Notes under the pieces: generated by a model
Told to the model about the DNA's origin: nothing
The model's database searches: none
The model's input: only the letters and a program-made list of their open reading frames with translations
Shown here: one piece after another, positions 1 to 64,000 of the stretch
Layout: every line of letters starts with the position of its first letter
Numbering within the stretch: the first letter of the stretch is position 1
Position numbers and translations under genes: made by a program
Source of the DNA: a virus
Strand: one strand, 5' to 3'
Virus record (IMG/VR): IMGVR_UViG_3300027969_002800
Span: 1-64,000 of that record
Length of the DNA: 64,000 nucleotides

Positions 1-3000
1 AGTACAACAGAACTAGCTAATACAGCAGCAACAACACCACTGCCATCAGGGTGGAGTGGAACTAATCTGTTGACAGGTGGATACACTCACACTGCAGGAA
101 ATACAGCTGTGTTACTAGTTAATAATTTAACACCTACTGCAGGACAGAGTTATCAAATCGTATGCACACTTTCAGCAGGATCAACAGGTTCAGTTATAAT
201 AAACTTTGGAGGAGTGTCCAGTGCTTCATTAACTGCTACCACTACAACAATCCTAACTCCAATAAATGCAGCAATTAAGTTATCAATTACTCCATCAAAT
301 GACTTTGTTGGAACTGTATCGCTAAGTGTAAAACAGAGTTCGTCAGCACTTAATCAAATACAGCTACCAATAACTCTTGCCTCTGGAAAATCAGTATGGA
401 TAGACTGGGGAGATGGTCAGTATAGCACTGCAAACAGCACTAATATTATTCCAAATAGAATACACACGTATACAACACCAGGAGAGTATCCAGTAAGGGT
501 ATTTGGAGATGACTTCAGTTTTGGATTTGGAAGTCCAAATCAGGTTACTAATGATAGATTAAAAATAAAGTCTATATCTAGTTGGGGCAAATTAAAAATG
601 GGGTCATCTTCTTTTTTTGGTTGTTCTAATGTAACCATGTCTGGAATAACTGATATTCCTGATTTAATTGGAGTAACTAACTTATCAAATGCATTTAATA
701 CTTGTTCTAACTTAACTACTGTTGGTAGAATGAATGAATGGAATATGAGTAGTGTTACTAACCTACTTGGAATGTTTAGCAATTCAGGTAATTTTAATCA
801 ATGTATAGGTGGTTGGAATTTATCTAGTGTTACTACTTTTGAAGGAATGTTTTATAATTGTTTGGAATTTAACAATGGAGATAACAGCACACCATTAAAT
901 AATTGGATATTAAATACAACATCATCAGTGTCATTAAACTATCCATTTATTAATTGTAGAAAATTCAATAGATACATAGGTGATTGGAATACATCTAAAG
1001 TGAATATAATGGCAGACATGTTTCAAGGAGCTACAGTATTCAATAATGGATTTGCTGCTGGTGTTGGAACAGGAAACCAATTAAATTGGGATACATCTTC
1101 TTGTACTAATATGAGTAGAATGTTTGTAAGTGCTCCTGCATTTAACTCTAATGTATCATCATTTAATGTATCTAAAGTTACAACATTTAATCAAATGTTT
1201 ACTTATTGTAATGCATTTAATAATGGATTTGCATCTGGAGATGGAGTAGGAAATCAATTACCTTGGAATATAGGTGGTAATGTAACAGGTACAATTAGTA
1301 TGGAAGGTATATTTTCTTATGCTCCTGCATTTAATTCTAACTTAGGAACAGGGACAACACCATGGGATGTTAGTAAGGTGACAACATTTGCAAGTATGTT
1401 TAATGGAGCATCTAAGTTTAGAAATGGTGATGATACAGCTCCTATAAATAATTGGAATATAGGAGGAAGTGTAACATCAGTTACTTTAACTAGTATGTTT
1501 GCTAGTGCATCTGTTTTCAACAGAGATATTAGTAGTTGGAATGTAAGTAAGGCGACTAGTACTAGTGGTATGTTTTCTTTTGCTTCTGCCTTTAATCAAC
1601 CTATTGGGAATTGGGAAAGAAGTACAGTAGGGAATGTATCTACAATGGGCAATATTACTAATATGGGTAACATGTTCCAATATAGCTTAGCATTTAATCA
1701 AGATATTAATCTATGGAATGTAAATAAGGTGACATCATTTTATCAAATGTTCCAAGGGGCTAGAGATTTTAATAAAAATATTGGAGATTGGGATATAAAT
1801 ACTTTAGCAACATCAGTTGATATGACTGCTATGTTTTGGGTTGCCCCTAATTTCAATCAAGATATTAGTAAGTGGAACGTATCTAAAGTAACAGCATTTG
1901 TAAAAATGTTTGCTGGTGCTACTGCCTTTAATAATGGAGACAATAATCAAGAGAATCCAATAACTTTTAGAATTGGTATAAATGGATGGAACATAAATAC
2001 CGCTGCAACATCAGTTAGTATGTTTGATATGTTTAATGGTGCTTCTGCTTTTAATCGACTTATTGACTCTTGGAATGTAAGTAAGGTGACAAATATGGTA
2101 AGTATGTTTGAAAATGCTAGAGCATTTAATCAACCTCTTGCTGGATGGGAAAGAATTACACCAGATGTTTCTAGTTTAAGTAATGTTACCACTATGAGTA
2201 AGATGTTTTATCAAGCTTTCTTATTCAATCAACCTATTGGAAATTGGAATGTGAGTAATGTGACTGATATGAGTAATATGTTTGCTGGCTTTTTTAATGT
2301 TGGTTTTACTACTTTTAACCAAGACATTAGTAACTGGAATGTTAGCAATGTTACTACTATGGCTAGTATGTTTACATATAATAATGCATTTAATCAGGCA
2401 ATAAGTGGTTGGAATGTGCCCAAAGTTAATAGTTTCGCAAGCATGTTTAATACGAGCAGATACAACCAACCATTAAACTTGTTGAATATTGGTGGAGATT
2501 CTTCAGTAACAACAATAAATATGGCTTCTATGTTTCAGCGAAATGGTTATTTTAATCAAGACATAAGTATGTGGAATGTACCTAAGGTGACTAATATGTC
2601 TAATATGTTTTATAATGACTCGGCACCAGTTAGCACATTCAACCAACCTATAGGTTCTTGGGATGTGAGTAATGTTACTAATATGTCTAGTATGTTTACT
2701 GGTGCTAAAGCCTTCAACCAGCCTATTGGTTCTTGGGATGTGAGTAAAGTAACTAATATGTCTTCTATGTTTTCTAACCTATTCACCAATGCTAGTTCTA
2801 TGGACTTTAACCAAGACATAGGTTCATGGAATATAAGTAATGTTACTAGCTTTGCTAATTTTATGGCAGGAAAAACACCAGCTACATTCTCATCAACTAA
2901 CCTAGATGCTATATATAATGGATGGAGTGCATTACCAAGTGTTAAACCAAATATATCAATAAGTTTTGGATCTGCTAAGTATTCACAAGTTGGTAAACCA

Positions 3001-3279
3001 GGGAAAGATACATTATTAACAAGTCCGAATAATTGGACAATAGCAGATGGTTTATTAACAGTTTCTGGTACATCAAATAACGGAGGACTAATTAGAGTGA
3101 CAACAACTGCTGCTCATGGATTTACAACAGGAAATTCAGTTTATATATATGGAGTTAATGGAACAACAAATGCAAATGGAACATGGACAGTTACAGTAGT
3201 AAACACTACAGTAATAGAACTTCAAGGAAGTGCATACAACGCAGCATGGACTAGTGGTGGAAATGTAATATTAGGATAA
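1..3279 (+). CDS. DUF285/BspA-like repeat surface protein with PKD-like domain, 5'-truncated (likely virion adhesin/decoration protein)
   Basis: The frame is open from base 1. Many FNQxIxxWxVSxVTxMxxMF repeats; IDWGDG...HTYTTPGEY PKD-like segment; C-terminal TTTAAHGFTTG beta domain. Confidence 0.85.
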   Translation, partial: STTELANTAATTPLPSGWSGTNLLTGGYTHTAGNTAVLLVNNLTPTAGQSYQIVCTLSAGSTGSVIINFGGVSSASLTATTTTILTPINAAIKLSITPSNDFVGTVSLSVKQSSSALNQIQLPITLASGKSVWIDWGDGQYSTANSTNIIPNRIHTYTTPGEYPVRVFGDDFSFGFGSPNQVTNDRLKIKSISSWGKLKMGSSSFFGCSNVTMSGITDIPDLIGVTNLSNAFNTCSNLTTVGRMNEWNMSSVTNLLGMFSNSGNFNQCIGGWNLSSVTTFEGMFYNCLEFNNGDNSTPLNNWILNTTSSVSLNYPFINCRKFNRYIGDWNTSKVNIMADMFQGATVFNNGFAAGVGTGNQLNWDTSSCTNMSRMFVSAPAFNSNVSSFNVSKVTTFNQMFTYCNAFNNGFASGDGVGNQLPWNIGGNVTGTISMEGIFSYAPAFNSNLGTGTTPWDVSKVTTFASMFNGASKFRNGDDTAPINNWNIGGSVTSVTLTSMFASASVFNRDISSWNVSKATSTSGMFSFASAFNQPIGNWERSTVGNVSTMGNITNMGNMFQYSLAFNQDINLWNVNKVTSFYQMFQGARDFNKNIGDWDINTLATSVDMTAMFWVAPNFNQDISKWNVSKVTAFVKMFAGATAFNNGDNNQENPITFRIGINGWNINTAATSVSMFDMFNGASAFNRLIDSWNVSKVTNMVSMFENARAFNQPLAGWERITPDVSSLSNVTTMSKMFYQAFLFNQPIGNWNVSNVTDMSNMFAGFFNVGFTTFNQDISNWNVSNVTTMASMFTYNNAFNQAISGWNVPKVNSFASMFNTSRYNQPLNLLNIGGDSSVTTINMASMFQRNGYFNQDISMWNVPKVTNMSNMFYNDSAPVSTFNQPIGSWDVSNVTNMSSMFTGAKAFNQPIGSWDVSKVTNMSSMFSNLFTNASSMDFNQDIGSWNISNVTSFANFMAGKTPATFSSTNLDAIYNGWSALPSVKPNISISFGSAKYSQVGKPGKDTLLTSPNNWTIADGLLTVSGTSNNGGLIRVTTTAAHGFTTGNSVYIYGVNGTTNANGTWTVTVVNTTVIELQGSAYNAAWTSGGNVILG

Positions 3280-3297
3280 TAAATCAAATAAAATAAA

Positions 3298-4518
3298 ATG
3301 ACAGTATTAATAACATTAACAACAGCAGGTGCAGACACAGGACCATTTAATCTCTATTCAGATGTTAATGGATATGCGTATGCATTTGTATTAAACGTAA
3401 CCAAACAACAACTAACTGATGGTTATCCATCTGATATAGTTCCTGATGGTACAACCATAATCAAAGTTCAATCTGTTAATAGTTTATGTAATAATTTTAC
3501 ATTATTAAATGTTCCACCACCACCACCAACCACTACCACTACATCTAGCACTTCTACCAGTACAAGCACTAGTACCAGCACTAGTACCAGTACTAGTACA
3601 AGCACTTCTACATCAACAAGTACCAGTACTTCTACTAGCACTAGTACATCAACATCTACATCAACATCTACATCAACAAGCACTACTACTAGTACTACTA
3701 CTGCTACACCATGTACTCTTAGTATACTTTCTACATTAACTACAGATCCTGACAATCAAGCAGGAAATAATGGAACAGCAACAATAGTATTTCAAGGAGG
3801 AACTGCACCATTTACATATACATTAAATTCTGTAGCGCAAGGAGCTGCAATTTCTCCATTAGTTATTAATGGACTATCGGCATTAACATCTTACACTGTT
3901 GAAATAATAGATTCAAATCTATGTAATGATACTACAACATTTACATTAGGAGAAAGTACATTCTATTTTGATGCAGATTATATAATGTTAACGTATGAAT
4001 TTACAGATGGTCGAGATCTTGATACAAAAACTAGAATGGCTATTCCTAATATAGGACAAAATAGTCCAGTTGATTATTTAGGATACCTTGATCCAGATAC
4101 TGTTTTTCAATGGCCACCACTTTCTGCATCTCCTATATTAGCTTTTGGTGGTGATAATCTTGGAACTGGGTTTGAATCTATTTTAATAGACATTAACGAA
4201 TTTAAAATAGATTATCCATCAGCAACTAGTTTTACTGTAGATGCTAGATGTTTGTGGTTTGTACCTGATGAAATAGGAATAAATCCTGTAAATGTAGCTG
4301 CTACATTGTGGAAGGGTGGGACACCTGTACAAGATGGATGTGATGGTTTTTGTTGGACAAATCCAACAGCAACTAATACAGGTAGTATAGATTCTGTTGG
4401 TATTGTAATTACAAGTACTGATCGGACTAGAGGTCAAAGAGCTGCAACATTAACATATAACTTAGTAACAAAGATAGGTATATTAAATAATAATGATACA
4501 ACAACACCTGTTGTTTAA
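3298..4518 (+). CDS. Decoration/fibre protein: shared N-terminal module, P5T6(ST)n linker, SprB-like repeat
   Basis: N-terminal LITLTTAGADTGPFNLYSD; long Ser/Thr tract; NNGTATIVFQGGTAPFTY...YTVEIIDSNLC resembles an SprB repeat. Confidence 0.7.
   Translation: MTVLITLTTAGADTGPFNLYSDVNGYAYAFVLNVTKQQLTDGYPSDIVPDGTTIIKVQSVNSLCNNFTLLNVPPPPPTTTTTSSTSTSTSTSTSTSTSTSTSTSTSTSTSTSTSTSTSTSTSTSTSTSTTTSTTTATPCTLSILSTLTTDPDNQAGNNGTATIVFQGGTAPFTYTLNSVAQGAAISPLVINGLSALTSYTVEIIDSNLCNDTTTFTLGESTFYFDADYIMLTYEFTDGRDLDTKTRMAIPNIGQNSPVDYLGYLDPDTVFQWPPLSASPILAFGGDNLGTGFESILIDINEFKIDYPSATSFTVDARCLWFVPDEIGINPVNVAATLWKGGTPVQDGCDGFCWTNPTATNTGSIDSVGIVITSTDRTRGQRAATLTYNLVTKIGILNNNDTTTPVV
3530..3705 (+). repeat. Low-complexity Thr/Ser codon repeat (ACTAGT/ACATCA-type units)
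   Basis: Directly visible; encodes TTTTTSSTSTSTS... Confidence 0.9.
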
Positions 4519-4534
4519 TATAATATAAAACCAA

Positions 4535-5869
4535 ATGAATTTACTTATAACATTAACAAGCGCAGGTCTTAATTCTGGACCATTTAATTTGTATTCAGAT
4601 ACTGATAATTATTTTACAGCATTTGAATCTGATGTACCTAAACAAGATTTATTAGATGGCTATATATCCACTCTAATTCCTGATGGGACAACAATAGTTA
4701 GAGTGATATCTGATAATCCTTTATGTACTAATTATGCAGATTTATCTATAGTTGTTCCTACTACAACAACTACCACTACAATAGCAGCTACTTATTGCGT
4801 AAACTGGACAGCATCAAATGAAGGAAACATAAAAATGTCTACTCAAGGGTATATTGATTTTACAGCAATATTAGCTGGAAGAACTATAGCAACTGGACTT
4901 TCTACAGGAACAATTATTGGATATATAGTTGCTGGTGTTGGAACATTTACTTGTTCTATTCCTATGACATTTACTACATCTAAAGCAGAATGGGATACAG
5001 ACACACTTCCTGCAGTTGAAGATAACGTGCTAACTTCTTTAGTATACAATGTAGAAGTGGTGTTTAATAATTCTGATGAGTATTCAATAGTTGCTGGACA
5101 AACAAATGCAGTTGTAATTCCTGGACAATTAACTTCAGAATATAATGATTGTCCTGTGCCTACAACTACTACAACATCATCAAGTAGTAGTAGTACATCA
5201 ACCTCGACATCAACATCAACATCTACAAGTACAACTAGCACTAGTAGTTCAACAACAACTACTACCACTACAGTAATACCTACTATACTTATTTGTGATC
5301 AAATATGGACTACTATAAACCTTGATGTAACCACATACAGAGATGGTACGGTTATACCTGAAGTAACTGACGCAGAGGAGTGGGGTGACTTGACAACAGG
5401 TGCTTGGTGCTATTATGAAAACAATACAGCAAATGGTCCTATATATGGTAAATTGTACAATTGGTATGCTGTTGCAGGAATTGACGGTAGTGGAATACCA
5501 AGGAGTTTAGCTCCTGCAGGTTATCACGTACCTTCAGATGCCGAATGGACAACTTTAACCAATACTTGTTTAGGTGGTGAAGCTATTGCGGGAGGACCAA
5601 TGAAGGAAACAGGATTTTCACATTGGAGTAGTCCTAATACAAACGCTACTAATAGTAGTGGTTTTACAGGTCTTCCAGGTGGATATCGTGAGGATGTTGG
5701 AGCATTAGACTTTGTAGGTATTAATGAGCTTGGTATGTGGTGGAGTTCTACAGAAGACAATATTGGTTCAAGCTCCTTTTTCCGCTTCCTGTCTCACACC
5801 TCTGGTGTAGCATACCGCATCAGTTATCCTCAAGGTTACGGTTACTCAGTAAGATTAATACAAGATTAA
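4535..5869 (+). CDS. Decoration/receptor-binding protein with shared N-terminal module, Thr/Ser linkers and C-terminal FISUMP (Fib_succ_major) domain
   Basis: QIWTTINLDVTTYRDG, YGKLYNWYAV, APAGYHVPSDAEW, WWSST, GYSVRLIQD. Confidence 0.85.
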   Translation: MNLLITLTSAGLNSGPFNLYSDTDNYFTAFESDVPKQDLLDGYISTLIPDGTTIVRVISDNPLCTNYADLSIVVPTTTTTTTIAATYCVNWTASNEGNIKMSTQGYIDFTAILAGRTIATGLSTGTIIGYIVAGVGTFTCSIPMTFTTSKAEWDTDTLPAVEDNVLTSLVYNVEVVFNNSDEYSIVAGQTNAVVIPGQLTSEYNDCPVPTTTTTSSSSSSTSTSTSTSTSTSTTSTSSSTTTTTTTVIPTILICDQIWTTINLDVTTYRDGTVIPEVTDAEEWGDLTTGAWCYYENNTANGPIYGKLYNWYAVAGIDGSGIPRSLAPAGYHVPSDAEWTTLTNTCLGGEAIAGGPMKETGFSHWSSPNTNATNSSGFTGLPGGYREDVGALDFVGINELGMWWSSTEDNIGSSSFFRFLSHTSGVAYRISYPQGYGYSVRLIQD

Positions 5870-5885
5870 TAAAAAATAAAACCAA

Positions 5886-7553
5886 ATGATAATATTTTTA
5901 ACATTAACAACCGCTGGATCTGATTCAGGTCCATTCAATCTTTACTCTGACTCAGATGGATATACAATTCCATTTGACACAGATGTATTTAAATATTCAT
6001 TAGAAGCAGGATATTCAACAACTGCACCAGATGGTACACAAGTTGTCAAAGTTGTATCTACAGGAGTTTGTATCAATTCTACATATATAACACTAGCATT
6101 GCCAGATTGTATATTAGCTGGATATCTTGAAACTGTACTTAATGCTACATCAGTTACTTTTATTACAAATGAAGATACTAATTTCACTATACAATTATTA
6201 GGAGAAGCAGGGAATCCTAATCCAGATTATATAATAACATCTTTGCCTAACACTTTACAAGGAGATATATATGATCCAGGTACAGGTTTAAAAATAACAA
6301 CTGTGCCATATACATTAGTTAGTTCTGGAACAACGGTATTATTTGATCCTGCAGAACATTATTTTGGAAATGTTGATTCATTTAATTTTCAATTATTTCA
6401 AGATTTATATTATAGTAATGTAGCTACAGTGACAGGACTAGTGTTAGCAGTTAACGATTCTCCTATATTTGATCAACTTGCACCATTGTATGATGGATTA
6501 CCTGGAGGAACCTATACATACACAGGCACAGTGTCTGATCCAGATAATCCACTTCTTCCATTAGTTGTAACTTTTGTACCAACAGTGTTGATGCCTAATT
6601 TGCCTTCAGGATGGACACTTGTTCAAACTCCTGGTACTAATCAATTCACGCTTACAGGACCTGTTCCTTCTGGTGCAGATTATTCTATAACCTTACAAGT
6701 ATCCGATGGAATCCTAGTGACCCAACAGTTAGTTACCGTTAATTCAGTATATTCTACATTGGCTAGCATGGAGTTTAAAGTTAATTATAGAGCTGCTGTA
6801 GCTCCTTCAGGAGTGGCACAGTCTCCTGAAACAACAGGTAATGGTATTACAATATCTACATCTGCAATAAATGGTGGCCATGTTTGTAATAGAGCACAAT
6901 TTAATTTAGTTGCAGGAATATATGCAGATGTAAATAGTGGTCAGTGGCAATGGTCAGACTTAGGTAAAGCAAATTTAAACAACAATGGTGTTAACCCTGT
7001 TCCTTTTAATCCTGGTGTGTCTGCTTACAATTTATTTGATAATAGAATTTCACAAGCAGCAGATCTTGCTTATGGAACTGCAGTAGACCCATCTTGGGTA
7101 AATGTTGCGGCTGGAATGGGATTAGATCCAGGAGCAGCTGGTAGACCAGTTAAAATTTATGATGCTGGAAATCCATTAACATTTTATAATGTTTACGCTG
7201 TTAATACTGAGCCATCCTCTGCTGATAGAACAACTTATTTTAAAATATCAAATGCTATAGCTACAAGTTTAGCAACTGAATCAAATTGGGGAGGTTCTTC
7301 TAATATTAATAGAGGAGTAGTTAAATTTAAGTTAGTATCAAATAATTATACTCCTGCTGGTATACACAATCCTCACTCAGGAAATTTTGGATGGTTACAA
7401 GTGTTTAAGAGCAATAATAATTCACAAGCTTTAAATCAAGAAGAAGTTTTAGTTAATGGTGCAAGTTTTATTATGACTGGACAGGTTGGTGTTGGAAATG
7501 TAACAATAACAGTTAACATATTAACTAATCAAGTATCAGTAGCTAGTGAGTAG
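5886..7553 (+). CDS. Decoration protein with shared N-terminal module and Ig/cadherin-like domains
   Basis: LTLTTAGSDSGPFNLYSD; TNEDT...YFGNVDSFNF...VNDSPIF is a Big_9/cadherin-like pattern. Confidence 0.7.
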   Translation: MIIFLTLTTAGSDSGPFNLYSDSDGYTIPFDTDVFKYSLEAGYSTTAPDGTQVVKVVSTGVCINSTYITLALPDCILAGYLETVLNATSVTFITNEDTNFTIQLLGEAGNPNPDYIITSLPNTLQGDIYDPGTGLKITTVPYTLVSSGTTVLFDPAEHYFGNVDSFNFQLFQDLYYSNVATVTGLVLAVNDSPIFDQLAPLYDGLPGGTYTYTGTVSDPDNPLLPLVVTFVPTVLMPNLPSGWTLVQTPGTNQFTLTGPVPSGADYSITLQVSDGILVTQQLVTVNSVYSTLASMEFKVNYRAAVAPSGVAQSPETTGNGITISTSAINGGHVCNRAQFNLVAGIYADVNSGQWQWSDLGKANLNNNGVNPVPFNPGVSAYNLFDNRISQAADLAYGTAVDPSWVNVAAGMGLDPGAAGRPVKIYDAGNPLTFYNVYAVNTEPSSADRTTYFKISNAIATSLATESNWGGSSNINRGVVKFKLVSNNYTPAGIHNPHSGNFGWLQVFKSNNNSQALNQEEVLVNGASFIMTGQVGVGNVTITVNILTNQVSVASE

Positions 7554-7614
7554 TTGTTGAAGTATCAATACATAATATAAAAAAAATCTGAGTTTGTTGG
7601 TTTTCTTAGATTTT

Positions 7615-7647
7615 CTCCTCAAGATATTCTTGGGGAGTTTTTGTTTT
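7615..7647 (+). terminator. Rho-independent terminator
   Basis: CTCCTCAAGA-TAT-TCTTGGGGAG followed by TTTTTGTTTT. Confidence 0.85.
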
Positions 7648-7723
7648 ATAACTATTTTGATTATAAAGAATAACCTATTTGATTAAATTTATTTGCATAG
7701 TAAGAAAACTATTTTTATCTTTA
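7647..7723 (+). promoter_or_regulatory. Bacteroidota-type promoter (TTTG...TATCTTTA) with upstream TAAC-N7-ATTA repeats
   Basis: Aligns without gaps to 21951-22027. Confidence 0.55.
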
Positions 7724-7751
7724 CCCTAATTTTAAGTAAACTAAACTAAAT

Positions 7752-8975
7752 ATGACTGAGAATCAAGATTTATTATTCAGGTTAGAGGAGTTATTAAGCA
7801 TGAAGAAAAGTAAAAAGTTCTATGCAGAAAGATTAGGAATAAGTGAACATGAAGTGAACGAACTTCTAAAGGAACTTAGAGAGAAAGACGAACCACATAT
7901 AGAAGTAATTAAGAATTATATAGAAGAATCACGTAAGGTAAATGTTGAGAAGGGTACAATAGAAAGCACTATCACTAGTGACTTTGATCCAAAGGATGAT
8001 ATTGAACTAGCAGCATTACACAAAATAAATTTAGATAAATACATCATTACCAACTACTGGTCTAAGATGTTACCAAGTGGGAAGTTTACATCTTCTATCT
8101 TTAGTAAAAGAAAACAAGCCCAAGATTACTCCCCTGAAGACTTTGCTAAGTTTTTAGAAAACTACAAACCAAACAATATAGATGTTATTAAACCAGAACA
8201 CGTTCTTATTAAAGAGCATGTAGACGTAGAAATATCTATTTCTGATTTTCATTTAGCTAAGAAACATGTAGATGGAGATAATGATCCTGCAAGTAGAGCA
8301 CTAAGATATTTCAATGTAGCACAATCTTTGATACATAAGGTGAGAGCTAATTACAATATAGACACTGTTATCCTTCCTATATCGAATGATTTCTTCCACA
8401 CTGATAACTATCAACACCAAACTACAAATGGTACCCCACAGGACACTATAATAGATTATGCAGATGAATATGAATTAGGCTTTGCAGTTCTTGTAGATAC
8501 AATCAATATGTTGAGACAGAATGCAAATGATGTGAAGGTAGTACTTGTACAAGGTAATCATGACAGAACTAAATCATTCTACTTAGCACATGCACTAGAT
8601 GTGTATTTCAAAGACTACTTTGATGTAGATTTTGATAGAGCACATAGCATAATAAAAGGACATGTTGTTGGTAATACATTCATAGGATGGCACCATGGTA
8701 ATTGCAAACTAGATGATCTTCCTTTATTGTTTGCTACACACAAAGATTTTAGTCAAGCATTTGGTAATGCTAATTACAGAGAGATACATACAGGTGATAA
8801 ACATCACTACATGGCAAAAGAATTAAAAGGAGTGAGAATACAACAAATGCCTAGCTTGTCTGGTACAGATAGATGGCACTTAGATAATAACTTCGTACAC
8901 TCAGTACGTGCAGCTCTTGCTCTAGTTTATGATAGAGAACTAGGAAAAATAGCAGAGTTTGAAACTCGAATATAA
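7752..8975 (+). CDS. Calcineurin-like metallophosphoesterase with N-terminal HTH
   Basis: SDFH, NDFFH, QGNHD, WHHG and GDKHH motifs; AERLGISEHEV HTH-like segment. Confidence 0.85.
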   Translation: MTENQDLLFRLEELLSMKKSKKFYAERLGISEHEVNELLKELREKDEPHIEVIKNYIEESRKVNVEKGTIESTITSDFDPKDDIELAALHKINLDKYIITNYWSKMLPSGKFTSSIFSKRKQAQDYSPEDFAKFLENYKPNNIDVIKPEHVLIKEHVDVEISISDFHLAKKHVDGDNDPASRALRYFNVAQSLIHKVRANYNIDTVILPISNDFFHTDNYQHQTTNGTPQDTIIDYADEYELGFAVLVDTINMLRQNANDVKVVLVQGNHDRTKSFYLAHALDVYFKDYFDVDFDRAHSIIKGHVVGNTFIGWHHGNCKLDDLPLLFATHKDFSQAFGNANYREIHTGDKHHYMAKELKGVRIQQMPSLSGTDRWHLDNNFVHSVRAALALVYDRELGKIAEFETRI

Positions 8976-8977
8976 TT

Positions 8978-9706
8978 ATGGCAACATTACGGAAATTAGT
9001 ATCAGATGTTAGAAGTGTCCACAAGATACTTTCTACAGACTCATTGATAACAGATAGAGCAATTGCTTCTGAGATAAGAAACAACTCTTTACTATTAATC
9101 AAGAGAGAAACAAATCTTAGAAAGCTATGGGCTACAGATACATTGTTTACAACAATTCCTTGTTTGGAAATGATTGAAGTTCCTATTTCTGAATGTTCTG
9201 AGTATGTGGATCCTTGTTCTGTTGCAAGAACTAGATTTAAACTTCCACGCATATCTGAAGGAAACTATCAGTATGTTATACAGGGAGTTTATTCTATTAA
9301 TGCAATGAGTGGAAGTGGAAGAAAACTAAAAGAAATTACAGTTAATAGATACATCAATCTATTGAAACTTCCTGTAATTAAAAAAGAAGAATACTTCTGG
9401 ATATCTAATGGATATTTATATGTAAGTAACCCACTTCTTAAAGCAGTTAGATTTGTAGCTTTCTTTGAAGAAGATGTAGATAATGAAATCATGTATCCAG
9501 AATGTGGATGCGGAACTCCTGATTATACAAATGAACAATTATGTATGAATCCTTTAGATAAAGAGTTTCCTCTTCCTGGATATTTAGAACAACAAGTCCT
9601 TGAGTTAACATCTAAGAAACTTCTATCTACTTACTTCCAAATTAAAACAGATATAACTCAAGAAGGAATAGATGGACAAGCTCCAAATTCAAAATCAACT
9701 AATTAA
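8978..9706 (+). CDS. Putative tail ring/tubular protein (crAss-like)
   Basis: Size and position before the IHF-like and muzzle genes match crAss-like synteny; inference. Confidence 0.55.
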   Translation: MATLRKLVSDVRSVHKILSTDSLITDRAIASEIRNNSLLLIKRETNLRKLWATDTLFTTIPCLEMIEVPISECSEYVDPCSVARTRFKLPRISEGNYQYVIQGVYSINAMSGSGRKLKEITVNRYINLLKLPVIKKEEYFWISNGYLYVSNPLLKAVRFVAFFEEDVDNEIMYPECGCGTPDYTNEQLCMNPLDKEFPLPGYLEQQVLELTSKKLLSTYFQIKTDITQEGIDGQAPNSKSTN

Positions 9707-10185
9707 TGAGTAGAGTTAAAGTGGACTGGAGATCTTCTAGTAAAGATAATTACAATTTATTTTGTAAGAGTCATCCATCTATTAAACTTACATACGATGA
9801 ATGGAGAAACATTATATATACATATAATGAATTCTTCAAAGAATACATATTAGAGACTGGTGAAAAAGCAAGACTACCTTATGGCTTTGGAGAGTTCTCT
9901 ATCAACAAGAAGAAAAGAAGAAAGATGAAAGGCATAGATGGGAAAGAGTTTATTAACTTACCTATTGACTGGCAAAAGACTAAAGAGAAAGGAAAGGTTA
10001 TCTACAATTTCAATTATCACACAGAAGGATATTTCTTTGGTTGGATGTGGTTTAAACAATCTGCACGTTTTAAGAATTCTGACCTTTGGTATTTCAAACC
10101 TTCAAGACTCACCTCAAGACTTCTATCACATTACTTAAAGACCAACGACAAGTATCAACACATTTACAACGAATGGAAAAAATAA
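9706..10185 (+). CDS. HU/IHF-like DNA-binding protein
   Basis: ILETGEKARLPYGFGEFSINKKK HU-like signature; position typical of crAss-like tail modules. Confidence 0.65.
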   Translation: MSRVKVDWRSSSKDNYNLFCKSHPSIKLTYDEWRNIIYTYNEFFKEYILETGEKARLPYGFGEFSINKKKRRKMKGIDGKEFINLPIDWQKTKEKGKVIYNFNYHTEGYFFGWMWFKQSARFKNSDLWYFKPSRLTSRLLSHYLKTNDKYQHIYNEWKK

Positions 10186-10191
10186 TGAACT

Positions 10192-11151
10192 ATGTCATAC
10201 TACTATAAATATGATTTCGTAAGTCCAGAACCTGTTTACTCAACTGTTAAAGAAGAGCTGAAAAGCTATTTTGATACTGGTGCTGTAGATGATCTTTTAT
10301 TTCCTACCTATTTAGATAAAGCTCTAAAGAAGTTAGGAAGAACAACTTATGTAATCACTGATGAGATTCTTTTTGTACAAGACTTTGAAGCTAGACTTCC
10401 TGATAACTTTTATGCTGTTAGAGAAGCTTGGATGACTACAGAAGTAGCAAACTATCCATACCAATCAGCAAACTCATTCTATTCACAAGCAGCTTCTGAA
10501 ACAACAATACAAGTTTCTCCTGTAACTTCTGGTGGTGCTGCTTGTACAAATCTTGAATGCACAACAGGATGTCCTGCATGTATGCCTGTATTGATACAAG
10601 CTGTTTACAAGACAAACAATAGTGTAGCTAGAGGATTTACTCATAACTACTTACTTAAGCCTGGAAACATATCTGCAAGAAAGAATTGTGGTGTGGAATA
10701 CACAAACAATTGGGACTTCAATGCACAACCTATTCCTGTAAACAATTTCACTCCTGGTTCTGCTAGTATTGATTCATTTGATATTAGAGATAATAAGTTT
10801 GTAACTAATTTTAGAAATGGTGTTGTACATTTAATATTCTATGCTACAGAGTATGATGAGATAGGGAACCAATTGATTCCTGACAACTATCGTATAAGAG
10901 AATATGTAGAAGCATTCCTTAAGTTTAAAGTGTTTGAAACTCTTACAAACCAAACTGTTGATGAAACATTTAATCAGTTACAACAAAAACTAATGTATCA
11001 TAAACAAGCCTATGAAGAATCTTTCATTATGGCAATGATAGAAGTTAAGAAACAAACTGGTTGGGAGAAACAACGAAGAATCAAAAATGACTTAAATAGA
11101 TTTAATATGTACGAACTTCCTACTAGTAGATATGGTAGAAGACGTAACTAA
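10192..11151 (+). CDS. Putative tail ring protein (crAss-like)
   Basis: Synteny; FVTNFRNGVVHLIFYA...DEIGNQLIPD resembles crAss ring proteins. Confidence 0.55.
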   Translation: MSYYYKYDFVSPEPVYSTVKEELKSYFDTGAVDDLLFPTYLDKALKKLGRTTYVITDEILFVQDFEARLPDNFYAVREAWMTTEVANYPYQSANSFYSQAASETTIQVSPVTSGGAACTNLECTTGCPACMPVLIQAVYKTNNSVARGFTHNYLLKPGNISARKNCGVEYTNNWDFNAQPIPVNNFTPGSASIDSFDIRDNKFVTNFRNGVVHLIFYATEYDEIGNQLIPDNYRIREYVEAFLKFKVFETLTNQTVDETFNQLQQKLMYHKQAYEESFIMAMIEVKKQTGWEKQRRIKNDLNRFNMYELPTSRYGRRRN

Positions 11152-11164
11152 TTAAAATATCATT

Positions 11165-14100
11165 ATGGCTGAAGAACAATCACAAGGAAATATAAAACAA
11201 GAACTTAACAGTGCTAACATAGGGTTAAACCTAGATAGCACATTAAATCAGATTAAACAGGGCACACTTACGTATGCCTTAAATGCTGCTTTAGAAAACT
11301 TTGATGCTTCTTCTGTCAACTATCAGAATGAACAAGGAAATGAACTATGTGTTACATTTCCTAAAGAATACGTATTAATAGGAACACATTTTATTAATGA
11401 ACAAAGTAAACATATATTCTTCATCACCAATCCTAACACAGGAGCTAGTGAGATAGGATATATGGATAACAATGATTGCGTCTATCATACATTAGTTAGT
11501 GCTCTATGTCTTAACTTCAATGTAGATCATCCTATACACAAAGCAGTACATAAGATTACTAATTGTACAACAGAGATATATTGGACAGATGGATTCAATC
11601 CTAGAAGATATTTAGATTTAAATGATATTCCATATATATTAAAAAGTGGATCCCTTCTTTGTGATCCTAAATATACAGATGAATTAGATTGTAATCAATT
11701 AAAACTACAACCTAATTTTAACATTCCAAGTCTTTCTATTGTAGACATTACTACAGGAGGTTCTCTTCTTGCTGGTACATATCAGTTTGCAGCACAGTAT
11801 TCTGATGCTGTAGGTAATCCTTTCACTTCTTATTACTCTATTACCAATCCTACACCAATTGCTGATCCACAGATTGCAACAGTTAACTTTAACTATGTTG
11901 TAGGAAAGTCTATTGTTGTTGATGTAAGTAACTTAGATTCTTCTGGACAGTTTCAATATTTCAATCTAGCTGTAATTAAAACAGTTAATGCAATTACATC
12001 TGTAGAATTAATTGGAACATATTTTATAGATAACACATCTATAAATATAACTTACACAGGACAGATAAATGATAACATTCGTTTATCAATGAATGATATA
12101 TTTGAGAAGTTTCCATATTATGATGTAGCAGAAGATTTAACAGCTGTGCAGGATGTTCTTGTATGGGATGGACTTACATCTATAGATAGAATTAATTATC
12201 AATCTATAGCTACGCAAATAGATCTGTTGTGGGAAACATATGAAATTCCTCCAAATGAAAACTATGCAAATGAATTAAATGCTACAAACCTTAGAGGATA
12301 TCTTCGTGATGAAGTGTATGCATTTGAAATTGTATTCTTATTAAAGAATGGAAAACAAACAGATGGTTTTCATATTCCTGGTAGAACATTAACTTCTGAC
12401 GACACACTTCTTCCAAATATTTATACTAGTAATCCAGATTTTATTGGTGAACCAGAACCAGACACAGACTACAGTCCTTATTGGAAAATATATAATACAG
12501 CTACAGATCTTGGTCCAGGTACTGGTCAGCCTATTGGTAATGCTGTTCCACATAGATATGGATACTTTGCATATTGGGAATCAACAGAAACGTATCCATG
12601 TAATGCAGATCTTTGGGGAGACTTAGCTGATCAACCAATTAGACATCATAAATTTCCAGATGTATTAGTTAGTCCTATTACACGACCAGCTATAATATAT
12701 GATCCTTCATTAGGATTATCTAGACAAAATAATTATGTATATCCAATAGGAGTTAAAATAGATACAGCACAAGTCTACGATTTAATAGATACATCAAAAT
12801 TAACAGCAGATCAAAAAGCTGATATAGTAGGATATAAAATAGTAAGAGGGGATAGAGGAACAAATAAATCTATTGTAGCAAAAGGTATTCTTCGTAATGT
12901 AGGAGAATATACAAGAGAAAACCAAGCTTTTTATTTTCCTAACTATCCGTATAATGATATTACTGAAGATCCATTTCTTAATGCAAACAATAATGCTTGG
13001 TCAGATTTATGTGAAAGATTTATAATAAATGTATTAAAGCTACCTTCAAAAACAGCACTTGGTGTACCTTGTTTAACAATAAGATATGTAAGTTGTGATA
13101 GTAATAAAGAATCAAATGAGGAATTTACAACAACAGGTATTCATTATATTTGCTCTATAGGTAAACCAACTATAACAAGTCCTGGTGTAACTAATACAAT
13201 TGATTATAGTCGTGGATGTAATCCAGTACCAAATATATCTAATTCAAGTTGTATAGGTACAGTTAGTTATGCTGATTATGATGTGTATAAAATAAGATCA
13301 GGAAATCATTGTGGATGGCCTGGTTTACAATGTTCTGGTTGGGGAGCAGAATGGGATGATCCAATTTCTGGACCAGGTGCATATGTATGGATGAAACCAG
13401 GTAATAGTTATTGTATACGTGTTAAAAAAGATCAAAGCCCTTATAGAGTAAGTGGTTCTAGTAAGTGCGGTTGTAATGACATTTCTTTACAATCTACAGT
13501 GAGAGATACATCTTGTGGAGCTGTTGCACCACTCACTCCTATATCAAATAATCCTTCTAGTACGTATAGACAAATATTTAATTCTCCAGAAACTTCTTTT
13601 GGTCAACCATTCTTAGGAGATATTCTTAAACTAGAGAATGTAATGTTTGGTGCTGGTAAAGCACATTTTGTACCAGTTAAAAGTAATGCTAAATATAGAC
13701 TTCTTTCTAAAGAAGCACAACAAGACGCTCTTGCTAGTTCCAATAGATTAGCTGCTTATACAAATCCATTTAATTCCACTGCTATGTGGACAGCATATCA
13801 AGCATACTTACAAATATATATAAATGGTATAACTAGAAGAAACTATGCTTATTCATTTAACTCTACAGCTAGTTATGATTATAATGCAGAGATAACTAAT
13901 AGTGGAGACAAACAAAGAACATTAGATATTAAAAGATATTTAATTCCAGGAGTACAAAATGTAGGTGATGATCGCAATGTGAATAACTATCAAAGAGAAT
14001 CTTCTGTTTATTTAAAAACAGATGATGCAAAAGCTTCATTACCATTCCCTAGTAATAGTACAGAGATGGCTAGTATAGGAATCAAAGATAGATCCAGACT

Positions 14101-16411
14101 CACTATAGGTGGTAGTGGTAGATGTGCTACTCCTGCAAGAGAACAAGATATAACTGTTGTTTCTTATTATGCTTCATTAAAAAATACATTTGTAAATCAA
14201 TGGGGGCAAATGTATTCGTATGATACAATTGATACAGGATTCCAAAGAAGTGTGACATCTAATACCACTGCTACAATATTTGGAGGAGATACATTTATAT
14301 CTAGGTTTGCATTCAAAACCAAGCTTCCATTCTTTATAGATAATAGAGTTAATGCTCCTGATGATAGTGATATATTCTATGATGAGATTGGTAATATAGC
14401 CTATCCAAAATATTGGCACTCAGCTAGATCTATTCTATCAGATTATACAGCTAACTCAGGCACACTATCTAATGTAATTTCATACAAAGCTCATGAGTTT
14501 GATTGTCCTAATGATCAACGTCTAGTACCATCAACAGCTAAATCAGATACTAATCCTAATAGAACATTCTATGATGGATATTTTTATTTGTTTGCATATG
14601 GTATTCCTAACTTCTATTGTGAGAGTTCTTACAATACAGATCTAAGACAAGCATTTAATAATAGAGAAGGAGACTTCTGGCCACATGTATCTACAGGTAT
14701 TCCTGATGATTGGATGCAAGAAGATTTTGTATCTATTGCTAATGATAATACATATACATATAATGTAACATTCTCTAAACAGAATAAAGAAAATACATTT
14801 ACACATTTACCAGCAGATTACAATGGAGCACCATGTTATACATACTATCCATTTAGAGCTGTATACTCAGATGCACAAAACACTGATGCTGACAATAGAG
14901 TTAATAGCTGGTTAACATACAGAGCTATTTCTTATTATGACTTTCCTCAGAATTATGGTAAACTTATATCATTAGATGGTATTCAGAACAAAGCTGTATT
15001 AGCTAGGTTTGAGAATAAAACATTAATGTATAACAATCTCCTTACAATTGATACAAGTAATCCACAAGCTGCATATGTAGGTAATCCTAATATGTTTAAA
15101 GGTGCACCTCCTATTGACTTTGCAGAAACAGATCTTGGATATGTAGGAAGTCAAAACAAAATGTTATTAAAGATTCCTCAGGGACAGATAACAGTTGATG
15201 CTAAAAGAGGACAAGTGTTTCTTATAGAAGGAACGAAGGTTGAAGACTTATCTGCATTTGGTTCTGGAATGAATAGATTTTTTACAGATCATTTAGCTTT
15301 TGAAATATTGAGATACTTTTCAAAGGTAGATGTAGATAATAATTTTAATGGTATAGGATTACATGGTGTATATGATAGTAAGTTTGATAGAATAATACTT
15401 ACTAAAATAGATTACATTCCATTAAGTTCAGATATCAAATATGATGATATAACAAGAGATTTCTATATAGATGAACCATTAGGTGATAATATTATATTTA
15501 AAAGAGTTGTAGATTTAAAAGACTCAGATTACTTTTGTAATAAGTCTTGGACTCTTTCATTTAATGTAAATACTAAAAGCTGGGTTTCTTTTCATAGTTA
15601 TATTCCTAATTGGTATATAGCAGAAAACAATTTCTTTTATTCTGGTGTTAATGGATGTTGTGATGATTTTGATTTTGTTGCAGGAGGTCGTGTACCTACA
15701 CCAAGTACTACCACTACAACTACTGTATTTGTACCTACCACTACAACTACTTCTACTACTAAATTTGTAGATTGTACAATAGATGGAGAAGTAATATTAA
15801 CTAATTGTGAAATAGAAGGAGACGGTTATATAGTTCCACAACCATGTCAAAGACCTACAAACGTGCAAACATTTAGCTTTATAATAGGATATAATATAAT
15901 ATATCCTCCTTCAACAGTAGTGTCTACAGGAAATCAAGCAGATGCTTGTGACTCTATGAACTACTACAATGAAATTTTTGGACTAGATCCAAATGTAGAA
16001 TTTAATGATATTTTAGCAGAAGTTGTAAATATTGAAATTAATCAAACTGTATATGATGGTACAACAGGTACAGATTGTACATTGATACCTGATGGTTGGT
16101 ATTATACAGATGAGACAGCAGGTAGTAGTAATGTATTCAATGTAGTTAATGGTATAATAACTGAAATAGTTAATTGTCCTTCAGATACAACAACAACCAC
16201 TACTACATTACCAAATTGTTTCTCATTTACAATACGTAAATCAACACCAGGTACTGTAGCAGTAACTTATATTGATTGTTTAGGAGAACCAGCAAGTATA
16301 AATATTGGTAATCCATCACCAGGTGGACCTACTGAACAAACCTTCTGTGCACGTAATGGAAGTATAGTTGTACCTGCTGAGGTAACATTAAGTAATAATG
16401 GATCTTGTTAA
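11165..16411 (+). CDS. Tail stabilization/muzzle protein (crAss-like) with Thr-rich C-terminal appendage
   Basis: GLNLD, IYWTDGFNPRR, YLRDEVYAF, IRHHKFP, FGGDTFISR and WVSFHSYIP motifs; 1748 aa. Confidence 0.75.
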   Translation: MAEEQSQGNIKQELNSANIGLNLDSTLNQIKQGTLTYALNAALENFDASSVNYQNEQGNELCVTFPKEYVLIGTHFINEQSKHIFFITNPNTGASEIGYMDNNDCVYHTLVSALCLNFNVDHPIHKAVHKITNCTTEIYWTDGFNPRRYLDLNDIPYILKSGSLLCDPKYTDELDCNQLKLQPNFNIPSLSIVDITTGGSLLAGTYQFAAQYSDAVGNPFTSYYSITNPTPIADPQIATVNFNYVVGKSIVVDVSNLDSSGQFQYFNLAVIKTVNAITSVELIGTYFIDNTSINITYTGQINDNIRLSMNDIFEKFPYYDVAEDLTAVQDVLVWDGLTSIDRINYQSIATQIDLLWETYEIPPNENYANELNATNLRGYLRDEVYAFEIVFLLKNGKQTDGFHIPGRTLTSDDTLLPNIYTSNPDFIGEPEPDTDYSPYWKIYNTATDLGPGTGQPIGNAVPHRYGYFAYWESTETYPCNADLWGDLADQPIRHHKFPDVLVSPITRPAIIYDPSLGLSRQNNYVYPIGVKIDTAQVYDLIDTSKLTADQKADIVGYKIVRGDRGTNKSIVAKGILRNVGEYTRENQAFYFPNYPYNDITEDPFLNANNNAWSDLCERFIINVLKLPSKTALGVPCLTIRYVSCDSNKESNEEFTTTGIHYICSIGKPTITSPGVTNTIDYSRGCNPVPNISNSSCIGTVSYADYDVYKIRSGNHCGWPGLQCSGWGAEWDDPISGPGAYVWMKPGNSYCIRVKKDQSPYRVSGSSKCGCNDISLQSTVRDTSCGAVAPLTPISNNPSSTYRQIFNSPETSFGQPFLGDILKLENVMFGAGKAHFVPVKSNAKYRLLSKEAQQDALASSNRLAAYTNPFNSTAMWTAYQAYLQIYINGITRRNYAYSFNSTASYDYNAEITNSGDKQRTLDIKRYLIPGVQNVGDDRNVNNYQRESSVYLKTDDAKASLPFPSNSTEMASIGIKDRSRLTIGGSGRCATPAREQDITVVSYYASLKNTFVNQWGQMYSYDTIDTGFQRSVTSNTTATIFGGDTFISRFAFKTKLPFFIDNRVNAPDDSDIFYDEIGNIAYPKYWHSARSILSDYTANSGTLSNVISYKAHEFDCPNDQRLVPSTAKSDTNPNRTFYDGYFYLFAYGIPNFYCESSYNTDLRQAFNNREGDFWPHVSTGIPDDWMQEDFVSIANDNTYTYNVTFSKQNKENTFTHLPADYNGAPCYTYYPFRAVYSDAQNTDADNRVNSWLTYRAISYYDFPQNYGKLISLDGIQNKAVLARFENKTLMYNNLLTIDTSNPQAAYVGNPNMFKGAPPIDFAETDLGYVGSQNKMLLKIPQGQITVDAKRGQVFLIEGTKVEDLSAFGSGMNRFFTDHLAFEILRYFSKVDVDNNFNGIGLHGVYDSKFDRIILTKIDYIPLSSDIKYDDITRDFYIDEPLGDNIIFKRVVDLKDSDYFCNKSWTLSFNVNTKSWVSFHSYIPNWYIAENNFFYSGVNGCCDDFDFVAGGRVPTPSTTTTTTVFVPTTTTTSTTKFVDCTIDGEVILTNCEIEGDGYIVPQPCQRPTNVQTFSFIIGYNIIYPPSTVVSTGNQADACDSMNYYNEIFGLDPNVEFNDILAEVVNIEINQTVYDGTTGTDCTLIPDGWYYTDETAGSSNVFNVVNGIITEIVNCPSDTTTTTTTLPNCFSFTIRKSTPGTVAVTYIDCLGEPASINIGNPSPGGPTEQTFCARNGSIVVPAEVTLSNNGSC

Positions 16412-16420
16412 TAAATTAAT

Positions 16421-17287
16421 ATGTCAAAAATAATAACAATAAGGTTAACGCAAGTGTCACCATCTTCTGGACCATTCACAATCTATGATCAGTTTGGGAA
16501 TGTGATAGCAGAAGATGTGACTAAGAAAGCTCTCATTGATGGGATTAACTATTCTGTGAATGATGATGTAATATCTATTACATTAAAATCTACAGGTAAT
16601 TGTAAAATACAAAAGACAGTGTATGTAAGTGATATTACAGAAGAGGAATATATTAATATCAAATTAAAACAAATTGTTACAGGATGTATATGGAGACACT
16701 TAACTAATATACAATTATACAATTCTTATTATGGTGTTACACAACCATACATAATTGAATATCCATTTGCTTACGCTAACCAAGATGAAATCTTACAGAA
16801 TGTAAAAGACTATACTAAAGCATATGAATATATATCTATACCAGATGGTGTCTTTAATGATAACACAAGAATAGAAACAAACAACAAGTGGTTTAACAAA
16901 GCTATTCTATATAATGGACAACAGAGTTCAGGAGTGTTGAATCTTGTTGCTAAACCTCTTAATGATATGCGTGCGTACATGCAATATCCAATATTCAATA
17001 CAGATAGTAAAACAATCACATACACTAAGAGTGATAACTTCTATCAATATAATACATTCTGGGCACTACAAAAAAGTTCTCAAGTGCCATTGTTTAATAC
17101 AGGTTGTGAAAGCTTATCTATTGATAAGGTGATTAACCAAAGCAATATGGATTATGGATCAAGAAGTTTCAAGAAAGCTACACTAAGAGCTAAGGAGCTT
17201 AAGATACGTCATATATTAGATGACAATTGTACAACGCATTTAGTGAGCCAGTTTATCTTGGGAGTAGCCCAAATTTCATACAAATAA
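16421..17287 (+). CDS. Tail protein: shared N-terminal module fused to a probable C-terminal part of the muzzle protein
   Basis: SGPFTIYD N-terminal module; IWRH...YYG...FNKAILYNGQQSSG...LRAKE. Confidence 0.55.
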   Translation: MSKIITIRLTQVSPSSGPFTIYDQFGNVIAEDVTKKALIDGINYSVNDDVISITLKSTGNCKIQKTVYVSDITEEEYINIKLKQIVTGCIWRHLTNIQLYNSYYGVTQPYIIEYPFAYANQDEILQNVKDYTKAYEYISIPDGVFNDNTRIETNNKWFNKAILYNGQQSSGVLNLVAKPLNDMRAYMQYPIFNTDSKTITYTKSDNFYQYNTFWALQKSSQVPLFNTGCESLSIDKVINQSNMDYGSRSFKKATLRAKELKIRHILDDNCTTHLVSQFILGVAQISYK

Positions 17288-17289
17288 CT

Positions 17290-17991
17290 ATGAGACATTA
17301 TTTATACAGACATATTAGATTAGACAAAAATGAACCATTCTATATTGGAATTGGTACTAAACAACCTAGAACACATAATAGTGTTAAATCAGAATATAGA
17401 AGAGCTCATGAAACAAATAGAAAAGAATCTTATATTTGGAATAACATAGTTAATAAAACTTCTTATGAAATAGAAATTCTTTTTGAGTCAGATGATTATG
17501 ATTTTATAAAAGAAAAAGAAATAGAATTTATATCTTTATATGGTAGAATAAATAACAATACTGGTATATTATCTAATATGACTGATGGAGGAGATGGGTT
17601 CATAGGTTATATACCTAGTAAAGAAAAAATTGAAAAACATAAAATATTTATGACTGGTAGAAAACAGTCTCAAGAAGAAAAACAAAAAAGAAATGAATCA
17701 AGAAAAGGATATTTACATAGTGAAGAAACTAAACTTAAAATATCTAATTCACATAAAGGTAAAAAAACTTCTAAAGAACATTTAGAGAAATTATATAAAG
17801 GTCAGATTTTAGCTAATTCAAAACCTATTAATCAATATGATTTAGAAGGCAACTTCATTAGAGAATGGCAAAGTGCTACCATAGCAGCTAAGGAAATAAA
17901 TTTACACCCAACATCAATAAGACATTGTGTACAGGGTAAAACAAAAACTTCTGGAGGGTATATCTGGAAAGCTCAAATCTCTTACAAGTAA
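17290..17991 (+). mobile_element. Free-standing GIY-YIG homing endonuclease with NUMOD3/NUMOD1 motifs
   Basis: YLYRHIR...FYIGIG, EIEFI, LSNMTDGGDG, HSEETKLKIS, INQYDLEGNFIREW...GGYIWK. ATG at 17290 is preferred over TTG at 17227. Confidence 0.9.
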
Positions 17992-18710
17992 TGAGTGGTA
18001 AAGTAAAATGCACATGTGGATGGAGCTGGAACAAATCTGATTCTAGTGTTAAGGATATGTACATATGTCATGAGTGTGGTAGAGATAATAGTAACAACAT
18101 GAAGAATGGTGGTTGGTTAGATAATTATAATGATTCTTCTGTATCATTACCAGAAGGATATGTAGGAGAAGGAATATTCAATGGTCCTATATTTGAAAAC
18201 CCTGCTGTTAAAGGACAGTTTCAAATGGGAGGGAGTCTTCCAGGAGCTGTAGGACATATGTATGCTAGACATGGATCTCCTAGTAAAGGACCACGTAGAA
18301 ACCAAACTGATGTAACAGATGCTTCTGCACAGAATGGTAAAGAAATGCAATACTACCAACAAGGATTAGATTGGAAACCTAAATCTATTAGTAGAGATGG
18401 TTCTGTAATTAAAGATGATAAAGGACAATGGGATCATCCAGGAGAGATAACGGAAATCAATTCTAATGATATAACAATGGAAGGAGTTCCTTATGATGTT
18501 CTTGGTGTATCAGATACTGGTGATACTAAACTAATGAAGCCAGGAAAGAATTATAAGTTCAAGGGTAAGAAGGTGACAGAATATCCTATGGCTAAGAATG
18601 GTGTAAACCAACAAGATGAAAAAACTTTGGAACAATTAGATCAATTGACTAACTTTACAAATTATAATAAACCACAACCAGGAGGCTGGCTAAACAAATA
18701 TAAATCATGA
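17991..18710 (+). CDS. Putative internal virion protein with N-terminal zinc finger
   Basis: CTCG...CHECG; repeated xxxGG/AQxG motifs; duplicated GGWLxxY. Confidence 0.55.
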   Translation: MSGKVKCTCGWSWNKSDSSVKDMYICHECGRDNSNNMKNGGWLDNYNDSSVSLPEGYVGEGIFNGPIFENPAVKGQFQMGGSLPGAVGHMYARHGSPSKGPRRNQTDVTDASAQNGKEMQYYQQGLDWKPKSISRDGSVIKDDKGQWDHPGEITEINSNDITMEGVPYDVLGVSDTGDTKLMKPGKNYKFKGKKVTEYPMAKNGVNQQDEKTLEQLDQLTNFTNYNKPQPGGWLNKYKS

Positions 18711-21700
18711 AAGCACAAATTTTAAAAATTGCAGGGGTTAAATCTGAAAAGGAGTTCTATAAAAAGTTTCCTTCAGAAGAAGCCTTTATGAAGAAACATG
18801 GTAAAGAGTTTAAGAAAGCTCAAACTGGTGCTGCAATCAATGCATCACAAGTACATCAATCAGCATATAAACCTTTAAGTTATCAAACTCAAGTTGATGA
18901 TGTTGATAAAATGCTTACAGGTTCTACAGAAGCTGAGAGACAAGCTGCATTAGCTAAACAACAAGCTGCTGCTCCACAAGGTGGTGGAGGTGGTGGTTTT
19001 GATATTGCTGGTCTTATGAAGCTAGCTGGTGGTGCTATTGGTGGAGCTGCAAGTGGTGCAGCTGGAGCAAGTTCAGTAGCAGCAGCAGCAAGATATGGAG
19101 CAGATATTCACAGAGCACAATTTGGTGGTAATTATGATTTAGGAAAGAGTCCTGATTTTTCAATGAATGCTAATCAAGGATTTTCTCCAAAGCAAAATAG
19201 TTTCTCTATGCAAACTCCTAAGTTTAATGCATATGATCCTCAAGGAGATCAATCAGGAACAAAAATGGCTAAAGGTATTTTTGAAGGGGCACATTCTGTA
19301 GGAGATAGTCCTTTCAAAGACGCAGATAAATGGTCTAAAGTGGGAGGAGCTGTAAGTCAATTTGCAGGACCAGTTGGAGATATTATTAGTGGTATTGGAG
19401 AATTGAAGAAAGAAAAAGAAATGAAAAAAGCTGCTGAACAAGCAAGAGATGTAAGTAAGATATCTCTTCAAGCAGCAGAGAGTGTTGATGTAGATGCAAG
19501 AAGACAACAATCTGAAAACATAGCTAAGCAAAGAGAAGCACAGATGCCAGTTAATACAGGAGAAGAATTCTTTCCTATATATGGTGTAGGTACAAATGTT
19601 CTTGCTAGGAATGGTTTTAGGTTACAAGGAGGTGGAGAAATACAAAATACATTTGCTCCAAATGATATATATACAGATAGTGGATATGAACCATTAAATG
19701 ATACTAATATAAAACAATACTACCATGGTGGAAGATTACATCAAATGCAAGATGGTGGAGGAACTCCATGGGGAATGATTTCACAAAAGGCTACAGGTAT
19801 AGGACAATCAATGATGGGTGGTCAAAATGCTGGTGGTAAAATTGGTGGCACAATAGGATCAGGAATTGGTACAGCTATTGGAGGACCACTAGGTGGAGCA
19901 ATAGGAAACTTTGTTGGAGGATTAGCTGGTAATGCTTTAGATACCAATGCTAAGAAAATGAAGAAAGCACAAGATGCTACACAAAGAAACATGCAAGGGA
20001 TGGCTAATGCTAATATGGCTAAAGGTATTCAAGCACAGAACCAATCTTATATGGAAGATGGTGGATGGGTTAGTCATGATTGGACTCCACAAGTTATAGC
20101 TTCATTTGGTGGTCTTGATAAACAAGAAGTATATAACTATGCACATGAAGGAATGGATTCATTAAGAGCTGGTGGACACCTAAGAGAATATACACCTCCT
20201 AGTGATAGAGCTATGGAAACATATGAAAATGGTGGAGAAGTTAGAAGATCTGCTTTAAATGGAGAAGTACAAACTACTTGGGGTGGTGGTATTAAAACAT
20301 TATCTCATAATCCTTATATGCCTGGTACAGGAGAAACAATTCAATTTGTTGGAAACAGTCATGATACATATGATCCTAAATCAAAACAAACAGGTATTGG
20401 AGTTAAGTATGGTCAAGGTAATCAAGATTCTTATACAGATTATGCTGAATATGGAACTGAACAAGCTGATGCTAATGTTGAAGTAGAAAAAGAACCAGCA
20501 GCTGAATTAATTGATCCTGTTACAGGAGAGAAAAATTTAACTGTATGGGGTAATTTGAAAATACCTAATCAATATATAGATATGCTAGGAGATAAAAATG
20601 CTAAAGGTAAAAAGTTTAAAAACTATGTAGCTGATCTATCTAAGATAGAAGAGAAACAAAATACTATTATAGATAAATCATCTAAAGAACTTAGTGCTCT
20701 TGATCCAATAAACTCTTTTGATAAGTTAAAGCTTACAGCATTGCAAGCTAACATACAAGGAGCTAATATGAAACTTAAAGATGTAGCTGATAAAAAAATA
20801 AATGCAGCTTCTCTTCAGAATGCTATCAATGATACAGCAGAAGAACGTGGATTAGTTGCTGATGATCTTGCTAGAGGTAAAGCTAAGGTGGACAAAGAAG
20901 CTCAAAAACAATCTGCTAAGTTTGGTGGTAAGTTTACACAAGCTCAAGATGGAAAAGAATTAACTGATGAACAGCTTATTGAACAAGCAGACATGCAAGG
21001 TGGCGAACTTGCTGAAGTTGTTATTACTAGACCTAAAAAATATGAAAATATAATAGATGAAGAATATGATGATTATGTAATGCCACAACAAAAATATGAA
21101 TATGAACAAATAGAACCAGATAATGAGTATGATGATTATGTACGTGACTTAGGTTCTAATGTTGTATCTAATAAAAAAACATCAACAAGATCTGGTAAGG
21201 ATAGTGATTGGTGGGATAAAGCTACTTTGTTTGCTAATGCAATACTTCCTACTATTAGACCAAGTGATGCAGAAGGATTAGATACAGCTCAGTTATATCC
21301 AGAAATGTTTGCTATGGCTACTAACCAAGTGGCTCCTGTACAAGCACAAACATATCAACCTGATTTAAGCACTCCTTATGATGTATCTTTTCAAGATCAA
21401 CTGAATGCTAATCAAGCAGATTATAGAGCAGCACAAAGAACAATGGGATATAACCCAGCAGCTCAAGCTAATCTAAATGCACAGAAGTATCAGGCTAACC
21501 AATCTGTATTAGCAAATCAGTTTAGAGCTAATCAAGAAATGAAGAATAAAGCGTATGGAGAAAATAGAAATATGCTTAATGATGCTAAGTTAAAGAACCT
21601 AGCTATATTCGATAAGCAATATGAAAGACAAACAGAAGCATTAGCTAATACAAAAGCTACAACACAAGCTGCTTTGAATTCTATATCTGATAAGTATGCT

Positions 21701-21955
21701 AAGAACAAACTAGAGAACAGAGAGTTGAAAACATATGAGAATATGTACAACTATAGATTTGGTCCTAACTTTAGAGCACAGAACATGAATCCTTTAGCAC
21801 AGTGGGATACAGATTATAAAGGAGCTTCATCAGAAGAACTAGAAGCTATGACAGCTCTTAAGAAAGCACAAGATAAAAAAGAAGCTGCTGCCGCTAAGAA
21901 AGATAAAGCAGTATCTAGAAACGGTTCTATTGTAAAATCTTACAAAAATATATAA
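18707..21955 (+). CDS. Putative ejected cargo protein (Gly-rich membrane-spanning segments, coiled coil)
   Basis: GGxIG Gly-zipper segments; lies upstream of the giant cargo/RNAP genes as in crAss-like phages. Confidence 0.6.
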   Translation: MKAQILKIAGVKSEKEFYKKFPSEEAFMKKHGKEFKKAQTGAAINASQVHQSAYKPLSYQTQVDDVDKMLTGSTEAERQAALAKQQAAAPQGGGGGGFDIAGLMKLAGGAIGGAASGAAGASSVAAAARYGADIHRAQFGGNYDLGKSPDFSMNANQGFSPKQNSFSMQTPKFNAYDPQGDQSGTKMAKGIFEGAHSVGDSPFKDADKWSKVGGAVSQFAGPVGDIISGIGELKKEKEMKKAAEQARDVSKISLQAAESVDVDARRQQSENIAKQREAQMPVNTGEEFFPIYGVGTNVLARNGFRLQGGGEIQNTFAPNDIYTDSGYEPLNDTNIKQYYHGGRLHQMQDGGGTPWGMISQKATGIGQSMMGGQNAGGKIGGTIGSGIGTAIGGPLGGAIGNFVGGLAGNALDTNAKKMKKAQDATQRNMQGMANANMAKGIQAQNQSYMEDGGWVSHDWTPQVIASFGGLDKQEVYNYAHEGMDSLRAGGHLREYTPPSDRAMETYENGGEVRRSALNGEVQTTWGGGIKTLSHNPYMPGTGETIQFVGNSHDTYDPKSKQTGIGVKYGQGNQDSYTDYAEYGTEQADANVEVEKEPAAELIDPVTGEKNLTVWGNLKIPNQYIDMLGDKNAKGKKFKNYVADLSKIEEKQNTIIDKSSKELSALDPINSFDKLKLTALQANIQGANMKLKDVADKKINAASLQNAINDTAEERGLVADDLARGKAKVDKEAQKQSAKFGGKFTQAQDGKELTDEQLIEQADMQGGELAEVVITRPKKYENIIDEEYDDYVMPQQKYEYEQIEPDNEYDDYVRDLGSNVVSNKKTSTRSGKDSDWWDKATLFANAILPTIRPSDAEGLDTAQLYPEMFAMATNQVAPVQAQTYQPDLSTPYDVSFQDQLNANQADYRAAQRTMGYNPAAQANLNAQKYQANQSVLANQFRANQEMKNKAYGENRNMLNDAKLKNLAIFDKQYERQTEALANTKATTQAALNSISDKYAKNKLENRELKTYENMYNYRFGPNFRAQNMNPLAQWDTDYKGASSEELEAMTALKKAQDKKEAAAAKKDKAVSRNGSIVKSYKNI

Positions 21956-22027
21956 CTAAACTCATTATAAAAAATTACTACAAAATGTTATTAAATTTTG
22001 ATAGTATAATAATTTAAATTAAATTTG
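21951..22027 (+). promoter_or_regulatory. Bacteroidota-type promoter (TTTG -33, TAAATTTG -7) with upstream TAAC-N7-ATTA element
   Basis: TAAATTTG at 22020-22027; TTTG 19 nt upstream; intergenic. Confidence 0.65.
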
Positions 22028-22064
22028 CTAATCTACATATTTATATGTATTAAAATAACAGACT

Positions 22065-24782
22065 ATGGCTTCATGGCAAGATAAAATACCAACTTTTAAT
22101 CCTTATGTACAACAACTTCCTGTAGATGCTATGGTGAAAGTTGGTATGGCTAAACAGCAACAATATGAAGAGGGAGTACAAAAGATACAAACAAGTATTG
22201 ACAATGTTGCAGGTCTCGATGTTGTTTCAGAGGTAGATAAAAAATACTTACAATCTAAACTTAACTCATTAGGTAATAACTTAAAACTGGTGGCTGCTGG
22301 AGATTTTTCTAATTTCCAGTTAGTCAACTCTGTTTCTGGTATGGCTAAACAAATTAGTAAAGATGAGAATGTTATGAATGCTGTAAGCTCTACTTCTAGA
22401 ATAAGAAAAGAACAAAAGATATTAGAAGAGGCTGAGGCATCAGGTAAATCATCTGTACAGAACAGAGCTAAGTTTGAAGATGGTGTAAATCAATATATCA
22501 ATAAGACAGACATAAAGCAATCTTATAATGGTAGATATACTCAGTATACTAACATAGATAAAAAGCTTAGAGAGGTAGCTGATAAAATACATGAATCAGA
22601 TACATCATATGATAATCCATTTCAAAGAGATGCCTCTGGTAACACTCTTTATTTTTATAAAGATGCAAGTGGTAAAGAAGTGGCTACTACTGATTCTTCA
22701 AAAGGTTCACCTAAACAAGATGCAGCAATGTTAAGTGTTGGATCAAAAGCAAAATCTGCACAGAAGATATTAAATACATTTTATGATACACTATCTCCTG
22801 ATGATATAGAACAATTAAAGATTGATGGATGGTATCATTATAAAGGTAAAGATGTAAACACATTTAAACAAGATGTAGTATCGAACTATAATAAAACTAA
22901 ATCAATTGTAACTAATGGAGTTACTGAAATGGCTCTAGAACTACAGACTAACAACAAACTTACTCCTGCTCAAAGAGCTCAATATCAAGCTGACATAGAT
23001 GATGCTAATGCAAAACTTGCTGATGGTAGTTTAGAAAAAGCTAGAGACAAAGAGATTTTAGATTTAGAAAGTATTACAGATTTTGAAGGGTATAAAGAAA
23101 AATTATATACACAGAAGACATTAACTAATCTTGCAGCTGATTTAGCTTATGATGATAAAAAGCTTGAGTTAAAAACTAATCCATATGAACAAGCTAATGA
23201 TAGAAGATTACAACTAAACTTAGCATATAGTAATGCTGCTAGAGAACAAAATAATTGGGAAAGAGATTTTGCTAGAGATAATGCTCATTGGCAATATGAA
23301 CAAGATGTAAAATCTAAAGAAGAAACAGCAAAAAAACAAAGAGATACTTTTGGAGCAATTGATCCAGGAGTAATATCTACAAATGTAGATGTACCATCAC
23401 TATCAAAATTAGGAGGGGAAATAAATCTACTAACAGGAAAAAGAGATTCTTCTGGTAGAATTATTATTGAAGGAGAATTAGATAGATTGAATCTAAGTGC
23501 ATTTTCTACTATACCAGGAGGTAATAAAATGTCAAATACACAAAAAGAAGATTACTTAACAAAGTTAACTGATAAATATTTAAAGAACCCTGGTTCAATT
23601 TCTGATGTTACTAATAATCCTGGATTAAGAAAGTATTTAGAATCTAGGAGACAACTACAAATAAAAGTTGCATTAAAACAAAAACTATATAATACTACAA
23701 ACAAATTAACACAAGGACTTGATGCAGATCTTCAAGGTTTAATAAAGTCTCAAAAAGGTATTGTTGATAAGAATGGAAGAGAATTATATTCTGCAAAAGA
23801 ATTATTTGATGTAAATAATGCATTGCAAAAATTTAATAAACTTGTACCACAATCTGGTGGTGGAAAACCAGTTATGAGTTTTGACAAACAAGCAGCAATG
23901 AATAATTTCAAAGGAACTAAATATCAGAATATTGCAAGTGCATATATTAAACAACAAGAACTCATTGCAAAAGGTTCTTTATACTCAGAGCCTTTATCAT
24001 ATTCAGACAGAATAATACTTGACCAGACTAATAAAATAAAATCAAGAGTGACTCCTGTTGCTTCTAAAATAAATAATCAAAAACTAACAATTCAATCTGA
24101 CTTCCTAGCTAAAAATGATCCTGAGAGACAGACACAAGTTGGTACTTTCAATACAGGAGTTAAAGGAACACGAGATAGAATTGCAGGATTTATTGGAAAT
24201 GAGTTAGTTAATCAGAAATCATTAGGAGCTTTTGATTCTGATAAATTAGAGGATGCTTCAGTAGAAACTATTAAAAAAATGTTAAAGACTTCTGGAACTT
24301 TATATTCAATGGTTAAGAAGTTTGATGGCTCTGCAGATATGATTATTGAAGGTGCTGAGGGTAGACAAGTTTTACATGTTAGTGCTAATAAGGTGAATAG
24401 ACATTTTCCAGAAATAGCAAAAGTTAATCCTTTGAATGCTGCAAAATATGCAATTCAAAGTTCTCCTGATCGTACTACAAATTTATTTACTGGTAGTGGA
24501 GAAGGTGGTGCAGTTAACTCTATGTTTAGTGGTTTTGACTTACCGTTATTAAGTAATTCTCAGGTAGCACCAAGAGTTAGATTTGATATAGAAGGTAGCC
24601 CTGATAATGATGGTAGTAATCTAGATGAGTTTACATTAAAAATGTATGTACAACCAAAAGGTAGCAATACGTGGGTTAAAGGATATATGAATCAAAACTA
24701 TGTATCATTAGCAGGAATACAAGAGACTATAAATAATATAGGGGATACTACTATTGATTCTTTTTTAACAAAAAATAAATAA
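22065..24782 (+). CDS. Putative ejected cargo protein
   Basis: N-terminal FNPYVQQLPVD...KQQQY typical of crAss-like cargo proteins; immediately upstream of the vRNAP gene. Confidence 0.6.
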   Translation: MASWQDKIPTFNPYVQQLPVDAMVKVGMAKQQQYEEGVQKIQTSIDNVAGLDVVSEVDKKYLQSKLNSLGNNLKLVAAGDFSNFQLVNSVSGMAKQISKDENVMNAVSSTSRIRKEQKILEEAEASGKSSVQNRAKFEDGVNQYINKTDIKQSYNGRYTQYTNIDKKLREVADKIHESDTSYDNPFQRDASGNTLYFYKDASGKEVATTDSSKGSPKQDAAMLSVGSKAKSAQKILNTFYDTLSPDDIEQLKIDGWYHYKGKDVNTFKQDVVSNYNKTKSIVTNGVTEMALELQTNNKLTPAQRAQYQADIDDANAKLADGSLEKARDKEILDLESITDFEGYKEKLYTQKTLTNLAADLAYDDKKLELKTNPYEQANDRRLQLNLAYSNAAREQNNWERDFARDNAHWQYEQDVKSKEETAKKQRDTFGAIDPGVISTNVDVPSLSKLGGEINLLTGKRDSSGRIIIEGELDRLNLSAFSTIPGGNKMSNTQKEDYLTKLTDKYLKNPGSISDVTNNPGLRKYLESRRQLQIKVALKQKLYNTTNKLTQGLDADLQGLIKSQKGIVDKNGRELYSAKELFDVNNALQKFNKLVPQSGGGKPVMSFDKQAAMNNFKGTKYQNIASAYIKQQELIAKGSLYSEPLSYSDRIILDQTNKIKSRVTPVASKINNQKLTIQSDFLAKNDPERQTQVGTFNTGVKGTRDRIAGFIGNELVNQKSLGAFDSDKLEDASVETIKKMLKTSGTLYSMVKKFDGSADMIIEGAEGRQVLHVSANKVNRHFPEIAKVNPLNAAKYAIQSSPDRTTNLFTGSGEGGAVNSMFSGFDLPLLSNSQVAPRVRFDIEGSPDNDGSNLDEFTLKMYVQPKGSNTWVKGYMNQNYVSLAGIQETINNIGDTTIDSFLTKNK

Positions 24783-24787
24783 AAATT

Positions 24788-27700
24788 ATGCCAATTTTTG
24801 ATAATGAACTTATAGATAATACTTCTAATAGAAACTATGAACAACCTAAAGTAGATCTTAGGTCAATTGTTTTACCAGAAGTTGATACTAATCCTAACAT
24901 GGGTGGATTTGAAAGTTATAATCAAGTTCCAGCTAAGAGAGGTCTCACTGTAGATGAAATATCAGAAATGAGTAGAGGTGTAAGAGACTCTACTGGTTGG
25001 GATTCTCCTATTGAGTTAGTTTCTAAAGGTGAATTATTATCAAATAAACGTTATCCAATGTTTCAAAGAGATGTAGATCTTGAGAACATATATGGATTAC
25101 AACAATCTTGGTACAGTAAACTTGGACGCAGTCTTGTTAAGACAGGAGTAACTGCAGCAGGTACATTTGCACAATCTCTTACTGATATTCCTAATACAAT
25201 CTCTGCAATAAAGAATGGTAGCATGTCTAAACTTGCTGGAGATCCAAATGGATATGAAGGTGGTATAGATAGTTGGATGAAAAATATGGAAGATATTATT
25301 CCTAACTATATGACAAGGGAAGAAAAAGCTCATCCATATTTAGCAATGATTCCATTTGCTCCAGGATCTGCAAACTTCTGGGGAGAATCAGTTCTTAAAA
25401 ACTTAGGATTTACAGCTGGTGCAATTGCTGGAGCAGCTTTGCAAGATATTGCAATTGGTGCAGTTACAGAAGGTATAGGAGAACTTCCACTAGTAGCTAA
25501 TCAAATTGGTAAAGCTGCCCTATGGCTTAATAAACTTGCAGGAGGGACTAATAAAATTGAAACTGTTCTAGATTTAGCAAAAGGATTAGGTAAAACAGAA
25601 CAACAACTTTTAAAACTTGAGAAGTTAGGAAATTTAGCACAGTCTGCTAAAGTATTGAATGGTGCAAGATATGGTATTATTAGTTGGGGAGCTGCACAAA
25701 CAGAAGCTGGTGTTGAAGCTAGAGATGGGTATAGACATGTTAAAGAAGAATTAATTCAACAATATAAAGATGGGCATTTTGGTGAAGAACCAATAGGACA
25801 AGATCTTCAAGAAATAGAAGACTATTCTACTAATGCAATGAATACTAGATTTGGTATTAACATGGCATTACTAACTGTATCAAATGCTGTGCAGTTTGGA
25901 AATTTATTTAAATCATTCACTACAGCACAAAAAGGTATTACAGGAACTCTTGCAAAAGAACTTGGAACTGCTGGTAAAATAGGTCTTAAAGAAGGAAGCA
26001 TTGATGTATTTGAAAAGAAAGCTGCAACTGGTCTTGGTGGTAGAATATGGGACTCTGTTAAACCTAAACTAGCTAATGTATTATCTGAAGGTGTATATGA
26101 AGAAGGTGGACAGTTTGCTGCTGAAAGAGGAACATATGATTACTATACAAGAAAATATAAAAACCTTAGCAATCCAAATAATAAAAAGAACTGGGATGAC
26201 TTAAATGAGATTACTAGTTCTACTACTTATGGATTATCTGAACAGTTCAATACTACTGAAGGTGTTAACAATATGATTGTTGGTGGTCTTACAGCTGTAT
26301 TAACAGGAGGAGCACAACAGTTTTATGATTATAAAAAAGGAAATGGTGCAGACAAACGTTTAACCTCTTCTATTAATACACTTAATAGATATGGACTAAC
26401 AGGAATTCTTTCTGATAAATATGATAATACATTAAGCTCTATGGCTATTGCAAAAGAAATGCAAGCTGCAGCTGATAGTGGAAATGTATTCAAATATAAA
26501 AACTTAAAGCATGATATGTTTTTTAATTATGTACAATCTCGTATTCCATCAGGAATGCATGATGTAACAATTGAACAATTAAACATGTTGAAAGATCTTA
26601 ACAAAGAAGATTTTGAAAAGTCTTTTGGTATGGACTTCAATGCGTCTAATCAAAATACAGTTGCTGGATATGTAGATTCTTTGATTGAGAAAGCTAATTA
26701 TATTAAATCAACTACAGAAGCTATTAATGGTACATTTAAAAATCCATTTGCATATAATGTAGATCCAAAGAATGAAGAAGAGGCTACTGAATCTTTTAAT
26801 CATGCTACATTTGAAAATTGGAAAAAAGATCTTACATACTATGGAACAGTTAAAGATGATGTAAATGATAGACTTGAGTCCATAGAACAAAAAGTGATTG
26901 CAGCTAACCCACTTATCAATAATGATATACTAGCTAAAGTTACAGATAAAGATTCATTAACTGAACTATCTAGATCTTATGAAGAACAAGCTAATAGATT
27001 AAATGGAACTATTAATGAGAACACTACCACTGCTGATAGAAAAGCTATAAGAGAGCAAATAAAAGCTTTACGTACAAGTTCTGAAAAGATTAACCTAGCT
27101 TTAAACAATGGTAATCTAGATTTAAAAACATTCAATTCAATATTAAACTTTGAATTAAATAATCAAGATGGTAAAAAAGATGATGTTGTAGGTTTTGAAA
27201 ATGCAACAGAATTATTCAACTATGGTGCAGATATCAATAAGTTAACCAATCTTAAAAAGAATTCTTCAGAGATATTTGATAAACTTTCTTCAGAAGAAGG
27301 ATTTGATAAATATTTCAAACAAGCAGAAGATATTGCTAAAGAAGAAGTTCCTTTAGAAGATTTAGAAAAAGCAGAAACTTCTTTTACATTTGTGAACAAA
27401 GAGAAAGTAAAAGAACCACTACAAGTTGATAGAGAGTACGAAATAAAAGCTACAAAGAAAGCATCCATTAAGAAACTTGCTGATGATAGATATCAAGTAA
27501 CAAGTCCTGATGGCACTACATCATTTCATAAAACTAAAGAAGAAGCTGCTGAAGAGGCAAAAGATCTAACTGATGAGAGCAATAACCTATCTAAAGTGAA
27601 GGTGTTAGCTTTGAACGAAGATGGTACAGTTAAGGTGGAAGATGTGAATGGTGATATATTAAACATTGATCCTAAAAGATTAAGTGGTTATAAGAAACTT

Positions 27701-30700
27701 GAAACAGATCAAGAGAAACTATTAAAGAATAAAGAACAGTTAACCAAAGAACAAACTGATATAGAAAACAATTCTGGTACAGTGGTTATCACTACAGATA
27801 CTTCTTTCACTCCTATGGATGAAGCAGGTGCTATTGTAGATGCTAATATATTCTTTCAATCAGGTACAACTGAATCAGAAGATTATAATGATCCTACGTT
27901 ATCTGCACAACATGTAAAGAACTCAAGAGAGTTCTTAAATAACATAGACTCATTACCTAATAAAGGTAACATGAGAGCTATTCTTGTGACTCCAGGTCAA
28001 GAAGGATTAGTAGGACTAGAAGGACTTGCTAAGTTATCATATGGTAGTTATGATATGTCTAATGTATTAGATGTTGAGAATGGATTCATAGGTCAAGTAT
28101 TTATTGTACAAGAGAATGGTAAATCTTATTTTATTGATAAGGATGGTACACCATTGGGAGAAGTTGGTAAGCAATTGAGTGAGGAAGATATGAAGAAAGT
28201 TATCTTCCAAACAATGCGTACTACCAAAACTACTGATAGTAAAGGTAACCCACGTTTCAGAGGAAAGCAACAAGAATTATTTGAAGCATATAAAAAAGAA
28301 TACATTAAGTTCAGAGAAGACTTAATTGCTAATCAGGATCAAATGCCTGCACCTTTTGAATTCACTGTATCTAGAGGTATCCCAAAAGAGAACACTAATC
28401 CAGATGGTACTAAAGAAAGAAATCATGTAGGAGGTATTCTTATTGGTAAAGATAAGATAGACTCCCAAGAGAATCTAATTGTTATACCAACAACAGGAAG
28501 TATATTCCATAATGGACAAAGTATAAAGTTTCCTGATGGTACACCTGTGTTACAATATGGTTCTACATTACAATTCTTAAACAACAAGAAGTTTAATACT
28601 AAAGAAGCATCCACTATATTTCAAGTGGTAAAAGCTTTTGCTGCAGACACTCTTGCTCAATCTGAATCAGGAGCTCCTATCAGACTTAACAGAGACTACA
28701 GTGATTACTTACAGAATGTTTTATATTGGAGAGTTGGTCAAACAAAGACTAACAATCAAATAAACATTAATACAGCTGCAATGACTATTCAGATAGGAGG
28801 GAAAGAATACTCTATGTCTGAAATAGCAAATAATGAAAAAGAGATAGTTGATAACTTAAAAGAGGCGTTCAATGCAATTAATAATACTACACTTACTAAA
28901 AAGTTTGATGAGGAGTTCTTAGAATATACATTAGATAAGAATGGAGAATTAAACAAAGAACCAATTGAATGGAAGAACTATCAAACATATTTACTATCAG
29001 ATAAGAATCCTGATGGATCTGCAAGATCAATAGATAGTACACCATTAACAACATCTGTAGCTGCACCAACTGCAGACATTCCTTATTCATTCAAACAAAG
29101 ATATGCTACAGTAGAGAGTATGGGATTATCTATTCCTACTCCTACAGTTGAAGCTCAAGCTGATGAACCATCAGTTCCTGGTGTTGAGAAGATAGGAGAA
29201 TACACAATTGGTAATGATACACCTAATACATATAAATTATCAGGAGATCGTCCTGTAAGCTTTACAGCAGCATATGATGAGAATGGTAAAGTGGCTGTAC
29301 AAATAGAAAGTAATGAAACAACAAAAGCTATAGCAACTAATAAAACTGCTGATGGTAAAAAAGTTGTAGATGAAGTTATTATTCCTGCACTTAAAAATAT
29401 TGCAGTAGAGAAAGAACAAGAATTTGATCTTACTAAGACTGATGAGGAATATGTATTTGATTATTTAGCAAACACTATTGCTAGTGATTTACAAAATAAG
29501 AAAGATGCACAAGTTCCTGTAGTAGAAGAGGTAGTTGTTGAGGAAGCTCCAATAGTTGAAGAGAAAAAAGAAATACCTACAGGTGCAGATAGATTTAATG
29601 GAGGACCTGCTAATCTTCCTGGGTATAGAGCTGTTGGTGTTGATGGTAAAGAAAGAATGACTGATGCAGAATTTCAGTTATTCAAAGCATGGCATGCAGA
29701 AAATGCTGCTAATATTCCTTTTGAAGTGGTAGATAATCTTATCACTATGAATAATGGTGAGAAAGCTTGGGGTGTATTTGAAGATGGTGTAGCTAAATTT
29801 GTAAGAGGTGGATTAAGAGGTACAGAGTATCACGAGATCTTTGAAGGTATATATAAAGGAATGTTATCTCCTGAAGAACAACAAGCATTGCTTGATGAGT
29901 TTAAATCTAATGCAGGTGTATTTACAGATAGACAATCTGGTAAGAAGATAAGCTATGCAGATGCTACAGATCTTCAAGCTAAAGAAAGAATAGCAGATGA
30001 CTTTGCTGATTTTAGAAAAGGAAAACTTCCAGCAAGATCATTAGGAGAAGCTATACGTAATTTATTTTCTAGAATACTAAACTTCTTTAAATCATTTGTA
30101 ACTAATCCTTCATTGAAAGAAGATTTGTTTAAAGCAATTGATACAGGTAAGTTTAAAGAAAGAACATTAAATAATTCTTATAATGTTTGGCATGCTTCAG
30201 ATAAACAAATAGATAAATTTATTGCAGAAAATAAAGAAGGTTATTTTTCTAAAGAAAAAGGGGGATCACCTAAAGCAATATTTTTTACAGCAAATAAAGC
30301 CCCTGAAGTTTCTTTTCTTTCTCAAAGAGAATATCAAAAACAATTTTCAGTTACTATGATTAACCCTTTAATTGTAAATACAGAAGAAGGCTATTCTAGA
30401 GAAAAAGAAAGTTTTAAAAATTTAGTAAATAGAGCTTTAGATAATAATCATGATGGTGTTATAGTTAAAAATGTTGATGATAATGGTTTTAATGGAGATA
30501 TTTATATCTCTCTTGATGCTGCAAAAGTATCAGCATTAGCAGAATATAGAGCTGTAGAAGGATTAACTGAACAACAAACAAGAGAGTTTGTTCAAGATAT
30601 GACAGCTAGAGCTGCAGGTATATTATATAGTGAAGGAGAGAAAGGTTTATTGTTTTCTCCTGATGGGATCACTAGTGGTTCTATGTATAGTAAAATAAAA

Positions 30701-33700
30701 GCACAGTACAATAATGAGTATTACGCTAATGGTTTTAGTAAAATGGAATTGTTAGGAGATGTTGCATGGGATGAACTTAAAGAAAAAACAACACTTTCAT
30801 TACGTACATTAGGTATAAGTTTTAATGAAGAAGATAAAGTTAGCATTAATGATGAAGAAGCAAATAAAAATGATTATGCTCCAGAACCTTTCTCAACAGA
30901 TTGGAAAAAGAATTCTACAGGAGCTATTAAGTTTTCATTAGCTACATTATTAGAAGTACAAGCAACTAATCAAGAGAACTCTCTTTCATTTAAATTACCT
31001 GCTCCTAAAGTATCTAGTGTAGTAGGATTTAAACTTTTAAACTTCACTAGAGCATTTGCTACAGTGTTGGATAAACTTTCAAACACTACATCTATTACAA
31101 AGATGGTAGATAAACTTAGTGACTTAGCTAAAGATGATCCTAACTATGTTAGATTGTTCCAACGTGTAGGTGGTAAGTTATCTAATAGAAGTGTTCCATT
31201 CAGTGACTTTGATGCAACTGACTGGAGATACTTCATTCAGTTTACTCAAACATTTACTAAACAAAAACCTGATGCATTAATTCAATATAAAGAAGGAACA
31301 GAAACTTATGTAGCTCCTGCTAATTTATATACAGCAATTAAACAAACTCAAAATGGTTGGATGGAGAACATTAAACTGTTATCATCATCAGATGCATCAT
31401 TAATTAGTTATGATAAAGTTAATAAAACATATCAAGTTGATACAGAAAGAATACAAAATCTACCAACTAATTTTCCACAAGATAGAGTTAAGTTCTTAGA
31501 AGAGATAGGTATTGACTTTCCATTGGAAGTTTATAATAAATTAAAAGATCTTGAACAAGTTTCATTTGAAAAAGCAGTAAGTGCTATTAAAAAATATCTA
31601 GGTGCTGAGAAAAATATAATGACTGTATCAGGAAAGACTCTTGGTAACATTGGTGGTCAGTTTACTAAGTTAGCAGAACTATACAACAAAGTAACTAATC
31701 CTAATCAAGAGAGTACATACTCAGGAGTGGAAGGACAAAAGATAGGTGCCTTTGCTGAGAACAATGCTCCTTCATTATTTGAAAATGAATTCAATGAAGC
31801 TAATACACTTGATGAACTATTAGAGAAAAGACCTGAACTAAGAGATGTTTATTCTAAAGGAAGTCAAGTTTTGAAGAAAGGTGGATTATTCTTTGATGCA
31901 GAAGGTAAGAGAATCAAAGAGATGAAAGTTTCTTACATACAAGGAACTAAACTTATTGATGATAACAAAGGTGTAGCTACAACTAAATTAACTTTAGGAG
32001 AAAGGTTTACACAAGAGATAAATCAAAACCTTGATGGTAACTATTATGTATTAATTCCTGCAGATGGTTCTACTGAGTGGATGATGAATCTTGGTAACAC
32101 TATAAAACTAAAAGAGATTGAGGGTGGAAGAGCTTGGAGTAAAATCAATAAGATATTTCAAGGATATTTAAAAGATGATATAGCTCTTGCTTTAGATGCT
32201 GATAATAGAGAGAAGTTAAATAATATTGGAAACAAAGCTAAAGAACTAAGATTCTTCAAAGATATACTTTCTGAAAAAGCACTAGCTGATATAAATGAAC
32301 TTATATCTGAGAATGCTACTATGGAATCATTTGAAACTTACATTAGTGAGAATGCAGAAGATATTAATAATTCTATAAAAGAATACATAGATTCAACTGT
32401 TGTTGAGACAAGAGAAGTGCTTACAGAGAATAAACAAATTAGATTACTTAAAGAGGGTGTATACGCTTATAGTGGATTAATTGACACATTTGCAAAAAAT
32501 GAAGCATTTGATAAGTTTGCTCTTTCTGATCAAACCATAAATGATATATTGACATTTGCTAATGTTAATTACATCATTAATAATATTGAATATCACAAAG
32601 TTTTATTTGGAGATCCTTATCAGTTTGCTATTAAGAAAGATGGTTCATTAGATGAGACCAAACGTATCAAATCTTTCTTATCTCCTAGAAGAACTACATT
32701 TGATACTCCTGAATTTAATACATTCTTGAATCAAAAGTTAAATAAAATTGGTGAGATTAATTTAAAACCTGGAGACCCTGGATACCAACAATTCAAAGCT
32801 TATACTAACACTGTAACATTTAAAGATGTAACTATTGCAGGAAGTCTTAGTAATGCTATTTCTGCTTATAGTAAAACAAATGAAGCTGATGCAATGTCTT
32901 GGTTAATGGATGGTACATATAGAGAGATTAAACTTAAGAATGGTCAATGGAGTGAAGAAGCTGAAGCTTGGCACCAATGGCAAATGGCTTATACAAGACA
33001 AAACTATCCAGGATATACATACACTAGTGATAACCTTAAAAGACATGATACTGCTTTAGTTAAAACTAAAGAGCCTAAACATGTATTGGAAGTATTAAAA
33101 CCTATTGTGTCTGGTAATAAATATGGTAAAAACAATTTAGATCTTGTTCTAGATAAGTTTTCACAAATGCCTGTATACTACAGTATGGTAAAAGGTACTA
33201 CACTGGAGAAACTTTATGTTAAGATGTTTGAGGCTGGTGTAGGATATGCTATTGTTGAATCTGGTAGAAAGGTTGGAGCTGAAGAGTTACATTCATTGTA
33301 TAATACAGATGGTTCATTTAATGATAATGCATTTAATAATAATATTCAAGTGCCTTGGAAAGCTTATGGTATCCAAGTAGAAACTGCAACAGAAGGAGTT
33401 AAACAACAAACAAGAGGATCTCAGCTTACTAAGTTATCAAGTATGGATTTATTTGATAATGGTCAGACTATTGGAGCTACACCTGAAAGACAAGAAGCTA
33501 TTAGAAATGAATACAATCGTAATGTAAAGATATTAAATGATTTACATCAACATGGATATAACACTCTATTAACTAGACTTGGTGTTGTAGATAATGGAAA
33601 CGGATTTACACTTAAAGATGGTAAAGCTGTATCTGAAACTCTTATGCGTGAATTGTTAAGAAGAGAAGCTTCTGATAATACAATAGATACATTACAGCTT

Positions 33701-36700
33701 GATAAAGAGACTAATCAATTCTTAATTCCATTTGAAGCATCTCCTTCTTATATTGAGATAAGAAATGTTCTTTACTCATTGATTGATAAATCTATCATCT
33801 CTCCTAAGATGAATGGTGGTGCTCATGTACAGGTGCCTGCAACAATGTTTGAACAAGCAACTAAAGGAAGAAGTCTTGCTATTAAAACAGCAGAAGGTTG
33901 GAAGAAAATATCTAAAGAAGCTTATAATGCTCTTTCTGATGCAGATAAAAAGAATGTAATGTTAACTGATGACACACTTAAGTTTTACACTAAAGCAGAT
34001 CCTTATTGTGAAATATTACTTCCTCATTGGTTAAAAGGTAAACTTGGTAAACATGCAGATAAATCTGATGAAGAACTAATAGAATATCTAAACAATACAC
34101 CTGATGGTAAAGCTTTGTTACAAGGTATTGGTTTCCGTATTCCTACACAAGCTCTATCCTCTGTAGAAGCAGTTAGAGTGAAAGGGTTTCTTCCACAATA
34201 CATGGGATCAACTGTTGTTGTTCCTTCAGAAATCACTACTAAAGCAGGATCGGATTTTGATATAGATAAGTTAAATATGTACCTTAAATCTACTTACCTA
34301 GATAAGAATGGAGATGTTAGACTAATCAAATACATGGGATCTGAAGAAGCTACTAAGGAGTTCTATGGTGATATGTTTGATAAAGGATTACTTCTTAGCA
34401 AAGAACAAACTAGACAACTAGAACAAGAGCTTGCTCTTGGTAAAGATGCTGAGTATGAAGATAGACTTGTTAAGAGTATGTTTGGTGATCTTGGTGTATT
34501 CTCTGATGAAGACATCATTGATGACTTTACTAAATCATTAACTGAACAAGGAGTCAAAGAAACTGTTGTAAATGAAATGTATAAGAAATCTTTAGAGAAT
34601 GAATACTATGACTCTCTTGAGAAACTTATAACATTACCAGAAAACTTTGAAAGACTTATATCTCCTATTGGTGATGCTGGACTTAAGGCATTATCTATCG
34701 AATTAGATAAGTTAAGAGGGTATGATGAGACAACTATTAAGAATAGAATGCTTGATAGAAACTATCTAACTACTCTTAGAAACTCATTTGTTACAGCTAA
34801 ACGTTGGGTAGGTATTGCAGCAGTTAATATTACAAATCTATCATTGAAACAAAAGAGTGAAGTGTATATCGATCCTTCTAAGTTCTCAGGATTATCTGAA
34901 CAAGATGAAAGATTCTTAGGTGATGGAGAGATTGCATTGAAGCATAACACAGTGATGATTGATGGACAGGAAAGAGTTTCTTTATCTGGAACAACAGTAA
35001 AAGATTCAACTGAACTTATATCTAATAGACTTTCTGGGTATGCAACATCTTTTGTGGATGTAGCTAAGGATGACTATATAACTAAGATTATACAATCAGA
35101 TCTTGTTATTGGTACATTTATGTTCCTTGAGAATATTGGAGCAGGTGAACAAGCAGCAATGTTCTTAAATCAACCAATCATTTCTGAATACTTAAAATAT
35201 TTAAATAGTGTAAGTGCTAAAGGATTATTTACTGGTAAAAATATTGGAGTTATAAAAGATAAATTTGTAACTACTAAAGATAATCTTGCATCTACAGAAT
35301 TAAATGTTACAAACTTAGATGGTAACATTGTAGATTATTATGCAGGCACTACATTCAATGCAACAAGAAATGCTGAACAACATAAGATACTTGATGAATT
35401 CTTGAAATATGCTAAGATGGCTGAGTATAATTTTAAATTTACACAAGCTACAAACTATGATACCACTAAACTAAGAAGTGCTGAAACACTTTCTAAGAAA
35501 CAATGGAGAACACAAACTGCATTAGATACAAACATAATAAGTTCTGTTGATAATATATTGAATTCTACATTCATTGGACCACAGTCTAAATTCTTAGATA
35601 AGTCTACAGAAGCAATGGGAGCTGTTCTTAAACTTGATCAACTTGAGTTTAAAGAAATAACTAACACTGTTCTTAAGAGCTTTGGTAACAATGAGTACTT
35701 GGCTAATGATAAGTTTGAGAAGATAGCAGTGGAGATCAAAGCTGCATTCATTGACTATGTTGTACAGAATGAAACTAAGTATAGTGACAGGATAAAAGAA
35801 TTGCTTATAGATGATAACACTTCTGTGGCAGTTAGAATGGAAATAGCTAAGCAGAACAATCCAAACCTACAAATTCTTAAAGAGTTGCAAGTTGAAACAG
35901 GAGAAAGACCTGATGGTGTAAAAACTATTAGATTAAAGGTGAGACCTGATAATGCTGCTGATAAGAATATGTACACAGGAATGATGAGAGAACTTAGAGA
36001 CACTCCTGCAACAAATCAATTATATAAAGACATTGTAGAACTATCTATATTACAAGGAACATATGCTTCTCCATTATCTATTAGAGAGATTATCCCAATA
36101 GAAGACTACAGTGCTATAGTTGAACCAATCATTTCTGGACTTGTAGCTAACAAAAGTCTTGATGAGTTTACTAAAGGATGGTATCAAAGAAACAATTTCA
36201 AAAACTCTGATGTATTTCCTACTGTAGAAAACATTAAGTTCTTTCAGTCATTCACAGAACAACCTATAAGAACACCAGAAGGAGATCTATATAAATACTT
36301 CTCTTATGCATTTCCATCAGCAGAAGGTCTTGGCATAAAAGATGAGGATAGAAAGATTTTATTCCTTAGTGAGAAATATAACTTTATGGATTTAAAACAT
36401 GACTATGTTAAAATTCCTAGAGTTGTAGGTGGTATAGATATGGTTAATGGTAGAGAAGTTAGTTCAGCTGATTATGCCAGAAGAAAAGCTAAAGGTGATT
36501 ACTCATTAAAAGATTACTTTGGATATGAAAAAGTTAAAGATGAGTATGGTCAACCATTAATTATATATAAAACAATTAAAGGAGAAATAATAGGTCATCA
36601 TGTATACAAACTTATCAATCTATATGGAGATGGTAATAGAGCTACAGAGAACTATGAATATTTCAAACCATCAGTGATTGATAATGGATCAATGAAAATT

Positions 36701-37750
36701 GATGCAGAGATTCCTAATGCTGACATTATTAATTATTATGGTGCTAGTTTAGAAAAAGAAGACTTATCTTTACCAACAGAAGAAGTTATAACTGAACCTA
36801 AACAAGTGACTGAAAAATCTAAAAATATAGAAGTGGTAGATAGATACTCTATTACAGATGTACAAGCTAACCCAAATAAGATTTATGTATTTGGAGATAA
36901 TACTAAACGAGTAGGAACTGGTGGGCAAGCTCAAATTAGAAACAATCCTAATGCTATGGGTATTGCTACAAAATTAGAACCATCTAATGAACCTAATGCA
37001 TTTATGTCAGATAAAGATTTAGCTAGTAATAAAGAGGTAATTGATGGTGATATAACTAAGATAAAAGCAACAGGAAAGGCTATTGTATTACCTAAAGATG
37101 GATTTGGTACAGGACTTGCTAAACTAAAAGAAAAAGCTCCACAAACTTATGCATATTTAAAACGAAGACTATTAGAAGAATTTGGATTTGATAATGATAA
37201 AGGAACTATAACTGAACAAGTTGAAAAAGCTAAGCAAAGAGAATTGTTTACCTTTGAAAAAGGTATAGCTCAGAAATCATTCAGAAACAAAACTCTTAAC
37301 TTTGTAGATAAAATTACTACTAAGAAAGATACAGTGGTAGGTATGCAGTTTAATAAACAAACAAAAATAATAAATGTTGATCAAAAGGCGATGGTTCAAA
37401 AGTTTGAAGAAAAAGCTTGGACAACTCCTTCTCAACAATTAGATGGATCCTTTGCTACAGCTCTTGATGCAAATGAATTCAAGTCTGCAGAAGAGTGGTT
37501 TACATTTGGATTACTACATGAAGTTAAGCATGATACTATATTTAAAGAAGAAGGTGAGACTACTGGTCAATATGAAGATAGAATCAATCAAGCTGCATTA
37601 GAAGATCTAAGAAAGAATTATAATATTGAAGAATCTACAGCTGAAGTTATGACAGATTTAGGAATGCCAATATCTTTGCTTGGAATTTCTCAAGAAGAAT
37701 GGAATAGTTTATCAGTAGAGGAAAAAGAACAAATAAAAAAATGTAATTAA
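24788..37750 (+). CDS. Giant virion-packaged RNA polymerase polyprotein (two-barrel, crAss/phi14:2 gp66-like) with zincin-like, ART-like and other inserted domains
   Basis: GIGFRIPTQ and catalytic GSDFDIDKL (34253-34267); HEIFE and HEVKH zincin-like motifs; N-terminal hydrophobic helices. Confidence 0.9.
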   Translation: MPIFDNELIDNTSNRNYEQPKVDLRSIVLPEVDTNPNMGGFESYNQVPAKRGLTVDEISEMSRGVRDSTGWDSPIELVSKGELLSNKRYPMFQRDVDLENIYGLQQSWYSKLGRSLVKTGVTAAGTFAQSLTDIPNTISAIKNGSMSKLAGDPNGYEGGIDSWMKNMEDIIPNYMTREEKAHPYLAMIPFAPGSANFWGESVLKNLGFTAGAIAGAALQDIAIGAVTEGIGELPLVANQIGKAALWLNKLAGGTNKIETVLDLAKGLGKTEQQLLKLEKLGNLAQSAKVLNGARYGIISWGAAQTEAGVEARDGYRHVKEELIQQYKDGHFGEEPIGQDLQEIEDYSTNAMNTRFGINMALLTVSNAVQFGNLFKSFTTAQKGITGTLAKELGTAGKIGLKEGSIDVFEKKAATGLGGRIWDSVKPKLANVLSEGVYEEGGQFAAERGTYDYYTRKYKNLSNPNNKKNWDDLNEITSSTTYGLSEQFNTTEGVNNMIVGGLTAVLTGGAQQFYDYKKGNGADKRLTSSINTLNRYGLTGILSDKYDNTLSSMAIAKEMQAAADSGNVFKYKNLKHDMFFNYVQSRIPSGMHDVTIEQLNMLKDLNKEDFEKSFGMDFNASNQNTVAGYVDSLIEKANYIKSTTEAINGTFKNPFAYNVDPKNEEEATESFNHATFENWKKDLTYYGTVKDDVNDRLESIEQKVIAANPLINNDILAKVTDKDSLTELSRSYEEQANRLNGTINENTTTADRKAIREQIKALRTSSEKINLALNNGNLDLKTFNSILNFELNNQDGKKDDVVGFENATELFNYGADINKLTNLKKNSSEIFDKLSSEEGFDKYFKQAEDIAKEEVPLEDLEKAETSFTFVNKEKVKEPLQVDREYEIKATKKASIKKLADDRYQVTSPDGTTSFHKTKEEAAEEAKDLTDESNNLSKVKVLALNEDGTVKVEDVNGDILNIDPKRLSGYKKLETDQEKLLKNKEQLTKEQTDIENNSGTVVITTDTSFTPMDEAGAIVDANIFFQSGTTESEDYNDPTLSAQHVKNSREFLNNIDSLPNKGNMRAILVTPGQEGLVGLEGLAKLSYGSYDMSNVLDVENGFIGQVFIVQENGKSYFIDKDGTPLGEVGKQLSEEDMKKVIFQTMRTTKTTDSKGNPRFRGKQQELFEAYKKEYIKFREDLIANQDQMPAPFEFTVSRGIPKENTNPDGTKERNHVGGILIGKDKIDSQENLIVIPTTGSIFHNGQSIKFPDGTPVLQYGSTLQFLNNKKFNTKEASTIFQVVKAFAADTLAQSESGAPIRLNRDYSDYLQNVLYWRVGQTKTNNQININTAAMTIQIGGKEYSMSEIANNEKEIVDNLKEAFNAINNTTLTKKFDEEFLEYTLDKNGELNKEPIEWKNYQTYLLSDKNPDGSARSIDSTPLTTSVAAPTADIPYSFKQRYATVESMGLSIPTPTVEAQADEPSVPGVEKIGEYTIGNDTPNTYKLSGDRPVSFTAAYDENGKVAVQIESNETTKAIATNKTADGKKVVDEVIIPALKNIAVEKEQEFDLTKTDEEYVFDYLANTIASDLQNKKDAQVPVVEEVVVEEAPIVEEKKEIPTGADRFNGGPANLPGYRAVGVDGKERMTDAEFQLFKAWHAENAANIPFEVVDNLITMNNGEKAWGVFEDGVAKFVRGGLRGTEYHEIFEGIYKGMLSPEEQQALLDEFKSNAGVFTDRQSGKKISYADATDLQAKERIADDFADFRKGKLPARSLGEAIRNLFSRILNFFKSFVTNPSLKEDLFKAIDTGKFKERTLNNSYNVWHASDKQIDKFIAENKEGYFSKEKGGSPKAIFFTANKAPEVSFLSQREYQKQFSVTMINPLIVNTEEGYSREKESFKNLVNRALDNNHDGVIVKNVDDNGFNGDIYISLDAAKVSALAEYRAVEGLTEQQTREFVQDMTARAAGILYSEGEKGLLFSPDGITSGSMYSKIKAQYNNEYYANGFSKMELLGDVAWDELKEKTTLSLRTLGISFNEEDKVSINDEEANKNDYAPEPFSTDWKKNSTGAIKFSLATLLEVQATNQENSLSFKLPAPKVSSVVGFKLLNFTRAFATVLDKLSNTTSITKMVDKLSDLAKDDPNYVRLFQRVGGKLSNRSVPFSDFDATDWRYFIQFTQTFTKQKPDALIQYKEGTETYVAPANLYTAIKQTQNGWMENIKLLSSSDASLISYDKVNKTYQVDTERIQNLPTNFPQDRVKFLEEIGIDFPLEVYNKLKDLEQVSFEKAVSAIKKYLGAEKNIMTVSGKTLGNIGGQFTKLAELYNKVTNPNQESTYSGVEGQKIGAFAENNAPSLFENEFNEANTLDELLEKRPELRDVYSKGSQVLKKGGLFFDAEGKRIKEMKVSYIQGTKLIDDNKGVATTKLTLGERFTQEINQNLDGNYYVLIPADGSTEWMMNLGNTIKLKEIEGGRAWSKINKIFQGYLKDDIALALDADNREKLNNIGNKAKELRFFKDILSEKALADINELISENATMESFETYISENAEDINNSIKEYIDSTVVETREVLTENKQIRLLKEGVYAYSGLIDTFAKNEAFDKFALSDQTINDILTFANVNYIINNIEYHKVLFGDPYQFAIKKDGSLDETKRIKSFLSPRRTTFDTPEFNTFLNQKLNKIGEINLKPGDPGYQQFKAYTNTVTFKDVTIAGSLSNAISAYSKTNEADAMSWLMDGTYREIKLKNGQWSEEAEAWHQWQMAYTRQNYPGYTYTSDNLKRHDTALVKTKEPKHVLEVLKPIVSGNKYGKNNLDLVLDKFSQMPVYYSMVKGTTLEKLYVKMFEAGVGYAIVESGRKVGAEELHSLYNTDGSFNDNAFNNNIQVPWKAYGIQVETATEGVKQQTRGSQLTKLSSMDLFDNGQTIGATPERQEAIRNEYNRNVKILNDLHQHGYNTLLTRLGVVDNGNGFTLKDGKAVSETLMRELLRREASDNTIDTLQLDKETNQFLIPFEASPSYIEIRNVLYSLIDKSIISPKMNGGAHVQVPATMFEQATKGRSLAIKTAEGWKKISKEAYNALSDADKKNVMLTDDTLKFYTKADPYCEILLPHWLKGKLGKHADKSDEELIEYLNNTPDGKALLQGIGFRIPTQALSSVEAVRVKGFLPQYMGSTVVVPSEITTKAGSDFDIDKLNMYLKSTYLDKNGDVRLIKYMGSEEATKEFYGDMFDKGLLLSKEQTRQLEQELALGKDAEYEDRLVKSMFGDLGVFSDEDIIDDFTKSLTEQGVKETVVNEMYKKSLENEYYDSLEKLITLPENFERLISPIGDAGLKALSIELDKLRGYDETTIKNRMLDRNYLTTLRNSFVTAKRWVGIAAVNITNLSLKQKSEVYIDPSKFSGLSEQDERFLGDGEIALKHNTVMIDGQERVSLSGTTVKDSTELISNRLSGYATSFVDVAKDDYITKIIQSDLVIGTFMFLENIGAGEQAAMFLNQPIISEYLKYLNSVSAKGLFTGKNIGVIKDKFVTTKDNLASTELNVTNLDGNIVDYYAGTTFNATRNAEQHKILDEFLKYAKMAEYNFKFTQATNYDTTKLRSAETLSKKQWRTQTALDTNIISSVDNILNSTFIGPQSKFLDKSTEAMGAVLKLDQLEFKEITNTVLKSFGNNEYLANDKFEKIAVEIKAAFIDYVVQNETKYSDRIKELLIDDNTSVAVRMEIAKQNNPNLQILKELQVETGERPDGVKTIRLKVRPDNAADKNMYTGMMRELRDTPATNQLYKDIVELSILQGTYASPLSIREIIPIEDYSAIVEPIISGLVANKSLDEFTKGWYQRNNFKNSDVFPTVENIKFFQSFTEQPIRTPEGDLYKYFSYAFPSAEGLGIKDEDRKILFLSEKYNFMDLKHDYVKIPRVVGGIDMVNGREVSSADYARRKAKGDYSLKDYFGYEKVKDEYGQPLIIYKTIKGEIIGHHVYKLINLYGDGNRATENYEYFKPSVIDNGSMKIDAEIPNADIINYYGASLEKEDLSLPTEEVITEPKQVTEKSKNIEVVDRYSITDVQANPNKIYVFGDNTKRVGTGGQAQIRNNPNAMGIATKLEPSNEPNAFMSDKDLASNKEVIDGDITKIKATGKAIVLPKDGFGTGLAKLKEKAPQTYAYLKRRLLEEFGFDNDKGTITEQVEKAKQRELFTFEKGIAQKSFRNKTLNFVDKITTKKDTVVGMQFNKQTKIINVDQKAMVQKFEEKAWTTPSQQLDGSFATALDANEFKSAEEWFTFGLLHEVKHDTIFKEEGETTGQYEDRINQAALEDLRKNYNIEESTAEVMTDLGMPISLLGISQEEWNSLSVEEKEQIKKCN

Positions 37751-40700
37751 ATGGCAAATTGTGTTAATATAAATTCCAAAGAATTTAAAGAATTAAAACG
37801 ACAAACTAATTTGTCTGAAAAAGTTCTACAGGCTAAAGTAGGTGTATGGCAAAATAAGAATGGAGAAGAAAATTTTCCTTCTAAAGAAGATATATATTCT
37901 GATATGTCTATTCCTAAAAGACTTGGAATTTTTAAAAAAGAAGTAAGTTACTCGCAATCTATAAATATAAATAAGAATGTAAGAATATATAATAAGAATA
38001 ATGATACTTCTTTATATGTAAACTTTAAAAAAGTTGGACAGGCAGATATCTATACATGGGATATTGTAGATAAAAGAAGCGGACAATCTATTTTTTTACA
38101 AAAAGAAGGAACAGAGATAAAATCTGCTGCTTCAAAAACCATTGCTGCATTAAAAGATTTCACTAAACGTATTGGTGTAGATATAAAAAATGTAAAAGAT
38201 ATAGTGGTAGATGGCGTTAGACAAGATGCTAATGGTGCTGCTATAATGATGCAAAGACTTATTGAAGTGGTAGAGGGTAAAGAAGCTCAAGCTCTTCCTG
38301 AAGAAGCTATGCACTTTGCTGTTGAGATAATTGAACAAAAAAATCCTAAACTATTCAATCAACTTCTTAAAGAGATCACTGATTATACTATTTATAATGA
38401 TGTACTTAGAGATTACTCAGATGATCCTAAATATCAAACCCCAGAAGGCAAACCAGACATCCGTAAGCTAAAGAAAGAAGCTATTGGTAAAGTGTTAGCT
38501 GAAGTGGTTATTAATCAATCTGAGGGCATCAGTGAGCATCCAGAGAAGATAGCTAAAGTTGAAACTTGGTGGTCTAAAATAATGAATAGTTTAAAAAACT
38601 TATTTACTACAAGTGGATTTGATCAAGCTTCTATGGATATACTTTCTGGTAAGAATATTGGTACAGCTGAAGATATAACAAGTACAGATGTTTATTTACA
38701 AAAGACTGAAGCATCTAAACAAGAACAAATTTATAATTCAATAAAAGAAATAGCTAGTAAGATAAAGAAAGAAGATGATGGCTATTCTATAGATGGTAAG
38801 AAGATAGGTAGAAGGGTTTCTGATATTGTATCAGACTGGTATAAAAGAAGACTGGGAGAAGGATCATTAACTAATGATGAGTTCACTAATACAGTTAATG
38901 ATCTTAAAGCAACCAAAGGTACAGCAGGACATGCTGATCTTGAACATGCATTTGAAATATTTGTTGATGAGAATGGAAAATTGAGAGATGAGATATTAAA
39001 TGATGATGGATATGTTTCTCAATTAAATCCTAATGATAGAACTATGTATGATATATTGAAGAAGAATCTTCAAGATAGACTTGCTACATTCCCTAAAGGA
39101 ACTATATTCATGTCTGAAGCTACATTATATGATGCTAAAAGAGATATGGCAGGTACTGTGGATTTCTTAGCTATTACACCAGAAGGAAAGGTGAACATCC
39201 TTGACTGGAAGTTCATGGATCTTAATACAGATAAGTATGAAGATATTCCTTGGTATAAAATCAATGCATGGAACATTCAGATGGAACAATATAAATACAT
39301 GATTAGTCGTGTATACAATGTTAAGAATGAAAACTTTGAACAAACAAGGATGATTCCTATAAAAGCTGTTTACTCAGAGGCTAATAGAAAGACAGGAGCA
39401 ATGCCTCAATTGCTAAGTATTAAGATTGGTGATGTAAATGTTAAAAATATACAAGAGGATTATTTAATTCCTGTAGGTCTTGAAGCTGAAAAGACTGGAA
39501 ACAAAAAGATTGATGGCTTATTAGAAAAACTAAATGGTATCTATAAAAAACTTTCTGCAGAGAAAGCTCTTCCTTCAGAAAAAATAAACAAGGCTGAGCA
39601 ATTGAATGCTTTGTTTTCTGCTATTAGACAATTGCAAATGAAACAAAACATTGCTCCATTATTATATCAAGCAAAAGTTTTGAATAAACAAATCGAAGCT
39701 ACAATAAATATATACAATACTAAATTCAAGGGTGAGGATAAATCTAAATTTACTGAAGTTGAAATTAGTGAGTTTGCTAACACATTAGAAGTTATACAAC
39801 AAGCTTTAGATTCTTATATGAATCTAGATACAGAATTAAAATTCTTATTTCAAGGTGAATTATCTGAAGAAGATAAGAAGTTAAAAGAAGAACTTAGAGA
39901 TACAGTTGATAATGCTAGAGAGTACAAGGACCAATTAAAAGATGTTGATATAGAATATATAGAAAACTTTGTTGGTGGTTCTGCTACTGCTGAGAAGATA
40001 GTGAAAGGACTAACCAAGTGGTTTGGTAACACTGCTACAATTCAATTAAAAGCATTAGAGGTGCTATTTAAAAAATCTAATAAAGCATATGCTTTAGCTG
40101 GAATGGATGTTCAAACAGAAGTTAAAAAACTAACTAATATAAAGAGTTCTTTTGAAAAGTGGGCATCAGCTAAAGGACTTAGTGTTAAAAATCAATTTGA
40201 TTTACTTAAGAAGAAAGAGTCTAATGAATTAATCGATGAGTTCGATCCTACGTTTTATTCTACATTAAAAGAAAAGATTAAAGATAAAGACATTAGTTGG
40301 ATCAAAGATAATGTAGATGTAGAAGCATATAGAAAATATCTTGAAGAAAAAAGAGAGGAAGAGTATCAAAGAATTGATGATAAAGCTGCGTACAGAGTAG
40401 GTAGCGAAGAACAAATTAATAAAGATATAGCTAGAGAGAAATCTAAAGTGAGTGATCTTTATAATATTCTATCAGATAAATCTGTAGGATGGTTACTTGA
40501 AAATGATATAAAGAAGTTTCCTAAAAGAGAAACTTGGGAATCTGCTGAATGGAAAGAATTAAATAAACCAGAGAATGCTCCAGCTAAAGAGTTCTATGAT
40601 TACATCAAAGAAAGAAATCAATATTACCAAAGTATAGGATATATAAATGCAGCTGATGCTAGAACGTTTCTTCCATGGGTTAGAAAAGGTTTTACAGAAA

Positions 40701-42661
40701 AACTTATATTTGGTGGGAATGTTACAATAGGAGAACAATTCTTAAGAAACATATCTGTTGATGAAGGAGATACAGGATATGGAGCAATTGACCCTAATAC
40801 AGGTAAACCAATTGACACTATACCTAGATACTTAACAGGTAAGATAGATGGAGAAGTATCTACAGATCTATTTAAAACTATGGCAATGTACAATGAGTTT
40901 GCTATCAAGTTTAAATACTTAACAGATATAGAAGCACAGGGTAGAGCTCTTGTTAGATTGGAAAGAAATAAAAAAGCTATTGCAACATCTTATTTTGGCA
41001 AGACTGAATATAAAGATGGTGTACTACAATACAATCCAGATAACACAGAGAATACTAAACTAGTTGAGGATATGGTAAAAGCTATTATCTATCAACAACA
41101 ATATATACAAAGTGATACATTTGATCAAGTGCTAGGAACATTTGGTAAGTTAGGTGAAAGAGTTAATAAAAAGTTAGGAATGAAAATACTTCCTGAAAAC
41201 TTAGAAGGAAGACAAGTTTCTGTAAACAAAGTGGTTACACAATTAAATAATTCATTCCAAGTGATGACATTAGGATTAAATCCTCTATCTTCTTTGTCGA
41301 ATTTATTTGGTGGTAAGACACAATCATTTATAAACTCAGGTAAGTATTTTACTAAAACAGATTTTGTAACTACAGAGATGTGGTTATTAGCAAATAAAAT
41401 GGGTGGACAAGATAAACAAAAAGCATTAGCTGCTTTAGATTATTTCATTCCATTCACAGAAAATTATAATAGACATGCTGCTAGAAAACTTTCTCTTAAT
41501 AAGTTGAATGATGAGGCTGTTCAAGATTTTCTTATGGTAATGATGAGAAGTGGTGAGGAGTCTGTACAGACTACTAACTTTTTTAGTTTCTTAAAGAATT
41601 CAATTGTATTAGATGGTCAAGTGGTTAACACTAGGGAGTATTTAAAATCAACTGATGAATATAAAGACTTCTATGCAGGAACACAAAGTGAAAGAGATGC
41701 TAGAGCTGCAAAGTTTGAAGAAGATGTAACAGCTCTTAATGAAGAGAAAGGTGTTTTACAATTAGGAAAAGTTGTTGATGGTGAGTTTGTAATTCCTGGT
41801 GTAGAAAGAAAGTCTGATTCTGTAATAGAACTTAGAAGAAAGGTGCAACAGTTCACTAGTGATGCATTAGGAAACTTAACAGAAGAGAACAAACGTTTAA
41901 TTAACTTAAATGTATATGGTAAATCATTCATGGTGTTTAAGAACTGGATTCCTAGACTTGTAGATGTACGTATGGGTAATGTTAAATATAATTCTGCTTC
42001 TGATGCATACGAATGGGGAAGAACTAGAATGTTTGTTAGAATGATATCTGAAGACTATATGAAATCTTTAGGAAATCTTATTAATACATTACAAGGAAAT
42101 GATAAAGGAATGGAATTTGTCAGAAAACTTTATGAAAAGAAGAAGGCTGATTATGAAACTGATACCAATAAAGAGTTTAAGATGACAGAAGCTGAGTTCA
42201 CCGATCTTGTTAAACAGAATTTAAAAAATCAAATTGTAGATTTCTTATTCTATGCAGGATTGTTTGCATTATACTTAGGAGTGAAAGCACTTGCTCCTGA
42301 TGATGATGAGGATCCTTTAGTTAAGAATCAACATAAATTTGCACTAAAAGCAATTGATAAACTTAGAGATGAGATTGGATATTTCTATGATCCAACTAGT
42401 CTTGGTACATTAGTATCAGGAGGAGTATTTCCATCAGTACAATTATTAACTAATTATAGAAAAGCATTAGGTAGTTTCTTAATTGAAAATTATGCAATTG
42501 CGACAGGAAATGAAAAGTTAGAAGAAAAGAATAAAGTGATTAAATATTGGATGAAATCTTTCAAGGTGACTAATCAAATGTCAGCTCTTCTACCATTGTT
42601 CTCTCCAGAGCTTGCAAAAGATCTTGACATTAGAATGCAATCAAAATTTGGAATTAGATAA
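37751..42661 (+). CDS. Large ejected polyvalent protein with zincin-like and PD-(D/E)XK nuclease domains
   Basis: EEAMHF; KGTAGH...SEATL...AGTVDFL...ILDWK; hydrophobic segment near the C-terminus. Confidence 0.75.
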   Translation: MANCVNINSKEFKELKRQTNLSEKVLQAKVGVWQNKNGEENFPSKEDIYSDMSIPKRLGIFKKEVSYSQSININKNVRIYNKNNDTSLYVNFKKVGQADIYTWDIVDKRSGQSIFLQKEGTEIKSAASKTIAALKDFTKRIGVDIKNVKDIVVDGVRQDANGAAIMMQRLIEVVEGKEAQALPEEAMHFAVEIIEQKNPKLFNQLLKEITDYTIYNDVLRDYSDDPKYQTPEGKPDIRKLKKEAIGKVLAEVVINQSEGISEHPEKIAKVETWWSKIMNSLKNLFTTSGFDQASMDILSGKNIGTAEDITSTDVYLQKTEASKQEQIYNSIKEIASKIKKEDDGYSIDGKKIGRRVSDIVSDWYKRRLGEGSLTNDEFTNTVNDLKATKGTAGHADLEHAFEIFVDENGKLRDEILNDDGYVSQLNPNDRTMYDILKKNLQDRLATFPKGTIFMSEATLYDAKRDMAGTVDFLAITPEGKVNILDWKFMDLNTDKYEDIPWYKINAWNIQMEQYKYMISRVYNVKNENFEQTRMIPIKAVYSEANRKTGAMPQLLSIKIGDVNVKNIQEDYLIPVGLEAEKTGNKKIDGLLEKLNGIYKKLSAEKALPSEKINKAEQLNALFSAIRQLQMKQNIAPLLYQAKVLNKQIEATINIYNTKFKGEDKSKFTEVEISEFANTLEVIQQALDSYMNLDTELKFLFQGELSEEDKKLKEELRDTVDNAREYKDQLKDVDIEYIENFVGGSATAEKIVKGLTKWFGNTATIQLKALEVLFKKSNKAYALAGMDVQTEVKKLTNIKSSFEKWASAKGLSVKNQFDLLKKKESNELIDEFDPTFYSTLKEKIKDKDISWIKDNVDVEAYRKYLEEKREEEYQRIDDKAAYRVGSEEQINKDIAREKSKVSDLYNILSDKSVGWLLENDIKKFPKRETWESAEWKELNKPENAPAKEFYDYIKERNQYYQSIGYINAADARTFLPWVRKGFTEKLIFGGNVTIGEQFLRNISVDEGDTGYGAIDPNTGKPIDTIPRYLTGKIDGEVSTDLFKTMAMYNEFAIKFKYLTDIEAQGRALVRLERNKKAIATSYFGKTEYKDGVLQYNPDNTENTKLVEDMVKAIIYQQQYIQSDTFDQVLGTFGKLGERVNKKLGMKILPENLEGRQVSVNKVVTQLNNSFQVMTLGLNPLSSLSNLFGGKTQSFINSGKYFTKTDFVTTEMWLLANKMGGQDKQKALAALDYFIPFTENYNRHAARKLSLNKLNDEAVQDFLMVMMRSGEESVQTTNFFSFLKNSIVLDGQVVNTREYLKSTDEYKDFYAGTQSERDARAAKFEEDVTALNEEKGVLQLGKVVDGEFVIPGVERKSDSVIELRRKVQQFTSDALGNLTEENKRLINLNVYGKSFMVFKNWIPRLVDVRMGNVKYNSASDAYEWGRTRMFVRMISEDYMKSLGNLINTLQGNDKGMEFVRKLYEKKKADYETDTNKEFKMTEAEFTDLVKQNLKNQIVDFLFYAGLFALYLGVKALAPDDDEDPLVKNQHKFALKAIDKLRDEIGYFYDPTSLGTLVSGGVFPSVQLLTNYRKALGSFLIENYAIATGNEKLEEKNKVIKYWMKSFKVTNQMSALLPLFSPELAKDLDIRMQSKFGIR

Positions 42662-42667
42662 TCAAAC

Positions 42668-42730
42668 GCTATATTATACCTATCTATTTCATACAACACT
42701 TTGACCTTAAGTTTATAAACATTATTTTTA
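42668..42730 (+). promoter_or_regulatory. Promoter with GCTATATTAT box, TTTG (-33) and TATTTTTA (-7-like)
   Basis: The box lies 55 bp upstream of the -7 element, the same spacing as at 50079/50134. Confidence 0.55.
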
Positions 42731-42748
42731 CAGATTAATACACATATT

Positions 42749-45043
42749 ATGAATCAATTTTGCGAAGCTATTCCATGCCCTGTTATACTAAATGCTACTT
42801 GCGTATTCTACGAAGGAGCTAGTTTAGTATGTTCAGGAATCAACACTAATGATACCCTTGAAACTGTCATAGTTAAATTAAATCAAAAACTATGTAATGT
42901 TAGTGGAACATCTGGTACAAGCGGCACTAGTGGGACCAGTGGTACAACTGGTACATCAGGAAGTAGTGGATCTTCTGGCACTAGTGGTTCAAGTGGAACA
43001 TCTGCAACTAGTGGTACCACAGGTACTAGCGGAACTTCAGGGAGCTCAGGATCAACAGGTGATAGATATAAAACATCTTCTACAACAGATTTCACATTAG
43101 GATATGCAGGAACGCTCACCGTTGATACTGGATTAGCATATACAACAGGACAATCTATTATAATAGTTCATGATATTAATAACTATCAAGAATGTGTTAC
43201 TATTTCTTATGATACACTTACAGGTATATTAATATTTGATACACCAAATTTAACTATAGGTGGAGGAGCTTTTACATCATGGACTGTAAATCTTGATGGT
43301 GCTACAGGTGGTGATGGTTCTTCAGGCACATCGGGTACCACTGGTACATCTGGTACATCTGGCTCAACAGGTACAAATGGTACAAGTGGAACTACAGGAA
43401 CATCAGGTAGTACAGGCTCTAATGGTACATCTGGAACTACAGGTTCAAACGGAACAAGTGGCACAACTGGTACTTCTGGTAGTACAGGCACATCTGGTAC
43501 TAGTGGAAGTAATGGAAGCAATGGAACATCGGGCACCACAGGAACATCTGGTTCTAATGGATCTAATGGTACGTCAGGAATAAATGGTGTGAGTGGTACA
43601 TCTGGATCTAATGGAAGTAGCGGAACATCAGGATATGATGGAATAAATGGTACAAGCGGTACCACTGGAACTAGTGGTACAACTGGATCTAATGGAACTA
43701 GTGGTAACACTGGAAGTAGTGGAACTTCTGGTACGACAGGTACTAGTGGTTCATCATCAACTTCTGGTACATCAGGAACTACAGGAACTAGTGGTACTAG
43801 TGGAGTTAATGGTATATCATCAGGACAGGTTTATTATTTTAATGAATCTATCACTCAAACACCATATAAAGAATTTTCACCTATATCAACAAGTGGAATT
43901 CAACAAACTATAAGTGCTACTATTGCAAGTGGTATAACATCAACTATTCAATCATATTTAACACCTTCAACTTATCCAAATATTGCAGTAATACCATTAG
44001 GTGTATGGTCATTCTACTTACACGCATATAAACAAAACAGTAATGCAAGTTTTGATATATTCTGTGAAGTTTATAAAAGAACAACAGGAGGAGTTGAAAC
44101 TTTATTATTTTCAACTGACCCAGCACCTGTAACATCAAATTCACCAAATCCATCAATGATATTATCTGATGGGTTTCAGGGAGGATTTTCAATAAATACA
44201 ACAGATAGAATATTAATTAAAGTTAGAGCAACTAATACATCAAATCAATCACATACAATTACCTTTGTTACTGAAGGAACAACTCATTATTCTTTTGCTC
44301 AAACAACATTAGGTGTAGTTAATAGTTCATCTGGTACTAGTGGATCTTCAGGAACTTCTGGTGGAACTGGTTCGAGTGGAAGTGCTGGAACATCAGGTAC
44401 TAGTGGTAATACAGGATTACCTGGAACAAGTGGGACTTCAGGGAGTAATGGAAGCAACGGAACAAGTGGATTACTAGGATCATTAGCTGTTATAGGAAGT
44501 AGTTCTAACTCAAGTGGAGCTTCATTATCAGGAAATATATTAACTCTACAACCTGCTTCTGCTTTATTTGGAGGTGTTGTTACAACGGGTACACAAACAT
44601 TTGCAGGAGTTAAAACTTTTAGCTCTTCACCATTTGCTCCAACACCAACAATTGGATTAAATGATACTACATTAGCCACTACAGCTTTTGTTAATGCCAG
44701 TATTCCTGGAAATATAGTATATAATATATTAATTACTTCAACAGCAAACATAACTACACAGACAACTGGAACTTCTGGAGGATTATCTTATTTACAAAAC
44801 GGTAGGAATGTAATGATTAATAATAGTGCAACAGCAATTACTGTAGATACAACATCTGCAGTTACAGATTTTATTGCCAGTTATACTAAAGTAGGTACCG
44901 CAAATATAACATTTATTGGTACAGGGATAACATTTGTTAATGCAATTAATGGAGTTGTATTAAGTGGTCTTCCTGGGAGTACTGCTTTATTAGTAAAAAA
45001 TGCATCTAACGTATATTTATCAATTAATAACTTAGAAACATAA
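42749..45043 (+). CDS. Tail fibre-like protein with collagen-like (G-T/S-S/T/N)n repeats
   Basis: Three G-X-Y tracts of SGT/SGS/TGT; Cys-containing N-terminal CVFYEG...TNDTLE module; GTQTFAGVKTF fibre motif. Confidence 0.75.
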   Translation: MNQFCEAIPCPVILNATCVFYEGASLVCSGINTNDTLETVIVKLNQKLCNVSGTSGTSGTSGTSGTTGTSGSSGSSGTSGSSGTSATSGTTGTSGTSGSSGSTGDRYKTSSTTDFTLGYAGTLTVDTGLAYTTGQSIIIVHDINNYQECVTISYDTLTGILIFDTPNLTIGGGAFTSWTVNLDGATGGDGSSGTSGTTGTSGTSGSTGTNGTSGTTGTSGSTGSNGTSGTTGSNGTSGTTGTSGSTGTSGTSGSNGSNGTSGTTGTSGSNGSNGTSGINGVSGTSGSNGSSGTSGYDGINGTSGTTGTSGTTGSNGTSGNTGSSGTSGTTGTSGSSSTSGTSGTTGTSGTSGVNGISSGQVYYFNESITQTPYKEFSPISTSGIQQTISATIASGITSTIQSYLTPSTYPNIAVIPLGVWSFYLHAYKQNSNASFDIFCEVYKRTTGGVETLLFSTDPAPVTSNSPNPSMILSDGFQGGFSINTTDRILIKVRATNTSNQSHTITFVTEGTTHYSFAQTTLGVVNSSSGTSGSSGTSGGTGSSGSAGTSGTSGNTGLPGTSGTSGSNGSNGTSGLLGSLAVIGSSSNSSGASLSGNILTLQPASALFGGVVTTGTQTFAGVKTFSSSPFAPTPTIGLNDTTLATTAFVNASIPGNIVYNILITSTANITTQTTGTSGGLSYLQNGRNVMINNSATAITVDTTSAVTDFIASYTKVGTANITFIGTGITFVNAINGVVLSGLPGSTALLVKNASNVYLSINNLET

Positions 45044-47148
45044 TGAATCCAGCTATTTATTATTTATCAGGAGTGGAGGCTTATCCAGATTATATTCCAA
45101 CTGAAGTTTTTATTGGTGGACAGATATGGGATCAAAAAAACTTAAATACAGCTAGATATAGAGATGGAACTCCAATACCAACATCAACTGCATGGGTTGG
45201 AGCCACAACTGGTATATGGAGATATTATTCTAACCTGCGTACTAATGGTCCAATTTATGGAAGACTGTACAATTGGTATGCAGCTATGGGAATATGGGAT
45301 GCGGCATCATTAACAGATCCTTTATTAAGAAAAAATATAGCACCAACAGGATGGAGAGTAGCCACAGAAGCTGATTGGGCACAGTTAGCAAGTTATGTAA
45401 CATCTTTAACACCAACTGGTACTGTTGGTAATAAATTAAGAGAGATTGGTACATCATATTGGACATTTTTTAGTGGAGCATCGGGCACAGATCTGGTTTC
45501 GTTTAAAGCAAGGGGGTCAGGGCAAAAAGCTGCAAATGGAACTTTTAGTTCATTAACTCTAGGAGCAGCTTGGTGGACAGCAACTACATCAAATACAATT
45601 GCTAGATATATTGATTATAATAACACCGCATTACTTACGTCAACTGGGGTAAGTGCTAATGTAGGCTGGTCAATTAGATTAATCAAAGAAGATATTATAA
45701 TACCTGGATTTGACACAACAGCAGCAAGCAATATAGCTGTAACATCTGTAACTAGTGGAGCTACATTCTCAGATTTGCCATCAACACCAAGTTTATCTGA
45801 TAAGGGTATATGCTACGGAACTGAAAGTTTACCTAATGTAGTAACTAATTCTTTTATTTCTGCTGGTAGTGGTACCACACCAAATCCTTATATTATAGAT
45901 ATAACAGGGTTGACACCAAATGTAACTTATTATATCAGGGCTTATGCAACGCTAGCAGATGGTAGTGGGGTTGCATACTCTACTACTGTAGTTTCATTTA
46001 CAACACCAGATGGATTCCCAACAGTTACTACAGATGCTATTAGTGACAATACTACAGGTAGCACTGCAACAAGTGGGGGTAATGTAACAAGTGATGGGGG
46101 ATTTACATTATTCGCAAGAGGTGTATGTTGGAGTACTTCAGTTAATCCAACAATAGCAAATTCAAAAACTGTTGATGGTTCAACTACAGGAGCATTTACA
46201 AGCAGTATTACAGGTCTATCACCAGACATTGCTTATAATGTTAGAGCTTATGCAACTAATTTTGATGGGACAACATATAGAACAGCTTACGGAGCTAATG
46301 TTGCGTTTAGTACACCTTCTTTAACAGTATTGCTATACGCATACTCAATTAGAAGAGTTGTACCAGGATATACTGGACCACTAATAAGGGTTAGAAATGG
46401 GTCCTTAGCTGGATCTCCTCAGTTTGATATTCCACAAGATGGTAGCGGTAATTTAGATACTACATATTTAATATCTGTAATTAGTTTAGCAAACGTAGGG
46501 TATGTAACTACGTTTTATGATCAAACAGGTAGTGGTAAAAATATGATAACAGGAACTTCTGCTGGTAGAGAACCTATAATAGTTAATACAGGGAAAGTAT
46601 TAGTAACTAAAACAGGTCCAGATGGTATAACAGTAAGACCAGCTACTAGATGGGGACTTAATTTTTGCAACATGGCTATTACAGGTGTGTCTATTCAAGC
46701 AAATTATTCTTCAATATTTATTGTTTGTTCTAATAACACAAGTTCACTTACTCAACGTGGTATTAGCTTTGGAAGTAACTTTGTTACTAACTTTACAATT
46801 TTCCCTTATGTAGTTAGTGGGGTTTCTGACAGATTATTCTATAACAATGCAAGTAGAATAACCATGGGTACTACGTCTACTGCAAGCAAAATATATAGTA
46901 TGTTAGCTAAACCAACAGGGGTACAAGCTTGGAAAAATAATGTACAAATTGGGGGAGAAGTACTCATAACAAATCCATCAAATACTGCAACATCTGTTAT
47001 TATAGGTGCAAATATAAATACTGGTACTGAATTATTTAATGGTACAATACAAGAGATATTATTTTACGTAGGAGATTTATATCCAACTGGACCTACTAGT
47101 AGATCATCAATAACAGCAGACGCAATGACTTATTACGGAATAACATAA
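45043..47148 (+). CDS. Receptor-binding/fibre protein: FISUMP domain, two FN3-like repeats, C-terminal ConA/arabinofuranosidase-B-like domain
   Basis: YGRLYNWYA; SGGNVTSDGG...RGVCWST...YNVRAYATN; AYSIRRV...YTGPLIRVR. Confidence 0.75.
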   Translation: MNPAIYYLSGVEAYPDYIPTEVFIGGQIWDQKNLNTARYRDGTPIPTSTAWVGATTGIWRYYSNLRTNGPIYGRLYNWYAAMGIWDAASLTDPLLRKNIAPTGWRVATEADWAQLASYVTSLTPTGTVGNKLREIGTSYWTFFSGASGTDLVSFKARGSGQKAANGTFSSLTLGAAWWTATTSNTIARYIDYNNTALLTSTGVSANVGWSIRLIKEDIIIPGFDTTAASNIAVTSVTSGATFSDLPSTPSLSDKGICYGTESLPNVVTNSFISAGSGTTPNPYIIDITGLTPNVTYYIRAYATLADGSGVAYSTTVVSFTTPDGFPTVTTDAISDNTTGSTATSGGNVTSDGGFTLFARGVCWSTSVNPTIANSKTVDGSTTGAFTSSITGLSPDIAYNVRAYATNFDGTTYRTAYGANVAFSTPSLTVLLYAYSIRRVVPGYTGPLIRVRNGSLAGSPQFDIPQDGSGNLDTTYLISVISLANVGYVTTFYDQTGSGKNMITGTSAGREPIIVNTGKVLVTKTGPDGITVRPATRWGLNFCNMAITGVSIQANYSSIFIVCSNNTSSLTQRGISFGSNFVTNFTIFPYVVSGVSDRLFYNNASRITMGTTSTASKIYSMLAKPTGVQAWKNNVQIGGEVLITNPSNTATSVIIGANINTGTELFNGTIQEILFYVGDLYPTGPTSRSSITADAMTYYGIT

Positions 47149-47157
47149 CATATATAT

Positions 47158-47517
47158 ATGATAACAATTAACACAAACAAAGAAATCGAAATACGTAATA
47201 TTACTTATGAAGTAATAGGAAGTAAAATAATTAGTCTATCAATTCAGAAGATTGAACAGGACAGAAATGGTGTAACAGCTACTGGATTTTATTATTATAC
47301 TGATGATGAAGGTATGGTGGTAAAGCTAAAGGATAACAGGACATATATGACCTGGGATCAGATAGCTGAAGTTGAGTTTAATAGCATGCCACCAATGACG
47401 GATGTAAACTACAAAGAAGCAAACTTCGAGAGATTGCGTGAGTTTACAATACTTAAGTTGACTCAGGAGTCTGGACAGAACTTTGGTATTAACATTGAGG
47501 ACTGGGATTTGTCATGA
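47158..47517 (+). CDS. Hypothetical protein (possible fibre chaperone)
   Basis: ORF follows the fibre genes; function is a guess. Confidence 0.5.
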   Translation: MITINTNKEIEIRNITYEVIGSKIISLSIQKIEQDRNGVTATGFYYYTDDEGMVVKLKDNRTYMTWDQIAEVEFNSMPPMTDVNYKEANFERLREFTILKLTQESGQNFGINIEDWDLS

Positions 47518-47831
47518 TACTGTTTATACTAGCATATATACTTTACTTACCACTGAGTTTAGTCAACTGGTTATTTGTTAAGAACAAGTCTGGGTACTTT
47601 AAGAGCAGTGCTATTAACTTAGACAAGTTTGGAAATAGAGAGTTTAGAACTTTATTTAATAAGGTACTTGTTACTGGATATAAGTTTGGTAATATAAATG
47701 AAACTATATCCTCAGTGCTAGGTAAGAATCAATTGACAAACACCCTTACAAAAGGTGGTAAGATATTAGTTTGGATTTTAGATAAGATAGATAATAATCA
47801 CGTATTAAAATCAATAGATAAAAAATTATGA
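47514..47831 (+). CDS. Small membrane protein
   Basis: N-terminal hydrophobic helix; DKFGN...ETISSVLG motif common in phages. Confidence 0.6.
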   Translation: MILFILAYILYLPLSLVNWLFVKNKSGYFKSSAINLDKFGNREFRTLFNKVLVTGYKFGNINETISSVLGKNQLTNTLTKGGKILVWILDKIDNNHVLKSIDKKL

Positions 47832-47917
47832 CAAATCAAGACAAAAACTGGATCTTATTTTGGGTGTATGTTATTATAACAGCAACATCCGTTCTTTATT
47901 TAACTAATCAATTGTAA
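47828..47917 (+). CDS. 29-aa membrane peptide (not in ORF track)
   Basis: ATGA overlap with the previous stop; MTNQDKNWILFWVYVIITATSVLYLTNQL. Confidence 0.45.
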   Translation: MTNQDKNWILFWVYVIITATSVLYLTNQL

Positions 47918-47943
47918 ACCCTCTATATGAGGGTTTTTATTTC
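47916..47943 (+). terminator. Rho-independent terminator at a convergence point
   Basis: AAACCCTC-TATAT-GAGGGTTT followed by TTATTT. Confidence 0.75.
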
Positions 47944-50013
47944 TGCTATTACCATCTCTGGAGTTATACTAGTCTGACATTCAAACTGTCTTTCTGTACC
48001 TTTATGGACAGGGCACCAATTCCAATCTCCTTTATCAAACTTATACTCTGCTTTATTCCAACATCCATGACATACATTTGTATTAACTGGTCTATGGCAT
48101 GAAAACTCATGATCTTTATCAGTGAAGTTAGATATCATAATCACTTCCTTATCAAGAGCCCAAGCTAACCAGCTTAAACCTGATGATAATCCTATAAAGA
48201 ATTTACTATCATTTATAACTTGTATAGTGTTTTCTATAGATTTATCATCTAATGGCATACAATGTTTAAAAGGATTATTTTCTAATGATACATTGATAAC
48301 ATTATATCCTACTGTATGTAAATAGTCTATTATAGATTGCCAGTTTTCTCTAGTCCAAAACTTACATCCAGCTGTACTATTAGTTGCTATACACACATAC
48401 CTACCTACTCTATAAGATTCATAATGTGTTATTCTAGGTCTAATTTCTATATACTCAAGACCTAAAATGTTTGTAGCTGTTTTCTGGAGAGGAATTGTAT
48501 TAGGAAGAACAGGTTCTTTATTATCATTATAGAACCAACCAAGTTTATACATTGCATACAGATCATTAACTACAGTGCCTGGTTCTACAAACTCAAGCTC
48601 TGTATAAACGTCAAGTATTTTGTTCCAAAAACTTGACACAATCACATGGCAATTGTGCTTCTTTTTAAACTCAAGAGCATAAGGTATCCAAGCTAATGTA
48701 TCTCCCAATGAAGAACTATCAAAAGCAATATACACTCTCTTATCTGTTAGATCTATTATCTTATTGTACACTTCTACACCATCCTTGTACACTATAGTTT
48801 GCCACATAGTGAAGTATTCTCTACTAAGTCTTATCCAATGGTTGCACTTTATTGTATCATAATGAACTAATAATTGTGTTTCAAAATCATGAAACTCTAC
48901 ATCAAATGTGCTATCACTGGTTCCTGTTATCTCAAGGAATGGTTGTCCAACAAAATTTTGTATGATATTATAATCATTTACAGGCTTTTTGTTTGGAATA
49001 ACGGACATTGCTTTCTCATATAATGATATGTGATGTTTAGCAAAATCATCAGTTGTATTATTAAATGGTGTGTCATATGTCCAACCATAGTTTAATATTG
49101 TTTCTAATTGAGTCTTTGGATCTTCATTAATTTTTGTTATATACCTAACAAACATATCCTTATATTGAGGAAGATTTCTAGCAAGGATAGGTAAGCCATA
49201 ACTAATAGCTTCTCTAAGTACAAGAGGATTACATTCCCATGTGCTGTTAAACATAAATGCATCTGCAGCTTTCATAAATCTATCTATGTCATCTCTTTCT
49301 CCCCATACAGTAACATTATCAGGAAGATTTTTCATTAGTGGTTTCCAATAGTCTTCAAAGTTCCCAGCTTGATTGCCTACAAAGTGAAACTCTACATATG
49401 GTAGAGATCTAGCTATCTCAATTCCCTCTCCTTGATTCTTTCCTTTGGTCCATAGTCCTACATTAACTACATGCTTTTTTCTACTATCCATTCCTAGATA
49501 TGCTTTACTAAACAGTTTGTCTTTTGGAGAAACAATCTGTTTGTCTATAGGGAACTCAATCACTTGTTTGTAACCATCTACATTAGCAAATGTATCTAAG
49601 TGATAGGGAGTACAGAAAGCATATGCATCAGGTGTAAATATCTTCTCATTAGGATTGAAAGAAACATCATGACAAGTCTCAACTATTCTATATTTCCTAT
49701 CAGGAGAGTAAAGTCTTCTTATCATCTTAGGATCTAGTCTTTCAGACATCTCATCTATGTGTATGATGTCTGGCTTAAACTCTTCTACAGCCTTAAAGAT
49801 TCTCATCTTATCTTCGTTCAGTGTATATAAGCCTGTAAGCTTTATAATTTCATCTCTCTGTACAACATAATCTTTGCTGTAACATTGATATTCCACCACT
49901 TGAATTGATACATTTGGCAGAGTTTGCAATGCTTGTATTCTCTTAAGAAGGAATGCTGGCATACCACCTGTTGAAGTGTGAGGAGCAAGGAATAGAATTT
50001 TTAGTTTAGACAT
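47923..50013 (-). CDS. GT4 glycosyltransferase fused to a TibC/AAH-like (autotransporter O-heptosyltransferase family) domain
   Basis: N-terminal TGGMP...KGKNQ...WECNPLVLREAISYGLP (GT4); C-terminal SLGDTLAWIPY, FIGLSSGLSWLAWA, CHGCWN...WCP...RQFEC. Confidence 0.8.
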   Translation of the reverse strand: MSKLKILFLAPHTSTGGMPAFLLKRIQALQTLPNVSIQVVEYQCYSKDYVVQRDEIIKLTGLYTLNEDKMRIFKAVEEFKPDIIHIDEMSERLDPKMIRRLYSPDRKYRIVETCHDVSFNPNEKIFTPDAYAFCTPYHLDTFANVDGYKQVIEFPIDKQIVSPKDKLFSKAYLGMDSRKKHVVNVGLWTKGKNQGEGIEIARSLPYVEFHFVGNQAGNFEDYWKPLMKNLPDNVTVWGERDDIDRFMKAADAFMFNSTWECNPLVLREAISYGLPILARNLPQYKDMFVRYITKINEDPKTQLETILNYGWTYDTPFNNTTDDFAKHHISLYEKAMSVIPNKKPVNDYNIIQNFVGQPFLEITGTSDSTFDVEFHDFETQLLVHYDTIKCNHWIRLSREYFTMWQTIVYKDGVEVYNKIIDLTDKRVYIAFDSSSLGDTLAWIPYALEFKKKHNCHVIVSSFWNKILDVYTELEFVEPGTVVNDLYAMYKLGWFYNDNKEPVLPNTIPLQKTATNILGLEYIEIRPRITHYESYRVGRYVCIATNSTAGCKFWTRENWQSIIDYLHTVGYNVINVSLENNPFKHCMPLDDKSIENTIQVINDSKFFIGLSSGLSWLAWALDKEVIMISNFTDKDHEFSCHRPVNTNVCHGCWNKAEYKFDKGDWNWCPVHKGTERQFECQTSITPEMVIAEIKTLI

Positions 50014-50037
50014 TGTTTAGACATTAGTTTAGACATT
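50004..50037 (-). repeat. Three copies of AATGTCTAAAC spanning the glycosyltransferase start codon
   Basis: GTTTAGACATT at 50004, 50015 and 50027 on the + strand. Confidence 0.95.
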
Positions 50038-50050
50038 CGACTTTTAAAAA

Positions 50051-50058
50051 CAAAGATA
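50051..50058 (-). promoter_or_regulatory. -7 promoter element TATCTTTG for the glycosyltransferase
   Basis: Matches the Bacteroidota TAnnTTTG consensus in the divergent intergenic region. Confidence 0.55.
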
Positions 50059-50078
50059 TAAAAATATATTTAGTTTAT

Positions 50079-50141
50079 GCTATATTATGAAGGAAATCTC
50101 CTCAGACCATTTTATTATATGGAATATATGATTTACATTTG
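50079..50141 (+). promoter_or_regulatory. Lysis-operon promoter: GCTATATTAT box plus TACATTTG -7
   Basis: TACATTTG at 50134-50141; box 55 bp upstream. Confidence 0.6.
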
Positions 50142-50222
50142 TTATAAAATGTCATAATTATTATTTGCATACAATTACCTCTTCGAATTGTATATATGTT
50201 ATAACAATCCCGCCACTTTATT

Positions 50223-50546
50223 ATGGAAAAACTAGTTGAAAAACAAATAGAAAAAGAATTAAAAAGCATGGACCAACGCCTATATGATCTAGAGGAGAAG
50301 ATGACTTCTATAGATACAAAACTAACACAAGTTGTAGACGCAATATTAGGAAACGCATTAACAAAGACAGGGGGATTTGTTGCTGATATAACAGAGCTTA
50401 AAGCTAAAATAAAAACACTAGAAGCTAAACTGGAAAAACAAGAGAGCTTTAAGAATAAAGTGTTATGGACAGTAGGTGTAGTAGTGGCTATTGGTGTTAT
50501 ATTACAATACATAGCAAGTATATATTATAATCTAAAGCGAGCATGA
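50223..50546 (+). CDS. Coiled-coil protein with C-terminal TM helix (holin/lysis-associated)
   Basis: Heptad pattern; VLWTVGVVVAIGVILQYI; lies in the lysis module. Confidence 0.55.
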   Translation: MEKLVEKQIEKELKSMDQRLYDLEEKMTSIDTKLTQVVDAILGNALTKTGGFVADITELKAKIKTLEAKLEKQESFKNKVLWTVGVVVAIGVILQYIASIYYNLKRA

Positions 50547-51154
50547 GTTTTATAAAAAAGAATTATATATTTTTGATTATAGCAATCTTAGTTTCTATAA
50601 TCTTATTACAGAGATGTGGAGCTGATAAACCTATTAAGCCTGTACCACCAACTGTAAAGATAGACACTGTGTGGGTTAAACACGACAGTGTAATATATTC
50701 TAAGCCTAAGATAGTAACAGTTATTAAAGGAGTTCCTCAGATACAATATGTACCAGATACATCTTATGCAAAGCTTGTTGTACAATACAAAAGTTTAGTT
50801 GATCTGTGTACAGCAAAGAATGTATACTCAGATACATTGAAAATAGATTCTATTGGATATATAAATGTTTTAGATACAATTTCAAAAAACAGAATACAAG
50901 GAAGAAGATTCAAGTATAACTTAAAATATCCAGTGGTCACTAAGACAATCACACTTCAAGCACCTCCTAAAACACAAGTGTATATAGGTGGAGGATTACA
51001 AGGAAACCAGTACAACATAGTAAATCAGTTTAATGCAGGATTATTGCTTAAGACTAAGAAAGATAAAATCTATGGGGTGTATACAGGTATAGATACAGAT
51101 GGTAGAATACAATATGGCTTACAAAGCTATTGGAAGATAAAATTAGGCAAGTGA
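50543..51154 (+). CDS. Exported/lipoprotein, spanin-like
   Basis: N-terminal hydrophobic helix ending LLQRC; DTV repeats; beta-rich C-terminus; next to the endolysin. Confidence 0.5.
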   Translation: MSFIKKNYIFLIIAILVSIILLQRCGADKPIKPVPPTVKIDTVWVKHDSVIYSKPKIVTVIKGVPQIQYVPDTSYAKLVVQYKSLVDLCTAKNVYSDTLKIDSIGYINVLDTISKNRIQGRRFKYNLKYPVVTKTITLQAPPKTQVYIGGGLQGNQYNIVNQFNAGLLLKTKKDKIYGVYTGIDTDGRIQYGLQSYWKIKLGK

Positions 51155-51417
51155 CAATAAGACTATTTAAATACATAGAACCATTATGGTTAGGGACCAA
51201 CAGTAAGATATCTATACGCAAGATCTTATCGTTGGCTTTTTCTATTGATTTAATAAAGAACATATCATATACAATACATAGTTGGGAAACAGGTAAATCA
51301 TATTCTGATGTAGCTATGTTATTAGGACTAGAAGCTGCTCTTATAGCTGCTCTCCTATCACTCACCACATATTCAACTATGGTGGCAAATAAAAAATCAA
51401 ACACAGAAATAGACTAA
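51151..51417 (+). CDS. Putative holin
   Basis: Two hydrophobic segments; directly upstream of the endolysin; GTGA overlap start assumed. Confidence 0.5.
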   Translation: MTIRLFKYIEPLWLGTNSKISIRKILSLAFSIDLIKNISYTIHSWETGKSYSDVAMLLGLEAALIAALLSLTTYSTMVANKKSNTEID

Positions 51418-51836
51418 TGGTAACAAGTGCACAAGCTTTAAAGAAATACGGAGATCCAACTAAAGAATCTGGTATGACATTATGGGATGTACCAAAAGAA
51501 TTAGAAATAGGCGTTCTACCTAAGAGATTATATTGTAACAAAGATATGATCCTACCACTAACCAAAGCTTTTAAAAATCTTATATCTACAGGATGTGTTA
51601 AAGAATTAAAAACTTGGGATGGTTGTTTCAATATAAGAAAGAAAAGAGGACTCACATCAATGTCTTTACATTCATGGGGAATTGCTATTGATGTGAACGC
51701 TGCATGGAATGGATTAAATAAAGAGCCACAATTGAGTAAAGAGTTTGTGAACTGTTTTACAACAGCAGGATTTGAATGGGGAGGAACCTGGACTGGTAGG
51801 GTCGATGGTATGCACTTTCAATTAAGTAAAATATAA
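51417..51836 (+). CDS. Endolysin, M15 family Zn peptidase
   Basis: FNIR, SLHSWGIAIDVN, WGGTW and DGMHFQ motifs. Confidence 0.9.
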   Translation: MVTSAQALKKYGDPTKESGMTLWDVPKELEIGVLPKRLYCNKDMILPLTKAFKNLISTGCVKELKTWDGCFNIRKKRGLTSMSLHSWGIAIDVNAAWNGLNKEPQLSKEFVNCFTTAGFEWGGTWTGRVDGMHFQLSKI

Positions 51837-51839
51837 TAT

Positions 51840-52355
51840 ATGTGGAAAGATATTAAAGATTACGAAGGTTTATACTGGATAAATGAACTAGGTGAAGTTA
51901 AAAATAGATTTAATAAGATTAAGAAAACTGTAACATCTTTATATTGTAAGTATCCATCTATAATATTGGAAAAAAATAATGTAAAGAAAATATTTATGGT
52001 TCATAGATTAGTTGCAATTTATTTTATAGATAATCCTAATAATAAATCACAAGTAAATCATATTGATAAAGATAAATCTAATTACAAAAAAGATAATCTG
52101 GAATGGGTAACCCCAAAAGAAAATATGGAACATCATTATAAGAATGGCGGTGTTAAGAGAAATAATCAAACTTATAAGAATAAATTTGGTTCAGAGCATA
52201 ACAGAAGTATTAAAATAGAGAGTAATGGAATTGTGTACGAAGGTATATCAGATGCAAGTAGAAAATTAGGAATACCAATTTCAACTATTCATTATTCTTT
52301 AAGTAATAACAAATTAATGCGAAATGGAATGCATTTCCAATTGAAATCTATATAA
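51840..52355 (+). mobile_element. NUMOD4-HNH homing endonuclease
   Basis: WKDIKDYEGLY, VHRLVA, VNHIDKDKSN...NLEWVT..EN. Confidence 0.9.
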
Positions 52356-60750: not shown

Positions 60751-61460
60751 TTTTGTTTTTTCAATTTTTTAATACAATAGTTTTTATGTAAGTAATAAGA
60801 ATTAACATTAAGTGTGTCACATGCTTCTTTTACACTACCATAAATTACATTGTTTATTAATACTTTAGTTGCAAATCCATTATTGCTACCTTTTTGTTTA
60901 CCCTTTAAAGATTCTGATATAGCAGTAGCTCTTTTTGATCTATCTTCTTCAGACAAATTATCCCAATATGCTTTTACTGATGTTTTTCTTTTTGTTTTTT
61001 CTAAATCAGCAGTGTCACCATATTGTTCTTCATATGTTTTATATTCTCTATTTTCATTAATTGAACTTAACTTTTTCTTTGTTTGTTCACTATGAGTTTT
61101 TCCATAGAAAGGATTATTTTCTCCAATATAGGAATCTTTAATTTTATTTAATGTTTCTACATCTTTGATTGATTTTTTGTTTAAAATTCTTGCACTTCTT
61201 AGATTTACAATATGTTCACGTGTATCATTTTCATAACATTCAGCTATCATTAAATGTGCTTTGATATGATCTTCTACTGATAAATTTACAAAATTAGTTT
61301 TGTTATTTACTGATAAAGTATCATCTGTCCATAAATTTTTAGGAATGATATGATGTTTATGTAAAACTAATGTTTTATCATAAGATAAAGTTGAACAATT
61401 TTTTATAAAGTCCAAATAAGTATAAAAATTTTCAAGATCAAAATGTGTTGCAGATTTCAT
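60747..61460 (-). mobile_element. HNH/NUMOD3 homing endonuclease (MobE-like)
   Basis: HKHHIIPK...N.VNLSVEDH..AH; GENNPFYGKTHSE. Confidence 0.85.
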
Positions 61461-61479
61461 AATACAAATATACTAATTA

Positions 61480-62133
61480 TTAATCTTTTCCATATTCTAA
61501 AGATAAAATTTTTCCAACAAGATCTGATCTATGGTTTTCTTTCAATTTGATCCATTCAATTCCTTCTATTTTTTTAGAAAGTTCAATTACATAAGATAAT
61601 CCAGTGTAACTATTTTTTGTATCATTTTGTTCTGAATCACCATTAATAATTATCTTACCTGTCTTACCAAGTCTTGTTAGTATAGCAAGCATTTCCCCTT
61701 TTGACAGGTTTTGCGCTTCCTCCACCACCAACACATCATCAATAGTTTTACCACGTATAAACTGAACAGGATAAGCAATAACCCTCTTGTTCTTAACCAG
61801 TTCTTGAATCTTAAGTTTATCATAACACTTTTCAAGGTTTTCCTGAAATGCTTCTAGGTAAGGATTGAACTTCTCTTCAAGATCTCCTGGAAGAAACCCT
61901 AGTGATCCACCCACTTCAATTGTTGCTCTTGTAACATAAATGTGATTACATTGTTTCTTCATTAAGAAATCTAAAGCAGCTTGGGCACATACTAGAGACT
62001 TACCACTTCCAGCTCTACCAGTAACAATAACTATTTGGTTATCTATTATTAACTGTTTAGCAAGCTTCTGTTCTTCGTTGAGGGTAACAGCATATTTGAT
62101 ATCACTTTTACGTTCCCTGTTAGGTTCTTTCAT
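61480..62133 (-). CDS. phoH: PhoH-like ATPase
   Basis: GRAGSGKS, LGFLPG, FIRGKT, EEAQN, TRLG, GDSEQ.D motifs. Confidence 0.95.
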   Translation of the reverse strand: MKEPNRERKSDIKYAVTLNEEQKLAKQLIIDNQIVIVTGRAGSGKSLVCAQAALDFLMKKQCNHIYVTRATIEVGGSLGFLPGDLEEKFNPYLEAFQENLEKCYDKLKIQELVKNKRVIAYPVQFIRGKTIDDVLVVEEAQNLSKGEMLAILTRLGKTGKIIINGDSEQNDTKNSYTGLSYVIELSKKIEGIEWIKLKENHRSDLVGKILSLEYGKD

Positions 62134-62572
62134 ATTTTAGTTTTAATTGGTTACGTCTATTATTAACCTCCTCATACTTATACATGTCATTTTCAACATT
62201 AGAATGCTCCTCAAGGGTCAAAAGTATAATATTTTCTTCATCTAAACAAGCTTCTGGATACTTTTCTTTTGGTAAAATGTGATGGAAATATGTACTCATT
62301 GCTTCTTTACCAAGATAGGCATCACTTATTTCTGACCTATGTGGTCTTTTCTTCCATATACACAAGAAGAACTGTCTCATTTCCAAGAACTTACTAGGAG
62401 ATTTGTCCAGTTTTTGTGATAATAAACTGGACTTTTGCAAAGATTTACCATCACTAACCCCTTTTTTAGGGGTTAATGTTGGCTTTAACCTACTTTGAGC
62501 TAAAGGTTTTCTTTGTTTATGCTGAAAGCAATATTCTCCATCAGAATTCTTTCCACATGTTTTACACTTCAT
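62120..62572 (-). CDS. Zn-finger plus HNH-like (NinG-like) protein
   Basis: MKCKTCG...CFQH; HHILPK...ENIILL...EH; start taken at 62572. Confidence 0.55.
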   Translation of the reverse strand: MKCKTCGKNSDGEYCFQHKQRKPLAQSRLKPTLTPKKGVSDGKSLQKSSLLSQKLDKSPSKFLEMRQFFLCIWKKRPHRSEISDAYLGKEAMSTYFHHILPKEKYPEACLDEENIILLTLEEHSNVENDMYKYEEVNNRRNQLKLKYERT

Positions 62573-62867
62573 CTTCTTTAGTAAAGTAATGATTGAAAGG
62601 ATTAGGTCCTGATGTGTATGGTTGTGTACTACCAGATGTAGGACCATTAATACCTCCAGTTATTGGTAAAGTTCCAAATGGTGTAGGTGTGCAATCACAA
62701 CTTCCTTTCCATGGAGCATTTATCTTTCCACATCTATGACATTCCCATGATAAAGAAACTTTAGGACATGTGCACATTTGTGGTTGTCCTGTACTACTCC
62801 AAGTAAGAGGCATAGTTTTATATCCTCTACAAGTTGTACATATCTGAGGGAAATCAAAATTAGTCAT
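62562..62867 (-). CDS. Cys-rich zinc-finger protein
   Basis: CTTC, CTC, WECHRCG...CDC. Confidence 0.55.
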
Positions 62868-63102
62868 TGTCTTCTACTTTTTCATACGTTAATTCAAATA
62901 TATCTGGTTTACATGGATAAAATTCTCCTTGTACTCCTTTTATGATATAATCACCTTTAGAAGCATGCATCTGTCCTTCTAAGGTTTGAATGTACAATTC
63001 TCCATCTCTAAATTCAACGCCTCTTAAAAAATCATATATTTCTTCTTGATTTCCATTCCATTGAATTGCTTCAATTACAACTGGTTTTTTTCTGTATTTC
63101 AT
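62860..63102 (-). CDS. Conserved phage protein (KKPVVIEA / PGDYG-like)
   Basis: [13 protein letters not shown]...TLEG...[22 protein letters not shown]. Confidence 0.8.
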
Positions 63103-63734
63103 AATTTATTTATTTTTTTATGTTTAACATTAATTGGTGTATTTACTATTTTCTCTATAGACCATCCTCTAAGAACTCTATTATTAAATGTTGAAGTTGA
63201 AATATTTAATTTTTCACACCATTCAGACATACATAAAGTTTCTTCTAAGTAAGTATATACTTTATTATTAGTTCTATTTCTAGCTTGAATCATTGGTGTA
63301 GCCCATCTACAATTACTAGGTTCATAATTTCCATTCACGTCTATTCTATCTATAGTTAAATCTTTTGATTCTCCCATATCTAAATAAAAATTAATAAATG
63401 AATCTTTCCATTTATCACATATAATAATTCCTCTTCCTCCATAGTTTTTATAACGAGGATTATTAGAATTATAACATCTGTCTTTCATAGACTGCCATAT
63501 TGAAAATTCTCTAGACTTCCACATACCATGTGATCCTGTTAGAAGTGAACATTTATTACAACTTCTAGATGCACCACTTCTCAATGATGCACCTAAAACT
63601 TGTTTTTCTTTTCCACAATCACATTTTACATTATATAATATGTGACCATTTTTGTTTCTGGTTTCAATTTCAGATATAACTGTTAGTATACCATATTTTT
63701 TACCAATCATACATTGTTTATTTGTTTTTCCCAT
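63099..63734 (-). mobile_element. HNH homing endonuclease
   Basis: CDCG, WQSMKDRC, YGGRGI, TIDRIDVNGNYEPSNCRWAT. Confidence 0.9.
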
Positions 63735-63784
63735 AATTTAAATATTTAAGATTTTACAAATATACAATATTTATTAAACAAAAA

Positions 63785-64000
63785 CTAATTATCCTTACAA
63801 AACTGTCCATTTCTCATAACTCCACTACGTTTAGCTATTACATTGTATGCACTCTCTAAACATTCTGTCAAACTCACTCCTTGCAGTTCTGCTTGGATGA
63901 TGATTGTAACTAGGATGTCACCTAGTGCATCAATTATCTCTTCTTTGTTGTTATCAAAGATAGCATCTGCTAGTTCTTCCACTTCTTCCAATGTTTTATC
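63785..64000 (-). CDS. MazG-like NTP pyrophosphohydrolase, 5'-truncated
   Basis: EEVEEL...IIDALGDILVT...CLESAYNVI..R.G.M.NGQF.KD. Confidence 0.85.
   Translation of the reverse strand, partial: DKTLEEVEELADAIFDNNKEEIIDALGDILVTIIIQAELQGVSLTECLESAYNVIAKRSGVMRNGQFCKDN

Follow-up and report, generated by a model that had tools for sequence, protein, structure and literature searches.

In the 64,000-nucleotide stretch of viral DNA analysed here (the window, taken at its full length), a free-standing homing-endonuclease cassette very probably sits within the final 9 to 14 codons of an endolysin gene, and works in the manner of the WHO elements of yeast and the mORFs of fungal mitochondria. The endolysin is followed by an HNH endonuclease gene, which is an insertion relative to natural alleles that are free of it. 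The mobile unit would consist of a substitute endolysin 3' end with its stop, which leaves the endolysin whole, then an I-HmuI-like HNH gene without a stop. The original 3' end of the recipient would be shifted downstream and, read in frame, give the endonuclease its nine C-terminal residues, while still supplying the TAATG start overlap of the next gene. The features of the site are the following:

51417-51836, + strand: endolysin gene, Peptidase_M15_4, 139 aa, intact (ORF list, Pfam)
51794-51836, + strand: putative substitute endolysin 3' end, GRVDGMHFQLSKI and a stop (from the break of the match to the HNH-free allele L255)
51837-51839, + strand: TAT spacer from the endolysin stop to the HNH ATG (from the sequence; both ORFs are in the same frame)
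51840-52355, + strand: HNH ORF including the fused tail (ORF list, Pfam)
51840-52323, + strand: HNH homing-endonuclease body, without its own stop codon (Pfam, match to PDB 1u3e)
52324-52355, + strand: displaced native endolysin 3' end, (N)GMHFQLKSI and a stop, as in-frame HNH C-terminus (identity with L255)
52353-52357, + strand: TAATG stop/start overlap from the displaced tail to the next gene (from the sequence)
52355-52483, + strand: small downstream gene, MRRCNDVYEIV..., the native endolysin neighbour in HNH-free alleles

The endolysin frame is complete in the window, with 139 aa, the DGMHFQL motif and its own stop, and the Peptidase_M15_4 profile of Pfam matches ORF 51417-51836 with an E value of 1.9e-16 (60.8 bits). 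Its H-x6-D stretch, HSWGIAID, and its C-terminal DGMHFQL align to the L-alanyl-D-glutamate endopeptidase of PDB 8q2g. The His of DGMHFQL is probably a Zn ligand of the endolysin, the role that this His has in LAS/M15 enzymes. In a protein search of named phage records, the best endolysin relative reached 51% identity and no close cultured relative was found; a DNA search of the same kind of records returned only short HNH matches, covering 7-11% of the query.

The body of the HNH protein displays, in this order, a NUMOD4-like N-terminus, an HNH_3 domain and a helix-turn-helix DNA-binding module of the I-TevI/I-HmuI type. In Pfam, HNH_3 matches ORF 51840-52355 with an E value of 6.6e-8 (32.5 bits for a cut-off of 24.8), the I-TevI DNA-binding profile gives a weaker match than HNH_3, and the NUMOD4 match is weak, slightly below its cut-off (22.8 bits for 23.4). 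I-HmuI (PDB 1u3e) matches the protein over its full length (E 2e-14, residues 2-168 against 3-170), H55, H74, N86 and N95 are invariant in alignment A2, and the AlphaFold2 model has a mean pLDDT of 83.6, with about 81 for the fused tail.

As the initial annotation had read off the sequence, the endolysin ends with GGT ATG CAC TTT CAA TTA AGT AAA ATA TAA (GMHFQLSKI and a stop) and the HNH gene with GGA ATG CAT TTC CAA TTG AAA TCT ATA TAA (GMHFQLKSI and a stop), and the TAA of the latter, at 52353-52355, shares a base with the ATG of ORF 52355-52483. Four of the six GMHFQL codons differ between the two copies, all synonymously. This count stands, while the idea of a special recoding falls: the same six codons occur in 30 distinct DNA versions in the endolysins of relatives, with a mean pairwise difference of 2.67 codons, and a difference of 4/6 is unremarkable because 89 of the 435 natural allele pairs reach at least four. 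Taken as sequences, the two copies look like natural alleles from different lineages that have undergone ordinary divergence.

The HNH-free relatives indicate which copy is native. A 29-mer of the fused tail has four exact matches in metagenome contigs (L255-L258), and all four are HNH-free. Their endolysins read directly into a 3' end ...TRKDGMHFQLKSI and a stop, followed by TAATG and the same downstream gene. The initial annotation had turned on the ending found in relatives that lack the HNH gene, and in these four it is of the downstream type. In L255, the endolysin end is identical to 52324-52355 over 32/32 nt, flush to the stop, and over the 100 nt that come next, 97 positions are also identical. 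L007 and L008 are further empty sites, again with endolysin, TAATG and the same downstream gene, and segment 51794-52323 is missing from L255-L258, L007 and L008 alike. In run X5, a 261-nt contig joins endolysin-type letters directly to 52324 (the gap of this run over 51840-52323 was not counted, and only the contig abutting 52324 was used). Since the endolysins of HNH-free relatives run into the same tail and the same neighbour, the downstream copy is the displaced native end; the insert, as delimited by these alignments, is the HNH gene plus the upstream tail.

These alleles also bear on the idea that the tail match is a chance similarity, to which we give practically no credit. It is true that the match is short, with six residues, and that the genome is AT-rich. 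Nevertheless, among the 1159 same-strand ORF pairs lying within 3 kb in the whole 116,993-base genome, only two have a 6-residue word in common in their last 12 residues, and each consists of an ORF and the endonuclease ORF directly after it. Against these two observed pairs, tail shuffles gave a mean of 0.085, with at least two pairs in 5 of 1000 shuffles. The pattern is moreover repeated in relatives, and chance is refuted by the HNH-free alleles, which carry the exact fused tail over 32 nt. A fuzzy DNA search for decayed tails 3' of the endolysin, a noisy one with recurrent unrelated matches and 6 background matches in 117 kb, returned beyond the known copies only a sequence in L005, possibly a third tail remnant.

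On the upstream side, the endolysin DNA of the window is about 95% identical to that of L255 up to about 51793, and the match breaks at about 51794; the upstream repeat copy (51807-51836) lies within the substitute tail. The left boundary of this tail varies with the comparator because the breaks differ for L255 and for L001/L002, which are identical to the window at 21/21 nt over 51789-51809 and first differ at 51814. The foreign stretch at the endolysin end, with 5 to 14 codons according to the sequence compared, is too short for a clear comparison of ancestries, and the substitute tail would be an import. The upstream tail agrees with L001 up to GMH, and the differences are confined to the last codons. 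SKI and AKI tails are frequent in the endolysins of HNH-free relatives, and there is therefore no indication that SKI is resistant.

From protein comparison, the fused tail is foreign to the HNH family. The closest relative without the fusion, L162, has KKGYTFIYN in place of the RNGMHFQLKSI of the window, and the tail match is missing in all nine HNH relatives inspected elsewhere (L162-L167, L171-L173). Relatives of the HNH protein were found by protein search at only 13 loci, and at the endolysin site only in the contig of L005. One could also see in the two tails the exon or extein ends of a self-splicing insert, be it an intein or an HNH-encoding group I intron, since the endolysin and the HNH gene are in one frame and phage lysin genes often contain group I introns. 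This is very unlikely. An Rfam scan of 51000-53000, with E values up to 1, gave only a sub-threshold snoRNA match and no intron, and the group I intron was rejected on this ground; the intein was rejected as well, with no Hint domain in Pfam and a TAA stop at 51834-51836 that ends the endolysin. The 519-nt insert is nearly all ORF, and splicing is unnecessary because the endolysin has a complete tail and a stop.

The occupied form was also found in L005 and in contigs of runs X2, X3 and X6, the run X3 contig having 28 other letters over 51417-52461; in an exact 36-mer search of viral contigs, that of L005 was the sole match. Between the window and L005, identity is 40-70% in the 5' halves of the HNH genes and 92-99% across the 3' half, the tail and the ~100 nt beyond it, the same DNA as 52324-52355 being also present 3' of the HNH gene in L005. 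The cassette stands there on a different endolysin background (TGRVD in the window, TRKD in L005).

A census of the endolysin site was made on 81 sequences (80 loci and the window), with endolysins located by phmmer, as motif-based finding missed 11 of the 81. A recognised endonuclease ORF lies directly 3' of the endolysin in 7/81, and this count, like the others of this study and the Fisher test given below, overstates independence because many loci are metagenome near-duplicates. The seven are HNH genes in the window, L005 and L021, and GIY-YIG genes (Pfam) in L029, L043, L077 and L079. Five of these seven carriers have an in-frame second MHFQLKSI tail; the GIY-YIG of L029 ends with GKYELINII, at best a decayed tail copy, and the HNH gene of L021 is stopped by the contig end. 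Judging from these ORFs, one endolysin site holds different types of nuclease in the same layout. Two endonuclease classes in one layout had been claimed before, and here they even meet at one site; their description as unrelated does not wholly hold, as the L077 GIY-YIG and the window HNH have in common their C-terminal DNA-binding module and the tail (phmmer 1.9e-16, alignment A1). The genes downstream of these two carriers differ, and what their surroundings share is the endolysin end alone. Such common features suggest that the endonuclease targets the GMHFQL motif. That KSI is constant in the fused tails could be owed to a single right junction inherited by all of them and not to target specificity.

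These loci could instead be read without any motif targeting, the gene end being a boundary of recombination modules at which endonucleases gather, and the tail a by-product of allele exchange. The downstream neighbours of the endolysin do vary widely across the 80 loci, and nuclease genes at exchange boundaries are described in the accessible text of PMC10448857. We hold this reading to be quite unlikely, given that the HNH of the window and the GIY-YIG of L077 share a DNA-binding module with nothing but the endolysin end around them in common, that endonucleases of one family are found in this layout at host genes unrelated to each other, and that a particular tail variant (Q to M) at a second site of the window occurs only in occupied or scarred loci. 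This second site comprises:

16421-17287, + strand: 288-aa gene, function unassigned, ending ...GVAQISYK and a stop (mosaic relative to L084-L087 and L124)
17290-17991, + strand: GIY-YIG-like endonuclease (NUMOD1/NUMOD3/I-HmuI-NUMOD-like; Pfam, phmmer)
17971-17988, + strand: displaced native tail AQISYK, the last six endonuclease codons (likeness to L084)

The endonuclease resembles the Pfam-confirmed GIY-YIG of L043 (phmmer 8.9e-9), and a TAATG joins it to gene 17991-18710. Its fused tail and junction are 1 nt away from the HEG-free allele L084. The last ~40 nt of the 288-aa gene (about 17248-17287) have an ancestry unlike that of the gene body: gene nt 780-822 are identical to L084-L087 at 42/42 positions, and for the final 24 nt the match is 23/24 to L124 and only 17/24 to L084. 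This upstream tail resembles those of lineages that bear the same endonuclease. The site is empty in 65 of 79 loci. Tails with M for the conserved Q were found in six occupied or scarred loci and in no empty one, against eight and 65 for the other tails (Fisher 1.1e-5, read with the overstated independence mentioned above). The scars of L116, L118 and L119, a mini-ORF in which MEIWK is joined to HVISYK and a stop, correspond to the HNH of L126 with an internal deletion, and L088 is truncated, another decay product.

The layout was also searched in the GIY-like endonuclease family, by comparing the protein tails of 69 distinct pairs with those of permuted pairs. Tail matches with a score of at least 20 were found in 7/69 pairs for 1.15 expected, and with a score of at least 25 in 5 of the 69 for 0.35 expected. 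The expectation that such a scan would exceed chance is thus borne out within the GIY-like family. Duplicated tails were found at further host genes (L191, L217, L184, L209, L220), and in L191 nine of the eleven shared codons differ, all synonymously. About 58 of the 69 pairs have no clear tail match, in a scan to which out-of-frame remnants are invisible because only protein tails were compared; on these tails, and on those of the nine HNH relatives inspected elsewhere, the layout is not universal.

Decay products such as the truncated L088, the scars of L116, L118 and L119 and the degenerate tail of L029 would also be expected from a passive relic, that is, a single arrival in which illegitimate recombination doubled the gene end on the spot, followed by drift of the copies, with no homing and an accidental frame. 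Selection is, furthermore, unnecessary to account for four synonymous differences. We nonetheless consider this explanation unlikely. The fused tail is base for base the end of living HNH-free alleles, and at the second site the ancestry of the upstream tail differs from that of the gene body and agrees with lineages bearing the same endonuclease. The copies differ only synonymously, up to the 9/11 codons of L191, which fits two functional alleles and not the drift of a dead copy. Finally, the endolysin that carries the cassette varies (TGRVD, TRKD), and nuclease halves are swapped.

In the favored homing-cassette scenario, the HNH enzyme would nick or cut HNH-free alleles with a KSI tail, in or near the conserved motif, during co-infection; enzymes of the I-HmuI type are nickases. 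Repair would then copy the cassette; homology on the left would come from the endolysin body, and on the right from the tail, joined by the next gene wherever it is shared. Carriers would be made immune by their substitute tail and split site. The fused tail would be renewed from the recipient at every homing event, which would explain why the MHFQLKSI protein is constant despite synonymous DNA variation.

A more tentative extension, which we regard as possible though rather doubtful, is that the displaced tail is a working part, and not a passive relic, of natural "home-and-rescue" cassettes that would be phage-wide. The tail may be the sole conserved right homology where downstream genes differ, renewed with each recipient, and may maintain the stop/start coupling of the next gene. 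GMHFQL, predicted as structured by the AlphaFold2 model, may stand in for the last strand-like segment of the endonuclease (GYTFIY in L162), and interchangeable HNH and GIY-YIG heads on one DNA-binding module may serve the same site. If this were true, the mosaic boundaries of these phages would be set in part by such cassettes, lying at the ends and starts of many genes.

The homing scenario would mean that selfish endonucleases can enter tightly packed phage genomes without an intron or an intein. Genes that overlap by TAATG leave no gap, and the entry point would be the conserved end of a needed gene, for which a spare end is supplied. Sharp ancestry switches at gene ends would be explained by the homing of such cassettes, and the natural empty-site and occupied alleles, together with the small size of the protein, make the system testable. 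In the freely accessible main texts searched, we found no report of a phage homing endonuclease next to a gene end that is duplicated or replaced. The trick of the substitute gene end, known from yeast and fungal mitochondria, apparently lacks a description in phages so far.

A known enzyme of this kind is I-HmuI of Bacillus phage SPO1 (PDB 1u3e), an HNH nicking endonuclease encoded within an intron, with which the HNH protein shares full-length similarity and domain order. I-HmuI lies in a group I intron, whereas there is none here, and its last strand-like segment, KGYTFRY, is replaced here by the host-derived GMHFQL. The seg and mob endonucleases of T4-like phages are known for intronless homing (Edgell et al. 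2010, PMC2988022). In the accessible text of that review, they are likewise HNH and GIY-YIG enzymes of phages, tied to neither an intron nor an intein, with modular nuclease domains joined to DNA-binding domains and start codons that overlap the stop of the upstream gene, and their spread relies on break repair in which the flanks are co-converted. The T4 genes described there differ in lying between genes, or in overlapping the upstream one by up to 24 bp, and some break a gene into two parts (mobE in Aeh1 nrdA, mobA at gene 60); that text describes no duplicated or replaced gene end.

The mORFs of fungal mitochondria share the layout. They form gene hybrids at atp6, atp9, cox2 and nad3 of Glomus (Beaudet et al. 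2013, PMC3630166), and the Allomyces atp6 mORF is cited in the same source. As far as its accessible text goes, an inserted C-terminal portion, an endonuclease ORF and a native C-terminal part follow each other in that order, the native portion is closer to relatives than the inserted one, and the differences are largely synonymous. The mORFs differ in belonging to organelle genomes, in being mainly LAGLIDADG and in their longer duplicated parts, and coupling to the translation of the next gene is no issue in them. Synthetic home-and-rescue drives (Kandul et al. 2021, PMC7968924, accessible text), in which a nuclease enters a needed gene and brings a rescue copy, are Cas9-based constructs engineered in insects; the likeness is conceptual only, and the cassette would be their natural counterpart.

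The WHO elements, finally, home into a conserved and needed gene, FBA1, which encodes aldolase in yeast (Coughlan et al. 2020, PMC7282813). According to the accessible text of this study, a 3' end that confers resistance and an endonuclease gene together form the unit, the 3' end of the host gene is replaced at each homing, and the old end is shifted downstream and used as repair homology. The 5' and 3' ancestries of the host gene are discordant, which is clear here at the second site, and repeated events and decay leave fragments, to be compared with the L005 remnant and the second-site scars. WHO elements are intein-like LAGLIDADG/zinc-finger enzymes of eukaryote meiosis that replace about 400 nt and leave an untranslated old fragment, whereas here HNH and GIY-YIG enzymes of a phage would replace only 9 to 14 codons, with the old end in frame on the endonuclease and the stop/start overlap kept. 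With these differences, the cassette would link the intronless homing of phages to the mechanism of the eukaryotic WHO elements and mORFs.

The window belongs to a phage-like genome held on a single contig of 116,993 bases with 32.7% G+C, in which two adjacent genes concern us:

51417-51836, + strand: endolysin of 139 aa (Pfam Peptidase_M15_4), with the C-terminal end GMHFQLSKI
51840-52355, + strand: HNH endonuclease ORF (Pfam HNH_3, with weaker NUMOD4 and I-TevI-type DNA-binding matches), ending in GMHFQLKSI

The HNH ORF starts three bases past the endolysin stop, in the same frame, and its stop TAA shares a base with the ATG of a small gene downstream. Four of the six codons of the shared GMHFQL differ between the upstream and fused tails, each synonymously; the two endings, the codon count and the stop/ATG overlap reported in the initial annotation are thus all exact in the sequence. 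The His of MHF in the endolysin is presumably a Zn ligand, as in LAS/M15 enzymes. The stretches HSWGIAID and DGMHFQL align with 8q2g, a solved L-alanyl-D-glutamate endopeptidase, and the HNH ORF matches the intron endonuclease I-HmuI over its whole length (PDB 1u3e, E 2e-14). Only TAA TAT separates the two ORFs (51417-52355), and reading through this single stop would yield one fused protein; their common frame is probably a coincidence, to be expected one time in three.

A chance origin of the tail match is excluded by counting pairs over the whole genome. Among 1159 same-strand ORF pairs, a six-residue word is common to both tails in two only, and both consist of a gene with an endonuclease directly behind it, while shuffled tails give 0.085 expected pairs and reach two in 5 of 1000 shuffles. 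The only other tail match of five residues in the genome scan is caused by Thr-rich runs (TTTTT) near the ends of several small genes (at 52355-52483, 53923-54156 and in ORFs close by). Outside the window, phmmer recognised two more GIY-YIG-like ORFs (G000:C1 69200-69856 and 83332-83883, both on the - strand), and neither has a six-residue tail word in common with its neighbour in the pair scan.

Which of the two tails is the native one can be read from alleles without the endonuclease. A protein-based search of viral contigs gave 295 endolysin relatives, of which the best 80 were kept (L001-L080). In L007 and L008, the endolysin, ending in GMHFELKTI, leads by TAATG, without a gap, into the downstream gene known from the window. 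An exact search with 29 nt of the HNH-fused tail found four metagenome contigs holding these nt (L255-L258), all four without the HNH gene; in these contigs the endolysin gene, with about 95% DNA identity to the window's, terminates as TRKDGMHFQLKSI in precisely those 29 nt and continues by TAATG into the same downstream gene. The downstream-type ending predicted for HNH-free relatives is therefore present, in the same bases as the fused tail. The window and L255 agree at 32 of 32 bases ending at the stop, and to the left they diverge from about 51794. The downstream copy is therefore the native gene end, and 51794-52323 is the segment that the carrier has either gained or exchanged. In run X5, a 261-nt contig joins endolysin-type letters directly to 52324. 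The occupied form is also found in L005 and in run contigs from other studies (X2 and X3 over 51417-52461, X6 over 51860-52471).

The initial annotation had further spoken of synonymous recoding. The four differing codons stand, but not any special recoding, as 89 of 435 allele pairs among the relatives' endolysins differ at at least four of these six codons; the synonymous-only differences rather fit two functional alleles of diverged lineages.

A recognised endonuclease ORF lies directly behind the endolysin in 7 of 81 sequences (the window and the best 80 of the 295 relatives): HNH in the window, L005 and L021, and Pfam GIY-YIG in L029, L043, L077 and L079. A second tail is fused in frame to the endonuclease in five of the seven, as MHFQLKSI every time, behind upstream tails SKI, ELASI, ELNTI and AKI, which bears out the noted common layout of both enzyme classes. 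The GIY-YIG of L029 ends in GKYELINII, perhaps a decayed tail copy, and L021 is cut off by the end of its contig. The L077 GIY-YIG and the window HNH have a C-terminal DNA-binding module and tail in common (phmmer 1.9e-16; protein alignment A1). Between the HNH genes of the window and L005, identity is 40-70% in the nuclease half and 92-99% across the DNA-binding half and the tail, and on into the following gene. The downstream gene of L077 is unlike the window's, which leaves the endolysin end as the one stretch of DNA that carriers of the module share; we infer from this that it is the recognition region.

Other sequences were also seen at this place. In L005 (1437-1490), a stretch that matches the tail motif at 12 of 14 bases stands directly past the endolysin stop, possibly a third, decayed tail copy, and a TATATTTG box, which we take to be the Bacteroidota-type -7 promoter consensus, sits between it and the HNH start; this would fit successive insertions like those of WHO clusters. 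In L001 and L002 (4420-4938), a Cys-rich ORF of 173 aa, without a Pfam match, begins by TAATG at the endolysin stop, and L006 has a decayed version just past the endolysin; this ORF may be a further mobile gene of the hot spot.

The window has a second site of the same kind:

16421-17287, + strand: upstream gene, with tail GVAQISYK
17290-17991, + strand: GIY-YIG-like ORF, with tail WKAQISYK, leading by TAATG into the next gene

Among the 79 relatives in which this upstream gene is complete, 65 have an empty site, where QISYK is followed by TAATG or by a start codon a few bases later. The gene body is identical to L084-L087 at 42 of 42 positions (gene nt 780-822), whereas its last 24 nt match L124, of a lineage with about 72% overall identity and the same endonuclease, at 23 positions, and L084 at only 17. 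The fused tail and junction are one base from the empty L084. Judged from these identities, the substitute end is demonstrably of other ancestry than the gene body, and its match to endonuclease-carrying lineages is consistent with the two having arrived together. Six loci have tails with M for the conserved Q, every one of them occupied or scarred (occupied or scarred/empty: 6/0 vs 8/65 for other tails, Fisher 1.1e-5, the loci not being independent). L116, L118 and L119 carry (3368-3410, locus coordinates), between an AMISYK end and the next TAATG, an 11-codon mini-ORF, MEIWK followed by HVISYK, which equals the L126 HNH gene after an internal deletion at a shared TGGAAAC word; it is thus a homing-endonuclease scar keeping both tails. 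With the truncated GIY-like gene of L088, followed by ISYK and TAATG, invasion, decay and scars are all visible. Two further ORF types occur at this hot spot (L131 and L139, about 3421-3942; L156 and L157, about 3417-4070), behind a TACATTTG-like box, without Pfam match or tail duplication, their C-terminal halves HNH-like by eye only.

In the wider GIY-like family, 80 loci gave 69 distinct pairs of endonuclease and upstream tails, compared with all permuted pairs in a scan able to see in-frame copies alone. Seven of the 69 score at least 20 (1.15 expected) and five at least 25 (0.35 expected). Tail matches in this family are above chance level, and about 58 of the 69 pairs have no clear in-frame tail match. 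New host genes appear by their tails: NKRIKNG (L191, L217), LPLPF.NP (L209, L220) and IVATK (L184); in L191, nine of the 11 codons common to both tails differ, synonymously throughout. The endonuclease of L210 (2495-3193) ends in LPLPFTNP, as in L209 and L220, behind another gene ending in ELKAMIAAK; this fused tail may be what remains of an earlier host gene, or the trace of a deletion.

The HNH relatives inspected away from the endolysin site are ordinary genes in intergenic positions, with no tail match. The closest unfused one, L162, ends in KKGYTFIYN where the window has RNGMHFQLKSI, and the AlphaFold2 model of the HNH protein (mean pLDDT 83.6) has pLDDT of about 81 at residues 161-170, with a short strand at 167-168; going by this model, the borrowed GMHFQL may take the place of the segment with which the enzyme would otherwise end. 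In the independent lake-water contigs X2 and X3, the same HNH has two codon-family switches, TTG to CTT (Leu) and TCT to AGT (Ser), in the fused tail (52341-52348), the peptide being constant. A tail from another endolysin allele would explain the Ser codon-family switch more easily than stepwise drift, and the change is in keeping with a fused tail that is renewed whenever homing occurs.

The HNH would then cut KSI-type empty alleles, the substitute tail making the carrier immune. The mobile unit would comprise a resistance-giving 3' end and the endonuclease gene; the old 3' end, pushed downstream, would become homology for repair, and the fused tail would be renewed from the recipient's endolysin allele at each homing event. 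In-frame fusion may be important for how the next gene is coupled or for how the enzyme folds. Free-standing endonucleases of the T4 type are intergenic, overlap the gene ahead of them by a little or interrupt a gene, and the 2010 review does not mention duplication (PMC2988022). No phage description of a duplicated or replaced gene end beside a homing endonuclease was found in the literature searched, supplements and subscription journals lying outside its scope. The anatomy is the same in the yeast WHO elements, with a resistance-giving 3' end, an endonuclease gene and a displaced 3' end serving as repair homology (PMC7282813), and in the mORF gene hybrids of fungal mitochondria (PMC3630166). 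The principle is already known, and the phage setting is a new variation on it, in which the replaced end is tiny, the old end is captured in frame with TAATG, and HNH and GIY-YIG heads are swapped on one DNA-binding module.
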